In this document: positions 1 through 64,000 of the stretch, in pieces
Layout of the letters: every line of letters starts with the position of its first letter
Numbering within the stretch: the first letter of the stretch is position 1
Assembly (NCBI GenBank): GCA_030324005.1
Contig: JARDVH010000110.1
Coordinates: forward strand, 69,196,341-69,260,340
Origin: Negaprion brevirostris
Lineage: Eukaryota
Length of the DNA: 64,000 nt
Direction of reading: 5' to 3'
Made by a program: the position numbers and the translations under genes
The notes under the pieces: generated by a model
Databases searched by the model: none
Seen by the model: only the letters and a program-made list of their open reading frames with translations
What the model was told of the DNA's origin: nothing

Positions 1-120
1 GGGAGAAAGCGGGAAAGTGGAACTGATCCACTTCAGATCAGCCATGATCTTATTGAATGATGGGGCAGGCTCGAAGGGCGAGATGGCTACTCCTGCTCCT
101 ATTTCTTATGTTCTTATGAT
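1..120 (+). mobile_element. CR1-like LINE 3' tail fragment
   Basis: Typical tail ...GGCTCGAAGGG...CTCCTGCTCCTATTTCTTATGTTCTTATG. Confidence 0.7.
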
Positions 121-909
121 GGTTTAATGGGATTGTTCTGTTATTATATGTAAATTATCGTCAAGCCCATGTTAAATTTTGTTCTGGGAATTCATGTCAT
201 GCGTTCAACCTTTTTAAAACCCCTCACTATTTATTTAAATCGATGGGAAAGTTGACTTTGTCCCAGGATGCTTAAGCCTGTAAATGTAACTATTTTTGAG
301 GAACTTTTTGCATCCACAGGACTGTGCAAGTACAGCACACTTTCATTGATATGAGCGTCATAGTTCCACATTGCTGCTGCAAAATATTTGTTTCATTTCT
401 AGTCGTCATGGTCGCAGTGCATTACTTATTATTTACTAACATCAGCATGTCCTTCTTTGAATGTCAGACCATTCCAAATTGATTAGTTAGTTCTATATCA
501 TTGTTTAGGATGGCTTTCAGTTGACGTTTAACAGCAGAGCGGAAGCAAGACTGCTCCTGCATTTTTATGGCGGATTGACTCGTTGAAATGAGAATTGGTT
601 TGATGACAGAAGTCTGAAGAGATATTCCTCCAATGCCATAGAACCTTATCAGTTTGTGTTGAGCCAATACTCTAAAACACCCTGATGTTAATTAGTTGGA
701 ACTGCTAACCTGGGACTATAACAATTAGCATCTAATCAGTTTATCTGTGCTTGGCTGAAATTCCTACTATGTTGCCAAGAAAGCTATCCTTTCATTGCAC
801 GGATATATGCATGCCAGTGTTCCTAGCAAGATACCTACATTTGCACATTTAGAGTGTATGCAATGAAGTCAAAACTTCCATTGTATTTATATTTACAAAG
901 TTAAAGGAG

Positions 910-1890
910 GCCTGTGACCAGCACTATGCTGCAGGGATTAGTGCTGGGTCCACTGTTGTTTGTCATTAAAATAAAGGATATGAATGAAAATATAGAAGCC
1001 ACGTTTAGTAAATATTGTTTTAGTGAACTCTGAGGAAAGTTATCTAAGACTTAAGTGGAATCTTAATCAATGAACCAGTGGGCTGAGGAATGGCAGATAG
1101 AGTTTAATTCAAATAAGTGCGAGGTGTTGTATTTTGGTAAGACAAACCAGGGCAGGACTTTCACAGCCAATGCCCTGTGAATTGTTGCCAGAGAGACCTA
1201 GAAGTGGAGGTAGATACTTCCTGGAAAGTGGCATCAGAGGTAGACTGGATTCTGAAGAGGGCGTTTAGCACACTTGTCTTCATCAGTCAGAGCATTGAGT
1301 ACAGCAGTTAGGACATTATTGTTACAACTGTACAAGACCCTGATAAGGATACATCTGGAGTGCTGTGCACATTTCTCGTCGCTCTGCTACAGGAAGGACG
1401 TTGTTAAATTGGAAAGGATGCAAAAAAAGATTTACAAAGATATTACCGAGGCTGGAATGTTTGAATTATAGGGAGTGATAGAATAGTTTGGGACTTTTTT
1501 CCCTGGAGTGTCGGAGGATGAGGGGTGACCTTTTTGGAGGCTTGTAAAATCATAGACAACATGAACCTCCAAGGTCTTCTCCCCACGGTAGGGGAGTCCA
1601 AAACTAGAAGGTATAGGTTCAAAGTGCGAGTAGAAAATTAAAAAGGCATCGGAGGGGGTCACATTTTCACACAAAATGGTTTGCATATATGGAACGAATT
1701 GCCAGAGGAGATGGCAGATGTAGGTACAAATACAATATTTAAAAGACTTTTGGACAAATACATTGATAGGAATGGTTTGAAGGTATATGGGCCAAACACA
1801 GGCAAATGGGACTGGTTCCCTTCTTGGCATGGACGAGTTAGGCTGAAAGGCTTGTTTCTGTGCTGTGCATCTCTGTAAATCTATCACTCA
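910..1890 (+). mobile_element. Degenerate 5'-truncated CR1-like LINE
   Basis: RT/C-terminal remnants (QGLVLGPLLF; LYKTLIRIHLECCAHFS..YRKDVVKLERMQK; WNELPEEM..FKRLLD) followed by the 3' tail. Confidence 0.85.
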
Positions 1891-2431
1891 ATGACTTCCT
1901 GGCATATTCTCCATAGATCTTTTCCCGGATGCCAACATTTCAGGATGTTCGTAAATTATATCATTTACACAAAGTCGCAATGCAATTGTTTCTCTCAGTG
2001 ATGTCTATATCCACGAATACTTTATCATATCAAAGAAACATGGTGAATTTTAGAGTGGCATTTAGAAATGATAGAAATATTGCATTAAGCTAGAATACAT
2101 TTAATGTGAATCAAATTAAGCTGATGTGCGTGTATAGGACCTGGTATCAATAGTAAGAAAAAATGCAATGATCACACATCAACCAATGAGAGGTTTTCAG
2201 CAACGAGAAAGGTAGTAATTGTGCCAATTGAAAGTGGAAAAGTACTTGGAAGTTAATGGTTTCGAGTTTTGAATACTTATTTTGCAAATTTATTGTATGT
2301 CCAGTTCTGGTGTACGGTCTGTAGTTTTGATCAAAAGTATTTGTCCTGCCCTCGAACTTGATAGTATACTGTCTCTGGATTAACTGTTTTCAAATGTCTA
2401 ACAATTACATGTATGCTGTGCGTTAGAACAA

Positions 2432-2714
2432 ATCATTGGATCATGGAATCCACACAGTGCAGGAGGAGGCCATTCGACCATCGAGTCTGCACCAACCACA
2501 ATCCCACCCAGGCCTAGTAACCCTGCTAATCCCCCTGATATTAGGGTCAATTTAGCATGGCCAATCAACCTAGCCAGCAGATCTTTGGACTCTGGGAGGA
2601 ACCCCATGCAAATACGGGGAGAATGTATACACTTCATATAGACAGCGACCCGAGGCCGGATTTGAACACTGGCGCTGTGAAGCAGTAATGTGAACCACTG
2701 TGCCACCATGCCAC
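2432..2714 (-). mobile_element. tRNA-derived HE1-like shark SINE
   Basis: The reverse strand begins GTGGCATGGTGGCACAGTGGTT..CTGCTTCACAGCGCCAG (A-box head) and ends in a CR1-type tail. Confidence 0.85.
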
Positions 2715-3129
2715 ACTCAAAATGAAAGAGTTCCTGTATGTATCCTTTTCAAGTGTTGAGCACCCGGATGAAATTGACAGTAACAAAATATTGAACTTGA
2801 GTGTAAGAATAGAGGGTGCTGAATATACAGTTCTGGATATTCATGCAAGGTTCGAGATAAGAAAACTTATTCACAAAATATTGGAGTTTGTGTACAGAGA
2901 TTATTTCAGATCCAAAACCACTGGATCAGGTTCAGTGGTTAAGATGACTTGGTGGATGCCGAGAAGAGAAGCAGAGGATTTTGGAATTGTCAGTGCAGTA
3001 ATGCCCAGTGTTTAATTGCATCGGAGAACAAGGAAATATATTACAGACTTCCTTTGGTGATAATTAGCAGCTCCTTAGGAATGGAAACAATAACGGAATC
3101 ATCATACTTGGATAATAGAAAGATAGAAA

Positions 3130-3750
3130 ATAGAATCATGTCTGATCAATAATTTCAATACCATACTCCCGTCATCTCTTCATCCCCTTGATGCCTTAGG
3201 ATTCTAGAACTCTATCTTTTTCCTTCTTAAATATATTCAGTGACTTGACATCCACAGCCTTGTGTGGTTGAGAATTCCACAGTTTCACCACCCTCTGAAT
3301 GAAGACATTTCTTGTCAGCTCCGTCCTAACTGGCCTACTCCATATCTTGAGACTGTGGCCCTTTGGTCTAGAGTCCCCCATTCCACCACATCCTCCCCCG
3401 CTTCCCGCTCCCAAACCTGGACAGAAGAAACATCTCCCACGCATCCATTCTTCCTACCACTGTAAGATTGTAATACGCGTCAATCAGATCCACTCTCATA
3501 CTTCTGTATTGCAATGAATACAGACCTAGACGACCCAATCTCTTCTCGAACGAGGATACCTCCTTCCCAAGAATCTGTCAAGTGAACATTTGCTGCACTC
3601 CCTCGAGGACACGTATATTATTTCTTAGTTAAGAAGAAGACAAAAACTGCATGCCATGAAACAGGCCAAAACCCCATACAGCTGCAATAAGAAAACATTT
3701 CGCCTGTACTCAAGTCCGCCTGCAATGAAGACCAACATGTCGGTTCCTTT
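3130..3750 (-). mobile_element. CR1-like LINE fragment
   Basis: Minus-strand KGHSLKI..RTELTRNVFIQRVVKLWNSQP..SLNIFKKEKD. Confidence 0.8.
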
Positions 3751-3959
3751 CTCAATTTTTATAAAAACGAACTATAAATAAAGTTCAATTAGCGAGACCA
3801 ATGACCCATGTGACACTGAATGTTTATTTCTCTTGTGTTCTTCCGTCATATATTCTATAAACATTATTCTTCAGATATTTGTTGCAATGCAGTTCCAGAG
3901 ATGTTTTTGACAACGCAATGATACCTATAGTATTGACAGAAAATCTTCATTCAATTTTT

Positions 3960-4160
3960 AATTGTGCAACAATAAATCTAAATATCTGCGGGGATTTCAG
4001 ACCTTTCCGCTTTAAGAAATGAGCGGTAGTGTCATTGGTTGAATTTGAATGTGTTTCTGTTCACCAATCAGAAGCTGAGATATGATTGGGGATCTGGACT
4101 GCCCCCTTCGCTACCCATCCACCACCACGCACGATCAGACGCAGTGTAACATTGGATAGC
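3960..4160 (+). promoter_or_regulatory. Conserved promoter module of V1
   Basis: TTGTGCAAC; GCTTTAAG 4009; ATTGG 4034; CCAATCAGAA 4064; GATCTGGACTGCCCCC; CCATCCACCACCAC. Paralogous to the other six promoters. Confidence 0.85.
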
Positions 4161-4369
4161 GAGCAGCTCGGCAGCATTTGTTCACGAATCCACTGGCAAT
4201 TTTAAACCAGAAATACAGGATTTTAATGAAATAATTCGAGCGATTCCAAAACAATCAGGTATTTGCTACATCGCAGTTGTCCAGGTTTAAAATATGTTGA
4301 TACAACTGTAAAAACGATAATTGATGGTACGGACACGTTCTGAAACAAGGGGAATGTGTTTCACTGGAA

Positions 4370-6823
4370 ATGAGATACAAAATATATTGGTTGCTAAAAT
4401 GCCAATTATTTTGTTGTGTATTCTCCTCGTGGAATCTAGTGTTTGGGCAGATTCGTTACTCGATTCCTGAAGAACTGCAACTGGGCGCCTTTGTCGGGAA
4501 TATCGCAGAAGATTTGGGTTTAGATATAAAGCAGCTCTCGGCTCGCAGTTTTCGGATTGCACCCGGGCCCAGGAAACAATATGTGGATATAAATTTGGAC
4601 ACTGGCGTTTTATTTGTGAAGGAGAAAATTGACAGAGAACAGATTTGCGGGCCTAGTTTGAGTTGTGTGATATCCTTGGACTGTTTGCTTGAAAATCCCT
4701 TAAAGCTGTACCAGGTCACAGTGGAAATTCTCGACGTGAATGACAATGCTCCCAGTTTCGCAAAGAAACAATTCCGCCTGGAAATGTCAGAGCTTTCTAC
4801 ACCGGGAAGCCGCTTTCCCCTCGAGTCCGCGCACGATCCGGACATTGGAACGAATTCCTTACAAACGTATGAGCTCCTCCCGAACGATCATTACATTCTC
4901 GATGTGCAAATGCGCAATGGGGTTGAGAAATTGCCAATATTGGTGTTACAGAGTTCCTTGGACAGAGAAACGGAATCCAGCCACATATTAACGTTAATAG
5001 CCAAGGACGGAGGAATCCCTGTAAGATCCGGTACGGCTGAGGTTTTAATCAAAGTGAACGATGCAAACGACAACGCCCCTGTTTTTTCCCAGTCTGTTTA
5101 CAGAGTCACTCTATCGGAAACAGCACCTACAGGAACGCGGGTAATTGTATTAAATGCCACTGATTTGGACGATGGCCCCAGTGGAGAAATAATGTACTCG
5201 CTCAGTAGCCACACTTCTGCTGGAGCTCGGGAAATGTTTGACGTTACCAAAGCTGGTGAGATCAGATTGAAAGGGAAATTGGACTATGAACAGAACAAGG
5301 TTTTTCAGATTAGTATACAAGCAATGGACAAGAGTCCATACCCAATGTCCGGGCACTGTGATGTTTTGGTGAATATTATTGATGTGAATGATAATGCGCC
5401 TGAGGTGACGGTGAGGACTTTGTCCAGCACAGTTTCAGAAGATGCTCCAGTTGGAACTGTAGTCGCTCTGTTCAGTGCAGCAGATAAAGATTCGNNNNNN
5501 NNNNNNNNNNNNNNNNNNNNNNNNNNNNNNNNNNNNNNNNNNNNNNNNNNNNNNNNNNNNNNNNNNNNNNNNNNNNNNNNNNNNNNNNNNNNNNNNNNNN
5601 NNNNNNNNNNNNNNNNNNNNNNNNNNNNNNNNNNNNNNNNNNNNNNNNNNNNNNNNNNNNNNNNNNNNNNNNNNNNNNNNNNNNNNNNNNNNNNNNNNNN
5701 NNNNNNNNNNNNNNNNNNNNNNNNNNNNNNNNNNNNNNNNNNNNNNNNNNNNNNNNNNNNNNNNNNNNNNNNNNNNNNNNNNNNNNNNNNNNNNNNNNNN
5801 NNNNNNNNNNNNNNNNNNNNNNNNNNNNNNNNNNNNNNNNNNNNNNNNNNNNNNNNNNNNNNNNNNNNNNNNNNNNNNNNNNNNNNNNNNNNNNNNNNNN
5901 NNNNNNNNNNNNNNNNNNNNNNNNNNNNNNNNNNNNNNNNNNNNNNNNNNNNNNNNNNNNNNNNNNNNNNNNNNNNNNNNNNNNNNNNNNNNNNNNNNNN
6001 NNNNNNNNNNNNNNNNNNNNNNNNNNNNNNNNNNNNNNNNNNNNNNNNNNNNNNNNNNNNNNNNNNNNNNNNNNNNNNNNNNNNNNNNNNNNNNNNNNNN
6101 NNNNNNNNNNNNNNNNNNTACTTGGTTGCTAAGGTATCGGCCACTGATGCTGACGCCGGGCAGAACGCTCGCCTTTCTTATTCCATTTTTCAGGCCACCC
6201 AGCATAACCTTTTTACTATTTCACCAGACACTGGGGAAATTTGGACTATCCGGCGTATTGAGAATAAAGATGCCTCTCAGCAAAGGTTGGTGATTGTGGT
6301 AAAAGACAATGGAACACCATCACTTTCTGCCACAGTGACCATCATCTTATCTGTGGTAGGTGGAGACACTAAAATATTCCCCAGCGGCAGTGGGTCGACT
6401 GAACGTCCAGGTTTTCCTCCGGATCTCAGTCTTTCCTTGGTCATAGCATTAGGAGTAATTTCTATCATTTTTCTGATTATTTTAATTATCCTCGCTATGA
6501 AGGTTCATAAAAGCAGAAATGTTTTGGGAGGTCAGCCCTGTTCCCTAGGTGTTTGTCGCTGTTTTGAAACAAGACATTCTCTGAATGGAATTCAAAAGGC
6601 CAGTAGAAATCTTCAGATACCACCCAACTACGTTGAGGTATTCGGGGGTGATCCACTTTCTCAGAGCTTCCGCTATGAGTCATGTTCAACATTGCAGTCA
6701 ACAAAGAGAGACTTCATATCCCCCAGGTCATCTGCAGACAAGAATTATGTCCGAAATGAGCCTATTGGTAAAGAACACCCAGGGTTATTGAATTGTGAAA
6801 AATACAATTCTGTGAACAATGAG
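4370..6823 (+). CDS. Clustered protocadherin variable exon V1 (SP-EC1-6-TM-VCD); EC4-EC5 lies in an N-gap
   Basis: ORF starts MRYKIYWLLK..GQIRYSIPEE. It has cadherin motifs DRE, DxNDNAP and AxDxD, the EC1 C-x5-C, a TM segment and the VCD motif QIPPNYVEVFGGDPLSQSFRYE. Donor GAG|GTGAG at 6823/6824 (phase 0). The N-gap 5495-6118 (624 nt) equals the length of the equivalent segment in V5. Confidence 0.95.
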
Positions 6824-8004
6824 GTGAGCTGCTTAAAGAAAGAAAACACATTATACACTGATGCATTTGGATGTTATGACAAAAGCTGGAAAATCCAGCA
6901 TTTGTAAATGATGAAATGAGAGTGATTTCTTTAAATATTTCATTCACTTTTTGTGGTGATATTTTCATTTTCAATTAATATCTCGTGCCCGATGTTCCTA
7001 CCTGACAGGATGTGTTTACTAGTGTTTCCTCATTATATGTAATTCCTATGCATTGCCACATCGAGTTGATCCAAAGTTCTTTTGTCCATATAATTGCATG
7101 GATATTTTCTAAGCAGATATACTTTTATTTCTGTGCTCAGCAAGTTTAGAGACTATATTCATTAAAAATTAAATTTTAACTCGCCAGGAATTTGTATGTA
7201 ACGATGGCAGCAGAGTTGGGCTACCAGAGTANNNNNNNNNNNNNNNNNNNNNNNNNNNNNNNNNNNNNNNNNNNNNNNNNNNNNNNNNNNNNNNNNNNNN
7301 NNNNNNNNNNNNNNNNNNNNNNNNNNNNNNNNNNNNNNNNNNNNNNNNNNNNNNNNNNNNNNNNNNNNNNNNNNNNNNNNNNNNNNNNNNNNNNNNNNNN
7401 NNNNNNNNNNNNNNNNNNNNNNNNNNNNNNNNNNNNNNNNNNNNNNNNNNNNNNNNNNNNNNNNNNNNNNNNNNNNNNNNNNNNNNNNNNNNNNNNNNNN
7501 NNNNNNNNNNNNNNNNNNNNNNNNNNNNNNNNNNNNNNNNNNNNNNNNNNNNNNNNNNNNNNNNNNNNNNNNNNNNNNNNNNNNNNNNNNNNNNNNNNNN
7601 NNNNNNNNNNNNNNNNNNNNNNNNNNNNNNNNNNNNNNNNNNNNNNNNNNNNNNNNNNNNNNNNNNNNNNNNNNNNNNNNNNNNNNNNNNNNNNNNNNNN
7701 NNNNNNNNNNNNNNNNNNNNNNNNNNNNNNNNNNNNNNNNNNNNNNNNNNNNNNNNNNNNNNNNNNNNAGACTGTACATATTTTATGTTGCCAGGTGTAA
7801 GGTTAAATTCAAATAAATGTATTTAGTGGAAAAGCAAAATGACGAAATATAGCAAATTGTAAGTTTCTGTTGTCAGTAGTGTCCAAAGAAAGTTGTTTTG
7901 TTGGGCGGGAGTAAATATCCCTCGGATATTCACTATAGAATATTTCTCAATGAATATTTCAATACAGAGAGCTAAAATCGTGGAGAAAAAAAATAACTAT
8001 ATTT

Positions 8005-8190
8005 TTAGTTGTACAACTTTAAGAAAATGACTCGTCAAGACATTCTAGCTTTAAGAAGCGATGCGTGCAATGATTGGTTGAACGTGTGAGCACGCTGCTA
8101 ACCAATCAGAATTTGAAATGTGATTGGAGATCTTGACTGCCCCCTTGCCTGCTCACCAACCATCACACTCAATCAGAGACAGTGTAAAGC
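8005..8190 (+). promoter_or_regulatory. Conserved promoter module of V2
   Basis: TTGTACAAC; GCTTTAAG 8048; ATTGG 8073; CGCTG 8093; CCAATCAGAA 8102; GATCTTGACTGCCCCC. Confidence 0.85.
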
Positions 8191-8417
8191 CGAATGGCGA
8201 ACTGCGTCGCATATATGGGTTCTTTGCGGCTCTTGAGGATTTTCAGAAAAATAGGACTGTTTATCGAAAATAATCTCAGTAGGGAGAAAATCATGGATAT
8301 ATTTTAGACATTGCAGCTCCTCTTCTCCAAGAAAATGATGTATAAAGGCCTCGACTTCAAGGATTGTATGAACAGCGCTGCACAGCGCTGAAGCAATTGG
8401 AACGCTTTGTGCTGGCG

Positions 8418-10886
8418 ATGGGATATTATCAAATATATTGGTGGCTAAATTGGCAAGTGGTGTATTGTGTGCCCGTTTTCTGGGCTGTGGTTTCTGGACA
8501 GATCCGCTATTCGATTCCTGAGGAACTGCAAACAGGCGCCTTTGTTGGAAATATTGCAGAAGACCTGGGATTACGGACAGAACAGCTCTCTGCTCGGAAT
8601 TTTCGGGTCGTGCCTGGTCCCCGGAAGCAGTATTTGCAGGTAAATTTAGACAATGGGATTTTGTTTGTGAAAGAAAATATTGACAGGGAGAAGCTCTGTG
8701 GCTCGGTGCTCGTATGCATGTTATTTCTGGAGGCCGTGATCGAAAACCCATTGACCGTATATCACGTCGAAGTGGAGGTCCTCGATGTAAATGACAATGC
8801 TCCCAGTTTCCCAAACAGCGAGTTTCGCCTCAAAATCTCTGAGCTTGCTGCACCGGGAGCGCGCTTCGCCCTGGAGTACGCGCACGATCCGGACGTTGGA
8901 ACCAACTCCCTGCAAAGCTATCAGCTGGTGGCTAACGAATACTTCGCACTAAGTATTGATTCGCGCGGTGGGGACGGAAAGTTGCCAGTATTAGTGCTGG
9001 AACGATCCTTGGATAGAGAAAAGCAATCGACCCACACGTTAGAGCTGATTGCCAAAGACGGTGGGGTTCCTCCAAAGTCAGGTACTGCTGAAATCATAAT
9101 TATAGTGCAGGATGAGAACGACAACGCACCGGTATTTGCAAACTCAGTTTATAGAATTAACCTGTTAGAAAACTCGCCTAAAGGAACATTGCTTATCAAA
9201 CTAAATGCCACTGATTTAGATGATGGTCGCAATGGAGAGATATTGTACTCTTTCAGCAGCCAAACCTCAGCTCGAGTCCGTGAAGTGTTCCGTGTGGATT
9301 CCAAATCTGGTGAAGTCAGAGTTAAAGGAATGTTGGATTATGAAGTAGACACTGGATTTGAGATTAATGTGCAAGCTCTGGACCAGGGCCCTCATCCAAT
9401 TCCAGGATACTGTCACATTTTAGTTAACATTATCGATGTCAATGATAACGCACCTGAGGTGACGCTAACGTCTTTATTCAGTCCTGTCAGTGAAAACTCC
9501 AAAGCCGGAACGGTGGTTGCTCTGATCAGCGTCTCGGACAAAGATTCCGGAGAGAATGGGCAGGTAGTCTGCGAAATCGAGAGTGTTCTGCCTTTCAGAT
9601 TAGATTCTTCGTTAAGGAACTATTACAGACTGCTGACTCGCCAGCTGCTGGATCGAGAAAATAACTCAAAGTTTGACCTTTCCATTATCTGCAGTGATTC
9701 GGGTTCCCCTCCTCTGTCATCCAGGAAAACTATCCGCGTGGAAATCTCGGACATAAATGACAACGCGCCACGTTTTACGCAGACATCCTATGCAGCCTAT
9801 GTGATGGAGAACAATGTTATTGGAACTTCAATCTTCGCAGTGACGGCTGTAGATTCGGATTTGAACCAGAATGCCCGCTTATTCTACACTATTCTCGAGA
9901 ACCAGGTTCAGAGCGAGCCGGTGTCCAGTTACGTCAATATTAATTCCAAAAATGGGGTCATATCTTCTCAGAGAGCTTTTGATTACGAGCAACTGAAAAA
10001 CTTTCAGATCCAAGTGCAGGTAAGGGACTCTGGGGTCCCGTCATTGGCGAGCAATACCTCGGTGGATGTCATTATCCTTGATCAAAATGATAATGCCCCG
10101 GTAATCATCCATCCTTTGATGGAGTACGGCTCAACAGCGTTGGAGACTGTGTCAAGGTTGGCAGAGCCAGGCTCCCTGGTCACTAAGGTAACGGCCACTG
10201 ATGCTGACTCTGGCCAGAATGCCCGACTATTTTACCAGATACTCCAGTCCACTGACCCTGGACTTTTCACCATTTCATCAGATACAGGAGAAATCTGGAC
10301 AATTCGAGGCTTCATGAGTCAAGATGCAAATAAACAAAGGCTGGTTGNNNNNNNAAACGACAATGGAACACCAATGCTTTCAGCCACAATGACACTCATA
10401 CTGTCAGTGGTGGAGGACGACACAGAGATACTCGCTGATATGAACAATTTAGCTGAAGGCCCTAATTTGACTAACAATACAAGTTTTTACATAGTTATAT
10501 TGTTAGGGGCAATTTCGTCCATTTTTCTAGTCATTTTAATTGCTCTAGCAGTTACAGTTCATCAAACCAGGAATCGTTTTGGTGGTGGTGGCTGTGCCCT
10601 CGGTGTGCGTTGCTGCTTTAGAACAAGGAGGTCTCACAATGGGATTCAGCAAGCCAGTCGAAATATCCAGATACCCCCCAACTACGTTGAGGTATTTGGG
10701 AGAGACCCACTTTCCCAAAGTTTCCGCTATGGGACCTGTTTGACTTCTGATTCGACCAAAGGAGAGTTCTTGTACTCTAACAGATGTAGTTCATCTGCCA
10801 GCAAGAATAATATCAACAACCAAACTGGGTGGGATAAAGAAAAGCCACCAGCATCATTTTCCTCCAATTGTAGGAATACTAGTGAG
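8418..10886 (+). CDS. Clustered protocadherin variable exon V2
   Basis: ATG at 8418 (MGYYQIYWWLNWQ) aligns with the paralog starts. 823 codons with six cadherin repeats, TM and VCD. Donor GAG|GTGAG at 10886. In-frame 7-N gap at 10348-10354. Confidence 0.96.
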
Positions 10887-11294
10887 GTGAGCCAGTTGTA
10901 ATGCAACTTCCGAAGTTACAGCAGTTCTGAAGAAGTAATATTTGATTCAAAACGTTAACTCTGTTTCTATCTCCACAGATGATATTGGATTTGCTGAGTA
11001 TCTCTAGCACATTCTGTTTTTATTACATATTTCCAGCACTCGCAGTATTTTGCATTTGTAATTTGACTTTATCAATTGAATCCACAAACGTCCATTGTAA
11101 TTGTTCCTTTGGTAGCATGAAGTTGAAATGGATGACTGTTAAATCTCGCATTGCTCTTTCTATTGTGTAAAGCAATCTCCAGATTCTGTGTAGTATTCGC
11201 GACGATACTTCTCCAATGCCGTAAGGAGAAATAATTGTGGCTCTTGGCATACTTCTTTCCATTGTTTAGCTCCCGATAACTGAATGAATGAGAA

Positions 11295-11390
11295 ATTAAT
11301 CTGTTCTTGTTGAGGTTAAATACGGACCAAGACACTGGGGGAGCTCTCCTGCTCTTCTTTGAAAATGCTACCATCTTTCATTCTCACCTA
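11295..11390 (-). mobile_element. Deu-domain SINE fragment
   Basis: Reverse complement of the GAAGAGCAGGAGAG..CCCAGTGTCTTGG..ATTTAACCTCAAC Deu-domain segment, also seen at 60.4 kb. Confidence 0.55.
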
Positions 11391-11419
11391 AAATGGGTTA
11401 AATGAAAGTTCACCAACCT

Positions 11420-11730
11420 GCATCCTGTAGTGGTAGGGTCGTCCTCTGAGGAGAGATTGAGGGGACCTGGCTTGTATTCCCTAGAGTTTAAAAGAATGAG
11501 AGACAATCTTATTGGAACTTATAGAATTCTTCAAGGGCTCGACAAGCTACATTAGAAAGGATGGTTCCCCTGGTTAGGAGGGTGGGGGGAGGGGTGGTGG
11601 GGGAGAATCTAAAACCAGGGCTACAGGGTCAGAACTAGAAGTGGGTCTTTTGGGACTGAGATGGGGAGGAATTTCCATATGGTGGTAAACCATTATCCCA
11701 GAGGCCTGTGGAGGCTCTGTCTTTGAGTAG
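11420..11730 (+). mobile_element. CR1-like LINE fragment
   Basis: TGAGGAGAGATTG..TTGTATTCCCTAGAGTTTAAAAGAATGAGA..GACTGAGATGGGGAGGAATT pattern. Confidence 0.7.
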
Positions 11731-11839
11731 CATCATTTAAATTTCAAGTGATTTTTCTATCAGATCATAAGACATTACAACTACTTGACCACACTCAAGT
11801 TGAATTAATATTGTTTATATAAAAAGTAAATTTATTTCT

Positions 11840-13720
11840 TAAGGATCACGAAAGTCATTATGTGCGGATCCACAAGAGATGAGTGAGGTCCTAAGTGAAT
11901 ATTTCTTATCAATATTTACTGTTGAGAAAAGCATGGATGCTAGGGAACTTGGAGAAATAAATAGTGATGTCTTGAGGAGTGTACATATTACAGAGAAGGA
12001 GGTGCTGGAAGTCTTAAAGCNNNNNNNNNNNNNNNNNNNNNNNNNNNNNNNNNNNNNNNNNNNNNNNNNNNNNNNNNNNNNNNNNNNNNNNNNNNNNNNN
12101 NNNNNNNNNNNNNNNNNNNNCAGAGAAGGAGGTGCTGGAAGTCTTAAAGCGCATCATGGTGGATAAGTCCCCGGGACGTAATGAAGTGTGTATCCCAGGA
12201 CATTGTGAGAGGCTAGGGAGAAATTTGCGGGTCTCCTAGCTGAGATATTTGAATCATCGATAGTCACAGGTATGATGTCTGAAGATTGGAGGGTGGTAAA
12301 TGTCGTGCCTTTGTTTAAAAAGGGCTGCAGGGAAAAGCCTGGGAACTGCGGGCCAGTGAGCCTCACATCTGTGTTGGGTATATTGTGGGAAGGCATTTTG
12401 AGAGACAAGATCGACAGGCATTTAGAGATGTAAGCACTGATTAGGGACATGACTTTGTAAGTGGAAAGTAATGCCTCGCAAATTTGATTCTATTTTTTGA
12501 AGGGATAACCAAGAAGAGAGATGAGGGCAGTGCAGTTGATGTTGTCGACATGGACTTTAGCAAGGCCTTTGACAAGTTATCACGTGATAGGTTGTTGCAT
12601 AAGGTTAAATCACACAGGATCCAGGGTGAGGCAGCGAAATGGATACAGTGTTGGTTTGATGTCAGAAGCCAGTGGGTGGTTGTAGTGGGCTGTTTTTCAA
12701 ACTGGAGCCTGTGACCAGCTGTGTGCCTCAGGGATCAGTGCTGGGTCCACTGCTATTTGTCATTTATATTAATGATTTGGATGAGAATATAGGAGGCATG
12801 GTTAATAGGTTTGCAAGTGACAGAAAGATTGGTGGACAGTGAAGAAAGTTATCTCGGATTGCAACGGGATCTTGATCAATTGGCCAGTGGGCTGACAAAT
12901 GGCAGATGGAGTTTAATTTAGACACATCTGAGGTGAATCATTTTCATACATTGAACCAGGGAGGACTTACTCAGTTAATGGTAGGGCGTTGGGGAGAGTT
13001 ACAGAGCAAAAGGATCGAAGAGTACATGTTCATAACTCCTTGAAAGTGGAGTCACCGGTGGACAGAATGGTAAAAAAAGGCATTCAGCTTGCTTGGATTC
13101 ATTGGTCATAACATTGAATACGGGAGTTGGGACGTCTTGTTGAAGTCGTACAAGACAGTGGTAAGGCCACTTGGAATACTGTGTGCAATTCTGGTCACCC
13201 TACTATAGAAGGGATATTATTAAACTAGAAAGAGTGCAGAAAACATTTAATAAGATGCTACCAGGACTTGATGGTTTGAGTTATAAGGGGTGGCTGGATC
13301 GACTGGGACATTTTTCTTTGGAGCGTAGAATGCAGAGGGATGAACTTATGGAGGTCTATAAAATATTGAGGGGCATGGATCAGCTAGATAGTCAATAACT
13401 TTTCCCAAAGGTAAGGGGGTCTAAAACTAGAGGGCATAGGTTTAAGGTGGAGAAGGGAGAGATACAAAAGAATCCAGAGGGGCAATGTTTCCACACAGAG
13501 GGTAGTGAGTGCCTGAAACAAGCTGCCAAAAGTAGTAGTAGAGGCAGGTACAAATTTGTCTTTTAGAAAGCATTTGGACAGTTACATGGGAAAAATGGAT
13601 ATAGAAGGATGTGGGCCAAATGCAGGCAATTGGGATTCGCTTCGGGGTTTAAAAAAAGGGCGGCATGGACAAGTTGGACAGAAAGGCCTGTTTCCATGCT
13701 GTGGCCTCTATAACTATGAA
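11840..13720 (+). mobile_element. CR1-like LINE, ORF2 reverse transcriptase remnant with 3' end
   Basis: DWRVVNVVPLFKKG..PGNCGPVSLTS; DVVDMDFSKAFDK; [20 protein letters not shown]; EYCVQFWSPYYRRDIIKLERVQK. Multiple stops. Confidence 0.92.
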
Positions 13721-15034
13721 TAATTTCAAGACAGATGCCATTAGATTTCTCAATATTAAACATATCAAGGCACATGAGGTAGTGTGGAAAAAGGCCGTGG
13801 TTCAGATCGGCCAGGCTCAAGGAGCCAAATAGTCTATTCCTGCCCTTATGCCCTTTGTTCCTAGATCAGGGCTCATTGCACATTGTATCAACTCATTGTT
13901 CACTTACATTTATTGCAATCAAATAAAAGGAAACTGTCCAGTCAGAGGCTGCTTAGTGGCCAGATTTCGATGAGACATCACCTGGATTGCTGATCCATAT
14001 TTGTTCAATAACACATAACCAACACATTGTTGACACGTGCTACATTGAAGAATGCTATTTTGTTTTGGTTAGTCTGAATTCACTTTGATGAAGGCATGCC
14101 AACATCAAAGGCAGGTGCGTGGGCTTGTATGGTCACGTGAGATGCCTAGACCGAGGGTCAGGCAAAGAAGGAACAGTGTTGCAGCCCTATTCTGAAGGAA
14201 TGAATTTTCTTTCTGGTAACTGGGGCTCCAAGTTTCAGATCCAGCTCAATGTTAATAAATGGAGAATAATTATAGTAGATGCAAAACCAACAGAAAGGAG
14301 AGTGTCCTAACTGAAACTGTGAAACAATGTGCTGGTCAGGATAAAATCTCGGTATAAAAGCTACATAAGTCTGAAAACAGATGATTGTGTTTAGCATCGA
14401 AAGCATCAGGGAAACCACGTGGGTTTCGCATTCAGATACTTATGGTAGATGGAGAACTATGTTTCATTATTGCTTAGTTTTTTTCTAAAATTCGTACTTG
14501 AGATGTTAGAATCACAGGCAACGCCAGTAATAATTGGCCATCCCTCATTGCTCTTGAGAAGATGCTGGTGGTTCTAGCTTTATGTCATATATAATTGTGG
14601 GTATCTGGATATGAAGCATACTATTACCTTTAAAACAGTAGAGACATTAAAAGATTTTGAACATCGGGAGTTTTATAAGGAAAGGAAATGCATTTGAGCT
14701 TGTTACTTTTAAGATTTAAATATTTTGAGACGACCTAATAGTTTGTGGAAGAACTTGACAAATATTGTTAAGTATGGCAATAATTTCAAAGGATTAGTCA
14801 TTTAATTTTGTCATTAAGCAAGCCTGACAGACAAATGATAAAGGACTGTTTGGGTATTGTAGGGATGGACAGAAATAAACTCTAATCAGTGCAGAAAAAT
14901 GAGTATGAAAGATATGTTGGAGAGGTGGCAGATGTCATAGTATATTAGGATGAACAATGTTATTATTCTGAGTAGCAAATTATTGTTCCTAAACTTTAGG
15001 ACTTGGGATCAAATTGACATTCCAGTTAAACAAT

Positions 15035-16612
15035 CCAGTGTTGTATCAAATACCCGCATGTTAGATATAAGACAGCAACCTGTACAGTAAAGCCCAAAAT
15101 ACTCCCATATTAGATATAAAAAAGCGACCTATACAATAAAGCATCAAATACTCACAAGTTATGCATATCACAGCTATCTGCATAGGAAAAGATCAAATGC
15201 TGTCATGTTAGGTATAACCTGTGTGTCAAAATATTAGATGCTCTCATGTTTGTTGTAGCACAGATATTTGTACACCAAAGCATCAGATAATTGCATATTA
15301 TGTATAACACAGCTATCTGTAAAGCCAAACATCAAGTACTCTCATGTTAGGTGTATCACAGCTACCTGTACAGTAAAACATGAGATACTCTCAGGTGAGG
15401 TATTAAAACAGCTACCTGTATAGTAAAAGAGCAAATACTCTCATGTTAAGCATAATATAGCCATATGTAGGGTAAAGCATAAGAGGTTGGGTATAACAAC
15501 TCGCCGTATAGGAGAACATCAAATACTCTCATGTCAGGTATATCAGACATGTTTGCTATTGCGTAACAGTTATCTGCATAGTAAAAGAGTAGGTGTTCTC
15601 ATGTTAGGTATAACACAGCTATCTGTATAATAAAATAGCAAATACTATTACTTTAGGTCTAGTTCAGCTATCTGCACAGTAAAACAGAAAGTACTTTTAT
15701 GTTAGATAAACATGAGTATAACATAACTCAGCGCAGTGGTACAGTGGTTAGCACTGCTACCTCACAGCGCTAGGGACCTTGATTCAATTCCCGGCTTAGG
15801 TTACTGAATGTGCGAAGCCTGCACGTTCTCCCCACGCCTGAGTTTCCTCCTGGTTCTCCGGCTTTGTCTGTCCAAAAGATATGCATTGGCCGTGCAAAGT
15901 TCTCCTTCAGTGTACCCAAGCAGGCACCGGAGTGTGATGACTTGGCGATTTTCACAGTAACTTCACTGCGGTCTTAATGCAAGCCTATTTGTGAGACTAA
16001 CAAATAAACTTAACAATCTTTAAAACTTTATAATTCCATGTACAGTAAAACAACAAAGAATCCAATGTTAGCAATAACGTAATTGCTTGTACAGAAAAAA
16101 ATCAATTACTTTCATGTTAGGGATAGAACAGCAATGTGTACAGTAAAGCATCCGATTCTTGCAAGCAAGGTATTACATAGTTACCTGCACAGTAAAAGAG
16201 TAAATGCTCTCTTTTCATGTGTGACATGAAAACTGTTTTACTACTTGTGTGGTAAAACATCTGATAATCGCACCTGAGGCTGAACACAGCTTCCTGTATA
16301 GTAACGCATCAAATGCTCTCATGTCAGATGAACAATCGTGAAATATATTGGGAAGAGAAGTAATTTGTATTCATGTGAAGAGAAAATGCGAAGTCTGAAA
16401 TGACTGCAGCCGAAAATGCAGCCCATTTATTCATGCTGTATTAAGATTTAGCTGAAGTGTTCTTGTCATCAGAAAGTACATTCCAGTCAAATTTCACTTT
16501 ATTTCAAATAAGTTTGTTTAAAATAGCATGAAACATCAAAAACTCCTCTGTTAGATATAACACAGCTACCTGTACAGTAAAGCAACAAGTACTCTAATGT
16601 TAGGTATAACAC
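15035..16612. repeat. Degenerate 49-bp tandem repeat array, interrupted by a SINE and other sequence
   Basis: Consensus ~CAGCTACCTGTACAGTAAAACATCAAATACTCTCATGTTAGGTATAACA; units start at 15073, 15122 and 15171. Blocks at ~15035-15720, ~16035-16330 and ~16540-16612. Confidence 0.88.
15728..16012 (+). mobile_element. tRNA-derived SINE inserted in the 49-bp array
   Basis: HE1-like head GTGGTACAGTGGTTAGCACTGCTACCTCACAGCGCTAGGGACC..TTCAATTCC; tail GATTTTCACAGTAACTTCA..AATAAAC. Confidence 0.85.
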
Positions 16613-16822
16613 AGAAATGAAAATAGAAGATGATGGATCAACTCAGCAGCTCTGGCAGTATTTGTGGAGAGAGAAACGCAGTTAACAGAAATGTAGAAGG
16701 GCCGTATGGATTCGAAACATCAACAATATTTCTCTCTTGACAGATCCTATCGGACTAGCTATTTATCCAACATTTTTTTTATTTCAAATTTCCAGCATCT
16801 GTAGTTTTTTTTTTGTTTTATA
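16613..16822. mobile_element. Penelope-derived hairpin (inverted-repeat) element
   Basis: ACTCAGCAGCTCTGGCAG..TGTGGAGAGAGAAAC arm with a degenerate inverse arm. Confidence 0.7.
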
Positions 16823-17557
16823 TGAGGAATAATGCAGCCACCTGTAGAGCGTGATTACAGCTAAGCAAAAGAACCAGAGGAGGAATGAGTAGTTTTTTTT
16901 TAATGCAGTTTACTGTTTGACCTGAAATACAAAACAAGGGTGCCTTTCAAAAGGGTGTTGAATGTGTCGGAAAAATTAATCATTTGCTAGGCTATTGGGA
17001 CAAAGCAAAGGAGTGAGACAAATAGGATTGCGCTTTCAAACAGGCAGCAGAAGTAGGAAAGATTACATAATATCCTTTAGTACGGTACGATGCTATAGGT
17101 TTCTCTGTCCAGAGCAGTTTCACTAGTGCACCTATTCAGAATTCCCTTCTCTCTGCATGAATGTTCTCTATGTTGTTCCCAAAAGGCCATATGGTATCAA
17201 TGTGGAGAGGACTCGGATCTTTGATTCAAAGTTTACAAGTAGTCCCAATCCAGTGATGTGTTCTTTCTCTTCAGAAAATCATACGTCATTAGCATCACTG
17301 GCTGTCGTGAAGCCACAAGTCACAAAACATTAGATAAGGCCAATTAAATGTACCTAAAGGTCGATGACTTCTGAGAGTTTGGGATTTAGCAAAGTGCCCT
17401 CTGTGTTTCAGGCATGGAATATAAATTTCATTTTTTGTTATTTCTGCTTTGGTCCCTAAGTAACGTGAGATTTCATATCTATCCATTGTATCCACAACTA
17501 TAAACAGCTCTACACAATGAAAAAAAGGTCAAAGCATTCAACAAGTCTGTTTATTTT

Positions 17558-17740
17558 TGGTTGTGCAACAGAAATTGGAAATAATAACGCTTTAACTGGA
17601 CATCCTAGCTTTAAGAAATTAACACTATTTTGATTGGCTGAATTTGAGTCCGCCAATCAGAAATAAATAAGTGCCTGGTGATCCTGACTGCCGTTTTCCT
17701 TCCCATCCACCATCACACACGACTCGAAACAATGCGAAAT
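17558..17740 (+). promoter_or_regulatory. Conserved promoter module of V3
   Basis: TTGTGCAAC; GCTTTAAG 17608; ATTGG 17633; CCAATCAGAA 17653 (short spacer); GATCCTGACTGCC; CCATCCACCATCAC. Confidence 0.85.
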
Positions 17741-17974
17741 TGGAGCGCCAGCTCCGGAGCGTTACAGCAGATTTTCGCAGATGCATCAATTGGGGTTTTT
17801 AGAAACAAAATGGACACCTTTCTGAAACCATTTAGAGGATTTCTAAACAATGAAGATATTTTTTCTGCTTTGCAACCTTTTCAGCAAAGATATTAGACCG
17901 TCACAATTGCAATCTGGGGAAAAGCTGAACGCCACGGAGCCGAGCTGAAACAATTGGAATGTTTAACGCTGGCG

Positions 17975-20416
17975 ATGAGATGTTATAACATATTTTGTAT
18001 TTTAAAATGGAAACTGCTATCTTGCCTGCTTATCTCCTGGGATCTAGTTTCAGGAGAAATTCGTTATTCGATTCCTGAAGAACTGCAACTCGGCGCGTTT
18101 ATTGGGAATATTGCAGAGGATTTGGGATTAAATGCTGAACTGCTTTCGGCTCGGAATTTTCGACTTGTGTCGGATCCAAGAAAGGGGCATTTTGAAGTCA
18201 ATTTAGAAAATGGGATCCTATTTCTAAAGGAAAAGATTGACAGGGAACAACTCTGCGGCTCCAGCCTCACTTGTGTTTTGGCTTTGGAGGCCGTGCTTGA
18301 TAATCCTCTGAATCTCTACCAGATCGAAGTGGAGATTCTGGATATAAATGATAACTCTCCCAGTTTTCCAAAGGATCAGATCCGCCTTGAAATCTCCGAA
18401 CTAGCAGCGCCAGGAACGCGATTCGCCCTCCAGTGCGCGCATGATCCTGATGTCGGAAGCAATTCCGTACAGACCTACCAACTGGTTACAAATGAATACT
18501 TCTTGCTCAGCGTTGAGGCGGGTATTGGAGATGGCAAGTTACCCGTGCTGGTGCTGGAGAAGCCGCTGGACCGAGAGAAGCAATCAAGCCACAGGTTACT
18601 GCTATTGGCCAAAGACGGCGGGGTACCCCAAAGGTCCGGCACTGCTCAGATCAACATCATCGTTGAAGACGCCAATGACAACGCGCCGCTTTTCCCTCAG
18701 CCGGTTTACAGGATCAACCTGCCTGAGAATGTGGCCAAAGGAACTTTGGTACTGCGGGTAAATGCTACTGATTTGGATGCTGGCTCTAATGGGGAGATTG
18801 TGTACTCATTCAGTAGCCATACAGCGGCCAAGGTCCGTGAGCTGTTTGGTTTGGATTCCAAAACAGGTGAAATAAAAACTAAAGCGAATTTGGACTATGA
18901 GGATACGAGTGTTTTTGAGATTATTATAGAAGCAAAGGACAGGGGGCTTAATGCCAACCCAACGTACTGTAACGTTTTACTGAACATTGTTGATGTCAAT
19001 GATAATGCGCCCGAGGTGAAACTGACTTCTCTATCCAGCCCAGTTCCTGAAGACTCTCTGCCTGGGACTGTGGTCGCTCTGATCAGTGCGTCAGACAGAG
19101 ATTCCGGTGAAAATGGGCAGTTGCAATGTCTAATTGGAAATAATCTTCCTTTCGCGCTGGATTCGTCCTCGAAGAAGCATTTGCGATTGCTCACGCAGGG
19201 CCCGCTGGACCGGGAATATATCCCCACCTACGACGTGACGATCAGCTGCAGTGATGGAGGAACCCGGCCTCTCACCACCAACAAAACCATCCTGGTTGAA
19301 GTTTCAGACAAAAATGACAACGCGCCGCAATTTGCGCAACCGTTGCTAACAGCGTACGTGATGGAGAACAATAATATCGGTGCGTCCATTTTCTCAGTGA
19401 CAGCCTTTGATCCAGACATAGATGAGAACGGACGACTTTCCTACTCTATCTGGGACAGCCAAGGTGAATCAGTAAGCAAATATATCTACATTAATGCAGA
19501 GAGTGGCGTTATATATTCCTATAGATCTTTTGATTATGAACAATTAAAAGAAATTCGCTTTCAAGTTCAAGCGCATGATTCTGGAGCCCCACCACTCGCT
19601 GGCAATGTTTCTGTACACATTATTATCCTCGACCAGAATGATAATGCCCCAGTGATTGTGCATCCGATACTGGAGCACGGAGCAACAGTGACAGACACTG
19701 TGTCCCGATTCGCAGAACCGGGCTCTCTGGTGGCGAAGGTGACGGCCACTGATGCGGACTCTGGACAAAATGCTCGCCTGTCCTATCAGATCCTCCGTGC
19801 CACTGATTTCGGACTCTTTACAATATCACTAGAAACCGGCGAAATATGGACAAGCCGCAGCATTACTAAGGCTGACGCGACCAAGCAGAGGCTGGTCATT
19901 CTTGTAAATGATAATGGGACACCAGCACTTTCTGCTACAATGACCATTGCCTTGTCGGTGGCAGAGCGAGATGCAGCAATGCTCAACGACCCAAGCAGTT
20001 TGTCTGATAACCCTGACTTTACTTCCAATACAAGCCTCTACTTAGTCATATCGTTAGGAATCACCTCATCCATTCTTCTGGTGGTTTTAATTATTCTAGC
20101 TGTTAAAGTTCATGAAAGCAGGAATACTTTTCGTGGCCACCACTGTATTTTGGGGCCATGCTGTTGTTTTGAATCAAGGTATTCACGCAACGGAATTCAG
20201 AAAGCCAGCCGGAATCTTCAGATACCTCCCAACTATGTGGAAGTGTTTGGAGGCGATCCACTTTCCCAAAGTTTCCGCTACGAGACCTGTTCACTAAAGA
20301 GGGACCTCCAGTTTGTCAACACATGCAGTTCGCAAAAGAACAAAGCCAGGAGTGAAATAGTTGAAAACGAGGGGAAAGCATCGTTCTCACATTGTGAGAA
20401 TGCTATACTTAATGAG
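17975..20416 (+). CDS. Clustered protocadherin variable exon V3
   Basis: ATG at 17975 (MRCYNIFCILKWK). 814 codons with complete EC1-6/TM/VCD. Donor GAG|GTGAG at 20416. Confidence 0.96.
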
Positions 20417-20719
20417 GTGAGGCGCCAGAGTGAAAAAGCAATCGAACTTAACTGAACAAATGCAGGTGGAACTCAGAACACCAGTTTCACTATTTACATG
20501 CAATTTCTTATGGCTAGTAACAAACCAGACCAGACGGGGTAACAAATCGATGTTTTAACGTTTGTTTACAGTTTCCAATTGCTGTAGCTGTCACTAACAC
20601 TATACTGAACCAACCCCACCTTCACCCCCATCTTCGTCCCCTCCATTACAGCACACAGTGGGTCATTAACTAGTGGGTGTTTCACTGTTGCAGCTAAAAT
20701 AGCTGCTCATGAAATTGCA

Positions 20720-22520
20720 AAAAAAAGGAGTAGACCATTCGGCCCATCGATTATGCTTCGCCAATCATGGTTGATTTGATTTTTGCCTTAATGCCACTTT
20801 TCCTATCTGTCCCCCATAATGATCGACTCCGTTGCTAACCAGCAATCAGAATACCTACAGTGACTCAGCCTCCAATGTTCTTTCCAGATTTCCTAACATT
20901 GGCGAGCCTCTGAGAAAATAAATTCATTTTCGTCTCTACCTTGAACGGGAGACCCTTTATCTTTAAACTATGCTTCCTAGTTCTAGATTTCTCTACACAA
21001 GGAACCATCCTCTCAGAATCCATCCTATCAACCCAAGCAAAATCAATTTCAATGAGATCACCGTTCATTCTTCTAAATTCCCATGAGCATAGATCCAATC
21101 TGCTCGAATTTTCTTCATAAGACAACCCTTCATCCCACTTGTAAGGCTAATTTATACGGCTAAATATGAAATATTGTCTTTGGCTCAGTAATTGTGCTTA
21201 ACTTCATCATAGAAACTAGAAGCAGGAGTGGGCCATTTGGCCTTCAAGCCTGCTCCCCCATTCATCATGATCATAGCTGATCATCAAATTCAATATTCTG
21301 ATCCCCCATCCCTCCATATCCTTTATTCCCTTCAGCCCCAGGAGCTGTATCTAATTTCTTCTTGAAATCAGACGAAGTTTTAGTGAATTCCATACATTTA
21401 CCACCCTCTGGGCGAAGAAGTTTCTCCTCACCTCAGTTCTAATAGATTTTTCCTTTACCTTGGGGCTGTGCCCCCTAGTCCTACTGTCCTTTTTGAGCGG
21501 GAAGAGCCTTTCCACCTCTATCCTATCCATCCCATTCATCATCTTATATGTCTCAATGAGATCTCCCCTCNNNNNNNNNNNNNNNNNNNNNNNNNNNNNN
21601 NNNNNNNNNNNNNNNNNNNNNNNNNNNNNNNNNNNNNNNNNNNNNNNNNNNNNNNNNNNNNNNNNNNNNNNNNNNNNNNNNNNNNNNNNNNNNNNNNNNN
21701 NNNNNNNNNNNNNNNNNNNNNNNNNNNNNNNNNNNNNNNNNNNNNNNNNNNNNNNNNNNNNNNNNNNNNNNNNNNNNNNNNNNNNNNNNNNNNNNNNNNN
21801 NNNNNNNNNNNNNNNNNNNNNNNNNNNNNNNNNNNNNNNNNNNNNNNNNNNNNNNNNNNNNNNNNNNNNNNNNNNNNNNNNNNNNNNNNNNNNNNNNNNN
21901 NNNNNNNNNNNNNNNNNNNNNNNNNNNNNNNNNNNNNNNNNNNNNNNNNNNNNNNNNNNNNNNNNNNNNNNNNNNNNNNNNNNNNNNNNNNNNNNNNNNN
22001 NNNNNNNNNNNNNNNNNNNNNNNNNNNNNNNNNNNNNNNNNNNNNNNNNNNNNNNNNNNNNNNNNNNNNNNNNNNNNNNNNNNNNNNNNNNNNNNNNNNN
22101 NNNNNNNNNNNNNNNNNNNNNNNNNNNNNNNNNNNNNNNNNNNNNNNNNNNNNNNNNNNNNNNNNNNNNNNNNNNNNNNNNNNNNNNNNNNNNNNNNNNN
22201 NNNNNNNNNNNNNNNNNNNNNNNNNNNNNNNNNNNNNNNNNNNNNNNNNNNNNNNNNNNNNNNNNNNNNNNNNNNNNNNNNNNNNNNNNNNNNNNNNNNN
22301 NNNNNNNNNNNNNNNNNNNNNNNNNNNNNNNNNNNNNNNNNNNNNNNNNNNNNNNNNNNNNNNNNNNNNNNNNNNNNNNNNNNNNNNNNNNNNNNNNNNN
22401 NNNCTCCTATATTCTCATCCAAATCATTAATATAAATGACAAAAAACAGTGGATCCAGCACTGATCCCTGAGGCACACCGCTGGCCACAAGCCTCCAGTT
22501 TGAAAAGCAACCTCTACAAC
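20720..22520 (-). mobile_element. Two CR1-like LINE fragments in tandem (N-gap 21571-22403)
   Basis: Minus-strand [24 protein letters not shown]; SRTRGHS..RTEVRRNFFAQRVVNVWNSL; SRTRKHSLKIKG. Confidence 0.85.
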
Positions 22521-23094
22521 CATTGAGAGCATTCTGAATCTACCCTGTCTAATCCTGTCACAATTTTATAAGTTTATATGGGGTCCCTTCTCACTCTTCT
22601 ACACTCCAGTGAATCCTAACCGACTTAGTCTGTCCTTGTATGATAGACCTGCCATGCCATGAATTCATTATTTTATATTTTTTCAGCAGTGAAACCAGGA
22701 CCCATAATTGAATGAGTATTACTGTTCAAATAACCCATTTCTACTAGATAGGGGAGGGCGGGGCTGGGGGCAGGGAAGGGGCTGTTTACTGTGGAAATGT
22801 GTTATGTTTTGGAGAAAGAGTTTATTAAATTTCATACTTCTTATTTTTTTTCAGCAGTTAGCCACAATGTGTCCAAGTGGATTAGATATCTTTAATGGAG
22901 AAATGAATTAACAACCTGAGCACTGTGCTGAATCAAACGTTCGTCTTGTCAATGAAGCATTTTGTGAAGTGTATCGTTCGATCAGGTTCTGTTATCCTGC
23001 CAATTAAGTGTCAGATCCATCCAAAGTATCATTATTGGTGTACCTGAGTTAAAGCAGCTCCGAAATAGTGAAGGGAACGGTTAGTTAGATTTTA

Positions 23095-23290
23095 CATTGC
23101 ACAACAATAAATGTAAATATCGCGCAAAAGGTTTAGAAGGACAGTCCAGCTTTAAGACATGCTCAGTATGGTGATTGGTTGAATGTGAGACAGCCTTTTT
23201 CACCAATGAAAAGCTGTAATGTGACTAGAGATCCTTACTGCCCTACCCTCCCCTTCCGCCACTCGATACGAACAGATAGTGGAACGTTGG
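23095..23290 (+). promoter_or_regulatory. Conserved promoter module of V4
   Basis: TTGCACAAC; GCTTTAAG 23149; ATTGG 23174; CCAAT 23203; GATCCTTACTGCCC. Confidence 0.85.
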
Positions 23291-23518
23291 GTAGAGCTGT
23301 TTCTTGTTACATCAGGTTTTCTGCATTAATCCACTGGTGATTTTGGATGAAATACGAAGGTTTGTCAGAAATTATTTCGCAGGTTTTTCTTTGAAGTACG
23401 TTTGTTGATCGTGCAAGCTGCCTGTTTCGCCAAACTGGAAACATAATTGAATTTTTAGCGAGGAATTATTCAACGGCGCGGCGCTGTGCTCAACCTCTTG
23501 AAATGCTTTGTGCTGGAA

Positions 23519-25960
23519 ATGGAATATTATAACATATATTGCTTATTGAAATGGCAACTTTTATGTTGTATCATCTCTTCCTGGGAACTAGTTTCTGGAC
23601 AGATACGTTATGCGATTTCGGAGGAACGGAATCTGGGCGCCTTTGTTGGGAATATCGCAGAGGATTTAGGTTTGGGTCAAAAGGAACTCTCAGCTCGCGG
23701 CTTTCAGATTGTGCCCGGTCCCAGCAAGCAATATCTGGACGTAACTGCAGACGATGGGACTCTGTTTGTAAAGGAGAAAATAGACAGAGAGCGGCTCTGT
23801 GGGCAGAGCCACACTTGCACATTGTCCTTGGAAGCCGTGATTGAAAAGCCCCTGAACGTGTACCACTTCCAAGTAGAGATTCTGGATGTAAATGACAATG
23901 CCCCGAGGTTCCCAGAGAGCCAGTTCCGTCTGGAAATCTCAGAGGTGGCCGCCCCGGGAACGCGCTTTGTCCTGGAGTCCGCGCACGACCCGGACGTTGG
24001 GACCAACTCCGTACAAAGCTACCAGCTGGCAGCCAACGACTATTTCAGCCTGGATGTGGAGACGCGCGGTGGCGACGGCAAGTTACCGGTTTTGGTCTTG
24101 GAAAAGGCCCTGGACAGGGAACAGGAAACTACACACAGGTTAGTGTTAACTGCTAAGGACGGAGGGATTCCTGAGAGATCAGGGAATGCTGAGATAATGA
24201 TCACAGTGGAAGATGCCAACGACAACGCACCTGTTTTTTCCCAGTCTGTCTATAGGGTCAATCTGCCAGAGAATGTGCCTAAAGGAACATTGGTGATCAA
24301 ACTAGATGCCTCTGATTTGGATGTTGGTCTCAATGGGGAGGTAGTTTATTTTTTTAGCAGTGGCACTTCGAATAGAGTCCGTGAACTTTTTGGGCTGGAT
24401 CCAAAAACAGGTGAAATCAAAATTAAGAAGAATTTGGACTATGAAGAAAACAGTGTTTTTGAGATTAATGTACACGCGAAGGACAAGGGTCCTTACGCAA
24501 CCCTTGTGTACTGTCATGTGGTGGTCAATGTCATTGATGTGAATGATAACGCGCCGGAGGTGACCCTAACATCTTTGTTCAGTCCTGTCAGTGAAGACTC
24601 TCTCCCCGGGACGGTGCTGGCTCTGATTAGTTCAACAGACAAAGACTCGGGAGAAAACGGACACGTACAATGTCAAAGCCCAAACGAACTTCCTTTCAAA
24701 CTGGATTCTTCCGTAAATAACTATTACAGATTAGTTACCCGGGAGGCACTAGATCGCGAGCGTGTATCAAATTACAGTGTAACTATCGTGTGCAGTGATG
24801 CAGGAATCCCTACGCTCACATCCAACAAATCCATCCTGGTGGAGATTTCCGACATTAATGACAACCCACCTCACTTTACTCAGCCTTCCTATACCGCTCA
24901 TGTGATGGAGAACAATGTTATTGGTGCCTCCCTATTCTCGGTGACTGCTTTCGACCCGGATTTAAATCAGAACGCTCGGCTCTCCTATTTTATCTCGGAG
25001 ACTCTGATTCAGGGCCAGTCAGCCTCCGCTTATGTCTCTATCAACTCGGAGAACGGTGTCATCTCTTCTCAGAGAACTTTCGACTATGAAGATCTCAAAA
25101 GTTTTCAAATCCAGGTTCAGGCACGGGACTCTGGCGCCCCGCCACTTTCTGCTAACGCCTCAGTGGACATCATTATCCTTGATCAAAATGACAACGCCCC
25201 GGTGATCCTGCAGCCCCCACCCGAGTTCGGCTCCACGGTACTAGAGACAGTATCCCGATTGGCAGAACCAGGCTACCTCTTGGCCAAAGTTTCTGCCACC
25301 GATGGTGATAGTGGTCAGAATGCCCACCTTACTTACCAGATTCTGCAAGCTACAGACGCTAGCCTCTTCACCATTTCACCAGATACTGGGGAAATCTGGA
25401 CAATCCGCAACATTATGAATAAAGATGTTACTAAGCAAAGATTGGTAATCGGGGTTAAAGATAACGGGTCACCGGCACTGACATCCACAGTAACATTCAT
25501 CTTGTCTGTGACAGGAGGGGATGTACAAATGCTCTCCGATGTGACTAGTGAAGGTCCTGGGTTAGTTCCTGATGCCAGTTTTTACCTGGTGATAACTTTA
25601 GGCGCCATCTCGTTAATTTTCCTGGTGATTTTGATTATCCTGGCTGTTAAGGTCCACAACACTTCTTCTCTGCACACATGTGGCTGTTTCGCAAGAAATT
25701 CGCGGCGTGGGATTCAAAGAGGCGGCAGAAGTCTTCAGATTCCACCGAACTATGTTGAAGTGTTTGGGGGTGATCCGCTTTCTCAGAGTTTCCGCTATGA
25801 TACGTACTCAACTTCACGTTCCACCAAGAGAGGTTTCCCATCATCCAATAGGTGCGGTATGTCGACACAGAAGAACAGCGCCCCAAGTGGTACTGTGGGG
25901 AATGGCGATACCCCACGTACACCAAACACTATGCAGTACAGAGATTCTCTGAATAATGAG
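23519..25960 (+). CDS. Clustered protocadherin variable exon V4
   Basis: ATG at 23519 (MEYYNIYCLLKWQ). 814 codons with complete domain set. Donor GAG|GTGAG at 25960. Confidence 0.96.
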
Positions 25961-26297
25961 GTGAGATTCTTATTCGAGGGTGAAGAGAACAACACCTCCT
26001 GGGTTTGATTTGGAAATATAAATATCCACTGGAAAACAAGTCGATCATGGAGATCAGATTATACCCAAGAGGGAATCTTCCCAACCTGCTTTGCTATCTG
26101 AGTTCCCAGTCGCTAATCATGGACTCACTCCTGTGCTAATCAATAAGTTGCCCCTCGGTGCGTTCATATGGTTTTACTATCATGTTAATTGTGTCTTTTT
26201 GAGGAGGTTATCATTATGTACCACCCACAGACCCAGCGCTCCTCCTGCAACAGATTGTCATCTATACTTTAAAAAAACGGAAAGAAACGAAAGATTG

Positions 26298-26458
26298 GAT
26301 AAAAGTAAATTACTGCAGATGCTGGAATCTGAAATCAAAAGAGAAAGCGCTGGAAAATCTCAGCCAGTCTGGCAGCATCGGGACTGGAAACGTCAGCTCT
26401 TTTCTCTCCTTACAGATGCTGCTACACTTGCTGAGATTTTCCAGCATTTCCTCTTTTG
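26298..26458. mobile_element. Penelope-derived hairpin element with target-site duplication
   Basis: Inverted arms GCTGGAAAATCTCAGC / GCTGAGATTTTCCAGC. Flanked by GAAACGAAAG[A/G]TTG at 26284 and 26459. Confidence 0.75.
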
Positions 26459-26899
26459 GAAACGAAAGGTTGATCCTTGTAGAATTCCATCTGGGACTGT
26501 GATATTGAAAGAAATTAAGTATCAGTGTTCTGATGGTGATGGTCCATATTGTTATAATTACATGAGTTACAGTTTTACGTTTAAAATGTTAAGCAGATTT
26601 ATAACATGGCATTTGTCTTCCTCGGGGATTTATTCAAATCAGTCGGCTTGTATATAATTAAATGGACTCAGTAGGGTTTAAATGTTGCAAGTGAACAGAA
26701 TGGGATCCTGGAAAATGGGCCTTATGCAGGATATTATGAAGCTTCAGTCAAATCTTGCCATGCCCCTTGAGGAAAGAGATGGCAGGCATTCAGGTTTTTA
26801 AATGGGTTCTGAATAAGCAATCCTTAGAAAATCCACCAAAGTTTGGAAAAAGGAAAATAAAATCTCAAAAATAGTACAGGAAAAGATAGGAGAAATTTA

Positions 26900-27080
26900 G
26901 AGTGTACAATATTAAATGTAAACAGCAGAGACTCGAAGAGACATTGCAGCTTTAAGAAATGAGCTGTACGGTGATCGGCTCAATCCCAGTTCACCAATGA
27001 GAAACCGCATTGTGCCTGGAGATCTTGACTGCCCTCTTCCCTTCCCATCCACCATTACGTACGACCAGATGCAGCGTAAA
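26900..27080 (+). promoter_or_regulatory. Conserved promoter module of V5
   Basis: GTGTACAAT; GCTTTAAG 26949; ATCGG 26974 (degenerate); CCAAT 26994 (short spacer); GATCTTGACTGCCC; CCATCCACCAT. Confidence 0.82.
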
Positions 27081-27314
27081 ATCCACATAGAGAGCTGTGC
27101 GGCTCTTTACCGGGTTTTGTATTCGCATATATTGGCAATGTGTGAAAGAAATCAGAAGAAAAGGGCGAAATCTCAATGAGAATTTAAAAGAAATACCGGT
27201 ATCTTTCTGAAATACTGCCCCTTCATCATTGAAAATGGTTGCTACTGAATCTTATTTCAAGGAATTATTGAATGGCGTGTCGCGCTGAAGTAATTGGAAT
27301 GCTTTGTGCAGGAA

Positions 27315-29774
27315 ATGGGATTTTCTGAAATATATTGGCAGCTAAAATGGTCACTTTTACACTGTGTGTTTTTCTTCTGGGTTCTGGTTTCGGGACAAAT
27401 TCGCTATTCAATTCCTGAAGAATTGCAACTGGCCGCCTTTGTGGGGAATATCGCAGACGATTTGGGTTTGGACGTGAAAGAGCTCTCGGCTCGCAGCTTT
27501 CGCATTGTATCTGGACCCAGGAAGCAATATCTGGATGTAAATTTGGACAGTGGGATATTGTTTGTGAAAGAAAAGATCGACAGAGAGCAGCTCTGTGGGC
27601 CGAGTCCCATTTGCACATTGTCCTTGGAGGCCGTGATCGAAAACCCCTTGAACGTGTATCATTTTCAAGTGGAGATTCTGGATGTAAATGACAACGCTCC
27701 TCGTTTCCCCAAAAGCCAATTCCATTTGGAAATTTCAGAGGTGGCCGTGCAAGGGGCTCGTTTTGCTCTGGAGTCGGCGCAGGATCCAGATGCTGGCACC
27801 AACTCCCTACAAACCTACCAGTTAGCCGCTAATGAATTTTTCACAATAGACATCCAGTCGCGCAGTGGAGATGGCAAGTTGCCAGTATTAGTGTTGCAAA
27901 GGCAGCTGGACAGGGAGAAGCAAAGGACACACAGGTTAGTGCTAATTGCCAAGGACGGGGGCATCCCCGAGAAATCTGGAAGTGCGGAGATAATTATTAC
28001 CGTTCAGGACGCGAATGACAACGCGCCCGTGTTCCCACAATCAGTGTACAGGGTGGGGCTACCGGAAAATATATCCAAGGGAACTCTGGTCATTAAACTA
28101 AACGCTACCGACTTAGATGATGGTCCCAACGGAGAGATTGTTTATTCTTTCAGTAGCCACGCGTCGGCCAAGGTCCGGGAAATTTTTAAGGTGGATTCCA
28201 GAACTGGGGAAATTAGAGTCAAAGTTAACCTGGACTATGAAGAAAACAGCGTTTTTGAGATTAATGTGCAGGCGATGGACAAGGGGCCTTATGCAACTCC
28301 TGTATACTGTGATGTGCTGGTCAACGTTACTGATGTCAATGATAACGCACCTGACATAACCCTGACTTCGATGTTTAGTCCTGTCAGTGAAAATTCCCTG
28401 CCTGGGACGGTGGTGGCCCTGTTCAATGTGGAGGACAAAGATTCGGGTGATAACGGGCACGTGCAATGCCAAATTGCAAACGGATCCCCTTTCAGACTGG
28501 ATTCCTCTTTGAAGAATTATTACAGATTGCTGACTCAGCAGCCATTGGATCGGGAAAATACCCCAAAGTATGACATTACAATCCTATGCAGCGATAGAGG
28601 AACGCCTCCACTCACAGCTAAGAAATCCATCCGGGTGGAGGTTTCCGATATCAATGATAACGCGCCAAGCTTTACCCAAACTTCCTACACTGCCTACATA
28701 ATGGAGAATAATGTCATTGGTTCCTCTATCTTCTCAGTGACAGCTTTCGATCCAGATTTAAACCAGAACTCTCGGCTGGCCTATTCCATCCTGGAAACTC
28801 GGGATCCGGACTTACCAGCATCCTCGTATGTGCACATTAATTCAGAAACTGGTGTCATATATTCGCAGAGAACGTTTGACTATGAGCAGATTAAAAACTT
28901 TCAGGTCCTAGTCCGAGCAGTGGACTCTGGCCCTGTGCCACTGAGCGGTAACGCTTCGGTAGACATTATTATCCTTGACCAAAACGACAATGCCCCGGTC
29001 ATCACACATCCGTCGCCAGAGTATGGCTCTACGGTGTTGGAGACTGTACCGAGGTTCGCCGAGTCAGGTTACCTGGTTGCTAAAGTCTCTGCAACAGATG
29101 CAGACTCTGGCCAAAACTCTCGCCTCTCTTACCAGATTTTTCAAGCTACCGATCCGGGTCTTTTTACAATTTCACCCGACTCAGGAGAAATATGGACAAT
29201 TCGTGGCATTCTGGACAAGGACCTGAATCAGCAGAGGTTGGTCATTGTGGTAAAAGACAACGGGGCACCATCACTTTCAGCTACAATGACCATCATTATA
29301 TCAGTGGAACGAAGTAAAACAGAAATGTTATCCGAGGTTGACAGTTTGTCTGAAGGACCTGTTTTTGCTTCGGATACAAATTTTTATTTAGTCATATCTC
29401 TGGGGTTACTTTCCATCACCTTTCTGGTGATTTTAATCATCCTGGCTGTTAAGGTTTACAGAAACAAACTGGGCGTTGGTGCTCGGACCTCTTGCCGCGG
29501 CAACTGTTGCTGCTTTGAGACAAGAAATCAAAAGGCTGCTAGGAGCCTCCAGATCCCCCCGAACTACGTAGAAGTGTTTGGGGGCGATCCACTTTCTCAG
29601 AGCTTCCGCTACGAGACGTGTTCATCTTCAGATGCGATCAAGACAGACTTCCTGTTTCGCAACATGTATGGTTCACAGGGGGGCAAGGAGAACATCAACA
29701 CCGGGCCTACTGGGAAGGAAGAGACCCCACCAGTGTTGAACTCTGCAAATTCTAGAAATAATGCTAACAGTGAG
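27315..29774 (+). CDS. Clustered protocadherin variable exon V5
   Basis: ATG at 27315 (MGFSEIYWQLKWS). 820 codons with complete domain set. Donor GAG|GTGAG at 29774. Confidence 0.96.
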
Positions 29775-30079
29775 GTGAGAGACCCGCCTAAAGGCTGGGA
29801 TGGGAGAACACGGAATGTGTTTGATGCATGTGTACACATAGCACCCTGAGAATGTCTACACGTGCAGACGAGGAACTGGGAGAGTTGCCTGCGTGGGTTA
29901 TCAATATTCCCCAACTCTTAAATTCAGCAACAATATACCTGGCCAAGCTAAACCTTAGAGGCACCGCTATCATTTCCTTGATTGCTATTAATCTGTTATA
30001 TCTTTAATTGTTATTCAGCACTAATTAATTTTAAAATGTTTTGATACATGATTCAGAATGTTGTTATAGGCAAAAGCCA

Positions 30080-30430
30080 TGTTTGAAATGCTGAGAGGCT
30101 GTTTTCCTTGGCTGAAAATGCAAGATTAATAGTTACAGTGTCAGGGTGACAGGTCAGACATTTCAGACTGAGATGAGGAAACATTTCTTCACCCAGAGGG
30201 TTGTGAATCTTTGGAATTATCTACTCCAGAGAACTGCGGCTGTTCAGCCACTGGGTACACTAAAACAGAGCTAGATAAATTTGTGGGCGAGTAGTGAGCC
30301 AAGGGTTGTGGGGATAATACAGGAAAGTGGCGTTAATAAGATAGTTAAGCCGGGGCCTTATTGAATGGCGGTGCAAATTCGATGCGCCCTCGACCCTACA
30401 CATGCTCTTATTCCATATGTCCTTATGGGT
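30080..30430 (+). mobile_element. CR1-like LINE 3' fragment
   Basis: GACTGAGATGAGGAAACATTTCTTCACCCAGAGGGTTGTGAATCTTTGGAATT plus tail. Confidence 0.8.
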
Positions 30431-30711
30431 TAATATATTAGGACAGTAAAAATATTAGATCATTTTCTGAAACACTTTTACCAACCTAGCGAGCAAGCTC
30501 CATCTCTGTATTTTGTATAGAATATTCCGGAAGTGACTGTAAATGCGCATTTCACCTAAACCAGAAACTGCTCTATCATTTACAGACAAATATCAAGGAA
30601 TGTCATTAACCTCGCTGTTCTTTTGCCAGCAAATCTTGTCCCGCAGCTTAAAATATTCTTTGGCAGAGAAAATAAAGTCAAAATATTGAAGGAAAATGGT
30701 GGAAATATTTT

Positions 30712-30910
30712 TAGTTGTACAACCATAAATATTACCTTTACGCAGCGGTTTTCAAAACCATTCTAGCTTTAAGCAGTGTTTAGAACGGTGATTGGCTGAT
30801 TTGTTAACATGGCCACGTTCACCAATCAGAAGCTAGCATTTGTCCGGAGATCCCTTTTCCCAACCCATCCACCATCAACGTAAGATCAGCCACAGTGTAA
30901 AAATGGACAG
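30712..30910 (+). promoter_or_regulatory. Conserved promoter module of V6
   Basis: TTGTACAAC; GCTTTAAG 30766; ATTGG 30791; CCAATCAGAA 30822; CCATCCACCATC. The GACTGCCCC block is missing. Confidence 0.85.
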
Positions 30911-31124
30911 CAAGCTGCGTCTCGCTGGATTAGGATTCCTACACGCATCTATGGATGGTTTTATAATTTTTAAGAACATTTGTCTCAAATAACGGCAGGA
31001 TGTTAAAGTAGTCCAGGTATTTTACAAACTCTAGCTCTTTTAAAATGATATTTGGAGTTTATTAAGGCGAATTGGCGAACGGAGCCGTGCTGCGCTGAAG
31101 CATTTGAAATGGTTTTCGCTGGAA

Positions 31125-33608
31125 ATGGGATATTATAAAATATATTGCTTGGGAAAATGGCAACTGTTGTGCAGTGTCTTCCCCTTCTGGGTCCTGGTAT
31201 CGGGACAGATTCGCTATTCCATCCCTGAAGAACTGCAACTGGGCGCCTTTGTTGGGAATATCGCAGACGATTTGGGTTTAGATGTGAGAGAGCTCTCGGC
31301 TCGGAATTTCAGAATTGTGCCCGGTCCCAGAAAAAGGTATTTGGATGTAAATTTAGACAATGGGGTTTTTTTTGTGAAGGAGAAAATTGACAGGGAACAG
31401 TTCTGTGGGTCGAGCCTCACTTGCTTATTGTCTACAGAAGCTGTGATCGAAAACCCTTTGAACGTCTACCGAATCGAAGTGGAGCTTCTGGATGTAAACG
31501 ACAACCCTCCCCATTTCCCAAAGAGCGAAATCCGGCTGGAAATCTCTGAGCTGGCGGCTCCGGGGGCGCGCTTCCCCCTCGAGTGCGCGCACGACCCGGA
31601 CGTTGGAGCCAACTCCCTACAAAGCTATCGGCTGCTGGGGAACCAGCACTTCGCCCTGGACATTGAGACCCGCAGTGGAGACGAGAAGCTGCCAGTGCTA
31701 GTGCTTGAAAGGCCACTGGATCGAGAGAAAGAGTCGACCCACAGGTTAGAGCTAATCGCCAAGGATGGCGGGGTCCCCCCCAGGTCCAGCACTGCGCAAA
31801 TAATAATCGTGGTGCAGGACGCCAATGACAACTCCCCCGTCTTCTCCCAGTCTGTTTACAGGGTCAGCCTGAATGAAAACGTGCCCAGGGAAACATTGGT
31901 AATCAGGCTTAATGCAACTGACTTGGATGATGGGTCTAATGGTGAGATAGAATATTCCTTTACCAGTCATACCTCCGCGACAGTGCGTGAACTATTTAGC
32001 CTGGGTTCCAAATCTGGCGAAATCAGAGTGAATGGAAATTTGGACTTTGAGGAAAACAGTGCCTTTGAGATCAATGTACAAGCAATGGATAAGGGGCCTT
32101 ATGCAGTTCCTGTCTACTGCCATATACACGTGGACGTTACTGATGCGAATGATAACTCGCCGGAGGTGATAGTGACTTCTCTGTTCAGTCCCATCCGCNN
32201 NNNNNNNNCCGCGAAGACTCCGTGCCCGGGACTGTGATAGCTCTGATCAGCACCACAGACAAAGACTCAGGGGGAAATGGTCAAGTTGATTGCCAAATCC
32301 CAAAAAACCTCCCCTTTCAATTGAATTCTCCCTTGAGGAACTATTACAAATTGCTAACCCAGCAACAACTGGACCGTGAAAACACCTCCAAGTACGACAT
32401 CACTATTCTCTGTAGTGATTCCGGATCGACTCCGCTCACTTCCAAAAAAACTGTGCAGGTGGAGATCTCAGATGTCAATGACAACGCGCCACGTTTTAAC
32501 CAGGCTGCCTACACAGCCTATGTGATGGAGNNNNNNNNNNAACGTTATCGGGGCCTCCATCTTTTCGGTGACAGCGTCTGATCCGGATTTTAACGAGAAC
32601 GCTCGAATATCTTATTCCATCCCGAGGGAGCTGAACCAGGACGAGTCGATGGCCGGCTATGTGTATATTGATTCGGAGAGTGGCATCATATTTTCTCAGA
32701 GAACTTTTGATTACGAGCAACTCAAAAACTTTCAGCTCCGGGTTCAGGCACGGGACTCTGGAGTCCCAGCACGCAGCAGTAACGTTTCGGTGGATGTCGT
32801 TATCCTTGACCAGAACGACAACGCTCCGGTGATCCTGCATCCGCTGCCCGAGTATGGGCCAGCAGTANNNNNNNNNNNGTCCCGCTTCGCAGAACCAGGC
32901 TACCTGGTCACCAAGGTGTCTGCCACCGATGCTGACTCCGGCCAGAACGCTCGTCTCACTTACCAAATGACTCAGGCCACTGACCCAGCACTTTTCACAA
33001 TTTCACCCGACACAGGCGAAATCTGGACAGTCCGCGGCGTTGGGGACAACGATGCAACGAAGCAAAGGTTAACAATCGTGGTAAAAGACAACGGGACACC
33101 ACCGCTTTCAGCATCTCTGACTATCAGTTTATCAGTGATCGATGGGGATGCACAGTTACTTTCTGATCTTAGCAGCTTGACTGAAAATCCTGGATTCGCT
33201 TCCGATTTGAGCTTTTACTTGGTGATTTCTTTAGGGATAACTTCTTGCATTTTCCTGGTGGTTTTAATCGCCCTCGCTGTGAAAGTGCACAAAAACAGGG
33301 CAGGGTTTACTGGTTACAGTTGTGGCCTGGACGCCTGTTGGTGTTGCGAATCAAGAAACTCGCTCAATGGGATTCAGAAAGCCAGTAGAAACATCCAGAT
33401 CCCTCCGAATTATGTGGAGGTATTCGGCGGGGATCCACTCTCGCAGAGTTTCCGCTACGAGACATATTCCACTTTAGAACGAGACCCCGCCTTTCCCAAC
33501 ACCTGCGGGTCGTCTGTATTGAAGTATCACGTCGAGAGTGAAAATATTAAGGGAAAATTTCCACACTCATCACCTTCTGCAAATTCTAGAAACCCTGTAA
33601 ACAGTGAG
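31125..33608 (+). CDS. Clustered protocadherin variable exon V6 (split into three ORFs only by small N-gaps)
   Basis: ORFs 31104-32237, 32222-32581 and 32568-33674 join into one Pcdh. The frame changes fall exactly at 10-N placeholders: 32199-32208 (flanked by duplicated CCGC) and 32531-32540. Donor GAG|GTGAG at 33608. Confidence 0.9.
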
Positions 33609-33997
33609 GTGAGGTATTGTTTCAAAAAGGACAAATTAGATACCTCACATTTGGTTGCACTTATATGCAAATAGGGAATTCCNNNNNNNNNNNNNNNNNN
33701 NNNNNNNNNNNNNNNNNNNNNNNNNNNNNNNNNNNNNNNNNNNNNNNNNNNNNNNNNNNNNNNNNNNNNNNNNNNNNNNNNNNNNNNNNNNNNNNNNNNN
33801 NNNNNNNNNNNNNNNNNNNNNNNNCATCATGATTGTTGAAGGACTTCCTCCCAATTGGAAAGAAATTTACAATGTCGTTTACAATATGTAACACAGAGAT
33901 ATATTGAATGATGACTAAATTCATCTGCTTAAATTACATGAGTAATTTAAAAAGCAATCTGCAAAAGATCTTCCCATCATTATTCCAATTGCTGAAT

Positions 33998-35425
33998 TCA
34001 GCCCTGAAGAAGGCATGCGGATTTGAAACGTTAACTCCTGTTTCTCTCCCCACAGATGCTGCCAGACCTGCTGAGTTTTTGCAGCATTTTCTGTTTTTGT
34101 TACTGCTGAATTGACCACCGACCCGCGCAAAGTTGTAACAATCGTATTTGTCAGTATATTCGTTATTTGTTGACTAAGGGTCACTTACGCGGTTGAAAGC
34201 AGAATGAAGCAGGGGCTGGAATTCTAAATTAAAAACAGAAAATGCTGTATTTGTGGAGAGTGAAGCAGGGTTCAAGTTTCAGGGTATTGAGCTGTTATCA
34301 GAACTGAGAAGAGTTAAAAATGTAATACGGCTTGAGCAAGGAATGTGTGGGGAAAGGAGGTGTGTGATAGAAATGAGTCTGGGAGGCCGTAAGAATTCTA
34401 ATTTAATGATGGGTAACCTGCAGCCTATCTTCGGTCTGACGTAAGACATTTTGTTGACAAGTGCCCGTGCGTAGGATTCCCAGACTAATTTCCATCCACA
34501 TAGGTTTTTTTTCCCCTACCAGTATGACTGAAGTGATAAGTAACTAAAGCACAGCCGAATGGAGTGCGGTGCATACTGATTGCTCACAACAACTGTGAGA
34601 GCCATGCATACTTCTGCATGCAAAGTTTAAAATTTTTTTTTTACCATTTGAAGTTGATGACAGCTTTACTAATATATAAATGATTAAGCATTTTTATATA
34701 ACTTGTTGTGAAATATTCAGCATATATTAAATGTACTTAAATCTTAATCATGGGGTCATGGTTAGTGAACAAGCCTGATTTTAATCATGTAACCCACTGA
34801 TGTGAAGATATGCCACACACTGGCCTTACATTGGTCTCATTGAAAGATCAGAAGTTCTGTGCACTGCTCACGAAGTGGTCTCCTCTCAGCTTTGCAGGAC
34901 ACTTCTTTTTAGTCTACTCCACATTCCCATCGGCCATTCATTTTAATTCTCCACCTTGCTCTCAGGCACTGACATATCTGCCTGCCGCACTGTTTCACAG
35001 CAGTAAGCTTCAGCAACATTATCTCATCTTTCAACTGGACACACTAGTGTTGAGTTCAGTGATTTCAGACCATGTTCTTCCCCATTTCAGATCATCTTCT
35101 TCCCTATTTCATTTATTTTTCTTTGTTTGTTTCTGGTTTTCTCTTTTTTTTTACCTTTAGCCTGCAGCAGCACCTGCTCCAGGGACTTTTTTCTGATTCT
35201 TTCCTTGCCCCATCACCAACCTTGGAATCTGAAAATCGTATTTATTTGTCACGTAACCATCATACCTGATCGCAGATCTTCGTCTGTCCCTGTCCACCCA
35301 CACCTTGTTCAAAATATGTTGTTTTTCCAACTTTTCCCAATTCTGATGGAAGGTCAACAATCAAGTTTCTTTCTCCACATATCCTGACTGATTTATGGAA
35401 TATTTCCAGAATGTTCTGTTTCTGT
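33998..35425. mobile_element. Penelope-like element remnants (terminal arms with hammerhead-like core)
   Basis: CTGAAGA..GAAACGTTAACTCCTGTTTCTCTCCCCACAGATGCTGCCAGACCTGCTGAG at 34004-34100. Further arms at ~34225-34310 and ~35340-35425. Confidence 0.55.
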
Positions 35426-35727
35426 ACCATTTGTGTTTGATTCAGAAGTCAAAAAGGGTATCAAAATGCAAATAGGAATGAGGCAACTGAAGCTTTCGCA
35501 CTAAGAATAGAGTTGAAATAATTCAATTAGGAATTCTGATTAAGATGATTAAAATGCACGCCTGGCGGCATTTGTTTTCCGAGGAATTTCTATAAGGTTC
35601 CTCACTTGTAGATTTATAAGAAGATCCTTAAGTTCCTAATCCTTACCCTTTCTGAGGCTTCTCTTGAAAATATTTCCGTGGAGAGGTTATCTCTAAAATA
35701 ATTGACCAGCCTTGCTGGCTACATTTT

Positions 35728-35920
35728 TGATTGCACAGTGAGAAATGTCCATCTGCTAAAGGCTGCTAGCTTTAAGAAATGCTGCCTATTGTGATTGGTT
35801 AAAGACGGGTGTAGTGCCACTCACCAATCAGAAGCCGAATGGTGACTGGAGATCCCGGCTGCCCCCTTCGCTTCCCTTCCGCCATCACATATGATCAGAT
35901 CCAGTGTGAAATTGGATAGC
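35728..35920 (+). promoter_or_regulatory. Conserved promoter module of V7
   Basis: TTGCACAG; GCTTTAAG 35769; ATTGG 35794; CCAATCAGAA 35824; GATCCCGGCTGCCCCC. Confidence 0.85.
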
Positions 35921-36137
35921 GAGCTGTGTGGCGTGATATCTGGCTTTATTAATCCAACTGTGAATGAAGAATTTAGAAGATTTATCGGAAATTACCTCGG
36001 AGATTTACCACAGGTATTATGGTGCAATGTAGCTCTTCGGTTTACATGTTCAGAGATGATACGTAATAATTTTATTCCTATGAATGATTGGGCAGCGCTG
36101 TGACGTGCCGAAGGAATTGAAATGCTTTGTGCTGGAA

Positions 36138-38591
36138 ATGGGATTTTATAACATACACTGGCTATTAAAATGGCAACTCCCGTGCTTAGTGCTCGCCTGG
36201 AATCTGGTTTCTGGACAGATTCGATATTCCATTCCCGAGGAGCTGCAGCTGGGCGCTTTTGTTGGGAATATCGCAGCCGATTTGGGTTTACATGTAAAAC
36301 AGCTCTCGAGCCGAAATTTTCGGATTGTGTCGGGTCCCAGGAAACAGTATTTCGACGTAAATTTAGACAGCGGGATTTTACTTGTCAAGGAGACTATTGA
36401 CCGAGAACAGCTCTGTGGATCAAGCCTCGGGTGCGCCCTGACTCTGGAAGCTGTGATTGACGAGCCACTCAATGTCTATCATGTCGAGGTGGAGATTCTG
36501 GATATAAACGACAACGCTCCCCATTTCCCAAAAGAACAATTCCGTTTGGAAATATCCGAGTTGGCCGTGCCCGGATTTCGCTTCCCACTGGAATCCGCCT
36601 ACGATCCGGACGTCGGCACCAACTCCTTGCAAACCTATCAGTTAGCCCCTAACCAATATTTTAATCTGGATGTACAATCTCGCAGTGAGGACGGTAAACT
36701 CCCAGTTTTAGTGATGGAGAAGCCCCTTGATAGAGAGCAGCAGCCCACACTGCAGTTACTGCTGACGGCCACTGACGGGGGCATTCCACAGAGATCTGGC
36801 ACGGCACAGGTTACCATCCACGCACTGGATGCCAACGACAACATCCCTACCTTCAGCCAGTCCCTTTACAGAGTCAGTTTGTTAGAAAATGTGCCCATCG
36901 GAACGCTGGTAATCAAAGTGAACGCTACTGACCCAGATGAAGGTCCCAACGGAGAAATTGTTTATTCCTTTGGTAGCCACGCTTCTGTTAAAGTGCGGGA
37001 ATTGTTCAGTGTGGACCCCAAAACGGGAGAGATCCGAGTTAAAGGGCTTCTGGATTTCGAAACAGCAAAGGAATTGGAGATTAGTTTGCAAGCAGTGGAT
37101 AAAGGCGCATCACCTGTGCCTGTGCATTGCGATGTGTTAGTGCAAATCGTTGATGTGAATGATAATACGCCGGAGATAACTGTGACATCTTTGTCCAGTT
37201 CAGTTCCTGAAGATGCCCTGCCTGGCACTGTGATAGCTTTAATCAGTGTGAGTGATTCAGACCTGGGGGAGAATGGAAACACTCACTGTCAGATCCCCAA
37301 CAGCCTCCCTTTCAAATTGGATTCAACGTTTAAAAATTATTACCGATTGGTCACCAAAGATTTGCTGGATCGAGAAATGGCCTCTCAGTATGGCATCACC
37401 ATTAGCTGCAGCGATGCAGGTTCGCCTGCGCTCACTTCCAACAAAACCATTCAGCTGGAGATCTCAGATGTAAACGACAACCCCCCACGTTTCTCACGGA
37501 CTTCATACACAGCCTATGTGACAGAGAACAACGCCATTGGGTCTTCGATCTCATCGGTGTCAGCTTTTGATGCAGATTTAAATCAGAACTCTAGACTGTC
37601 CTATTCTATTTTAAAGACACAAGTCGGCGATATCCCAGTAACTAATTATGTGTCTATTAATTCAAATAGTGGCGTAATATCTGCTGAGCGTTCATTTGAC
37701 TACGAGGAATTGAAGAGGTTTCATGTCCACGTTCAAGCTGCTGACGCTGGGGTCCCACAGCTTAGCAGTAATGTGTCAGTGGAAGTGATTATTCTAGATC
37801 AGAATGATAATGCCCCAGTCATCATATCCCCAATTCCGGAGTATGGTTCCACATCAACGGAGACAGTATCTAGATCGGCGGAGCCGGGTTACCTGGTGAC
37901 CAAAGTGTCAGCTACTGACGCTGATTCAGGCCCCAATGCAAGGCTTTCTTATCAACTGGCCCAGGCCACTGACCCTGGCCTTTTCACTATTTCCCCAGAC
38001 ACGGGAGAGGTCTGGACTATCCGTCGCATTGTGGACAACGATGCAGTCACGCAGCGCTTGGTTATCCTGGCAAAAGACAACGGGATCCCACCGCTAAGCG
38101 CAACAATTAGCATCATCTTATCACTGGCCGACATTAACACCGAAAGTCTTTCCGAAGTGAGTAGTCTAACAAAAGATCTCGGATTTCCTTCAGAGATAAG
38201 CCTGTACTTAGTCATAGCTTTAGGATCAATCTCCTCCATTTTTCTGGTGGTTTTGGTCATCCTCGCTGTTAAAGTCCACAGAAATAGGAACGTTTTTAAC
38301 CGTCACAGCTGCTCTCTGGACACATGCTGCTGTTTGGGATCCGCACATTCTCTGAACGGAGTACAAAAGGCCAGCGTCAACCTTCAGATCCCCCCGAATT
38401 ATGTTGAAGTTTTTGGCCGTGAGCCACCGCCTCAAAACTTCTGTTACGAGGTCTGCTCTACATTGGATAAAGGTGCAAGCACATTTCCCAAGATTGAAAG
38501 TCCAATTGCGACGGGAAACCGCAGCAGTGTGGCCAAAAGATATGTTCAGCCGTCAAATGTTGTAAATAATAGAACCAATTTATTCAACGAG
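36138..38591 (+). CDS. Clustered protocadherin variable exon V7 (last intact variable exon)
   Basis: ATG at 36138 (MGFYNIHWLLKWQ), with an in-frame upstream ATG at 36084. 818 codons. Divergent VCD (FGREPPPQNFCYEVC). Donor GAG|GTGAG at 38591. Confidence 0.96.
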
Positions 38592-39512
38592 GTGAGATAC
38601 ATCGTGCAGAAACCTGGTGATTCTCAAGAGCCGCCAGTTGATTTGTAAATGTCCTCTGAATCAGTGTCAGCAATTGACAGAGTATCTATCTATAAGCCTG
38701 TGTGAAGAACAGCTAAAATAGCTCCCCACAGGAAATGGTTTCTATTTTGGCTATTCTCCAGGTGCAAATTATTTTGTAACATTTAAATTGGCAAAAACAT
38801 AAACAGACCGCCCTTTGCCGAGGTTGTTTTATATCGGTGTGGGTTTGAGACAGTGTTAGTGTTACACATGTTAGATTCATAAGCTGGAAAAATGAAATAA
38901 ATCTGATACCGGGACAGACATTTTAACCTGAGCTATAGATGCTGAACAATCTCACTATTCTGGATGCTTAAAGACAATGTTGTGAGTTTCAATTATAGAA
39001 TTGGTCGAGAAACATTGGCAAGGTAGCTTCTTACTCCACCCAAAATGTTACTTACTGGTTGCTTTTATTTTAATTTAAAGATTGAACGAGTAAAATTGTT
39101 TAAGTAACAAATCAGAGCAGGAAGTCGTATTTCTTTTTGAGAATACTGGATGAGACAACCAACACATCTGTGCAATGTAACCAAGTTTAATCAAATAGAT
39201 GTCTTGAAGACTAATTAAACGTACGTGTATTAGACATTCCTGAAATAAAATGTGTAAGAGCAGAATAATAAGCAATGAAAGGCACAATTGTTGTTTTGAG
39301 GAGAATCTTGGAACTATAGCATGGATAAACTGAGGTTAAAAAACCAATAGCAAAATACTGTGGATACTGTGAACCAAAATGAGAAAATACTGAAAATACT
39401 CAACTAGTTTGGGTGCATCAAAAAGAGAAAAACAGAATTAACTTTTCATATTGAAGACCTTTCCCTAGAATTTCCTCAGCATGTGTTGGGTGCGTTTTTG
39501 CACAAGCTTTAA

Positions 39513-40090
39513 TTAGAATCCCAGGAGTTCAGCAGAAGGCCATTTGGCCCATCGTGTCTGCACTGACCACAATCCCACCTAGGTCCTATTCCCATAACTC
39601 CATTTACCCTGTTAGTCTCCTTCACACGAGGGGGCATTTTAGCTTGGCCAAGCAATCTAACCTGCACATCTTTGGACCATGGAAGGAAACCGGAACACCG
39701 GGAGGAAACCCACGCAGACACGGGGAGAACATGCACACTTCACATAGACAGTGACCCAAGCCGGGAATTGAACTTGGGTCAAAAAGAGAAAATGCTGAAA
39801 AATCTCAGCAGCTCTGCCAGCATCTGTGGGAGAGAGAATAGAGCCAATATTTCACGTCTAGATGATCCTTCATCAGAACAGAGAGAAAATGCTTCTGATG
39901 GTCATTGAGACTCAAAACTTTGGTTCTATTCTCTCCCCACAGATGCCATCACACCTGCAGAGATTTTCCAATATTTTCCATTTTTGTTTCAGATTCCAGC
40001 ATCTGCAGTATTTTGCTTTTATCTTAGAATTGAACCCAGATCCCTAGTACTGTGACGTAGCAGTGCTAACCACTGTGCCACCATGCCACC
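39513..40090 (-). mobile_element. HE1-like SINE interrupted by a hairpin element (39781-40026)
   Basis: The SINE body is continuous either side of the insert. GAATTGAAC is duplicated at 39765 and 40027. Confidence 0.85.
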
Positions 40091-40229
40091 TTTAAATAAA
40101 TTCTTCTGCAAACTAATGATATATTTGGACTTCACTGCATGGGTTTCTTTTAACCAACGCCTCATCGTTTATGATCTCTAAAGGTCCCATTTCATTAACC
40201 AGGAAACATCCTAAGATGAATTCAGAGAA

Positions 40230-41520
40230 AATGGAGGCTATCTTTATCCCTATTTTGGAATCCAATTTTTTGTAGTTTTATAAGATGTTTCAGAAGAATA
40301 GCTGGGTTTGGACTGTTAAGTGCAGTACTGTTTCAAATGTCAGAGAAAAGGCTGTTCATCTTTGACTGCTCACCTCTGACACCAATAAATCCTATTTGGT
40401 GAACAGTTTGGAGTTTTGCTTGCGAATAGAAAAATAGAAAACCCTTCAGCAGCAGAAACTCTGTTCTAGAGCAACCTTGAAATTCCACGAGGAATGCGCC
40501 AAACTGAAGGAATGGATGTAGATGAAAAATTACTCTAGTGTTCCAAGATTAAATGCTTCTGAAACTGCTGAGGTTTGCTGTTCTACTGCATCAGGAGCTG
40601 ACTTAGATAGTGTCCCAAGTGGATAACTGAACATCATCCTGACTGTAAATACAACTGACTGAGATTTTTGCAAAGCCAGCAAAATTATTTCTGTGAACCT
40701 CTTTTGAAACTGAACTTACATACTGGTCACCAAGTGGATTTGGGGCTGTGGACTCGTTCCCATTAGAATATTCATCTCATTATCAAGAAAAAGTGGATTC
40801 CTTTCTCTATTAATTTAAACAGCCCACTGCAGATTTCAGGTGCGAATAGCATTGTGATTCACTTTAAATAGAAATTTTTATGTTCCCTATGTACTGAAAA
40901 ATAATGTCAGCATCTATATGCTGCATGAAGATTCTAGCAGAATATATGTTCTGCTGCTCTACTTTGTAGGCTCATGTAATGGAGGCACTTTTACATATTC
41001 ACGTCTCTTGGTAAAATCATACAATGGGAAGATCTATCTGTTATGTATGTTATGTGTATGTACAAGTGCAAGCTGAAGTTCAGAATGCTGGACTCTGACC
41101 CTTGCAGCAATGTGATTACCTAGGTTGATAATGTGTTGCAAGGTGTTGACATGCGTGGGATTTGATAATGTTTTTTGATGCCAAAAATTGGCATCTTCTC
41201 AACTCCACAATAAATTATTGTATTTCAAGCCTTCAGATAGAACTCTTAGGTGGATTTGTTTTTGGTAATTTTTCAATAGTGGTGCCCTGCAATAACTTAT
41301 AAGCTGTTTTCCTTCACTAAGAAGATTGTTTTTGCTGTTGTATTGAAGGTCATGTAATCTCTACATCTGTGCAGGTTTTAGCTGATACAGATACATTGAA
41401 AGTAAGTTATTCTGGTTGTTCCTATGCTGCAGATATCTGTTTAAAACCGATACTTATACTAAGGATCCAGAAGACCTAAGTTATATTTCCAGCTCTTGGA
41501 TCCAGGGAAAATGGAGACAG
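40230..41520 (+). pseudogene. Highly decayed, internally deleted protocadherin variable exon relic
   Basis: Collinear cadherin-like fragments with stops and frameshifts: GVLLANRKI (40410, EC1), RLNASETA (40546, EC2), YILVTK (40717, EC4), LQISGANSIVIHFK*KF/YVPYVLKNNV (40827-40908, cf. LEISDVNDNAPRF...YTAYVMENNV), VKSYNGKIY (41011), QVQAEVQNAGL*PL/SNV (41063-41114, EC5). Possible donor CAG|GTGCTT at 41520. Confidence 0.7.
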
Positions 41521-44500
41521 GTGCTTGCAGACATGCACATTTCACTCACTAGTCAATTTTCATGTTCAGAGAGAGATGCCTCTCCATTTGTCCAAGTGTT
41601 AAGATTAAATTACCAAACATTAAGCTTGATTACTTTCCAGCCATCATTAACAATCATAGTGAAGCTAATATGTGGCTAAAATGATCTGAGGCTACCACAT
41701 GGAGACACTCACAGTATATTCTTTAAGCTGCAGTTATACTGCTGGTGTTCCATCAAAGTCATGTCTATTTCTGAGAAGAAGCTGTCCCATACTACTTTGA
41801 GTACACACCAAATAGTCCAGCCAGAAGCCAGTTTAAAAGTGTGCAGGTAATCTGTTGATAAGCTTTACTGTTAGTTTAAATAATATGTCACTGATTCTAC
41901 ATCATTATTAAACAGTAACCACAGAAAGCATGCAATTTTCTTCATGCTCAAACTATGCATTATTCCACAGTATGACTGGATTTTCCTGGCTGAACTACAC
42001 ATTATTATTGCTATTCACAGCTCAGTTGTGCTATATGGTTTGTCTCAAGGCAAATCTAAAATCATGCCAAATGAATGCAAACTGCATATTACCAGAAAGT
42101 CGAATAATTTTTCAGAAGAAACCACAGTCAAGATTTTAGGAGATTTAGGAATCAGATCATCTAAGCATTAGATGAACTATTCAGTTTCACATAATTGAGT
42201 TGAAATTTTGTCATTAATTCACAAACATGTGAGAAGTTGCACTTTTTTTGATCTTTCACCATTTTGCAGAGTTGTGTGATGGTTAAATAAAGTTTTCCAA
42301 TAAACTGAATAATATTTAAAGGAATAGGTTTGCAAGCATGCATGAAGTAATTGCACTGAGTAGTGAAATGATATATAGGCTAAATCATTAAAATTGGAGC
42401 TGGTGATTAAAGAAAAACTTCAAATGAAACGCTGCAAGAAAATGTTCCTAAGCAACAGGTATGTTGGAGGGTCCAAAGTACATTAGTAAATCACAGATGT
42501 AACATTTTTAATTGACACAGACATTTTTCAATGTAATATTAGGCATTCAGTGATGTAAAAGTAGTTTTAATACATTTAAAATATGGTCCTATTTCATATT
42601 GATTGAGCGGTGCTAAGTTTTGTTCCCTTGGTGTGATATAGTTTGCTGAACAATATCATCTCTGTATTTATAAATCAATTATGCAACATTCTTTTCCCTT
42701 TTTACAGTAGTGTAAATTATGTAAAATAATTCTAACATGAAGTTCCCTAAATTGTGTTTAGATAGGAACATTGGCAACATTTCCTGAGATAGTCTTAGTG
42801 CATGTCAATATGACAGCTATAGGAAAATTGTGTACTGCTGCTGCATTGTCTGAATCTTCTGTTTGTCCCTTACTTGACACTTTGCAGAGACAATGTGTGA
42901 GTCCCTGGAAGGATTCTCAGTTAAATCGGGTCTTCAAACCTGATACAATCACAGTTTAAGATAAGAGGAGAAGCATCTTTGGTTTCACAACTTAGTAAAA
43001 CATAAGGGGTATCAGTGCACCATTTGGACACATAAACACAGCATGCTTGCTGTGACACCAAAGCTGGTGGTTTGACAATAAAGCTATAGATCTCAGACTA
43101 GAATATAAGAGCAACATTCAGTAGAGTGACATTCAAAGCACACAGTTCAACAAGAGAATGTCTGATCCGTTCTGCTGTGATAAGATCAATCAATTGTTGG
43201 TCACTTCCCCCCTAATGCTGGAAGCTGCTCACGTTTAATCAGAGATTTGTAGTGTGCCATAAACTGGCATATTTCTGGCTGCTAGCCAATTCCTGATTCC
43301 TTTGTTCTACCAGTGGATTGATTTTCTACTTGGTTATTTTAATTGTCTGATGATACTTGGTGTAAATTTTTAAAATGTGTCTTATATCACAATAGCAATG
43401 CCAATAACCCATTAAGATACTGCAATGTCATTGCATTGTTCTTCATAATTCACCTTTTATGTGATCCATTTTGCTTCTTCAGACAGCAACATTTGTGATT
43501 TGTTTGAAAGATTGTCAAGATTGCTGGCTGTTAAAGAACTCAAATATATTATTAAATATTAGCCAGTACCATTAGAAATCAGAATAAGATTGAGATCATT
43601 GTATTTTGCAGCCACGACCAATGGCAATCCTTATCATAATACTGGGATGTGTGAGTTTTTCTGTTTAATTTTCACAACTTTTAATGTTAAAAAATGCTTC
43701 TACAGAGCAACTGATCACGAACAATAAAGCAAGATTTTGGAGGCTTTAAGTCCTATTCAATGAAATCCAGTTTGTGAGTGTACATTCCAATATTGATGCC
43801 CCAAATAAAGATTATTCTGTGATCAAAATACATTAAATAGATTATATCAATTAAACCAAAACTTCTTAGTTGAAGAAAAATATGAATTTTTAGAGGTATA
43901 AAATGTAAAAGCTCAGAAGTTATGATGAGACTGTGTAAAATTTTACTGATTCTTTAGTGTATTTTGTGACTCCACACTGCAGAAAGAATCCTGGAACTTT
44001 GGAAAGGGTACAACACAAGTGACTCAGACTCTGTCAGCTCAGAGTCTTTACAAAAAGGGCTTGAAAAATGCAAGCTCTTTATTTGGAGAATGCTGATTAT
44101 GGGGCAACATAACAGAAAAAATTAGAATTCTGAAAAATTAGAATAGAGTAGTTAGAATACAGTAGCAGTAGTTGAGGAGTTAGGAATAATGTTAAGCCAT
44201 TGGTTTAAGTAAAAAGATTTAGAATAGAGCCCAAGATAACCTTTGTTGTGCAAAGGATTTTGAAATTGGAATTGATTTCCTGGGCTATTGATTGATGTAG
44301 AAGCTATGTCAATAGGTAATATTTTCCTATGGGATTGAGGACGCTTACATCAGGACCAAATAGGGGTCCTAACCCTGCACCTGCCAGCAGCCAGACCAGT
44401 GGAGATATTTTTCAGGAAACAAACCCCTACTTGGCTGTCTTCACCCTTGCTGCCTTATTAAGTAGGACAAACAAATTCACAAGAGTACTGATCCAATTAC

Positions 44501-45156
44501 AGGGCTGACAGTTATAGCACCTTGCCAGAGGTGCTACAATTCCCACTTTAACTATTTAAATTGGAGCAAACTCTATGCATCTGGCAATGATCCCAGGCCA
44601 CATCTGCAAACTTCCCCAGCACCAGGAATGAACAGGGTTCACCACGAGTTTCCATGCTCCCTGCCATCCCATTCTCCTTCCCCACTCTCACCACCATGGA
44701 GCCAGGAACACACAGCCTAGTGTTGAAGAGCAGACTGGATTGGGGAATAAAGAATAATGGGCTCCAGTGACATGGGAACAGAAAGATGGTAAATGGGAGT
44801 TAAACTACTTTTTCACACAGAAGGTAAATACTGCGGTGAATAACAACAAGAACAGAAAATGCTGGAAAATCTCAATAGGTCTGACAGCATCTGTGGGGAG
44901 AGAATAGAGCCAACATTTCGAGCCTAGAGGGTCTAAATAAATAGACTCTTTTGATACTATAATTTCTGTGCATTTCTATCTTGGAAGGAGTACTTTTGTA
45001 AATTTGTTTCCATATAATTCAACAAGTTTTTTGTACAGAAAGATCAGTCCTTTGACTTTCCTTCCTCTTTACATGCAACTTTCTTTGTGGGGTCAATGTG
45101 GTAGATGACACTTAAGTAGAATATAATTCTAACCAATGTATTAATTTTCTTTGTAG

Positions 45157-45215
45157 GTCAAACAACCAAATGCTGACTGGCGTTTCTCACAGACTCACAG
45201 AGCTGAACTAAACAG
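45157..45215 (+). CDS. Protocadherin constant-region exon 1 (59 nt): VKQPNADWRFSQTHRAELN(S)
   Basis: Acceptor ttttctttgtag|GTC and donor AACAG|gtact. The phase 0 start matches all variable donors. The PNxDWR[FY]S motif and 59-nt length match constant exon 1 of Pcdh-alpha/gamma. Confidence 0.93.
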
Positions 45216-45619
45216 GTACTTGTTAATCTTTTCAGATTTTCTGGAACTTGATTTGTATATATTGGATTCAAAATTCATGGTTGTGGGTTTTGTACAGGCA
45301 TTGGTCATTTTTATTTATGTGTTCATGGGATGTGGGCATCACTGGCAACCCAGAAACTTTTGCCCATACCTAATCACCCTTGATCACTACAATCCATGTA
45401 ATGTGGACAGGGACTTATTAGAAAGGGAGTTCTAGGAGTTTGACCCAGTGAAGATGAAAGCAATGGAGTACATTAAACACACTGTATGAACATGTCCTCA
45501 ATGTTTTATGTTCATCAGGACATTTGGCTGCTTTCTTAAACATCAACAATTCAGTCTTTCCTATGCCATTGCCCTGTGGTGGAGTGCATAGAAACACTGC
45601 AGAATGGGGTACTCAGCCA

Positions 45620-45930
45620 TTTACATAAGAACATAAGAAATAGGAGCAGGAGTAGGCCATCTAGCCCTTCGAGCCTGCCCCGCCATTCAGTAAGATCANN
45701 NNNNNNNNNNNNNNNNNNNNNNNNNNNNNNNNNNNNNNNNNNNNNNNNNNNNNNNNNNNNNNNNNNNNNNNNNNNNNNNNNNNNNNNNNNNNNNNNNNGC
45801 AGAGAATTCCAGAGATTCACCACCCTTTGAGTGAAGAAGTTCCTCCTCAACTCCGTTCTAAACTGCACCCCGCCCCCCCCTTATCTTGAGGCTGTGCCCT
45901 CTAGTCCTACTGTCCTTTCTGAGCGGGAAA
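45620..45930 (-). mobile_element. CR1-like LINE 3' end
   Basis: CATAAGAACATAAGAAATAGGAGCAGGAGTAGGCCAT tail; minus-strand FRTELRRNFFTQRVVNLWNSL. Confidence 0.85.
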
Positions 45931-46065
45931 TTTAAACCTAACATTTAAACCTAACAAACACTAGGTTCTGACTCCCAGTTTGTGCTGTGTAAACTGGGGT
46001 AACAACAGGGATACCACATAGTTTTTATGGACCCTACGCTAAATAGAAGACAAGAATACAGCTTG

Positions 46066-46202
46066 TGGGCTGGAATTCTCTGACCTTGCCCATTCCTGGG
46101 ATTCTCTGGTCCCGATGCACTGAAGGGAGTGTTGGCTGAACCGAATTCTCCATTTTCACTGGCAGTGGTGGCAGGGTGAACAAGATTGGAGAATTCCACC
46201 CA
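46066..46202. mobile_element. Short MITE-like element (GGCYRGAATTCT termini)
   Basis: TGGGCTGGAATTCTC...GAGAATTCCACCCA; same family as the copies at 49430 and 50958. Confidence 0.65.
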
Positions 46203-46389
46203 TGATTTCTATCTAGTAGCTGCTACTGGAAAGGGCATGTGTGAATGTCAGCTGTGGGCAGCAGTGAGCTTAACTTTAAAGTTTCTAGTAGCTAAATAGT
46301 TTGTTAACATTTGCTCTCTAGGTATGCACATGAAGTGAGAGGGAGAGTAAAAATGGTAAAATTGAAAATGGTAAAAAGCGTTGCTTTGT

Positions 46390-47090
46390 AAAAAAGGTAG
46401 CTGAGGGGAGTTTTAATTGAGATGTATAAAATTCTGAGGAGCCTCAATGGAATAGACTGAAAGGAGCCACTTCCATTAAGAGAGGTCAGTAACCAGGTGG
46501 CAGTTAAAGGAATTGGTAGAGGTTTCAAGATGAGATGAGAAGAAATTGTTTCGCCCAGGAGAGTGAAATGAGTCTGAAACTCACTACCTGACAGGGTGGT
46601 AAAAGCAAATGAATAGCTTGGATGTGCACCAAAAGTGTCTTAACCTATCGGACTCTGGATCAAAGGCTGAAAAGTGCAGTTAGACATTNNNNNNNNNNTG
46701 TTTGTGTCAGCTACTTTAACAGCAAACCAAATACTCTCATTTCCCTGCTCTTTCCTCAAATATTCAACCAATTTCCTTTTGAAAGGTGCTATTGAATCTA
46801 TTTCTACCACCTTTTCAGGCCATGTATTCCAGGTTACTACAAACTAATGGATAAAAAAAAATTCCTCCTCTGTTTCTTATGCCATCGATCCTAAAGCTGT
46901 CCAGCCTGGTTATTGACCGTCCTGCAAATGGAATCAGTTTCTCTTTATTTACTCTATCAAAACTCCTCATAATGTTGGACCCTTCTATTAAGTTTGCCCT
47001 AATCTTCTCTGCTCCAAATCAAGCAACTGCAGTTTCTTTCTTCTCTCCATGTAATGAAAGTCTCTTATCTCTAGTTCTATTCCAAGTCCC
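46390..47090. mobile_element. Two degenerate CR1-like fragments in opposite orientations
   Basis: Plus-strand 46390-46690 (GATGAGAAGAAATTGTTTCGCCCAG..) and minus-strand 46740-47090. Confidence 0.6.
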
Positions 47091-47151
47091 TTATTCATGA
47101 TCTGATTCCAGTGATTAAGGTAGCTCAGTGAATAGAAAAGTTATACTGAAT

Positions 47152-47468
47152 AATAGAATCCTTACAGTGCAGGAGGAGGCCATTTGGCCCATCGAGTATG
47201 CACTGACTACAATGCCACCCAAGCCCTATTCCTGTAAACCCACAAATTTACCTTGCTAATTCCCTGACACTAGGGTCAATTTAGCATGGCCAATCAACCT
47301 AACGAACACATCTTTGGACTGTGGGCAGAAACCAGAGCACCCGGAGGAAACCCATGCAAACATAGGGAGAACGTGCAAAGTCCACACAGACAGTAACCTG
47401 AGTGCAGAATTGAAACCAGATCCCTGGTGCTGTGAGGCAGCAATGCTAACCATTGTGCCACTGTGCCA
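47152..47468 (-). mobile_element. HE1-like SINE
   Basis: Near full-length and similar to 2432-2714; head on the reverse strand GGCACAGTGGCACAATGGTTAGCATTGCTGCCTCACAGCACCAGGGA. Confidence 0.88.
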
Positions 47469-49429
47469 GAAATTACTTTAAATTATATAGCAAAAGCTGG
47501 ACAAAGTAAAAAAAAATCAGGAAATTCTGAAACTGAAATACTTTATAGGAAGAATAATCAAGGAATGAAATATAGTCGTGGTAGAATGGTGGAGGGGAAA
47601 CCCTGGAATGATTTTTTAAAAAGTGAAACACTGTGGGAGTGTTAAAATGTAAGATCCTTCAGGATAGAAAATAATTAAAAGGGGCTAAATAGTTATCCTT
47701 GTGAAAGCTGTTTTCCCTAAAAACCATAATCCTGCGATCTTCTGTGTTAAATGAAAGGAAATTAAACTCAGTTAATCTTTAAATAGCGCCAAGTAAAATA
47801 TCCCCATAGTAACAAAGTGATGATTAAAAGTAGGTTTCTTTCTGTGAATCATTAGAGTAACTAAAAATGTGGCCCTCCAACAGATTTGAATACCATCTGG
47901 CTTGTCAATGAAGAAAATTTTGCAATCTGTGATTTGTGTTACATTGTAAAATTGTACTCCAGTTCATCCTATTGGCCAGTTTAACCTACACAGAGGTTTG
48001 GATCAACATTTCTGCCAATTTGAATAGCTAATTCAATGCAGTGTTACTCACTTTTCCATTTCCTGCTCCCAATTTGAGGATGCTTTCCATTACATCAGGT
48101 TGTCTGAAGATTATTTTAAATGGCATACCTAACATATGCACTGGTTGTAGTTAAAGGGAAATTGCCACTTTAAACTTTACTTCAAAAATTGAATGAGATT
48201 GCATGTCTTTTAATGTGAAATATGCTCATTGGTAGAAAGCGGATGTTTCCACTTACCTAGTCCTTTAATAAAAACAGACTGTGGAATGGAGGGGAAAAAA
48301 ATCAATTCCTGGACATAAAGGCACAGTAATAAGGTGTTATTTGTTCCAAAACACATGCTTACAATTTAAAACTGTTTTATCTGTCAGCAGATGATGCAAA
48401 TATAGCAAAGTATAAAATGGCAGTAAAACACACATATTAATCCTCATTGTATAAATATTTAACTTTGTTTCCATCACTTACCCCGTATGGAATCTCCTAA
48501 CAAGTTAAATAGAAAATGCCAGAAATAAACAGCAAGGCAGTTAGTATGGATGGAGAGAAGAAGGATTAAGACTTTTTGGGTTTGTGATGTTGACCGACCT
48601 CCATGAATTTCTAGCAATTTCTGTAACTATTTTTAGCATTCAGTCTTTTATTTATGAGTTTCTTCAGTCGGTGACCTGGATAATTCAGGAAATCTTTTCA
48701 TGTGTACCTCGGCACTGAATTAATTATTTTAAAATCAATACCATTTTCTGAAAAGATTCTTTGCGGATGATGTAGGTTCACACAATGGCCACTTACTCAA
48801 ATCAGAGCAACTGTAGAACCCACCCAGTTCAACACAGTCAGGAGAGTATCTAGGGAGGAAGAGGAAGGAAATAAAGCTTCCGTCTCCTTCCAGTTGCATC
48901 CAATTTTCCCCCAAAAAATGTTCACTCATGCTAAGATGCAGGATACACAGACCCCTCCGATTTTTCTCTATTCACCATTTTCACATAAGAACTCGCCAGT
49001 GTGCGTTGAAATATTCTTTTTTGAATCATCGAATTTGCAGTCCATCATACCTGTGACAGCTCTTTAAAAAACTATCAAGTAGCGCTACTCACCTTTTCTT
49101 TCAGCATAGGTCCACATTTTTTTTATTTTCAACAACATAACTAATCCTCTTTTTATGTCATCCTTTGGCATATATTGCAAATCATTAAAACCCGCTATGT
49201 AATACAAATTCTCCTAATCTCCCCTTTAGCTATTTGGCAAATATTTTAACCCCGTGGTACCTGAAGCCCCTTATTTGTGGAAAATTCTGGCAAATACTCT
49301 CTGCATATTTTCCAAGGCCTTGACACCCTTCTAAAAGTGTGGTACCCATAATTGGGCATAGCACTCCAGCTGAGGACCAGTCAGTGATTGAGGAAGTTTT
49401 AGCATAAACTCCTTGTTTTTGGACTCTGT

Positions 49430-49566
49430 GGCCAGAATTCTCCAATGTTGCCTTCAGCTGGGATTCTCCAGTTCCTTTGCTGGGAATGGGGATTTGGCTG
49501 AGTGCCAAATTCTCCATTCTCTCTTTCAGTGGCAGCAAGACGAGTGAGACTGGAGAATTCTGGCCT
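49430..49566. mobile_element. MITE-like element inserted in a minus-strand CR1 fragment
   Basis: TIRs GGCCAGAATTCTCCA...TGGAGAATTCTGGCC. The flanking 49020-49430 is a CR1 remnant. Confidence 0.75.
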
Positions 49567-50104
49567 TTGCTTTTATGTAGAAAGCTGAGGACCTATCATA
49601 CTTTTATTCAAGAACTTGATTAATTTGCCCTGCTCCCTCCAAATTTGAGAATCTGACAACCATAAATTTTCTAGTCACTAAACTTTTGAGGTTATACAGA
49701 ATCTTGCCCCATCTTAAAAATGACAAATGCTTGCATTTATATAGTGCCTTTACAAAAGAAAACACAACCTCCAAGCTTATAAACATTCATCAGATAAGTG
49801 AGTAGAACCTTAAAGAAAGTGATAGTTTTAGGGAGCATCTTAAAGGAGGATAGAATGGATGAGAGATGAACTTTAGACAAGGATTTACCGTGTGCAAGAC
49901 AATGGAAAACTGTACCTTCAGGAAATGAGCAAGAGAGGTTGGGGAAGGGAAGAAATTTGGGGAAAATAAATCCTTGTTTTGAAAGGACAGTGGAAGAAGA
50001 ATTCATGATGCAAGTTAAAATCCTTAATTACATCTGATTTACTTATCTGTGCTTTTCACACATTCTTCAGCATGTTCACTGACTGTGTCCCTGTTGTTTC
50101 ACAG

Positions 50105-50334
50105 TACTCAGTATCTGGAGGAGGAAGGAGTGCAGCGTGATGTACAGCGTGAAGCCCAGCGAGAAGTGCAGTGCGACGTGCAGCGTGAAGTACCACGTGA
50201 CGTGCAGTGTGAGGTGTCCCGGAATATTCAGCGCGAGGTTCAACGTGATGTGCCATGCGACGTGCCGCGTGTTGTCGAGAAAGACCCTGGCGGACCAAGG
50301 AAACCAATGTCTGCGCGGCCTGCAGCCATCCCTG
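50105..50334 (+). CDS. Protocadherin constant-region exon 2 (230 nt): (S)TQYLEEEG-(VQRD/E-like)x12-VEKDPGGPRKPMSARPAAIP
   Basis: Acceptor ctgttgtttcacag|T and donor CCTG|gtcagt. Phase 2 in completes the Ser codon from exon 1 and phase 1 out matches alpha/gamma constant exon 2. GC/CpG-rich open frame within an AT-rich intron (inside ORF 50049-50423). Confidence 0.85.
50130..50285 (+). repeat. Coding 12-bp tandem repeat (~13 units, consensus GTGCAGCGTGAN)
   Basis: Units translate as VQRD VQRE AQRE VQCD VQRE VPRD VQCE VSRN IQRE VQRD VPCD VPRV VEKD. Confidence 0.9.
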
Positions 50335-50955
50335 GTCAGTGCTGGACAAATAGCAACATTCATGTTGGAGTCTACTGTTCAGACAGGTCAAAATTAACCT
50401 TTCTCAAGCATTTTCCTCTTTAGAGACAGAGCAGAGAGATATGCTGATTACCAGATTTTCCATGAGTAGACAAATGAGCAATTAGTATGCTGGACATAAC
50501 AGACTTGGAAGTCATGCTGTGCGGATATTAGCATAAACCCACAGGGTCTATTTTCATGAAATTGTTTTCTCCATCTTCTTAACAGAAATGATATAGTATT
50601 TAAAATAAGCCATTAGCATTTCTGTTAACATAAAGGAATATCATCCACTTGTACTTCAGTTCAAGATTCTCACTGCATAAAAAAAAAGTTATGTGACTTG
50701 TGAGAAGATGCCAGCAAATATAAGTTGGGAAAAATAATGAAAATTAAGAACTTCTGGTATGTGATGCACTTTGTAAAAGAATAATTTTGCAACAAACCAT
50801 TTTGATGTCAGGCCTCATAACCTGAAAGCAATTCAGGTTTGAGAAAATTCTGCATGTGGACTATGGCTGAAAGGTCCATTATCATATTAATATTACACCC
50901 ACAAAATAGACAAGGAGACTAGAATCAATGTCAACAATAATTGTAACAAAAGAGA

Positions 50956-51330
50956 TTGGCCAGAATTCTATGCTGTCATACACCACACTACCGCTGTCAG
51001 TGAGAATGGAGAATTTGGCACTCAACCAAATCTCCATTCACGGCAGTGGGACTGGAGAATAACAGCCACGGATGAGGTCAGAGAATCCCAGTCGCGGATA
51101 GTGTTGGAGAATCCCAACCACAGACATGGTCAGAGAATTTTGGCCACAGGTGTGTTCGGAGAATCCCAATCATGAGTAAGGCCAGAGAATCCCAGCCACA
51201 GGCGAGATCAGAGAATCCCAACTACGGGCATGGTCGGAGAATTCTGGCCACAGGTGTGGTCGGAGAATCCCTGCCATGGGCGTGATTGGAGAATCCCAGC
51301 CACAGGCATGGCTGGAGAATTCCGGCCAAT
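50956..51330. mobile_element. MITE-like element containing an 11x 26-bp internal tandem expansion
   Basis: TIRs ATTGGCCAGAATTCT / AGAATTCCGGCCAAT. GAGAAT recurs every 26 bp from 51055 to 51315. Confidence 0.8.
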
Positions 51331-53077
51331 GTGTTTGCATGAAATTCCTAGATATTACTTTAATCCATTTGTTAATCCGTTCAACATCAACAGATGCATT
51401 ACACGTTTCACTCTTGGCAATTTTATCAACAAAATACTGAAAATATGCAATATCAAAGGGCATCTGAAAAAGATAGAAAGGCTCTCCAACAAAATGTACT
51501 TTGAGTCTTGGAATTAGTGAGATACTGAAATACAAATGCTTAATGCCTTCATCTCAAATTTCTCTCTCTGCTCTTTTAGGAAAGGCTGTACAATATAATT
51601 TACTTTAAATAGGTTATTGCCTTCACTAAAATACCATTAAATGTGCAAAACATTTGTGCGCTGGTATTTCACTGTGGGGGCCTTTGTTTCCTTGAGCAAG
51701 TGGTTTATTCTGACAAAGAACAAGCAGGATGTAAAGGGACTTGGATTTGTTCCAAATGTGCTTCCTCCTTAATAAATAAGAAGAGAACATAGATCTAAAG
51801 AAAAATCACTTTCTTCAGCCCCATAAAATTATACTTAGTCAATATTTTCCTAATAAGGCAGTGATGTCAACTTTTGTGCGCTATTTTTGGAAATTAAAGG
51901 AACACAATGAACTCCAGGGCAATTTACAGGATCCTGCAAGCATAAACTAGAAACATATGCTGTATTTCTAGATCTGGAGATTGNNNNNNNNNNTGAAACA
52001 ATTTAGGGGCCAGTGAAAGGATGTTCACTCTCTCCAGTAAGTCACATAAATTGTGTCAGTTTTGTGCTGAAATCCTTGTCAGATCCATTTCTCCTTGCCA
52101 GGGACTAAAACTGGTGTTGTTATCAGTATAAGCCTCCCTATCTAAGGTATCTTTCCTGTTGTTGGGCTACCTCAGTGCCTGCTCTCCTTGAATTAGAAGA
52201 TCTCAAAAAATCGCGCTTTAGAACATGACTTTCAGAATCAGAAAACATTATTTGTCCTGCCTAGCAATGTTTTCTGTACAATCATCCTGATGCAGCACAC
52301 CCCTTTATTCCTCTGTGGGAAAAGAGTTACAGAAGTATTCCCCCAATTCCACAGAAGTTAAGGAGGAAACTGAAAGGGAGGAGTGTAGAAGATGAAATTG
52401 CAAACTGAATTGTAGCACTGTCATAAAGAATGGAAAAAATTGTAGCAAAATTTACTGTAGAAATGAGTTTGTATCAATTTCCTTGTTGTTTCCATATGGA
52501 GATGAGTCAAAGCTGTATTCCCCATTCTCGGGAAAATAGGCTGAAAATGAGGCCAGACTGCGCTTCATAGCACAATTATGCTTTTACGGAAGTCTTTTGG
52601 TGCACTAAGTTGTGTCCTGTTTAATCGTGGAAGATGAAACGGCATGATCTGCACAACATAATTGAAACCAGTCTAATTACTAGCATTAATCCAAACCTGA
52701 CATGGCTTACTTCCTTGAGTTGATAGACTCATGATAAAAGGCTGATCTAACATGGGCCGAGCAAAAAATCTCCCAGACTCAGTTGGTTCCCATTAAAACT
52801 CAGCGTGCTAGTGCAATGTGTGAAGCAGCATTAAGATCCTATGCTGTGGGATATGTTGCTTCATGAACTTGTGCACATAATCTCTCCATTGATGGTGACA
52901 TCAATGCCAGTTATGCCACTGTGGGAAGGGGGTAATAGGGGCTGAAGATCACACCCACACTGTGTTGGGCAAAGGCACAGGAACCTGGTGATGGAATCAC
53001 CGGGGATGCTCAAGCATCATTTCATGGGCAGCTTCAAAGCAACAGCACTGGAGATCAGGGAGCAAGTTACCTGTGGT

Positions 53078-53187
53078 AACAAAAATAGAACATTCTGGAA
53101 AATCTCAGCAGGTCTGACAGCATTTGTGGAGAGAGAGCAGAGCTGATGTTTCAGATTCCAGCATCTGCAGTGATTTGCTTTGATTTA
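53078..53187. mobile_element. Penelope-derived short element with 14-bp TSD
   Basis: Flanked by AAGTTACCTG[T/A]GGT at 53064 and 53188. Confidence 0.75.
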
Positions 53188-53529
53188 AAGTTACCTGAGG
53201 TGTTGGTCATGATTGATGTTGTCAGCCTCATCGCCGCCTTTCTGTTTATTCTACAAAGTTGAAGATGACCATGACCTTGAATTCAGTGAGTTGAGTTTCA
53301 GGTGTAACGTGCTTAAAGCTGACTTTCAAATTTGAGTGCAAGGCAACCTGTCAGATGTGGGACAGAGATATGTTGTTGGTGCAAAAGAGGTGCTTCCAAC
53401 TCTGGCTTTCTGATGGCCAATACGATAATGCTCTGTTCATAGGAGGTGGGACCTTTGCTGATAAGACCATATACTATAGAGTGATCCTGTGCGAGGCTCA
53501 CTCAAGTTAACGGGTTTGGTGGACCTCAA

Positions 53530-53886
53530 GTCAAGGCGCATAGATCAGCTAGATAGTCAATATCTTTTCCCAAAGGTAGGGGAATCTAAAACTAGAGGGC
53601 ATAGGTTTAAGGTGATCAGGGAGAGATACAACAGTGTCCAGAGGGGCAATTTTTTCACACTGAGGGTGGTGAATATCTGGAACAAGCTGCCAGAGGTAGT
53701 AGCAGAAGCGGGTACAGTTTTGTCTTTTAAAAAGCATTTAGATAGTTACATAGGTAAGATTGGTATAACGCGATATGGGCCAAATGTGAGCAATTGGGAC
53801 TAGCCTAGCGGTTCAAAAAAAAAGGTGGCATGGACAAGTTGGGCGAAAGGGCCTGTTTCCATGCTGTAGACCTCTATGGCCCTATG
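53530..53886 (+). mobile_element. CR1-like LINE 3' end (same subfamily as 13375-13720 and 56280-56455)
   Basis: LFPKVGESKTRGHRFKV..FFTLRVVNIWNKLPE..SFKKHLD plus tail. Confidence 0.88.
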
Positions 53887-54458
53887 CAGACTTTTCTAAT
53901 TCGGAGTGGAATTCTATAGAATGGTTTTGAAAAAATGCTATCCTATCACCGTGACTTCAGAGTAGGTGAAACTTGGATCCCACTATTTGACAATGGCCAA
54001 GTTATCCAAGACCTTTTGTAAGGGCAATGGAAAACAGAGACTCTGGTTACATGAAGGAAAGTAGCCTTTCTGGTAAATACGTTCAATAAGGCCCATTTTT
54101 ACAAAAGGAAGACAGAGAAAGATCCATACCAGCAAAGAAATAGGAATCTGTCTAAGATCCTTTAGCAGGCAATGACTTTGGGTGAGCCTATTTGATAAAC
54201 CAAGTCAGGTTTTTGGGACAGGGATTCAACTGCACTTGAGTGGAACGCAGCAGGAGAAAGCTACTACAACGGGCAGTAAACCACTGCAAATCTGTTACCA
54301 TCAACCTCCAGATGCTATTTCTTCGGTGAAACAAAAATGAATCATAGGCTTGCAACATCACAGGAGTTCATTTCAGGAGAAGCAAGTGTGATAATGACCT
54401 TTTGGACTTTTAAGACATAAGTGCATGCTACCTCTTTCATAACCATCATCTTTTCCTT

Positions 54459-54510
54459 TGTGTGTGTGCGTGGTGCGTGCGTGATGTGTGTGTGCATGTG
54501 CGTGCGTATG
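54459..54510. repeat. Imperfect (TG/CG)n microsatellite
   Basis: TGTGTGTGTGCGTGGTGCGTGCGTGATGTGTGTGTGCATGTGCGTGCG. Confidence 0.8.
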
Positions 54511-55267
54511 AATCCATGAGAAGGTGCAGTTTGATTACATTGTGTGCTGAGAAATAAACATTTCTTCTTTAAAAATTCTTATGATAAAATCTGTCATTTG
54601 TCTATCCTTAACAACTACTACACTCCTGAGGTTAAAACTCATACTATTCTTTTTAGAAACACACCTGTCTTTGGTCAGTTGAAAGCAGAAAAATGGGGAC
54701 GGGAATTATTTCACTGCCCTGTCCATAACAACATTCAAAATTGGGGAACAGACTGACTTTGGTCATCAATGATGAACAAATGATACCGGATGTGCATCTG
54801 AATTGCACTTGCCTTGAGACTTTGTGTAGGCTTTTGCATTGTAAGTTCCTGTCAACCGACCATCAAAAAAAACAGCATTTTCTACACAATTTCCTGCACT
54901 TTTGTGAACAAGCTAAATAACTACCTTCTGAACTAATCAGAACTGTTAATGAGCAGTGCAGTGTCTACACATGGAATGTTATGGTTAAATTATTCAATTC
55001 AATGTAAAATAAAGAACAGAAAGTGAAATAAATATGGAAATCAGGATTGGATTAAGAGAGAAAGATAAAGCAAAACCTAATCAGTTAAAATTTATAATTC
55101 AAATTTATAGTTTCTAAAAATTTCCAACACTATGATTCAAATTTGAAAGAATGTGACACCACATTTGTTAACGTCAATTTTCAATGCAGAAATTAAGACA
55201 TAGAACATGTCTTAATGTAAAAGTACATTTACTCCACAATGGTTCAGCCCCAACTCATTCTTTTAAA

Positions 55268-55550
55268 ATTTATTTACTAGAGTCACAAATAGGCTTACAT
55301 TAACACTGCAATGACGTTACTGTGAAAATCCCGTGGTTGCCACACTCCAGTACCTGTTCGGGTGCACTGAGGAGGAATTTAACATGGCCAATGCCCTTAA
55401 CGGACTGTGGGAGGAAACTAGAGCACCCAGAGGAAACTCATGCAGACACGGGAGAATGTGCAGACTCCACACAGATAGTGACCCAAGCTGGGGATCAAAC
55501 CCGGGTCCCTGGCGCTGTGAGACAGCAGTGCTAACCTTTGTATCGCTGTG
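55268..55550 (-). mobile_element. tRNA-derived SINE (same subtype as 15728-16012)
   Basis: Reverse-strand head GGTTAGCACTGCTGTCTCACAGCGCCAGGGACCCGGGTTTGATCCC and a matching tail. Confidence 0.85.
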
Positions 55551-55683
55551 GAATGTTTAGATGGTAATAAACCACAGAAATATAGCAACTCTACTTTGTT
55601 TCATGTATTTCCATGCTGAGCTTTTTGGTGAGGTGAATTCATGTGCAGCCTCTGGGGAAGCAGAGTATCTTGGATAATAACTA

Positions 55684-56043
55684 GGGGACGCAGTGGCCTC
55701 ATTGTATTGTTGCTAGACTATTACTCCAGAAAACTCAGCTAATGCTCTGGGGACCCAAGTTTAAATCTCTCCTCGGCAAATGGTGGAATTTGAATTCAAT
55801 AAAAAAACCTAAAATTAAGAATCTACTGACGACCATGAAATCATTGTCGGAAAAACCTATCAGGTGGTCTAACGTCCTTTAGGGAAGGAAATCTGCCATC
55901 CTTACCCGGTTTGGCCAACATGTGACACCAGAGCTACAGCAGCGTGGTTGACTCTCAACTGCCCTCTGAACAAGGGCAACTAGGGATGGGCAATAAATGC
56001 TGGCTAGCCAGCAACACCCATGACCCACAAATGAATGAAAAAA
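55684..56043 (+). mobile_element. tRNA-headed SINE with L2-type 3' tail
   Basis: GCAGTGG..TAATGCTCTGGGGACCCAAGTTTAAATC head; GGGCAATAAATGCTGGC..CCAGCAAC..AAATGAATGAAAAAA tail. Confidence 0.7.
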
Positions 56044-56464
56044 CCATTATTAAATTTAGCTGACATGTGTAGGCACTGGAAGATGCCATCCAATTTACAT
56101 TACATTATTGATGGGTGCTGTTGGCCTCACTATTATATCCACATCAAAGTCTCGAGCATTGTCTGCCTGAACCAAACTNNNNNNNNNNNNNNNNNNNNNN
56201 NNNNNNNNNNNNNNNNNNNNNNNNNNNNNNNNNNNNNNNNNNNNNNNNNNNNNNNNNNNNNNNNNNNNNNNNNNNNNNGCTGATACTATTCTTTCTTTTA
56301 AAAGGCATTTAGACTATTACATAGGTAAGTTGGGTATAGAGGGATATGGGCCAAATGCAAATAATTGGGACTAGCTTAGGAGTTTAAAAACAAAATGGCG
56401 GCATGGACGAGTTGGGCTAAAGTGCCTGTTTCCATGCTGTAAACCTCCACGACTCGGGCAATGT

Positions 56465-56760
56465 TGAAATTTTTATTGAGAACTTCAGGTTGTCCTTAAA
56501 GTACTTTTCCTGGCCTCTATCCAAACATTTCCTTTCAATTAGCTCGACATGGATAAGGCTTTTTGACGAGGGCTCCTCAGGCATTCTGGCAACATGTGCT
56601 GTCCATATTACCTGAGTTCTCCTCAGCAGATTGTGAATGCCAGGCACGTCAGCCAGGGAGAGAATCTCAGTATTTGGACCCTTGGACATCTGATACTCAC
56701 AGCTAGCGTTTAAGCTTTCAGATGAGCCAAAATACAACTCAATGTCTTTTATGCAGAACC
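56465..56760 (-). mobile_element. RTE-clade LINE C-terminal fragment
   Basis: PNTEILSLADVPGIHNLLRRTQVIWTAHVARMPEE..KSLIHVEL..GQEKYFKDNLK matches the RTE/BovB ..LRWAGHVARM..PK.LLYGEL..G.KKR.KD.LK pattern. Confidence 0.75.
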
Positions 56761-58119
56761 ATGAGGCAGATGTCACGAGATAAACTGCACAAAAGGAAAT
56801 GTTGCAGGTGAATTTTTACATATATAACTAGGGTGCATAGCCAAATTGTAAACATTCTCAAATGGTTCACTCCACTCATTGGAAAGCAGAACTTGATTTT
56901 GAGCCTATTTAATGCTAGAATGTATGTGTCAACTGGCATCTTGCACTAAGTTTGGCCAACATTTGGAATCTGCTGAGTGGAACTCTTCACATATGGATGA
57001 GCAGACAAATACAGGACTCCACTCTGGTGTGAAGCAACATGGGAGCTGGCAGCTGAATTCAGGAATTGCAGATCTATGAGATATTCCACACTGTCTTTGT
57101 TGGAGATTGTTACCTGTAACAGAACCTACCTCTCATCACACATTGACAACACAGCAGTAGTTCTGCCACATTCACTTAGCAACAACTCTGTGATTATATT
57201 ATAAATTTTTCACAATTCAGTCATTTTCTAATCTGAGAGTGGAGCCTACTCCAGCTCTTAATTTTTTTGTGCTCATTGTAAGGGCATCATGAGTTATGGA
57301 GAGAAAGACAGGAAAGTGGAGTTATGACCACAATGAGATAAGCCATGGTCTTATCAAACATGAGGGGCTGAATGGCCTACTCCTGCTCCTAATTCCGGTG
57401 TTACTGTGTTCTTATGTTGTTCAGTACAGATAGGTTTTCTGGCGGAAGAAGTTTGTTCTGCTACATTTTGATCCCAGTTTGGGTCTTGACATACAATTAC
57501 ATTCCACAGGAAGGATTTAAAATCAGAATATGGGGAGCAAAGATGGAGCAAGGCTTGGCCCATCTCAAGGCCCCAGCCACATTTAGATCAAAATTGCAAT
57601 TTGTGTGTTAAGTACATGATGATAACTAGCCTGCATGTTACAGTGGCTTGCTGCCTTAAATGGGTTAGCTCATGCTGCCCATTCCAGGATTCTGTCCAAG
57701 ATGGTGATGGCTGAAACGTCACCATTAGTTCGACAGCAAGTGACCCATTTTCAGGCTGCTACCATAGTAACTGGAAGGGAGTTAAAATCAGGCCTCACAT
57801 GTATAGATGCACAATTCAAATCACATCACAGCAACATTAAACTTGTATGAAGAATATATTAAAGTGATAAGGAAAATCAGGGGACAAGGTTATCTCAAGA
57901 TTAAAGAGAACCTCCCTAGATATAGGCCAAACCAAGCTCTCTTTTATTCTGGTTGTGTCTCTTTCTCCCATCCCTATTTATAAGCACATTCATCTTTCAA
58001 AAAGTTACCTGACCCGCATAAATCTCCCTGTCCCAGATAAGTCCCAATGAGTTAGTTGCTCCATCAGTTGCTGTGACAAATCTTTTGCTTGGTTTTAGTT
58101 TATTATAATGAAGCAAGCA

Positions 58120-58760
58120 AATATCTAATCCCATCCAACATCCTGATAAATCTCCTCTTCACCCTCCCCTGTACAATCACATATTTCCTATAATGCGGTG
58201 ATCACAACTGCACACAGTACTCCAGCTGTGGCTTCACCAAAGTTCTGTACAACACCAACATGACCTCCCTNNNNNNNNNNNNNNNNNNNNNNNNNNNNNN
58301 NNNNNNNNNNNNNNNNNNNNNNNNNNNGCACCCTACGAGTATATCTTTCCACATTCAGAGATCTATGGACAAATGTAGAAAGGTTCCTTTGTTGCTCAAA
58401 ACTTCCTAGTGTCATGCTGTTCATTGAATACTTCCTTGTCAAATTACTCTTTCCAAAGTGTGTCACCTCACGCTTCATAGGTTTAAATTCCATCAGCCAC
58501 TTATTTTCCATTTGACCATTTGACATATGGGAGATATGTCTTCCCATATCTCTGGACTCAGCCTCACTGTTAGCACCCAGCCAATCTTTGTCATCTGCAA
58601 ACTTACTGAACCTACTCCCCACATAGTCATCAATATCATTTATACAAATGATGAATAATAGGGAACGCATCACATATCCCTATGGTACACTACTGGATAC
58701 TGGCTTTCAATCGTTAAAGTAGCCTTCTGTCATCACCCATTGTTTCCTACAACCAAGCAA
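58120..58760 (-). mobile_element. CR1-like LINE RT fragment
   Basis: LLFIICINDIDDYVGSRFSKFADD; WLMEF..HFGKSN. Confidence 0.85.
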
Positions 58761-60199
58761 GCTAATTCTGTAGAAATGTCACAATATCTCAAAAATAAAA
58801 CAAATTTATAGCAAGACTACATTGTTTTCATGCATCAGTAGGCAAGCACGATATTCCCTTCTCCCTCACGTTTACAGCCTGTACATTAACAGAAAATACC
58901 AGATAAACTCAGCAGATCCGGCAGCACCCATTTGGAGTCAGTATTAATCTTGAGCAACAAAGGAACCTTTCTACATTTGTCCATAGATCTCTGAATGTGG
59001 AAAGATATATTCATAGGGTGANNNNNNNNNNNNNNNNNNNNNNNNNNNNNNNNNNNNNNNNNNNNNNNNNNNNNNNNNNNNNNNNNNNNNNNNNNNNNNN
59101 NNNNNNNNNNNNNNNNNNNNNTAAAAAAGGCACATGAGGCACTTGCCTTTATCAATTGAGGCACTGATTACAAAAGCAGGGAGGTCATGTTGGTGTTGTA
59201 CAGAACTTTGGTGAAGCCACAGCTGGAGTACTGTTAAACTTAAGTTTAAACAGAGGAAGAAATGCGATGGACTTCGTACTATGGAAGAGGGGAGGGAGCA
59301 CGTGAAGTAAAATAGGTCAGTGATAATTGGAGCTAGGAGATACTGTAATAAAAATGTGTAGGGCACAAAGACAGACGAGTGTTAATGACAGTGAAAAGGA
59401 CTATGGAATGTGCTAATAGTTGCATTAGTTAATGGTTGTGTGAGGGGAAGATGTGTTTTGTGGTGGCATCATGCTGGAGTTAGCAGAAATGGCAGAGGGT
59501 GATCCTTTTGAGTATGAAGGCTGGAATCTAGAGGATTCAGATCTGCTGAGTTTTTCCAGCATTTTTCATTTTTATTTCAAATTTCCAACATCAGCAGTAT
59601 TTTGTCTTTAGTTTAATGTACCTGAGAATCAGGGATCTGTGTGAATGGTCAAAACCATCACTAGCAGCATCAGAGAGTTAATCTCTGGGTGTTATCCATC
59701 ATCTCTGAATGGGGATTGGGTGAGGCTGCAGATGCAGTAGATAAACAGTCAGACATACTGCAAACTATTAAGCCAATCTGTCAGCATTTAAGGATTGTGT
59801 TATAAGGTATTTGTGAAAACAGCCAGGTTCTCTTTTAATGTAACATGTGGCAGTGGCAGAATTTGGAATGTTTGAGCCCATCGTGTTGAATGTATTTTAA
59901 TGTTGAACATGTTTGCTGTCAAATGAAGATGGGTTTTTGTTGAGAAGAATTAAGTTAATTAATTTAATGCATTATGTTCAGTCCTCGATTCAAAGGGACA
60001 TTTTAGTTGCCTTAGCTGTCTTTGATGTGCTGATTCTGGAGTTGATTTGCTTTGGTTATTCTCAAAAATGTCTTTATAGCCTTCCTGTCTGTGTCATTGA
60101 CAACCATCCTTTTGACAGACATCACTGCAGCATCACTAGAGAGAAAGGGGACACAGATGGTTCACGCATGGTTTGGGCCTCGGTTTTTAAAAAATATCA

Positions 60200-60643
60200 A
60201 CTATGGTTGAGTAGTNNNACACCTCAGAGCCACAAGATTATTGATTCAAATCCCACTTCAGAGACTTAATCACACATAACTTGGCCTGATGCTTTTTGTG
60301 AGATGCTGAGAGAGCACGGTGCTACATGTCAGATGAGATATTAAACAGAGGCTATGTGTGCCCTCTCAGTGAATGTAAAGATTCCTGGCACTGTTCAAGA
60401 GCAGGGGAGATCCTGTACTGTTGAGCTCAACATTTATTGCTCAATAAACGTCACTAAAGATTATCTGCAACTAAAGAGATGGACAGGCTACCTGGTCATC
60501 ACTGTTCATTGGATCTTGTTGAACACAATCGACTGCCACACTTTACTACAAGTCCTCACACTTCAAAAGCATTCCATTGTTTGTTAAGCACTTTGGACAT
60601 CTTGAGGTTGTGATATACTCCATGGAAATATTTTGCTTTCTTT
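60200..60643 (+). mobile_element. Deu-domain SINE (SacSINE1/AmnSINE1-like)
   Basis: CAGATGAGATATTAAACAGAGG..TGCCCTCTCAGTGAATGTAAAGATTCC.GGCACT..AAGAGCAGGGGAG..CACTTCAAAAG..AAGCACTTTGGACATCTTGAGG follows the DeuSINE consensus as I recall it. Confidence 0.7.
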
Positions 60644-61588
60644 GTCAGTCGATTCACTTTTATTATGGGCATAATTAGAACAAGATTTGTACAGTTAAAT
60701 GTAAAGAAAGATGGGCATATGGTCACGTGAGTAGCTGTGTTACTTTGTGTGTGACTGTGTGGTGAGGACAGTAGATGTTTTCTAAGTGGGCAAAACGCAG
60801 AAAGGCCAGTTATAGGGACATTAAAATTGGCCTCAAGGCCTGTGCTCTAGAAAAGGAAAAGCCAATCTTATTTAGAGATTGGTGTTGGAAAGTGAGAGGG
60901 TTTGCAGATTTTAGTTTGTACTCCATTGTTAAATACATTTAAAGGCTGAGAAAATCAAGAGATATGTGGGGTGGGCAGGAAACTTGAGCTGAAACCCAAA
61001 ATTGCCTGTGATCATATTGAATGGCAGAGCAGGCTTCATGGTCCATTCCTGCTTCTATTTTGTGAGTTTTGAATGTTGATGTGTTTGGGTGTGGTTGAGA
61101 TGCCCTGCACAGTTGAATAGTTTTCTTTTAAGCACTATTGGAGCTCATCACCAATTGGGTTAGGTACTACATGAAGTTAAAGCCCATTTGAACTGTATTG
61201 AGGCACTGTCCATGGGAGCAATTGGAAAAAAATCAAAAATCTGGCACAAACTCATAACCACTCAATATAAAAAAACCTAACTACAATTTTTTGACAAAAA
61301 TCCATCTTGCAGGTAGAGGCCCGACAATTTATTTTGCATTACTTCAGTAGAAAATTATAATCAAATGAAAAAATGTGCTGAGAAATTGTTTTAAGTTTAT
61401 ACCCATTTATTTTCATTTAACCACATCCCCTTCCTTTTTCCCACCTAAGCCCCCACACTCCACCGCCCCCCCACCTCAGCCCAATATCCCACTGTAACAG
61501 CCATGTCAAAATTAGAACCTTGGCTGAAGGATGTTGACTGATATATGAAGGCAGTCAAGCCCCAGCCAAAGCCAAAGTCTGACCCAAC

Positions 61589-61621
61589 AGCAATAGACTC
61601 ATTGTCCACCAGGGGTCAGTG
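61589..61621 (+). promoter_or_regulatory. Candidate CTCF binding site with upstream module
   Basis: TGTCCACCAGGGGTCAGTG (61603-61621) resembles the CTCF core TGGCCACCAGGGGGCGCT. AGCAATAGA 5 bp upstream resembles the TGCA(G/A)TA upstream module. Confidence 0.5.
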
Positions 61622-63773
61622 CATTGAGATTGGGAGCAAGGGCCTGGGCTGATATTTTTTCAAATAGTCATTTATAGGATTTGGGCATCATCTCTAAAGC
61701 CAATATTTATTGCCCATCTTTAATTGTTCTTTAGGGGAGTCCTCAAACGAAATCTGGAACTTGCCTGATCATTATAGCTCTGCATCACCATTCACACTTA
61801 CTCAATTTGCCATCAAAAGGACGGGTGCTGGGAGAAACCAGCTTTCTCATTTTAAACAGCCCCACCTCCTTGGCATGCAATTTCAATTAGCACATTTAAC
61901 ACTAATGGGTAACAACAGATTTGCATGAGAAATTAAATTACAGTTGCCGGTATCAATGCAATATCGATACAGTGAACATGACAATTGTGCAAAAACATCA
62001 AGTAAAACTGAATGTTTAATACACTAATAGCAAGCTAGTCTTCAATGGCAATGCAAAGCTTTTACCATTTGTGGAGAATTGGAAAATAAAACCTCTCAGA
62101 AAAGTATAGCATGATAAACCTACAGCCTCAAATCCTGTGTAATATATACACTTGAATTGTATCATTGTCCCTTTAAAATATTATAGTTACACCACAGGTT
62201 TCATTTCGAGTGTGCATATAGTTCAAACTAACATACAAACACAGGAATCAGATTAGGCCATGCAGCAGACCATTCAAAACAGTCATGCTGATGCATATTT
62301 CATCTTCATTTATCTGCCTTTGATTGACATCCTTAAATAACAAAACTCTGTGAATTACAGACCTGGAAATTTCCCCTAACCCCAAGTTTCAGATTTCCAT
62401 GTAACAGAAACCACTTCCTATTAGCTCCACTGAGCTGATGTTAAGATTGTGCTCCCTTGTCCTGGATTCCTCAAATCAGAAGTAATTGCAGTGGCAATGT
62501 GGGTAGGCTCCATACCACATATAAACTGGTGAAAAGCAGAACACAATGTACAAATTCCTTTTGCACCTGCTCAGCTGTATATGCTTGGGAGTCAGTGACA
62601 GATTTTGGGTGAAATATTTTAAATGAGCAATGAGTGAGCTGTCTTGTTAGCACTTAATTAAAATTTAAAATGTGACAGTTCTTCCAGCATAGTGATTTGT
62701 TAAACTTGATTTTTTTTTACGGTTTATGAAGTCACATTGCAACCAATGCAAAGATCGGAGATGAAAGCTGAAACCTTGTCCTGAAACCCACTGTCCCCAG
62801 AACTGTGACACACCCAGGCGAGGCAAAGAACAGGCTAATCTTAATGGGTGGACATCTTTCCCATATATTTTTTTCAGGGACAAACCTGGCCCCAGCTAGA
62901 TCCACTATCAGCGCAAGTGAGACAGAAGGGGATCGGTTCCTGATAGTGAAATACGTGGTGGGTAGGACAAGGTTTCCTGGTGTGATGGGGGAAAGACAAA
63001 CTGTGTGTGTCCTCCCAGAGGAGAGTTACTCCTTTCTGGTTCACAAGGGCACCAAAAAAACAAAGGGACTTTGATTTCTGGGCATCTTCTGGCCAATGAT
63101 CGCCCTCCTAACAACTCCATCCTGACAGGGAATCTGTCACTGTCTCAATTTCAAGCTTCTGAATAACTTTGCAGATCAGGTCATAATGATAAAATTAGGT
63201 CCCAATCTGCACGTTTAAATGAGCCAGCTTGAATAAGATTTAGTTGAAAGAGCAGGTCAGCCTCAGGACACCATGGGAATGCGGCAAGATCACAGGGGGT
63301 CAGATGCCACCCTCATTCTAACTGTCCTCTCCTGCTCAGTTCCCACCAAATGTGCATAGTTCAGCAAGCCAGAATGTACAAACCAGAATGTTTTTCTTAG
63401 TGACAAAAAAATCTGCAGGAAAACTCCTGAGGCAATACCCCAAACGTTCATCTTATCTGCAAAACAACTGATAGCCATATGTTATGTCAAAACTGATCTC
63501 ATCTTTTCATTAATGGAAGTGATTATCTGGGCTTTGTTTATACTTAGCAGTTAAATGCCACACACCTTGATGCCACAAAACAATTCATTTTGTTGCATGC
63601 AATAAATAAAGCGTTGGTGTTAAAAATTTAATTAAAATTGCCTTTTATAGTTTCCAAACACACTCATTGCACATTTCCCTCACTGAGACATCTTGCAGCA
63701 TTTGTCAACAATTAAATTATTGTTCTAAAATTCAAATGCTGGGATGATAAGAAGCTAACCTAGCTAGAACTTG

Positions 63774-63985
63774 AAATAAAGAAGAGAAAATGCTGGAAAA
63801 TCTCAGTAGGTTTGGCAGCAACTGTGGAGAGAGAAACAGAGTTAATGTTTTGAGTCTGTGCAGCCACACAGACTTGAAATGATAATTCTGTTTCTCTCTC
63901 TACAGTTGCTGCCAAACCTGTTGAGTTTTTCCAGCATTTTCTGTTTTATTTAAGATGCTAATATCTTCAGTATGTTGCTTTAATA
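63774..63985. mobile_element. Penelope-derived hairpin element (near-perfect ~85-bp arms)
   Basis: GAAAATGCTGGAAAATCTCAGTAGGTTTGGCAGCAACTGTGGAGAGAGAAACAGA / TCTGTTTCTCTCTCTACAGTTGCTGCCAAACCTGTTGAGTTTTTCCAGCATTTTC. Confidence 0.85.
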
Positions 63986-64000
63986 TTAGATAGAAATTCA

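Follow-up and report, generated by a model that had tools for sequence, protein, structure and literature searches.

A charged tetrapeptide repeat in constant exon 2 of the chondrichthyan protocadherin-nu subcluster, read in Negaprion brevirostris

In mammalian Pcdh-alpha and Pcdh-gamma, variable exons are spliced onto shared constant exons, and constant exon 2 is 89 nt long. This mammalian exon 2 is not known to carry a repeat of the kind described below. The nu subcluster of Callorhinchus milii is reportedly the subject of Yu et al. 2008; the repeat was not found described in our literature search, and that paper or its supplements may already show it. In PMC2764143 and PMC4978886, the nu subcluster is given as specific to cartilaginous fish, and the former presents alpha and gamma as different subclusters, said to be without orthologues in cartilaginous fish. 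According to PMC7811963, Pcdh-alpha has a WIRS motif near its end, and the role of the motif is given there for alpha. Two further systems stand close to the locus analysed here. The nu proteins of Callorhinchus milii (UniProt B0YN92, B0YN93, B0YN97, B0YN99, B0YNA1) have the same exon 1, the same type of repeat and the same terminal exon, with 11 repeat units instead of 12: relative to them, our locus has one unit fewer before and two more after a conserved Cys-then-Asn pair. The delta tails of bony vertebrates have the same layout, in most cases with one unit of the type V/I/L-Q-R/K-D/E in an exon-2 region of ~29 codons, and they are unexpanded.

Identity and anatomy of the exon

The window analysed was a stretch of 64,000 nucleotides from Negaprion brevirostris, and its plus strand carries a clustered protocadherin locus with variable exons at ~4.3-38.6 kb. 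Seven variable-exon-like stretches were found between 4.3 and 38.6 kb, some of them split or gapped. One variable exon, at 31044-33674, is seemingly divided between two frames around short N gaps and may be an assembly artefact or a pseudogene. A 49-bp tandem array also lies in this region of the window (15048-15699). The last variable exon of the subcluster (36141..38591, plus strand) encodes six cadherin repeats, a transmembrane segment and a variable cytoplasmic part; its start codon is a presumed one, its donor reads GAG/GTGAGA, and its domain content was taken from the Pfam matches of homologues. Constant exon 1 (45157..45215, plus strand) has 59 nt, enters in phase 0 and leaves in phase 2, and encodes a DWRFS motif. 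Constant exon 2 (50105..50334, plus strand) comprises 76 full codons in one open frame. It is bordered by a pyrimidine-rich AG on the 5' side and by GT on the 3' side. The splice borders and the open frame confirmed the length of 230 nt and the phases (2 in, 1 out) that had been proposed in an earlier note on this DNA.

Homologues were collected with the exon as query. Among 191 candidates, 93 longer proteins were obtained, all of them chondrichthyan protocadherins from 15 named species, with exon identities from 96% in Mustelus down to 59% in Callorhinchus protocadherin nu. Callorhinchus nu8, 9, 13, 15 and 17 were among the 93. The last constant exon was 86% identical to that of Callorhinchus nu9, against 59% for exon 2, and it matches Pfam Cadherin_tail. 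A 50%-cluster search with this last exon gave seven matches, two apparently unrelated and none labelled alpha or gamma. Farther upstream on this contig, at distances of ~0.4 and 1.36 Mb, are two paralogues of the last exon, probably those of delta and mu. In pairwise comparison, the contig's two other constant regions showed 34-38% identity to the nu last exon. In the expected order of the locus, nu would come last, after delta, epsilon and mu. Within the protocadherin-nu subcluster of cartilaginous fish, exon 50105-50334 is the second constant exon, an orthologue of the elephant-shark nu sequences already in UniProt. Many N-terminal variants share one common tail per species; all 93 homologues have the exon, identical within each species, which bears out the earlier claim that it is common to all isoforms of the subcluster. 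The choice of alpha and gamma as the standard of comparison did not hold up: they are not nearest, the single ancestral unit is found in delta-type exon 2, and the known nu subcluster had been missed.

The joining of the exons was followed in sequencing runs. Seven of the 23 listed runs were compared; X20 (share 0.07) and X21-X23 (0.00) are among those left out. The labels of the runs name related species rather than the animal sequenced here, and the runs are presumed to be RNA. Exon 1 was joined to exon 2 in the contigs of three of four runs, with 4889 nt skipped between GT..AG ends, and in the contigs of all four runs in this comparison the match ended at 50334. A contig of one run (X19) continued from exon 2 into the first 30 bases of the downstream exon, at extended coordinate 88550. 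The animal's own genome gave a single match to the exon, so no retrocopy was seen. Spliced contigs of related species include exon 2, as the earlier note had supposed. In run X3, which is labelled as the best holder's species, 10 differing sites and one indel against the window were observed over 49950-50500 (551 bases); most of these differences are common to another label, and labels or populations may be mixed.

Composition, constraint and origin of the array

Exon 2 holds twelve diverged 12-nt units (50130..50273, plus strand, 144 nt), which encode the pattern hydrophobic-Q/P-R/C-D/E. TRF reported a period of 12 with 7.3 copies and 69% matches at 50129-50216. The identity of the exon protein with itself at lag 4 was 23, compared with a shuffle mean of 6.3, and this value was reached by 0 of 100,000 shuffles. 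The period is far beyond chance, and the 12-unit charged tetrapeptide repeat first noticed in this shared tail exon was confirmed. Nine basic and ten acidic residues occur among its 48, which gives ~40% charged residues and a net charge near zero. The observed/expected ratio of CpG was 1.34 in the array and 0.20 in the upstream intron. The excess of 141 nt over the mammalian exon had been equated with the size of the array. This was roughly right; however, the array has 144 nt, an ancestral motif accounts for one or two of its units, and exon 2 also has a longer 3' flank than its delta counterpart. A PDB sequence search with the exon returned no match at E up to 10. The four Pfam matches of the exon were below cut-off, including a phage gp5 beta-helix at E=0.18, and were ascribed to chance. 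A caspase-site reading of the repeat (V-x-x-D) was set aside. Outside the exon, a non-coding 26-bp tandem array (~9.6 copies) was observed at 51055-51328, ~700 nt 3' of exon 2.

Unit number was compared in 16 sequences, one per species plus the window. Twelve units were counted in 14 of the 16, 14 in the skate Rhinoraja, where an 8-residue duplication in the array is fixed, and 11 in the chimaera Callorhinchus. Across sharks, rays and chimaera, the number is thus near-constant, at 11-14 units. None of the 66 unit pairs is identical (mean unit identity 64%), the longest exact internal match has 11 nt, and of the 135 codon pairs that encode the same residue, 67 differ by silent changes. The array is old and is not being homogenised. 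Since it occurs in both chimaera and elasmobranchs, it should predate their split.

Constraint was estimated by comparing four runs, a set that includes X5, with the window. Eight variable exon sites were found, six synonymous and two non-synonymous, which corresponds to a pN/pS of ~0.11 (p=0.003; four runs of related species, with small counts); one further difference, in run X15, lies outside this count. Silent CpG sites had changed at 5 of 11 positions, compared with 2 of 31 at CpG sites where a change alters the amino acid (p=0.009, four runs). These results showed that the exon is under purifying selection, and the excess of silent over coding changes agrees with the constraint that had been anticipated; the protein databases contain solely in-frame orthologues. 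The two coding changes each alter a CGT codon for Arg, one to Cys and the other to His, and both occur in run X5. At position 3 of the units, 193 units gave Arg 122 times, Cys 51 times, His 20 times and nothing else. A drift from Arg to Cys or His at CpG codons was thereby shown. The earlier note had derived the Cys units from CpG deamination. That origin is supported by the run differences and by position 3; the note's own argument from TGC/TGT proves nothing, because no other Cys codons exist.

The origin of the array was approached through its paralogues. In a set of 64 proteins homologous to turtle protocadherin delta 1 (P0096), the exon-2 region held exactly one loose unit 45 times and two units in no case, and the strict unit pattern was present in 17; most of these delta-type homologues are labelled protocadherin-10-like, and their delta identity was inferred. 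Because most delta-type tails hold a single unit, the array has likely expanded from an ancestral motif. Judged from these sequences, one V/I-Q-R/K-D/E unit was probably duplicated in frame in the nu lineage, before the chimaera-elasmobranch split. The two upstream paralogous constant regions have candidate exons 2 of 77 and 86 nt with similar acidic starts; the candidates were found by similarity and a splice-site scan, and their mu and delta labels are tentative. The probable mu candidates, beyond the window, are constant exon 1 (L023:3912-3970, 59 nt) and constant exon 2 (L025:5607-5683, 77 nt), the latter with a similar short stretch. The probable delta candidates for exons 1 and 2 lie only ~200 nt apart (L058:5720-5772, 53 nt; L058:5972-6057, 86 nt). 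The short stretch of the candidate mu exon 2 is V-K-R-E, which presumably fits the SUMO consensus, and the candidate mu last exon is without a FITFG-type motif.

Proposed helix and spacer reading of the repeat

AlphaFold2, run with 16 rows, modelled residues 4-26 of the exon as a helix and what follows as coil (mean pLDDT 57.7, pTM 0.19). In the first five units, the predicted helix had a pLDDT of ~57-61. Units 1-5 (50130..50189, plus strand) lie mostly within this low-confidence helix and are near proline-free across species, with proline in 1 of 70 such units, compared with 14 of 14 at unit 6. Units 6-12 (50190..50273, plus strand) are proline-punctuated and mostly coil by prediction. Val and Asp are poor helix formers, and this counts against a helix. 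The predicted helix and the proline pattern together favoured an extended helix plus a flexible spacer. The helix that had been suggested earlier is weakly supported for units 1-5, by a low-confidence model and the proline pattern.

Our preferred reading is that nu exon 2 arose when one ancestral V/I-Q-R/K-D/E unit was duplicated, that its length has stayed near-constant, and that it forms a helix plus a flexible spacer. We give this reading a probability of about 0.55. Units 1-5 would be an extended helix and units 6-12 a flexible coil, according to the model, in the tail of all nu isoforms. The array lies more than 100 residues from the membrane, and the repeat would set how far the membrane-proximal motif of exon 1 lies from the NVYIPG and WIRS-like motifs at the end of the tail. 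The FITFG of the nu tail is what we take to be the WIRS match. Twenty-one columns of the exon are invariant over the 16 rows. A pure spacer would need no unit-by-unit conservation, so these columns hint at a binding partner.

Further exons of the tail were observed beyond the window. Elasmobranch models have one or two exons that are absent from the five chimaera sequences: one of 111 nt, which preserves the frame, and one of 100 nt, which shifts it (L004:6550-6660, L005:5401-5500, L012:392-606). Inclusion of the 100-nt exon shifts the last exon to a second frame, which lacks the NVYIPG and WIRS-like motifs. The second frame forms the end of 82 of the 93 database proteins, which are mostly gene models, and the WIRS-like frame that of the other 11. 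The second frame is open for ~85 residues in other elasmobranch models and contains a TGA in this genome. Alternative splicing of the predicted 100-nt exon may switch actin signalling.

Alternative readings and meaning for the subcluster

The repeat could be a docking array for LC8 (DYNLL1/2), which would dimerise or traffic nu tails, a role compatible with that of a spacer. We regard this as unlikely. Under the LC8 rules given in PMC6607443, position 0 is Gln, -1 and +1 are uncharged and of medium size, +2 is Asp, Glu or Pro, -3 is large and basic, -4 is polar, and proline is absent from the interior. Gephyrin (EDKGVQCE) and Ana2 (STTGTQCD) are among the binders listed there, and WDR78 (KNKDVQCD) is predicted; the QC anchors of gephyrin and Ana2 as LC8 binders also appear in PMC12057147. 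Such clients share with the nu tail V/I-Q-C-D/E and a basic residue at -3, which in the nu tail lie in a region that may be largely disordered. A V/I-Q-C-D/E unit that follows a Q/R-R-D/E unit fits the rules, and the window has one clean motif, the putative AQREVQCD of units 3-4 (50154..50177, plus strand). A single CpG transition would convert V-Q-R-D/E to V-Q-C-D/E, and the preceding unit would supply the polar -4 and the basic -3 residue. The nu tail could then be a self-renewing LC8 docking array, in which CpG decay makes motifs and a site is kept per lineage while its position shifts; this form, too, is unlikely.

At least one proline-free motif was present in 16 of 16 sequences, at unit 4 in galeomorph sharks, 2 in batoids, 11 in Pristiophorus and 8 in Callorhinchus, and two LC8-family genes with intact exons are present in the genome. 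Per-sequence shuffles gave 0.31-0.81; multiplied across lineages, this comes to 0.047 for four deep ones and 0.009 for eight. These p-values are weak, however: the motif was noticed post hoc, in lineages that are not independent of one another. By the rules of PMC6607443, Arg at +1, found in most units of the array, is highly unfavourable, and so are many like charges; the non-binders listed there include one tested peptide with a QC anchor. In comparison with multivalent LC8 clients such as ASCIZ, the nu tail has one or two clean motifs by sequence, amid units that mostly carry Arg at +1. Units 3-4 are conserved even where +1 is Arg. In addition, the 20 His arose by the same route as the 51 Cys, so decay alone yields Cys. 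LC8 binding requires a strand, whereas the clean motif lies in the low-confidence predicted helix, in an exon with no confident fold. A predicted complex that paired two copies of LC8 (P0144 residues 41-129, which differ by a single residue from the shark exons) with two 48-residue repeats scored 0.25 against a mark of 0.34, in a run without alignments or folded controls, and is evidence for neither side. A literature search for a link between clustered protocadherins and LC8 gave one review. An intronless LC8-family copy was also observed at L061:1495-1764 (minus strand); it has several substitutions at conserved residues, is likely a retro-pseudogene, and was passed over as a partner for the complex.

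A rather improbable reading takes the repeat for filler that is close to neutral: slippage would have produced it long ago, and selection would hold it merely in frame and soluble while it decays slowly at CpG sites. Such filler would agree with position 3, which was altered solely by CpG transitions (193 of 193 units Arg, Cys or His), and with the fixed duplication in Rhinoraja. It would also agree with the conservation of units 6-12, which in most comparisons is the lowest within the exon. Between Mustelus and Leucoraja, identity was 15/28 in units 6-12, 14/20 in units 1-5, 18/20 in exon 1 and 36/37 in the next exon; in this comparison the repeat is conserved less than either neighbour, which counts against the preferred reading of a helix plus spacer. 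Against the filler reading, silent sites change far more than coding sites, Arg is retained at hypermutable codons in 122 of 193 units, 14 of the 16 sequences agree in length, and units 1-5 are kept proline-poor.

The Cys residues might themselves be the functional part and tether or cluster the tail through S-acylation, redox chemistry or metal binding. Units 7 and 11 have Cys in all 14 twelve-unit sequences, and one Cys column is invariant, chimaera included. However, the TGY codon is a mutational sink after CpG loss, the spacing fits no Pfam family, and the distance of the array from the membrane also argues against this reading, which is very unlikely. Slightly less probable still is the earlier suggestion of a mixed-charge segment that drives condensates; the charge content and balance of the array suit it, but there are only 48 residues, without aromatics, and in many units Cys or His has replaced Arg. 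The earlier suggestion of a length-polymorphic VNTR that tunes signalling is hardly credible and was rejected, as unit number deviates in just two of 16 sequences, the units are non-identical with short exact matches, and the exon is free of indels across seven runs of related species, in contigs that drop rare alleles.

With a helix and flexible spacer as the preferred reading, the point for the family is a modest one. A coding repeat has stayed near-constant in length since the split of chimaeras and sharks in the one tail of a whole receptor subcluster, and the ancestral single unit is still visible in delta-type tails. If instead the LC8 reading were true, clustered protocadherins would be tied to a dimerising hub by motifs born by CpG decay within a repeat. 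All nu protocadherins would then have a handle for LC8-driven dimerisation or transport, of a kind unreported for clustered protocadherins in the literature searched.
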